From Promethearchaeota archaeon (lineage in GTDB: Archaea > Asgardarchaeota > Lokiarchaeia > Sigyniarchaeales > SOKP01): a DNA stretch of 10,006 bases. The notes under the pieces were generated by a model that worked only from the letters and a program-made list of their open reading frames with translations, was not told the DNA's origin and searched no databases. How positions within the stretch are numbered: position 1 is the first letter of the stretch; the number at the start of each line of letters is the position of its first letter. The translations under genes were made by a program, and so were the position numbers. This document shows positions 1 to 10,006 of this stretch, piece by piece. Location of the stretch: assembly GCA_048938445.1 (NCBI GenBank), contig JBHLME010000146.1, positions 1-10,006 on the forward strand, written 5' to 3'.

Positions 1-2
1 AC

Positions 3-671
3 AATAATGAAATTAACCTATTAAAAAAACAAATTAAAGAGCAAGAAAAAAAACTTGAAAATTGGAGTGAAGAATTAGCAAGTTTAAATGAAAATAACGC
101 AAATTTAATGAATAAAATAAAAGAATTAAAAGAAGAATCAGACAAACAAAAAGAAATTATTGAAAATCAAGAAAAAGAAACACAAAACCTAAATCAATCT
201 CTTGAAGAAGCAGTAAAAAAAATTGAAGAATTAGAACAACAAGTTGAAGATAAAAGCGAATTACAAAAAATTGCTGAAAAATCTAATGAACTAACTAAAG
301 AAATTGGAGTAAAAGACAAAGAAATTAATAACCTCAGAGAAAAATTGCAAGAAATGGTAAAAACTAAAGAGGAAATTGATTTAGGGAATAAAGAAATTGA
401 ATCAATGAAGTTAGAAAATGAAAATTTAAGGAACGATTTTATATTTGCAGAAGAAGAAATCGAACGATTAAAGAATGAAAATGAACGTTTCTTAAATACT
501 TTTACAAATTTAAAATTGGAAATAAAACAAACTAAAGAACAACTCGAAAATCAGAACAATAATAATGAAAAATTAAAAGATGAAATCATTGACATGAAAA
601 AAGAAGTTAAAGTTTTAAGAAGGGAACGGGATCATTATAAGAATATAGTTAAAGAAAAAAATCTCCTCTAA
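3..671 (+). CDS. Long coiled-coil protein, 5'-truncated by the window edge
   Basis: The frame of ORF 108..671 stays open back to position 3 (NNEINLLKKQIKEQEKKLENWSEELASLNENNANL-M), so ATG108 is internal. E/K/N/L-rich with heptad periodicity and no Pro; ends LRRERDHYKNIVKEKNLL then TAA at 669-671. Confidence 0.85.
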   Translation, partial: NNEINLLKKQIKEQEKKLENWSEELASLNENNANLMNKIKELKEESDKQKEIIENQEKETQNLNQSLEEAVKKIEELEQQVEDKSELQKIAEKSNELTKEIGVKDKEINNLREKLQEMVKTKEEIDLGNKEIESMKLENENLRNDFIFAEEEIERLKNENERFLNTFTNLKLEIKQTKEQLENQNNNNEKLKDEIIDMKKEVKVLRRERDHYKNIVKEKNLL

Positions 672-843
672 TTTTCATTTTTACATGAAGTTTATTACCT
701 CATTATCAATGATAAAAAAGTAGATAAATTCAATTGATTACCAGTATAATTGTAAAATGTTGTTTTCACATAGATTTTTAAACTTATAGTATATATAATT
801 AATTAATATCATGCAAAAATTATTTCATTAAAATATCAAATAG

Positions 844-1308
844 GTGTTAAAAATAAGTATTGACACTAAAAGTTTCGACAATATACTTTCTAAGATAATT
901 AAGAGCGAAAGCGGAATTAAAAAGGTTATTTTAGTTGATAGAACAGGATTAACTATCGCAAGTGTATCTAAATTCTCTTATTTCCCAGCAGATGTTGATG
1001 GGATTGGTGCAATAGCAAGTGCCGTTTTTTGTGCTAGTGAAGAGCAAGGTAAAAATCTTGAGCTTGGAGATTTAGATATTGTAACGAGCGAGTTTTCTGG
1101 AGGAAAGATATTTGCGGCATCATGTGGGCCAAAAGGTGTTCTTTGTTTGATTTCCGATCCGGACATCAATATTGGTTTAATTAGACTGATTCTTAAACGC
1201 TCTGGAGATGAACTTCGTGAGATTTTAGATGAATTCCTAAGTGAGGTCCCAGAAGCATTGGATAGTGGTTTAGATCTATCCGATTTAGATGAATTAACGC
1301 CAGATTAA
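844..1308 (+). CDS. Roadblock/LC7 (MglB/LAMTOR2-like) domain protein with acidic C-terminal tail; real start may be ATA at 853
   Basis: Roadblock pattern: helix, GIKKVILVDRTGLTIAS beta-hairpin, helix DGIGAIASAVFCASEEQGKNLELG, three strands (LDIVTSEFSGGKIFAASCGPKGVLCLIS), final helix NIGLIRLILKRSGDELREIL. Confidence 0.93.
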   Translation: MLKISIDTKSFDNILSKIIKSESGIKKVILVDRTGLTIASVSKFSYFPADVDGIGAIASAVFCASEEQGKNLELGDLDIVTSEFSGGKIFAASCGPKGVLCLISDPDINIGLIRLILKRSGDELREILDEFLSEVPEALDSGLDLSDLDELTPD

Positions 1309-1411
1309 ACGTAATTTAATTTTTCTCATCTAATTTTTTAACTCGATCATATACTTTTATAAGTAATTTAGGATCATATCCTTTATATTTAGTAGATTTT
1401 TATCATAGCTT

Positions 1412-2569
1412 ATGAATATCATTAACATTTTCATTGAAATAGAACTTAAATTAAAGCAATATAAATTACAATTTTTATTTCTAGCTTTATTTTGGTTTGC
1501 TGGTTTTCTCTACTTTCTCATAACTGAAGTTGAAAAAAATATTTGGACAATATTTCTTTTATCTCTCACTATTCGTAGATCTGCAAATGTAGGAGATTTT
1601 TCAAATTTTTATACCTTAGCATTCCCGATTTTATTAGAAGTAATTGTTTTTGGATTTATTGCTGGAGAATTATTAGAAAAATATAATCCGGTTGTTACAA
1701 GTAAGATTCTCGCTAAACATAGACGAAGGCATTCAGTTATTATTGGTTATAGCCACCTAAGTGAAAGAATTATTGATTATTGCTCTAAAAATAAAAGGTC
1801 TTTTTGTATTATTGAAGATAACCAAGAATTAGTTGAAGATTTAATTAATGCAGGTTATGCAGTTGTGGTTGGTGATCCAACAGAAACTACTAATCTTATT
1901 TTTGCAAGTGTTAAGCGAGCAAAAGAAGTTTTTATAACCGTTAGTGCGGTTAGAATTGCTATAATATGTACTGAGAAGATCCGTGAATTAAATCCGGAGT
2001 GTCCTATATATGTTAGAGTGCATGAAGAACATATCCAGGAATATTTAAGAAATCCACCCTTTAATGCATATCCATTTTCAACATCTAAGTGGACAATGGA
2101 TGATATAGATAATTGGATAAAGGATAAAAAAGGGAATGCAATAGTTATTGGGAGAGACTTATTAACACATCGAATCGCTCATCACATTTCTTTGCAACCT
2201 AAGAGAGAAGTTTATCTCTTTGATGACGAGAATGATGGTATCGAATTTGTAGAAAATGAACAATTACACATAATAAATGAATTTGCTTGTTTTTTGAGTG
2301 ACTTTCGACCTCATGTAGATTTAAACACAGTTTCCCAAGTTTTTATTTGTTGGATTAAAGATTCCGAATTTGATGAAGCACTTTATCTTACATCGAAGTT
2401 CAAATTGCGATTTCCTCAAATAGAGATTTATGTACGAATTTTTGATGAAGAATTAATGGAATTGTTAAAAAATTATAATGCAATAACCTTTTCAACATCT
2501 AGCAGAGCATTTAACCTACTTCAAAACGTTGTTAAAGATAATTCAGCTATATCTCTAAAAAATTGTTAA
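1412..2569 (+). CDS. Channel-like membrane protein: two TM helices plus two tandem TrkA-N/RCK domains (Kch/MthK-like architecture, degenerate pore)
   Basis: Hydrophobic helices at about aa 19-38 and 64-88. RCK1: HSVIIGYSHLSERII...FCIIEDN...VVVGDPTETTNLIFASVKRAKEVFI...IRELNPECPIYVRV. RCK2: NAIVIGRDLLTHRIA...FKLRFPQIEIYVRIFDEE...AITFSTS. Confidence 0.85.
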   Translation: MNIINIFIEIELKLKQYKLQFLFLALFWFAGFLYFLITEVEKNIWTIFLLSLTIRRSANVGDFSNFYTLAFPILLEVIVFGFIAGELLEKYNPVVTSKILAKHRRRHSVIIGYSHLSERIIDYCSKNKRSFCIIEDNQELVEDLINAGYAVVVGDPTETTNLIFASVKRAKEVFITVSAVRIAIICTEKIRELNPECPIYVRVHEEHIQEYLRNPPFNAYPFSTSKWTMDDIDNWIKDKKGNAIVIGRDLLTHRIAHHISLQPKREVYLFDDENDGIEFVENEQLHIINEFACFLSDFRPHVDLNTVSQVFICWIKDSEFDEALYLTSKFKLRFPQIEIYVRIFDEELMELLKNYNAITFSTSSRAFNLLQNVVKDNSAISLKNC

Positions 2570-2630
2570 TTTATAATTTTTTAATATTTTTTTAATAATA
2601 TTTTTATTTTTAATAATAATTATAAAAAAA
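2570..2630. terminator. Pure A/T spacer with several T-tracts (+) and an A-tract (T-tract on -) between convergent genes; probable bidirectional archaeal terminator region
   Basis: ttataattttttaatatttttttaataatatttttatttttaataataattataaaaaaa lies between the stops at 2569 and 2632. Archaeal termination uses U-tracts. Confidence 0.5.
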
Positions 2631-2631
2631 G

Positions 2632-5013
2632 TTATGGGGATAATTGAGCATCACTCGCGTGATATTCTCCTGAACCACTGATTTCATATTTAATTTCCAG
2701 AACCTCCTCCTTTTCTAAGGATTTAATTATCCATTTTAGAGTATCAGTTCCAACCTCATCAGTAATCTCAGTTGGTTCCATTGAAAAGTTTTTATACTTA
2801 AAATTATCAGGAACCTTGTCCAATAAGATAAAATTTCTCAAGGGTATTTCACCAACATTTTGATAAGATAATATGATTTGATAATTACCTTCATTTCCAA
2901 TTGGAATTATTTCTTTTCCTACACGATATTTTCTTCTGATATGAACAACTTTAATAATTGGAATTTTTTCTGGAATTGGGATGAATTCTAATTCTGGTCC
3001 CTTTGGATAGGTATTTGCTGTGTAAATTGCATTCGTTTCAAATTCAGTATCTTTAGATGGGCTTTCAGCGTATATGGGATAAATCAATTTAATAGTCGAA
3101 TTTGGTTCAAACATTCCTGTTTGACTATCCTTTAAATTATTTAAAGTTACCTTGATTTCCTCATTATTAATAATAACTGATTCAGGATCCAAGTCAATCT
3201 CCTTTCCATCCCATAAAAGTTTTAGTTCTTCAGAATTTGGAGGTTTAAATTCATCAGTAAAGTCTTTTTGCGTGAGAGTGACCTCATTCAATGGAGCAGA
3301 ACCATTATTTTCAACAATTAATTGAGCTTCAATTTCGCTTTCCTTATAAGAAGGGATTATAATCACATTTTCTTCCTCCTCAATTCCAATTGGTAATTCT
3401 TTTGCTTCATAAGAAATCGTTCCAGTAATACTTGCTAGTACTAAATCTATATCATCTATAGCAATGATACCGTTTACGTTAGTTTGAAACGTTGGCATTA
3501 CCCTAAATTCTAACTTCTTTTTAAAGGATGGATAATTTTCACTTTCATATTCCCAATGTTCAGAAAGCCATTGTGCCCCTGCAGGAAGTCTAGGGAATTG
3601 ATCTTCAGGAAATGATATAAGATTTTGATCTGGATTAGTAGGATCATTAACATTAACATTAAAGAGTTCTATCATAAACTCAGATAGATTTTGAAATACT
3701 AAATTACAATCCCAGACTCCAGGTTCTTCATCCTTTTCAACCATATCTATGAAATATTTATTATGTGTAAATCCTTCAAATTTCTCAATTGATAATCCCC
3801 CTGAAAAAGAAGAACTCGCTTTATATGTGATATCAATCATTCCGGTTTTTACAGGATCTAAAGACTCAACAAATATATCACACGTGAATTTTAAAATCTG
3901 AGTGGTTTCAGGTTCCAATTCTTCTATTGACCAAATTATTTGATTATTATCAATCTCTGCAGAACCAATTGAACTCGATCTGATATTAACATTATTGAAT
4001 TCAGGTGGAATATTTTTTACCACTTTAACATTAGTTATTGTTTTTTCATATAAACTATGCAAAGCTACTGCAAATGTAATCTCATTTGTTTTTTTAATTG
4101 ATATACCATATGATTCCAAACTAAATTCATCAATATCCATCCCACCTTCTAGCATTTCTTCCTCTGCTTCTCTAATTTTTTCAATAATTTCATCTTTAGT
4201 AGCTTCATCGGGGATATCAATGAGATTATCTTCACAATATTCTTGCAGCTCTTCTAGAGACCATTGTTCGAACTCTTGCTTTTCTTCATCTTCTTCTTGG
4301 AATTCCACATCTTTATCTAAATCTATTAATTCTTCACTTGATTTCTCCTTCTCTTCTCCACTAGTATCATCAAAATCATCTAACTCTTCATCTATTTCTT
4401 CAAGAATTTCTTCTCCAACTTCCTCAATCTCTTCTACTGTTTCTTCAAAAATTTCTTCTTCAACTTCCGCCTTGTCTTCTACCAGCTCTTTAATTTCTTC
4501 CTCTTTAACTCCAATAGTCTCTACTTCCACATCACTAACTTTTTCTTTTAATTTAAATAAATCATTTTTAATGTCAGTAGGATTTAATATCTCATCTGCA
4601 TTGGGATTAGTATTCACGTATTCTTTTATTAAAACAAGATTTTTTATATCACCTGTTAATTGAAATTCTTGAGTATTGCTTTTCTCATCTTCATTAATTC
4701 CTAATTCTCGTATTTTTATTTCATTAGATTTAAGATTAGTACTTTCAATATTTTTAAAAACAATATCAATATCCCATAATCGATCAACTTGACTTGGATT
4801 TTCTATTGAAAGTTTACCATTAAAACCTATGGAATTGATATTACTATAATGATCTTGTTTTACATCAACTTCCTCGATAAGTTCTACTAACACTGATAAT
4901 CCTTCTTTATTACCATCTTTTAATATTACCCCTTGAGGTTGCTTTACTTGAATAGATTCAGCATATTTAGGTTCAAGGTCTATCTGCTTTTCTTCCTTTT
5001 TTTTTCGAGCCAT
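2632..5013 (-). CDS. Large acidic multi-beta-sandwich protein: putative adaptin mu-homology-like N-terminal half, Glu/Asp-rich insert with HeH/SAP-like motif, C-terminal DUF11/TRAP-beta-like Ig domains
   Basis: 793-aa ORF with SD-like TAGGT ending 7 nt before ATG. No signal peptide or TM helix. Repeated Ig-type motifs ([36 protein letters not shown]...[20 protein letters not shown]). The CDS call is secure; the fold calls are by eye. Confidence 0.85.
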   Translation of the reverse strand: [793 protein letters not shown]

Positions 5014-5035
5014 TTTAACTACCTAAATTGGATAT

Positions 5036-5103
5036 TTCGTAATATACGAATTATTAGATTACCTTAATAATTTTATCTAGCCTATTAAATTAGTATTTAT
5101 AAA
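5036..5103 (-). promoter_or_regulatory. Putative promoter of the 793-aa gene: TATA-like TTTATAAA (5096-5103) and palindrome TTCGTA-ATA-TACGAA (5036-5050)
   Basis: The TATA-like octamer is about 80 nt upstream of ATG5013. A perfect 6-3-6 inverted repeat lies between it and the SD. Confidence 0.4.
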
Positions 5104-5113
5104 TTATAAATAG

Positions 5114-5138
5114 AAAAAAAATGGAAGAATTTCCTATT
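5114..5138 (-). terminator. Short hairpin plus T-run downstream of the interrupted membrane-protein gene
   Basis: The minus strand reads aaataGGAAattcTTCCa followed by a T-run (A-tract 5114-5121 on +), immediately after the TAA at 5139-5141. Confidence 0.45.
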
Positions 5139-5980
5139 TTAATGGTCCTCAACGTATATTTTTTTCATCAAATTATTTATAGTGGCATATCTTTACGCAC
5201 CAAGAAATAGTATATTGGTATTAAAAATATAATTAGTCCAATAATCATTCCAATAATCGCATTAGTTGTTAAAGCTAAAAATCCCCAACAAATAAATGAA
5301 GCTATAATCGCTCCACCTAAACCAATTCCAAATATTCCAAATAGTACTAAACCAAGAACTTTTATTTTGCTTTTAGGAGCTATATCTTTAATTAAATCAT
5401 TCTCTTTGTATCCTTTAAATAGCTAATTCAAAGGAAACCAAATCATTGGAGGTAATATAATTATAACCATTACATATAGAGTAATTGCAACGCTACTATA
5501 AGTAAAAGTGATAATATCTACGAATAATCCTGTTTGAAATAGAGCACCAATTTTTTGTGAAGGATCCTAAAAAAATCTTTGAGCGCCAGTTCCATCACAT
5601 CCATAAGCTAAGATGAAAAACATAATGAAATATCCGATGATTGTTTGAAGAAGAGCGAAGTTTAATTTGCCTTTTTTAATTAAATAATAGGTAATATTAT
5701 ATCCTACTATACCCATTAAGATATTTGTAGCTGCCGCAAAGACCGTAACCCACGTTGGTACATCAATACGAGAGGAGAAGATATGCATACTCTCCCGGTG
5801 AGGAAATTCTCAAAGTAAATAGGTTGCTGTTGGAACAAAGAAAATTGCAAAATAAAACACTGTAAATAAGAAATATTTTGATTCATACCATTTTCTCTCA
5901 CCATTTTTAATCTGATTATATGCAGAAAATCCAAACATTGCGCCTATCGCATAAACCCAAAATACATCGACTTGTATCAT
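5139..5980 (-). pseudogene. Multi-pass membrane protein gene (MIQVDVFW... uncharacterised family) interrupted by three in-frame stops and a probable terminal 1-nt deletion
   Basis: Manual translation from ATG5980 stays in one frame for 267 codons: MIQVDVFWVYAIGAMFG...PTATYLL*(TGA 5810-5812)EFPHRESMHIF...YFIMFFILAYGCDGTGAQRFF*(TAG 5567-5569)DPSQKIG...SSVAITLYVMVIIILPPMIWFPLN*(TAG 5423-5425)LFKGYKE...LVLFGIFGIGLGGAIIASFICWG...IPIYYFLVRKDMPL*(TAA 5177-5179). A shifted frame continues NNLMKKIYVEDH* to 5139. ORF-track entries 5810..5992 and 5567..5788 are pieces of this gene. Confidence 0.85.
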
Positions 5981-6022
5981 TTCATAAATCACATTTTATT
6001 AATTTATTACGTTTAAAAATTT

Positions 6023-6072
6023 TCAACGTTTGACAATATTTAAAGGTTAATAGTAATTTACAACTGTAATTT
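6023..6072. promoter_or_regulatory. Divergent promoter region with TATA-like TTTAAA (6039-6044) and operator-like repeats
   Basis: TCAA-cgt-TTGA (6023-6033), TTACA-ac-TGTAA (6058-6069) and direct repeat GTAATTT (6053-6059, 6066-6072) lie in the 135-nt gap between ATG5980(-) and ATG6116(+). Confidence 0.4.
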
Positions 6073-6115
6073 CCATTTTAATATTTAATAGAACTATAAG
6101 GGAGTAGAAATAAAC

Positions 6116-7975
6116 ATGCCAAATGTTAAAGGAGATGGTAAAATCGTAAAAAAAAGATCAGGTTATGGTAAAAATGGACGTGGAGGATATGAGTATGTTC
6201 AAATTTACGTTCCAAGCAAGATCTCTAAAGATTCTTCATTTCCATTTATAGATAAGGAAGAAGTTTCAATAGAGATTCAAAATAATAAATTAATTATAAG
6301 TAAAAAAGACAGATTAATCGATTTAATTAAACAATACAAATTGGATAAGAATTTTTATACTACTCTCCCGAAATTAATTGAAGCAAAAGCAATAGAAAAT
6401 CAAAAAAGGCCTTTTCTAATATTTAAAGACAATATTTATTCATATAAAGAAACAAATGAGAAAGTAAATTCCATTGCTCACGGGATTTTAAAGTTAATTA
6501 AACAAATAAATGTAAAAAAAAATACCCATATTGCTATTATGTTGCCAAATTGCCCTGAATTTATTTTCTGTTGGTTTGCAATCGTGAAAGCAAAATGTAT
6601 ATTCATTCCAGTAAATCGTTTTTTAGAAGGTGACTCCTTAGAATATATCCTGAACCACAGCGATAGTGAAATTTTAATTGTAGACTTCCAATTTCTAAAA
6701 ACATTTAAAATGATAGAAAAAAAATTAATAAAATTGAAAAAAATTGTTGTTTTTAATGCTCCAGATACCTATCGCTTTAATAATAATAAATATATGAATT
6801 TTAGCGAAATAAATACTAATAACATTAAGAATCCCGATCTAAATATCAGAAGTACTAATATAATGGGGATTATTTACACTGAGGGTACGACCGGTCCTCC
6901 TAAGGGGGTTGTATACAAACATCTTCTTGTATTATCGGGACAAATCTTTGGAAAACTACTAAAGCAAGGAATATTTAGAAAAGATGATGATCGAGTTGTA
7001 TATTGTCCAACTCCACTTTTTCAGGCATTTTCTCAAATAGTTATTGTTATTTCATCCATCTTTTTAAATGCAACGATTGTGCTTGCAGAGAGATTTGATG
7101 CAGCTATATTTTGGGATGATGTAAGAAGATATAATGCAGAATTAATCTATTATTATGGTGGAATTATACAAAGTTTAATGGATGAACCCCCAAAGGATAT
7201 TGATAGGTATCATAAAGCCAGATTTGCTTTAGGGGGTCAAGCTCCTAAAGAAATATGGAATTCATTCGAAAATAGATTTAATCTTACTATATTTGAAGGT
7301 TGGGCTGCTACTGAAGCAATTGGTTTTACATGTAATTTTCTAGGTTCAAAGGGAGGAAAAATAGGGTCAATAGGTAAACCTTACTATGCTTGGAAATTAA
7401 AAATAGTAAATAATGAAGGAAAAGAACTGCCACCAGGAGCTAATAATATCGGCGAAATTGTAGCGAAAAAGTCATTTCCTTTAACTTTAGAATATTATAA
7501 AACGCCAGAAAGTACTCCAATGATATTTAAAAAGGATGGCTATATCAGTACAGGAGATCTTGGATATAAAGATAATGATGGTTTCATATATTTTGTAGGT
7601 CGTAAAAATGAAATTATAAAAAAAGCAGGTAAAGAAATATTACCTTTTTTTATTGAAAGTATTGCTAATGCCCATCCAAGTATTTTAGAAAGTGCTGCTT
7701 TTGGAGTACCTTCTGAAAATTATCAAGAAGAGGATATAAAAATTTGTATAGTCTTGAAAAGACAAAAACAATTAAGCTATGAAGAAATTTACGATTACTT
7801 GAATGAACATTTAGCTTATTATATGGTTCCTCGTTATATTGAAATAAAAAAAAGATTACGGAGTTCATCCGAACGAATTAAGAAATATCTTCTGAGAAAT
7901 GAATGGAATAAGGATGAAATAAAGAAAAATACATGGGATTCTAAAATTTCAAATTTGTTAATTTTATCGGTCTGA
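6116..7975 (+). CDS. AbrB/SpoVT-like N-terminal domain fused to a CaiC-like (crotonobetaine/carnitine-CoA ligase-type) AMP-binding enzyme domain
   Basis: ANL-superfamily motifs: IAIMLPNCPEF, IIYTEGTTGPPKGV, PLFQ, ERFDAAIFWDDVRRY, WNSFENRFNL, EGWAATE, GSIGKP, STGDLG, YFVGRK, LAYYMVPRYIE. aa 1-65 carry QIYVPSKISKDSSFPFIDKEEVSIEIQNNKLIISK. SD-like GGGAGT upstream. Confidence 0.9.
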   Translation: MPNVKGDGKIVKKRSGYGKNGRGGYEYVQIYVPSKISKDSSFPFIDKEEVSIEIQNNKLIISKKDRLIDLIKQYKLDKNFYTTLPKLIEAKAIENQKRPFLIFKDNIYSYKETNEKVNSIAHGILKLIKQINVKKNTHIAIMLPNCPEFIFCWFAIVKAKCIFIPVNRFLEGDSLEYILNHSDSEILIVDFQFLKTFKMIEKKLIKLKKIVVFNAPDTYRFNNNKYMNFSEINTNNIKNPDLNIRSTNIMGIIYTEGTTGPPKGVVYKHLLVLSGQIFGKLLKQGIFRKDDDRVVYCPTPLFQAFSQIVIVISSIFLNATIVLAERFDAAIFWDDVRRYNAELIYYYGGIIQSLMDEPPKDIDRYHKARFALGGQAPKEIWNSFENRFNLTIFEGWAATEAIGFTCNFLGSKGGKIGSIGKPYYAWKLKIVNNEGKELPPGANNIGEIVAKKSFPLTLEYYKTPESTPMIFKKDGYISTGDLGYKDNDGFIYFVGRKNEIIKKAGKEILPFFIESIANAHPSILESAAFGVPSENYQEEDIKICIVLKRQKQLSYEEIYDYLNEHLAYYMVPRYIEIKKRLRSSSERIKKYLLRNEWNKDEIKKNTWDSKISNLLILSV

Positions 7976-7979
7976 ATCA

Positions 7980-8954
7980 TTATATTGAAAATATTCCGAG
8001 AAATATTAAGTAGGTCATAAATAATATTGTCTCACCAATAATCGTAAAGATAAGGAATCTTTTTCTCCCTTTTTCTGAATGAATAATGTTTTTATTGAAA
8101 TTTAAAACTAATAATAATACCATAAAACTTACAAACATTAATTGAGCGGGTTCGAATAATTTCAATAAGGCATTAACAACCTTCAAGAATTCACTTACAT
8201 TCGGTTCAACAGAATAATTCCAATTATAAAGAATTTGAAACAACCAATTTGGATATATAAAATAAGGCATAATAAGAATACCAAATGGAACAATATAATA
8301 TAATAACTCTTTTAATTTTATTTTTTTCGAGATTAATAATATAAGGGGGAATATAACAACATAAATTTTATATGTCGCAATCGTAAATAGAATTCCTGCT
8401 AATATTTTTCTATCTTTATCAAGTTGAATATAAGATTCTCCCAATAGAAATAAAATTAACCAATTAGTATTATTATAATACATGTCAACAGCATATCCAA
8501 TGGCACAAAATACTAAAAATAGCACGCATTCTTTCTTATCTTTTGTTATCTCATAAAAACGGTAAGTGATATATATAGTTGAGAATACTCTTAAAATATC
8601 CCAAATAAAATATGAAGGCCATAGCGGTATTAAATAAAAAGGCAAGAAGATAAAATACCAATGATAAAGATAATAATGGCCACATCCATAATCAAATTGA
8701 GGTGAATACATTCCAAAAAATCCCTTAGTCATCCAATCGCGAAGAACTCTAAAATCAACATCCTTTCCATTAAAAAGTTCACGCAAGAGAATATTGGTAA
8801 AATATTCTGAAGGAAATATTGTATCAATTACAGCATATACAACTCTAATTATCATTAAAGATACGGTTATGATAATTATTACAATCAGAAATAATTTATA
8901 AAAAGGTCTCTCATCGTTTATATAATTATCTAAATTTATTTTTTCTAGTCCCAT
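7980..8954 (-). CDS. GT-C fold membrane glycosyltransferase, GT87/DUF2029-like
   Basis: About 9-10 hydrophobic segments. The loop after TM1 has DVDF followed by MY and YYLYHW; later NNTNWLILFLL and AGILFTIATYKIY match the GT87 'G...a...K.yp' motif. Confidence 0.8.
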   Translation of the reverse strand: MGLEKINLDNYINDERPFYKLFLIVIIIITVSLMIIRVVYAVIDTIFPSEYFTNILLRELFNGKDVDFRVLRDWMTKGFFGMYSPQFDYGCGHYYLYHWYFIFLPFYLIPLWPSYFIWDILRVFSTIYITYRFYEITKDKKECVLFLVFCAIGYAVDMYYNNTNWLILFLLGESYIQLDKDRKILAGILFTIATYKIYVVIFPLILLISKKIKLKELLYYIVPFGILIMPYFIYPNWLFQILYNWNYSVEPNVSEFLKVVNALLKLFEPAQLMFVSFMVLLLVLNFNKNIIHSEKGRKRFLIFTIIGETILFMTYLIFLGIFSI

Positions 8955-9078
8955 TTTATTCTCTTACCAATGATGATATAAATTATAAAACAATGTAAAA
9001 TTAAAATTTTAGTTAATAAAATATTTTAAGAGAATTAAAAAAAAATATAGAAAAAATATACTATTGTGTGAAAATATC

Positions 9079-9873
9079 ATGGATCTAGGATTAAATAATA
9101 AGTGTGCTTTAGTTCTCGCATCAAGTAAGGGATTAGGATTTGCTTGTGCTAAAGAATTTTATGAAGAAGGAGCAAATATTGTTATATGCAGCCGTTCTGA
9201 AGACAATTTAAGAAAAGCAGTTAATTCTATTGAAATTAAGGAAAAAAAAAATAGAATTCATTCGATCGTCGCAGATTTAACAGTTGAGGATGATATAAAA
9301 GACCTCATTAATGAAACAATGAAAGAATTTGGAAGGATAGACATCTTAATTCATAATGCTGGAGGCCCTCCATCAGGATCAATTGATTCTATCAATAGTG
9401 ATGATTGGATGAGATCAATTGATTTAAACTTACGTTCTTTAATAAAAATCACGAGATTCGTAATTCCAATCATGAAAAAACAAAAATCAGGGAGAATAAT
9501 CATGATTACATCTGTATCTGTAAAACAACCATTAAAAAACTTAGTACTTTCTAACACTACACGACTTGGAGTTGTTGGATATGCAAAAACCCTTTCCAAT
9601 GAATATGCAAAAAATAATATTTTAGTAAATGTAGTTTGTCCTGGCCCGAATCTTACTGACCGAATGAAGGAATTAATAAAAATTACAGTAAAAAATACAG
9701 GAAAATCTGAAGAAGAAGTAAAAAAATCTTGGACAGATCAAATTCCTCTGGGAAGGTTAGGAAATCCTGAAGAATTGGCTCATCTAGTAGTGTTTCTGGC
9801 ATCTGAGAAAGCCAGCTATATCACGGGAACAGTAATTCAAGTAGATGGTGGTTTTGTTAAAAGCACCTTTTGA
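9079..9873 (+). CDS. Short-chain dehydrogenase/reductase, atypical 3-oxoacyl-ACP-reductase-like subgroup
   Basis: MDLGLNNKCALVLASSKGLG, IDILIHNAGGPPSG, ITSVSVKQP, LSNTTR at the YxxxK position, VNVVCPG, IPLGRLGNPEE, SYITGTVIQVDGG. ATG9079 (typical MDLGL start, GTGA upstream) is preferred over TTG9064. Ends in tandem TGA TGA TGA. Confidence 0.93.
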   Translation: MDLGLNNKCALVLASSKGLGFACAKEFYEEGANIVICSRSEDNLRKAVNSIEIKEKKNRIHSIVADLTVEDDIKDLINETMKEFGRIDILIHNAGGPPSGSIDSINSDDWMRSIDLNLRSLIKITRFVIPIMKKQKSGRIIMITSVSVKQPLKNLVLSNTTRLGVVGYAKTLSNEYAKNNILVNVVCPGPNLTDRMKELIKITVKNTGKSEEEVKKSWTDQIPLGRLGNPEELAHLVVFLASEKASYITGTVIQVDGGFVKSTF

Positions 9874-10006
9874 TGATGAAAAATTCATGAAATAATATGA
9901 TTTTCATATATATTTTTAAATTAAGAGCTAATATTTATTTTTAAACCATAGTGAAGTTTATATTTGCGAAATTCCCATATTATTACTTACTATAAGAAAA
10001 AAAATT

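Follow-up and report, generated by a model that had tools for sequence, protein, structure and literature searches.

A predicted mu-homology domain interrupted by an acidic insert with an HeH-like module in a probably cytoplasmic protein of an Asgard archaeon

The window analysed here is a stretch of 10,006 nucleotides from a Promethearchaeota archaeon (contig JBHLME010000146.1). It carries, on its minus strand, a gene with the following parts, where MHD stands for mu-homology domain and A and B for its two subdomains:

2632..5013, minus strand: whole gene, 793 aa and a TAA stop; the product is soluble and very acidic (pI 4.25)
4909..5013, minus strand: aa 1-35, short basic disordered N-terminus (pLDDT 34-35 for aa 1-20; pI 9.2; mean hydropathy -1.13)
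4597..4908, minus strand: aa 36-139, N-terminal strands of the predicted MHD subdomain A (six strands, pLDDT 85-98; VIA alignments to mu2 begin at aa ~36)
4114..4596, minus strand: aa 140-300, acidic, mostly disordered insert at the A/B junction (44% Asp+Glu)
4150..4287, minus strand: aa 243-288, HeH/SAP-like three-helix module in the insert (pLDDT 92-95)
3766..4113, minus strand: aa 301-416, predicted MHD subdomain B, also a DUF11-type Ig repeat (Pfam DUF11 at aa 307-388, E 1.1e-8; HMMER alignment to mu2/mu3)
3445..3765, minus strand: aa 417-523, C-terminal part of the predicted MHD (VIA ranges stop at aa ~521)
2938..3444, minus strand: aa 524-692, CnaB/pilin-like beta-sandwich domain (CnaB/pilin-like fold matches at aa 526-691)
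2635..2937, minus strand: aa 693-793, C-terminal DUF11-type Ig domain (invariant basic motif R693 R694 R697 K700; conserved C-terminal tail)

An upstream extension of the gene by recoding of three in-frame stops was rejected, because both TGA and TAG occur there and TGA terminates two good genes of the window. No Rfam match was found within the window. In aa 1-35 there is no longin domain, no signal peptide and no Pfam match, and we found no transmembrane (TM) segment in the 793-aa protein. The preliminary description of the locus had concluded from the lack of a signal peptide or TM segment that the Ig-like domains are cytoplasmic, and our data agree with this: the N-terminus is charged and the hydropathy maximum, 1.52, lies within a beta-strand.

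The only Pfam family above its cut-off in the protein is DUF11 (PF01345; 35.8 bits against a gathering score of 24.6). Most DUF11 and pilin-like Ig proteins are secreted or sit at the cell surface, and a secreted or surface adhesin-type protein would fit both this match and the CnaB/pilin-like fold of the penultimate domain. We nevertheless regard such a protein as extremely improbable, given the charged N-terminus, the lack of any stretch that reaches TM-like hydropathy, and the long polyacidic linker and HeH module, such as intracellular proteins typically have.

MHDs are characteristic of the vesicle-coat adaptors of eukaryotes. The preliminary description had matched four segments between window positions 3769 and 4902 (aa 38-415) to AP-2 mu2 by eye, and these segments are indeed present in the translation, at aa 41-70, 115-133, 311-366 and 391-413. 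For the third and fourth, HMMER pairs the same residues (the Trp in '..IIWSIEEL' is aligned with that of the mu2/mu3 strand, and 'SGGLSIEKF' with 'SGLKV' of mu); the first is also paired in the same way, but with 1.4 bits only. The second segment is collinear and sits on the last two strands before the insert. In the strand-1 alignment of 1.4 bits, Glu44, or Lys in most relatives, takes the position of a mu2 Asp that we take to be the Tyr-binding residue of the YxxPhi pocket; hence this one weak alignment gives no sign of such a pocket.

The resemblance to mu subunits goes beyond chance. A profile of 68 diverse family members (A2) was searched against 177,635 PDB sequences. It gave 12 matches at E<=10, nine of them mu subunits and one a gamma-adaptin ear, with E values of 0.0017-0.0057 for AP-3 mu and 0.28-0.9 for AP-2 mu. 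With a tighter profile, built from 74 close relatives (A1), no mu chain came up among the PDB sequences at E<=10. Conversely, the Pfam family Adap_comp_sub (PF00928) matches 29 of the 68 family members at E<=0.001 (best 1.9e-10), and positions ~123-240 of the profile fall on the equivalent of subdomain B in relatives; all its matches span only profile positions ~113-242 of 259. The 793-aa protein itself (P0001) has no PF00928 match at E<=1, while its paralogue in the same genome matches with an E value of 3.9e-6. Ten of 12 relatives scanned match PF00928, and two reach its gathering score of 31.6 bits (P0045 with 31.8 and P0105 with 34.5 bits).

All models of the protein discussed here are predictions, compared with solved structures at the level of the fold rather than residue by residue. 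The preliminary description had proposed a structure comparison as a check on MHD topology, and its outcome favours the MHD: in the predicted model all ten PDB MHD classes rank first, with 204-226 aligned residues and about 3 Z units above any other fold, and two programs agree on a clean match with a clear gap to generic Ig folds. The predicted structure is a two-sandwich all-beta domain with B inserted in A that can be superposed as a rigid body on solved MHDs. Finding this match required a model of the domain only; with the full-length model, Foldseek returned only generic tandem-Ig proteins (PrgB, integrins, antigen I/II) with TM <0.3.

Can these similarities arise without common descent? 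The protein could be a cytoplasmic string of DUF11/CARDB-type Ig domains, the first three sandwiches of which have converged on an MHD or were modelled as one. Sequence identity to the mu chains in the structure alignments is only 11-14%, and DUF11, the sole family above its cut-off, matches 61 of the 68 members as against 29 for PF00928. Furthermore, hhalign relates subdomain B to the middle and last Ig domains (91-98%; 97.7% for the last, which in relatives also reaches the DUF11 cut-off), and the Atlas structural neighbours outside the family, though with a TM of 0.28-0.31, are CARDB/DUF11 proteins of bacteria. We consider this explanation unlikely, since the MHD classes lead by a wide Z gap over so many residues, independent Ig beads would not be expected to match rigidly over both subdomains, and the matches to PF00928 and to PDB mu chains come from sequence alone. 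An origin of subdomain B in a DUF11-type repeat would, on the other hand, be compatible with homology to the eukaryotic MHD.

We therefore favour a complete MHD at aa ~36-521, homologous to the domain with which AP mu subunits, delta-COP and muniscins bind cargo and partners. The MHD located by the preliminary description is probably there, but its end had been set too early, as the domain continues to aa ~521 (window position ~3451). In the predicted structure the last strand of aa 417-523 closes subdomain A; the remainder combines with strand 127-134 into a further beta-sandwich, which is absent from mu2. Single-domain pilin/MG-type matches cover aa 123-525 with 113-138 residues. A1 has 51 invariant columns, of which 14 fall in aa 417-523 and 19 in the C-terminal Ig domain (aa 693-793).

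The region of aa ~140-300, which the preliminary description had suggested deleting before a profile search, is a real insert, with low pLDDT apart from the three-helix module. An acidic linker of 29-196 aa is found at the same place in all 74 close relatives, and the HeH module in 12 of them. Pfam Ish1 scores 20.4 bits against the whole 793-aa protein and 25.6 bits (E 1.6e-5) against a 50-aa piece with the module, the cut-off being 26.6; the piece also matches SAP_new25 and Rho_N, and in the relative P0006 Rho_N reaches 27.0 against a cut-off of 24.9. The module resembles the HeH/SAP/LEM-type motifs (Pfam Rho_N, HeH, SAP, Ish1) in being a unit of 35-40 aa with two to three helices and in matching four such families, but differs from them in scoring, in this protein, just under the Pfam cut-offs and in being embedded in a polyacidic linker inside another domain. 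That the HeH-bearing forms make up one clade was rejected, as the tree needs at least six gains or losses. Eleven of the 12 HeH-bearing rows fall in a clade of 24 rows with 98% support; the tree comes from a quick search, in which P0010 and P0056 were flagged as long branches and are placed with doubt.

The gene is a genus-limited paralogue that carries the HeH insert. The locus search found no relative with a single protein query; an alignment query recovered relatives. The main paralogue is followed by a gene for an FG-GAP-like beta-propeller of the BBS7/ITFG2 type in 68 of 80 loci, and also in this genome. The HeH-insert paralogue has no propeller neighbour, and a comparison of orthologous loci gave no neighbour conserved beyond the genus; HeH-bearing relatives of other genera have different neighbours. 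As candidate operon partners we discarded the downstream TrkA_N, Roadblock and coiled-coil genes, which we met again in just one further species of the genus (L125), and the upstream GT87, ligase and c47 genes, shared only with another (L121). No adaptin or sigma-type gene was found in the window or in the orthologous loci. Among 18 long family members, the only domain fusions are one to NACHT and several coiled coils. A co-fold of aa 522-793 with the propeller protein whose gene lies next to the own-genome paralogue scored 0.00 in two runs; the controls were not folded, and the result speaks neither for nor against binding. That no conserved neighbour indicates a partner counts against the reading we prefer.

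These neighbours bear on the question of whether we are looking at a working coat adaptor, that is, an archaeal subunit of an AP/COPI/TSET-like coat whose MHD would select membrane cargo and whose C-terminal Ig domains would serve as appendage-type hubs. The MHD fold fits such a role, as do the propeller next to the main paralogue and the weak likeness of the last domain to Alpha_adaptinC2 (PF02883, gathering score 27.6 bits) and to the gamma-ear. Eme et al. 2023 (PMC10307638) place other AP domains elsewhere in Asgard genomes; in the parts of that paper available to us, however, AP domains are sparsely distributed and the mu-subunit C-terminal domain is not fused to any of them. The HeH-insert paralogue also lacks the propeller and any neighbour conserved beyond its genus, no adaptin or sigma gene is near, no membrane-binding element was found, and the one weak alignment shows no conservation at the tyrosine-pocket position. 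We could not detect the longin-type PF01217 (Clat_adaptor_s) before the MHD at E<=1, and only 35 disordered residues precede it. A working coat subunit is thus quite improbable. From the preliminary description, which had inferred an adaptor- or coat-like protein with additional appendage-like beta-sandwiches, we retain the MHD fold and the two Ig domains that follow it; the coat setting, with a longin domain and an adaptin or sigma neighbour, was not found in this gene or its loci.

Since it lacks a longin domain, we see the protein as a stand-alone MHD protein, similar in layout to muniscins and stonins, and not as an orthologue of a mu subunit. Compared with the MHDs of AP-1 to AP-4 mu and delta-COP (PDB 9fiw_M, 4mdr_A, 4ikn_A, 1w63_M and 4o8q_B), from which it differs by the low identity given above and by a YxxPhi pocket that is not evident, it has a 160-aa acidic insert with an HeH module at the A/B junction, ~90 extra residues that form a further sandwich in the C-terminal part, and then two more Ig domains. 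In muniscin/stonin-type proteins (SGIP1, 5awr_A; Syp1, 3g9h_A) the MHD lies at the C-terminus, after F-BAR or other membrane-binding modules, whereas here it is N-terminal, Ig domains come after it and no membrane-binding module was found. Subdomain B reaches the Pfam cut-off for DUF11, the 'conserved repeat domain' of archaeal and bacterial surface proteins; those are mostly secreted tandem repeats, while here one repeat is built into the MHD of a cytoplasmic protein.

The family itself is already in print. Supplementary Table 3 of Eme et al. 2023 (Nature 618:992) lists it, by Pfam match, among candidate eukaryotic signature proteins as Adap_comp_sub, and this includes an HeH-bearing relative; the window consequently adds no new kind of protein. 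The Atlas also contains relatives that bear the label Thermoplasmatota. One listed row, Lokiarchaeales_Bin_204_WJIS01000289..._3_#_3904_#_6174, is 52% identical to the 793-aa protein over aa 28-792 (E 7e-178), a kinship over the full length, although it comes from a different genome and species. Another, Lokiarchaeales_AMARA_7..., shows the same acidic insert, HeH motif included, as judged by eye. The portions of Eme et al. 2023 accessible to us state only that the C-terminal domain of mu occurs in Asgard archaea, unfused to the other AP domains, and we saw in them nothing on a fold test, the insert, the extra sandwich or the paralogy; nor did the literature, as far as it was accessible, yield a paper that describes how this family folds, its insert or its pairing with a propeller.

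In summary, we propose, with a probability of about 0.78, that the product of the gene is a cytoplasmic and strongly acidic series of beta-sandwich domains of the Asgard 'Adap_comp_sub' family, in which a stand-alone MHD with an HeH-bearing linker is followed by two DUF11-type Ig domains, and that it acts as a scaffold. The 160-aa acidic disordered linker would break the MHD exactly where subdomain B inserts into A. The scaffold may bind short motifs or partner proteins via the MHD and also via its most conserved parts, the additional sandwich (aa 417-523) and the last Ig domain, which bears the invariant basic patch. The HeH module, in turn, may tether this paralogue to a second ligand, possibly a nucleic acid, although its polyacidic surroundings would oppose nucleic-acid binding.

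One may go further and speculate that Asgard MHD scaffolds, or at least the HeH-bearing paralogue, work on the nucleoid or the cytoskeleton rather than on membranes, and that the cargo-binding MHD of eukaryotes would come from a DUF11-type Ig scaffold whose first role was tethering away from membranes. What we can cite for this is that the archaeal family also attaches an HeH/SAP-type module to gelsolin-like proteins and, in a related genome, to a Topo VI-B-like protein; we hold the idea to be rather unlikely. The HeH insert, putative as its function is, gives easy experimental access, through binding of DNA, RNA or partners, to the role of the family. MHDs in Asgard archaea bear on how membrane trafficking arose, and a subdomain B that is a DUF11-type repeat akin to the C-terminal Ig domains of the same protein suggests how an MHD could be built.

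The window is AT-rich (G+C 24-32%) and holds seven long ORFs. The protein studied here, P0001, is encoded at:

2632..5013, minus strand: ORF of 793 aa

P0001 is very acidic (pI 4.25). Since its N-terminus is charged and its highest 19-residue hydropathy (1.52, within a beta-strand) is not TM-like, with no stretch along the protein attaining such a value, we take it to be cytoplasmic, as did the preliminary description. That description had also likened four segments to AP-2 mu2 by eye and proposed a mu-homology domain (MHD); all four are found in the translation (aa 41-70, 115-133, 311-366 and 391-413).

The full-length AF2 model (74-row alignment, mean pLDDT 81.4) has low confidence only in aa 1-22, 169-243 and 290-296, and a Foldseek search with it returned generic tandem-Ig proteins only. 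With aa 24-525 folded alone (111-row alignment, pLDDT 88.2, pTM 0.76), AP mu chains made up 36 of 43 Foldseek rows (best E 4.4e-8, TM by target <=0.74), the remaining seven being integrin alpha-V, and the top ten VIA ranks were all MHDs. Both the observation and its MHD reading are right.

VIA results for the aa 24-525 model (three values for each MHD)
mu2: 18.2; 226/252; 3.3
mu4: 17.4; 210/245; 2.8
mu3A: 17.2; 218/249; 3.2
delta-COP, bovine: 16.4; 213/242; 3.1
delta-COP, yeast: 14.7; 215/263; 3.1
mu1: 16.2; 204/388; 2.6
SGIP1: 15.3; 216/267; 3.5
Syp1: 13.6; 215/262; 4.0

Atlas neighbours labelled Thermoplasmatota have TM 0.64-0.66 over 574 residues, and in one cluster 23% of the members have SAP; the family may therefore extend beyond Asgard archaea.

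The span first given, 3769..4902, is too short for the MHD, as the structure alignments extend from aa ~36 to ~521. Its parts are:

aa 36-139: MHD part 1, six strands
aa 301-416: MHD part 2, subdomain B
aa 417-523: MHD part 3

The match to mu2 takes in about 226 of some 316 ordered residues. Single-domain matches to pilin/MG-type structures span aa 123-525 with 113-138 residues; in the model, part of aa 417-523 and strand 127-134 therefore form an extra sandwich, absent from mu2. Parts 1 and 2 are separated by an insert of 161 aa (Asp+Glu 44%), and an acidic linker of 29-196 aa occupies this site in 74/74 close relatives. A three-helix, HeH/SAP-like module lies within the insert at aa 243-288 (pLDDT 92-95). 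Its Pfam matches of this kind are narrowly below cut-off in P0001 (Ish1 25.6 vs 26.6 bits, on the isolated piece), and a relative, P0006, exceeds the Rho_N cut-off (27.0 vs 24.9).

Comparing segments of a diverse set of 68 family members (A2) with hhalign, we found subdomain B similar to the last domain (97.7%) and to the middle domain (91.2%), and the middle domain similar to the last (95.3%); the N-terminal piece was unrelated to all three. This makes subdomain B a repeat of DUF11 type, akin to the Ig domains at the C-terminus. The 74-row alignment of close relatives (A1) has 51 invariant columns. The last domain holds 19 of these, among them R693, R694, R697, K700 and the C-terminal tail; aa 417-523 hold 14, the middle domain 11, subdomain B six and the insert one, whereas aa 36-139 hold none. 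By this conservation, the extra sandwich and the last domain are putative functional sites.

At the sequence level, the sole Pfam family above cut-off in P0001 is DUF11 (aa 307-388, E 1.1e-8). Ish1/SAP-like (aa 248-282) and Alpha_adaptinC2 (aa 707-751) match below threshold, PF00928 (Adap_comp_sub) is not matched at E<=1, and NCBIfam adds nothing further. A word-index search gave 291 relatives, with a precomputed PF00928 label on 34 of the 120 listed; an exhaustive search gave 330 clusters at 50% identity, with a conserved core at aa ~300-792. We scanned 12 relatives against Pfam, 10 of them chosen for already bearing the label, and these 10/10 matched PF00928 (E 1e-5 to 2e-8). The matches lie at profile positions ~122-242 of 259, on residues also matching DUF11, and two of the scanned relatives attain the gathering score. 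In the unselected A2 set, PF00928 is matched by 29/68 (best 1.9e-10) and DUF11 by 61/68. The A2 profile had 12 matches at E<=10 among 177,635 PDB sequences. Nine of these are mu chains, three of AP-3 (E 0.0017-0.0057) and six of AP-2 (E 0.28-0.9), and another is the gamma-adaptin ear (E 0.065). For the third and fourth by-eye segments, these alignments repeat the residue pairings of the preliminary description; the pairing of the first is reproduced, but with an insignificant 1.4 bits. Mu chains were absent from the PDB matches of the A1 profile, built from close relatives only.

Besides P0001, the own genome (4.63 Mb, 256 contigs, 96.5% complete, 8.2% contaminated) encodes a minimum of three full-length relatives and one fragment. 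The closest of them is the main MHD paralogue, on contig C23, with 721 aa, 53% identity and a PF00928 match at E 3.9e-6:

L088:8071-10233: main MHD paralogue, same strand as the propeller
L088:10371-12014: FG-GAP propeller of BBS7/BBS2/ITFG2 type, 548 aa, directly after the paralogue, same strand

The propeller matches Beta-prop_BBS7 (E 1.6e-17), BBS2_Mid and Itfg2; by eye, its last ~200 aa resemble winged-helix domains. Among the best 80 loci of 284 relatives (one-per-species genomes, nearly all titled Promethearchaeota), a member of the propeller cluster immediately follows the MHD gene on the same strand in 68. A convergent gene for a 149-156-aa protein without Pfam family lies just past the propeller in 61 loci. 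P0001 is a paralogue distinct from this propeller-paired one. Its nearest relatives are in L009/L121 (65-66% identical) and L010/L125 (50-57%). The window shares upstream genes with the former (GT87, acyl-CoA ligase, 283-aa membrane protein), and with the latter downstream TrkA_N, Roadblock and coiled coil, and an SDR on the upstream side. HeH-bearing relatives in two other genera adjoin different genes, so we infer no operon partner.

The gene pair has diversified. In L017 and L085, some relatives have two MHD-family genes in tandem (L017:3894-6992, 1033 aa; L017:7800-9905, 701 aa), or longer members of the propeller-neighbour cluster, of 770 and 656 aa (no Pfam match) and 921 aa (propeller matches). 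An Asgard-type MHD gene with a propeller-cluster gene also occurs in L038, titled 'Candidatus Nanopelagicaceae bacterium' (an actinobacterial MAG), probably a mis-binned contig.

Three other genes of the window deserve mention:

3-671, plus strand: coiled-coil protein, truncated by the window start
844-1308, plus strand: Roadblock/LC7 protein (MglB-like), 154 aa
5180-5992, minus strand: membrane-protein pseudogene (283-aa multi-pass, no Pfam family), in the 1.1-kb gap on the upstream side of the MHD gene

The coiled-coil protein, whose L125 counterpart has 395 aa, matches only generic coiled-coil and SMC/Rad50-like families. The Roadblock/LC7 protein and its counterpart in another species of the genus share 98% identity, against only 43% for the coiled coil, 57% for the MHD protein, 65% for TrkA_N and 69% for SDR, which flank it there; it is under unusually strong constraint. 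The pseudogene aligns ungapped, at 75% aa identity across 271 aa, with a related species' intact gene. Each of its three in-frame stops (TGA 5810-5812, TAG 5567-5569, TAG 5423-5425) stands where the relative has a Trp codon, and those at 5810-5812 and 5423-5425 are identical in contigs from other sequencing runs. A variant contig, ~90% alike, has TGG at 5810-5812. The stops look like nonsense mutations (G to A) and not like recoding.

The HeH module is carried by 12/74 A1 rows, P0001 included, a distribution that needs at least six gains or losses on the A1 tree, from which the insert was left out. A 50-aa HeH query matched 105/154 genomes of the order and 104/134 of the family, and 0/19 in three other families. 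Most matches are proteins other than MHD proteins. The module occurs in frames of MHD length only in genomes G000, G024, G025, G026, G037 and G039, and the fetched loci confirmed an MHD protein for G024, G025, G037 and G039; a 773-aa frame of G084 was rejected as an MHD relative on fetching its locus. The other carriers include:

Topo VI-B-like protein, 1130 aa (L128:2523-5912, related genome): module internal
gelsolin-like proteins (one in the own genome) and 1420-aa Ig protein: module C-terminal
334-aa protein: module N-terminal, Ish1 31.2 bits, above cut-off

Their loci, taken together with L128, are L104, L106, L120 and, in the own genome, L127:1571-2731 and L126:1440-5699. The HeH/SAP-like module is mobile across proteins of this archaeal family.

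Eme et al. 2023 (PMC10307638) report the C-terminal domain of the mu subunit from Asgard archaea, where the AP domains are sparsely distributed and unfused. Their Supplementary Table 3 uses the label PF00928 44 times. Among the rows covered here, Bin_204 corresponds to gene L047, a HeH-bearing insert is visible by eye in AMARA_7, and some others are plainly unrelated helical proteins. Two later structure-based surveys, as far as covered here, mention adaptor proteins in passing only. Mu subunits have a longin domain and P0001 is without one, so it is not a mu subunit; the earlier designation as an adaptor or coat with appendage-like domains is unproven. P0001 is a further member of an already published kind, its only notable traits being the HeH-bearing acidic insert and the separate genomic context, and it may act as a motif- or partner-binding scaffold.

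What the first reader, a model, noticed from the sequence alone, without database searches (positions are those of the whole stretch)
6116..7975. AbrB-like DNA-binding domain fused to an acyl-CoA ligase fold: candidate one-component acyl/CoA-sensing regulator
Seen: about 80 extra N-terminal residues precede the normal ligase start (TLPKLIEAKA...). They contain a basic Gly-rich loop (GKIVKKRSGYGKNGRGGYEY) followed by IYVPSKISKDSSFPFIDKEEVSIEIQNNKLIISK. Established: 'i.iP..i......f..ge.v.i......l.i.k' is the AbrB/SpoVT/MazE swapped-hairpin signature, and AbrB domains dimerise to bind DNA; ANL ligases do not normally carry one. Inference: a transcription factor that uses an adenylate-forming domain as ligand sensor, or a trigger enzyme, regulating fatty-acid or CoA metabolism. 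I know of no characterised example.
Basis: partly seen in the sequence, partly recalled or inferred. Interest (0 to 1): 0.85.

Follow-up and report, generated by a model that had tools for sequence, protein, structure and literature searches.

The report
AbrB-like domain fused to acyl-CoA ligase
An Asgard-archaeal acyl-CoA-ligase-type protein carries a conserved N-terminal DNA-binding-type (AbrB-like) dimer domain, and a matching palindrome sits in front of nearly every such gene, so it is probably an enzyme-derived regulator that controls its own gene.

Summary
ORF 6116-7975 (+) encodes 619 aa: about 65 extra N-terminal residues, a linker, then an ANL (AMP-binding) ligase.

The fusion is conserved. 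The domain was found in 52 of 135 genomes of the window's family, and 58 of 68 matches lie in frames of 537 aa or more.

The N-domain misses every curated threshold. Four other lines point to the AbrB/SpoVT/MazE swapped-hairpin fold:
- The strand order is β-β-α-β-β.
- hhalign against true PF04014 domains gives 88.5%, score 32.8; the best of 100 column shuffles scored 14.8.
- 10 of the only 11 PDB chains with Z≥2 have this fold.
- The homodimer model scores 0.54 against a best control of 0.00, with barrel-closing contacts.

New here is a palindrome, TTAC-N4-GTAA, 24-58 bp upstream of the start codon. It occurs in 24 of 30 non-redundant upstream regions, against 31 of 3750 genes genome-wide. It is absent upstream of 7 unfused ligase paralogues in the same loci.

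Best reading: an autoregulating enzyme/sensor-repressor. DNA binding and ligand control are inferred, not shown. The canonical A10 catalytic lysine is missing.

The parts
6116..7975 (+). Whole ORF, 619 aa: AbrB-like domain, linker, then ANL ligase
   Evidence: AF2 full-length model: mean pLDDT 87.5, pTM 0.84.
6116..6310 (+). Residues 1-65: AbrB/SpoVT-like swapped-hairpin domain (β1 9-14, basic Gly-rich loop 15-25, β2 26-31, α 34-37, FPF motif 42-44, β3 50-55, β4 58-63)
   Evidence: Secondary structure. hhalign 88.5% against PF04014 domains. VIA-align, 10 of 11 hits with the AbrB fold. Dimer model 0.54 against a best control of 0.00. Segment 1-24 net charge +6 (family mean +5.2).
6311..6361 (+). 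Residues 66-82: linker with helix 66-73, lower confidence
   Evidence: pLDDT block 71-80 = 63.
6383..7474 (+). AMP-binding domain (PF00501), residues 90-453; A3 motif YTEGTTGPPKG at 254-264
7652..7858 (+). AMP-binding_C (PF13193), residues 513-581
7874..7876 (+). Codon of R587, the column of the canonical A10 catalytic lysine (Lys in 1 of 50 fused relatives)
6057..7000 (.). NOTE: only 6057-6070 is meant. Candidate operator TTTACAACTGTAAT; palindromic core TTAC-N4-GTAA at 6058-6069, 58 bp upstream of the ATG
   Evidence: Unchanged in a contig of run X5 covering 6025-6175.
6100..6104 (+). GGGAG, Shine-Dalgarno-like, 11 nt before the ATG at 6116; supports this start
   Evidence: read; not tested.
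5180..5992 (-). Divergently oriented pseudogene of a roughly 283-aa membrane-type protein with no Pfam family; intact in relatives

Best explanation
The gene encodes a two-part protein found in Asgard archaea of the window's family. Residues 1-65 form a divergent AbrB/SpoVT/MazE-type swapped-hairpin domain. Two copies interleave into an eight-stranded barrel, which makes the protein a dimer and presents a lysine/arginine- and glycine-rich β1-β2 loop. The remainder is an ANL-type acyl-adenylate/CoA-ligase fold. Most likely the dimeric N-domain binds the palindrome TTAC-N4-GTAA, which lies next to or over the promoter of its own gene (here at 6058-6069). In the paralogue's locus, two such sites lie in front of the DUF2284 / corrinoid-protein / RACo / ligase operon. 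Binding would repress transcription, and the ligand state of the ligase domain (acid, ATP, acyl-AMP or CoA) would set the affinity. This is the logic of BirA or PutA. Shown here: the fusion, its conservation, the fold assignment at the level of prediction, and the gene-specific conserved palindrome. Inferred: that this protein rather than another factor binds the palindrome, that it represses, and that a ligand controls it.
For: Fusion and conservation:
- About 85 of the 90 best hits are about 600 aa and carry the same N-terminus.
- 52 of 135 family genomes have a match, and 58 of 68 matches lie in frames of 537 aa or more.

Fold:
- The order is β-β-α-β-β, with a domain-model pLDDT of 86.4.
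- 34 of 102 relatives give sub-threshold PF04014 hits and 7 of 102 give SymE hits; no other DNA-binding family recurs.
- TIGR01439 (AbrB family) hits 3 of 9 stand-alone relatives below threshold.
- hhalign of A3 against 24 true PF04014 domains gives probability 88.5% and score 32.8. The 100 column shuffles had mean 9.2 and maximum 14.8.
- VIA-align over 48,161 chains found 11 with Z>=2. Ten are AbrB, SpoVT, MazE, VapB, C56 or 5itj; the best is 5itj_A, Z 4.1, rmsd 2.0 over 46 residues.
- The ESM Atlas structural neighbours include SpoVT-AbrB and SymE clusters.

Dimer:
- ipSAE is 0.54 against a best control of 0.00. The runs agree in at least 92% of contacts, and the partner's pLDDT is at least 69. 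That mark was reached by 20 of 30 proteins solved as pairs of one chain and by 1 of 23 solved as single chains.
- The contacts are β4:β4' (60:60), β2:β2' (30:30) and β3:β1' (50:8), which close a swapped-hairpin barrel.
- Solved AbrB-type dimers exist, so this pass may reflect likeness to them.

Basic face:
- Segment 1-24 has a mean net charge of +5.2 (range +2 to +8) in 36 fused domains.

Operator:
- The exact TTAC-N4-GTAA lies within 150 bp upstream in 24 of 30 non-redundant rows, and with at most one mismatch in 28. One of the 30 rows is a false positive of my regex. One row (L104) gains an exact site once its start is corrected.
- The background in the window's genome is 31 of 3750 genes (0.83%), Fisher p 2.6e-42. 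Kinship inflates this figure.
- There are 21 distinct site sequences, at -24 to -58.
- In 216,761 bp around the ligases, 28 core sites were found. 25 were called intergenic, and one more (L134 4594) becomes upstream of the ligase after its start is corrected.
- These sites sit almost only before fused ligases and before the DUF2284 operon.
- None lies within 200 bp upstream of the 7 unfused ANL paralogues in those loci.
- Two DUF2284/B12 pairs that are not linked to a fused ligase (L141, L142) have no site upstream.
Against: - No curated model recognises the domain: Pfam gives nothing at E<=1 for the window's own sequence, and phmmer and hmmsearch against PDB give nothing significant.
- Foldseek against PDB gives 0 hits at E<=0.001, and all VIA Z-scores are 4.1 or lower.
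- DNA binding is not measured, and another transcription factor could own the palindrome.
- The palindrome is not over-represented genome-wide. There are 22 TTTAC-N4-GTAAA sites, against 5-33 for control palindromes.
- A wider regulon was not confirmed. The site before the 3-hydroxyacyl-CoA dehydrogenase gene is kept in only 2 of 30 orthologue loci.
- Stand-alone relatives of the domain do not carry this palindrome upstream: 0 of 7.
- The genes sit in ordinary metabolic clusters, which fits a plain enzyme.
- The loci are related to one another, so the counts are not independent.
Confidence: 0.55

Rival explanations
1. A plain metabolic acyl-CoA ligase in which the AbrB-like domain serves only as a dimerisation or partner-docking module. 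The upstream palindrome would be the site of a separate, unlinked transcription factor that regulates these ligase genes.
For: The genes lie in acyl-CoA and corrinoid metabolic clusters. Catalytic motifs A3, A5, A7 and A8 are conserved. The strongest direct prediction is dimerisation, not DNA binding. No curated DNA-binding model scores above threshold.
Against: The only gene common to all palindrome-bearing loci is the fused ligase. The site is absent before 7 unfused ANL paralogues in the same clusters and before 2 DUF2284/B12 pairs that lack the ligase. The β1-loop region keeps a positive charge in all 36 domains, which dimerisation alone does not require. No DNA-binding gene recurs among the conserved neighbours. 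The recurring families are DUF2284, B12-binding and RACo, and thiolase, oxidoreductases, an FAD-binding protein, a nitroreductase and an SDR.
Confidence: 0.27
2. A pseudo-enzyme one-component regulator. The ligase fold no longer catalyses and acts purely as a ligand-binding sensor for the AbrB-like DNA-binding domain.
For: The canonical A10 catalytic-lysine column holds Lys in 1 of 50 fused proteins (R 16, F 10, E 9, L 8). It is less conserved than in unfused relatives, which keep 'TER'. SpoVT (AbrB domain plus GAF sensor) is a recalled precedent for an AbrB domain paired with a sensor.
Against: A3 (G257 49/50, P262 49/50, K263 48/50), A5 (E400 50/50), A7 (D481 49/50, D486 50/50) and A8 (G495 50/50) are kept. 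The nearby K590 is Lys in 44 of 50 and could substitute. The wider unfused subfamily also lacks the lysine, so the loss predates the fusion.
Confidence: 0.13
3. The N-terminal extension is a mis-called start or an assembly chimera, or is a nucleic-acid-independent antitoxin-like remnant.
For: A few database relatives start after the domain (P0052, P0071, P0073). The AbrB fold is common in antitoxins; the structural hits include VapB and MazE.
Against: The frame is continuous and conserved in 58 of 68 matches. The invariant residues lie inside the extension. GGGAG precedes the ATG. No toxin-type gene was seen next to the fused genes or next to the 7 stand-alone genes inspected.
Confidence: 0.03

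Closest known systems
AbrB / SpoVT / MazE / VapB swapped-hairpin DNA-binding domains (Pfam PF04014, TIGR01439)
   Same: The β-β-α-β-β order, the invariant Pro after β2 (IYIPS aligned to ItIPK), the predicted interleaved homodimer barrel and the basic β1-β2 loop.
   Different: It scores below every curated cut-off. It has a longer Gly-rich β1-β2 loop and its own invariant Y..P..FPF signature. It is fused to an ANL ligase rather than to a GAF, PhoU-type or antitoxin tail.
SpoVT (AbrB domain plus GAF sensor domain), recalled; PDB 2w1t appears
   Same: An AbrB-type N-terminal dimer domain joined to a C-terminal ligand-binding domain in one chain.
   Different: The sensor here is an adenylate-forming enzyme fold. 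The host is archaeal. A defined 12-bp palindrome lies upstream of its own gene.
BirA (biotin protein ligase and repressor), PutA and NadR: bifunctional 'trigger enzymes' (recalled, no call)
   Same: An enzyme that makes or binds an adenylate or substrate carries an N-terminal DNA-binding domain, with an operator in front of the genes it serves.
   Different: The DNA-binding fold differs (AbrB-like rather than winged HTH or ribbon-helix-helix), and so does the enzyme superfamily (ANL). Nothing here is experimentally shown.
CaiC-type and PRK06155-type ATP-dependent acyl-CoA ligases
   Same: The best NCBIfam hits are PRK06187, PRK06155 and PRK08008 (CaiC), at E 1e-85 to 1e-92. Identity to enterobacterial CaiC is about 30%. 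The 'ER' in place of 'GK' in A10 and the C-terminal TWD tail are shared with unfused relatives.
   Different: All scores fall far below the curated cut-offs (309.7 against 476; 287.5 against 651), so the substrate is unknown. There is also the extra N-domain.
Unannotated archaeal small proteins of 55-100 aa (Bathyarchaeota, Methanobacteriota, other Asgard lineages)
   Same: They are true sequence relatives of the N-domain. 556 proteins score E<=1e-3, and most of the listed 150 are stand-alone.
   Different: They are stand-alone, tandemly duplicated or fused to a Zn-ribbon. The TTAC-N4-GTAA palindrome lies upstream of none of the 7 inspected.

Membership tests
AbrB/SpoVT/MazE swapped-hairpin superfamily (PF04014) | About 50-residue unit with the order β1-β2-α-β3-β4 | tested here: met
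   AF2 models give E9-14, E26-31, H34-37, E50-55, E58-63.
AbrB/SpoVT/MazE swapped-hairpin superfamily (PF04014) | Score above the curated cut-off of PF04014 or TIGR01439 | tested here: not met
   The window's domain gives no hit at E<=1. Sub-threshold hits occur in 2 of 36 fused domains and 34 of 102 relatives, best E 1.3e-4. TIGR01439 reaches 14.7-18.4 bits against a cut-off of 28.3.
AbrB/SpoVT/MazE swapped-hairpin superfamily (PF04014) | Profile-profile similarity to true family members | tested here: met
   hhalign gives 88.5% and E 2.7e-6 over 39 columns, and 64.8% with the fused domains alone. 0 of 100 column shuffles reached the score; their maximum was 14.8 against 32.8.
AbrB/SpoVT/MazE swapped-hairpin superfamily (PF04014) | Structural match to solved members | tested here: inconclusive
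   Foldseek gives 0 hits at E<=0.001. VIA-align gives Z of 4.1 or lower, but 10 of the only 11 chains with Z>=2 have this fold.
AbrB/SpoVT/MazE swapped-hairpin superfamily (PF04014) | Homodimer with interleaved hairpins forming one barrel | tested here: met
   This is a prediction only: ipSAE 0.54 against a best control of 0.00, with contacts β4:β4', β2:β2' and β3:β1'. It may reflect likeness to solved dimers.
AbrB/SpoVT/MazE swapped-hairpin superfamily (PF04014) | Binds DNA | not testable with these tools
   Indirect only: the basic loop and the gene-specific conserved palindrome.
ANL adenylate-forming superfamily | AMP-binding and AMP-binding_C domains above the Pfam cut-offs | tested here: met
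   199.5 bits against 29.9, and 34.5 bits against 24.5.
ANL adenylate-forming superfamily | Core motifs A3 (P-loop), A5 Glu, A7 Asp and A8 Gly/Arg | tested here: met
   Conserved in 45-50 of 50 fused proteins. The motif names are recalled.
ANL adenylate-forming superfamily | A10 catalytic lysine (the 'GK' of PKTxSGK) | tested here: not met
   The window has R587. The column holds K 1, R 16, F 10, E 9 and L 8 of 50. The role of this lysine is recalled.
CaiC crotonobetaine/carnitine-CoA ligase (NF005947) | Score above the equivalog cut-off | tested here: not met
   287.5 bits against a cut-off of 651. Identity to enterobacterial CaiC is about 30%.
Bifunctional enzyme-repressors ('trigger enzymes', BirA-like) | DNA-binding domain and enzyme fold in one chain, with an operator at its own gene or operon | tested here: met
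   Architecture. The operator is supported in silico only.
Bifunctional enzyme-repressors ('trigger enzymes', BirA-like) | Ligand- or intermediate-dependent DNA binding | not testable with these tools

The most novel reading that the evidence does not exclude
A family-specific Asgard 'adenylate-gated' repressor. The AbrB-like dimer domain holds the protein on TTAC-N4-GTAA operators. The ligase fold has lost the canonical A10 lysine and so dwells in an acyl-AMP- or substrate-bound state that acts as co-repressor or inducer. This would couple the availability of an organic acid directly to transcription of its own gene and of a corrinoid-protein / RACo operon. It would be the first ANL-superfamily transcription factor and the first enzyme-fused AbrB regulator in archaea.
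Probability: 0.2. Interest if true: 0.85.

Novelty: new variant of a known kind. Interest (0 to 1): 0.7.

Why it matters
Enzyme-transcription-factor fusions such as BirA, PutA and NadR are textbook cases of metabolism talking directly to gene expression. I know of none that uses an ANL adenylate-forming fold or an AbrB-type domain. Four full-text searches found no description of this fusion.

The case comes with a ready experiment. There is a defined roughly 70-residue domain, a defined 12-14-bp palindrome, and natural controls in the unfused paralogues that lack the site.

It also defines an unannotated archaeal family of small AbrB-like proteins: 556 cluster representatives at E<=1e-3. Transcriptional regulation in Asgard archaea is almost unexplored experimentally.

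Tried and rejected
- **Sequence searches of the N-domain.** Pfam, NCBIfam and PDB searches of the domain alone gave nothing above threshold. Weak local matches to HSP20, uL24 and Peptidase_A4 cover only the β3-β4 hairpin, and I treated them as chance.
- **Foldseek against PDB.** No hit at E<=0.001.
- **The search for related loci in genome contigs.** It returned only enterobacterial CaiC-type genes at about 30% identity and no Asgard orthologues. I used it only for the CaiC comparison.
- **Regulon extension.** Of 3,773 genes scanned in the window's genome, 17 have an exact core within 100 bp upstream. That rate matches control palindromes. The 17 include a 3-hydroxyacyl-CoA dehydrogenase, an SCP2 protein and two α/β-hydrolases. 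The dehydrogenase site is kept in only 2 of 30 orthologue loci, so I claim no wider regulon.
- **Stand-alone relatives.** None of the 7 upstream regions carries TTAC..GTAA, and no toxin-like neighbour was seen.
- **TGA or TAG recoding as an explanation for the broken neighbour gene.** Rejected. The three in-frame stops are TGA, TAG and TAG, each opposite a Trp, and there is no genome-wide read-through signal.
- **Expression.** No RNA holder was listed. The laid contigs confirm only the DNA.
- **Literature.** I saw search listings, and one passage of PMC6393860, which mentions AbrB only as an antitoxin label. Supplements were not consulted because they are closed.
- **Recalled, not from any call.** These are the roles of BirA, PutA, NadR, SpoVT and BzdR; the AbrB DNA-contact arginines; the swapped-hairpin barrel description; and the identity of 5itj as Sso7c4. 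I assumed, without checking, that 7xi6 C56 is AbrB-like.
Full report
**What is there**

The window is AT-rich DNA from an Asgard archaeon. Relatives are named Promethearchaeota or Lokiarchaeota by their sources. The window also holds a Roadblock/LC7 gene.

ORF 6116-7975 (+) encodes 619 aa. Pfam finds AMP-binding at 90-453 and AMP-binding_C at 513-581. It finds nothing on residues 1-85 at E<=1. All PDB and NCBIfam ligase matches begin at residue 62 or later.

**The fusion is conserved**

- A search of 5.8 billion proteins returned 321 hits. About 85 of the top 90 are about 600 aa and share the motif GKGKI..KKSG..GY.S.WIYIPSKI.KDS.FPF.DKEEV.IE...g.L.I.K. Lower hits of about 535 aa lack it.
- In 50 aligned fused proteins, Y25, P33, F42 and F44 are invariant. 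The N-domain is therefore as constrained as the catalytic core.
- In whole genomes, 52 of 135 genomes of the window's family have the domain, and 58 of 68 matches lie in frames of 537 aa or more. Several of the rest are cut by contig ends.
- In an even sample of the phylum, 14 of 201 genomes match. Fused forms occur only in the window's own family. Three other families hold small stand-alone forms.
- The window's genome has two fused paralogues and no stand-alone copy at E<=1.

**Fold of the N-domain**

No curated model reaches threshold. Several independent lines nevertheless converge on the AbrB/SpoVT/MazE swapped hairpin.

1. AF2 gives β9-14, β26-31, α34-37, β50-55, β58-63. pLDDT is 86.4 for the domain alone and 87.5 for the full length.
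2. A profile search of 1.84 billion cluster representatives found 556 relatives at E<=1e-3. Most are 55-100-aa stand-alone proteins; some are tandem duplicates or Zn-ribbon fusions. Of 102 such sequences, 34 give sub-threshold PF04014 hits and 7 give SymE hits.
3. hhalign of this family against 24 true PF04014 domains from related genomes gives 88.5%, E 2.7e-6 and score 32.8. The alignment pairs IYIPS with ItIPK. The 100 column-shuffled controls reached at most 14.8.
4. VIA-align against 48,161 chains found only 11 with Z>=2, and 10 of them have this fold. The Z values are low, at most 4.1. Foldseek's non-significant top list is likewise rich in VapB, MazE and AbrB. The ESM Atlas lists SpoVT-AbrB and SymE clusters among the structural neighbours.
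5. Two copies of residues 1-76 are predicted to bind. The score is 0.54 against a best control of 0.00. The runs agree in at least 92% of contacts, and the partner's pLDDT is at least 69. That mark was reached by 20 of 30 solved homo-pairs and by 1 of 23 single chains. The contacts are β4:β4', β2:β2' and β3:β1', which close an eight-stranded barrel. Solved AbrB dimers exist, so this pass shows likeness rather than proof.

I put the fold assignment at about 0.85-0.9.

**A conserved palindrome: the new evidence**

While reading upstream regions I found TTAC-N4-GTAA, often as T-TTAC-N4-GTAA-A, in front of nearly every fused ligase gene.

- In the window it is TTTACAACTGTAAT at 6057-6070, 58 bp before the ATG.
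- Over 30 non-redundant upstream regions, 24 hold the exact core within 150 bp and 28 hold it with at most one mismatch. One of the 30 rows is a regex false positive, and one gains an exact site once its start is corrected.
- There are 21 distinct site sequences, at -24 to -58. The proteins behind them are only 42-94% identical.
- In the window's own genome the exact core lies in the 150 bp upstream of 31 of 3750 genes (Fisher p 2.6e-42; relatedness inflates this).
- The palindrome is not enriched genome-wide.
- In 216,761 bp of flanking DNA there are 28 core sites. Almost all sit before fused ligases or, in pairs 85-87 bp apart, before the DUF2284 operon that ends in the ligase.
- None lies before the 7 unfused ANL paralogues in the same clusters.
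- Two DUF2284/B12 pairs without a linked fused ligase have no site upstream.

The site therefore tracks the fused gene itself, which is the usual signature of an autoregulated transcription factor. The β1 strand and loop are always positively charged, with a mean of +5.2. Binding itself is not shown, and a separate factor cannot be excluded.

**Context and enzyme side**

Three kinds of neighbourhood occur.

- Type A, 5 loci, including the paralogue on C240 of this genome. The order is DUF2284, a B12-binding protein, RACo, then the ligase, with methylmalonyl-CoA mutase, its B12 subunit and MeaB nearby.
- Type B. Clusters with thiolase, OYE-type reductase, FAD/CCG oxidoreductase, nitroreductase, SDR and other ligases.
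- The window's type. The ligase is divergent from an unannotated membrane-type gene of about 285 aa and convergent with a GT87-like gene.

The ligase part is generic. Its best NCBIfam hits are all far below cut-off, and it is about 30% identical to CaiC. Motifs A3, A5, A7 and A8 are conserved. The canonical A10 lysine column holds Lys in only 1 of 50 fused proteins. The window has Arg there, as unfused relatives do with 'TER'. K590 is Lys in 44 of 50. Whether the protein is an active enzyme or a sensor is open.

**Verdict**

Its fold call is supported, and its 'unique fusion' refutation test fails to refute. The regulatory reading gains real but indirect support from the palindrome.

The closest known logic is BirA, PutA or SpoVT (recalled). 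The architecture (AbrB-like domain plus ANL fold) and its operator are not described in the papers searched. I rate it a new variant of a known kind, interest 0.7, with confidence 0.55 in the autoregulator mechanism.

No RNA data were available.

Noticed in passing
window 5180-5992 (-): The divergent neighbour is a pseudogene. It aligns at 75% identity over 271 aa, in one frame, to the intact 283-aa orthologue of a same-genus genome. It has three in-frame stops (TGA, TAG, TAG), each opposite a Trp, so each is a TGG G>A transition. There are no frameshifts. The first stop is also present in contigs of two runs from another study.
   Followed up: yes
L136 (G004:C37) 3987-4660: In a same-genus genome with the same synteny (DUF11 protein, 283-aa gene, GT87 gene), the fused ligase is only a remnant. 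Residues 1-40 are followed by TAG, and otherwise only residues 436-619 remain. The two relatives have each lost one member of the divergent gene pair.
   Followed up: partly
window 7874-7876 (R587) and alignment A1: The canonical A10 catalytic lysine of ANL enzymes is absent from the whole fused family and from its unfused 'TER...TWDRE' relatives.
   Followed up: partly
L054, L056, L058, L060 upstream of the DUF2284 gene: Two TTACG..CGTAA-type palindromes lie 85-87 bp apart and flank an AT-rich TATA-like stretch in the operon promoter. The fixed spacing suggests looping or a dimer of dimers.
   Followed up: no
P0162, P0189, P0246, P0270; P0194, P0224, P0253; P0128: Stand-alone relatives of the N-domain also occur as tandem duplicates, which would form a barrel within one chain, and fused to Zn-ribbons. 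P0128 joins the domain to a sigma-54-like C-terminus, by my reading of its sequence, and may be a chimera.
   Followed up: no
L042 (G066:C13), L043, L044: Other palindromes lie upstream of stand-alone domain genes: TTGGTATACCAA and TTGGTTATCCAA in L042, and TGGTTTACCA in L043 and L044. These may be operators with a different specificity.
   Followed up: no
G000:C63:9201-10391 and G004:C287: A 3-hydroxyacyl-CoA dehydrogenase gene has TTACTAAAGTAA upstream in both genomes of the window's genus, but not in the other 28 orthologue loci.
   Followed up: yes
window 844-1308, 2632-5013, 3-671: The window also holds a Roadblock/LC7 protein, a 793-aa acidic DUF11-domain protein with SAP- and Ish1-like weak hits, and a long coiled-coil protein. 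These look like typical Asgard 'eukaryote-like' content.
   Followed up: no
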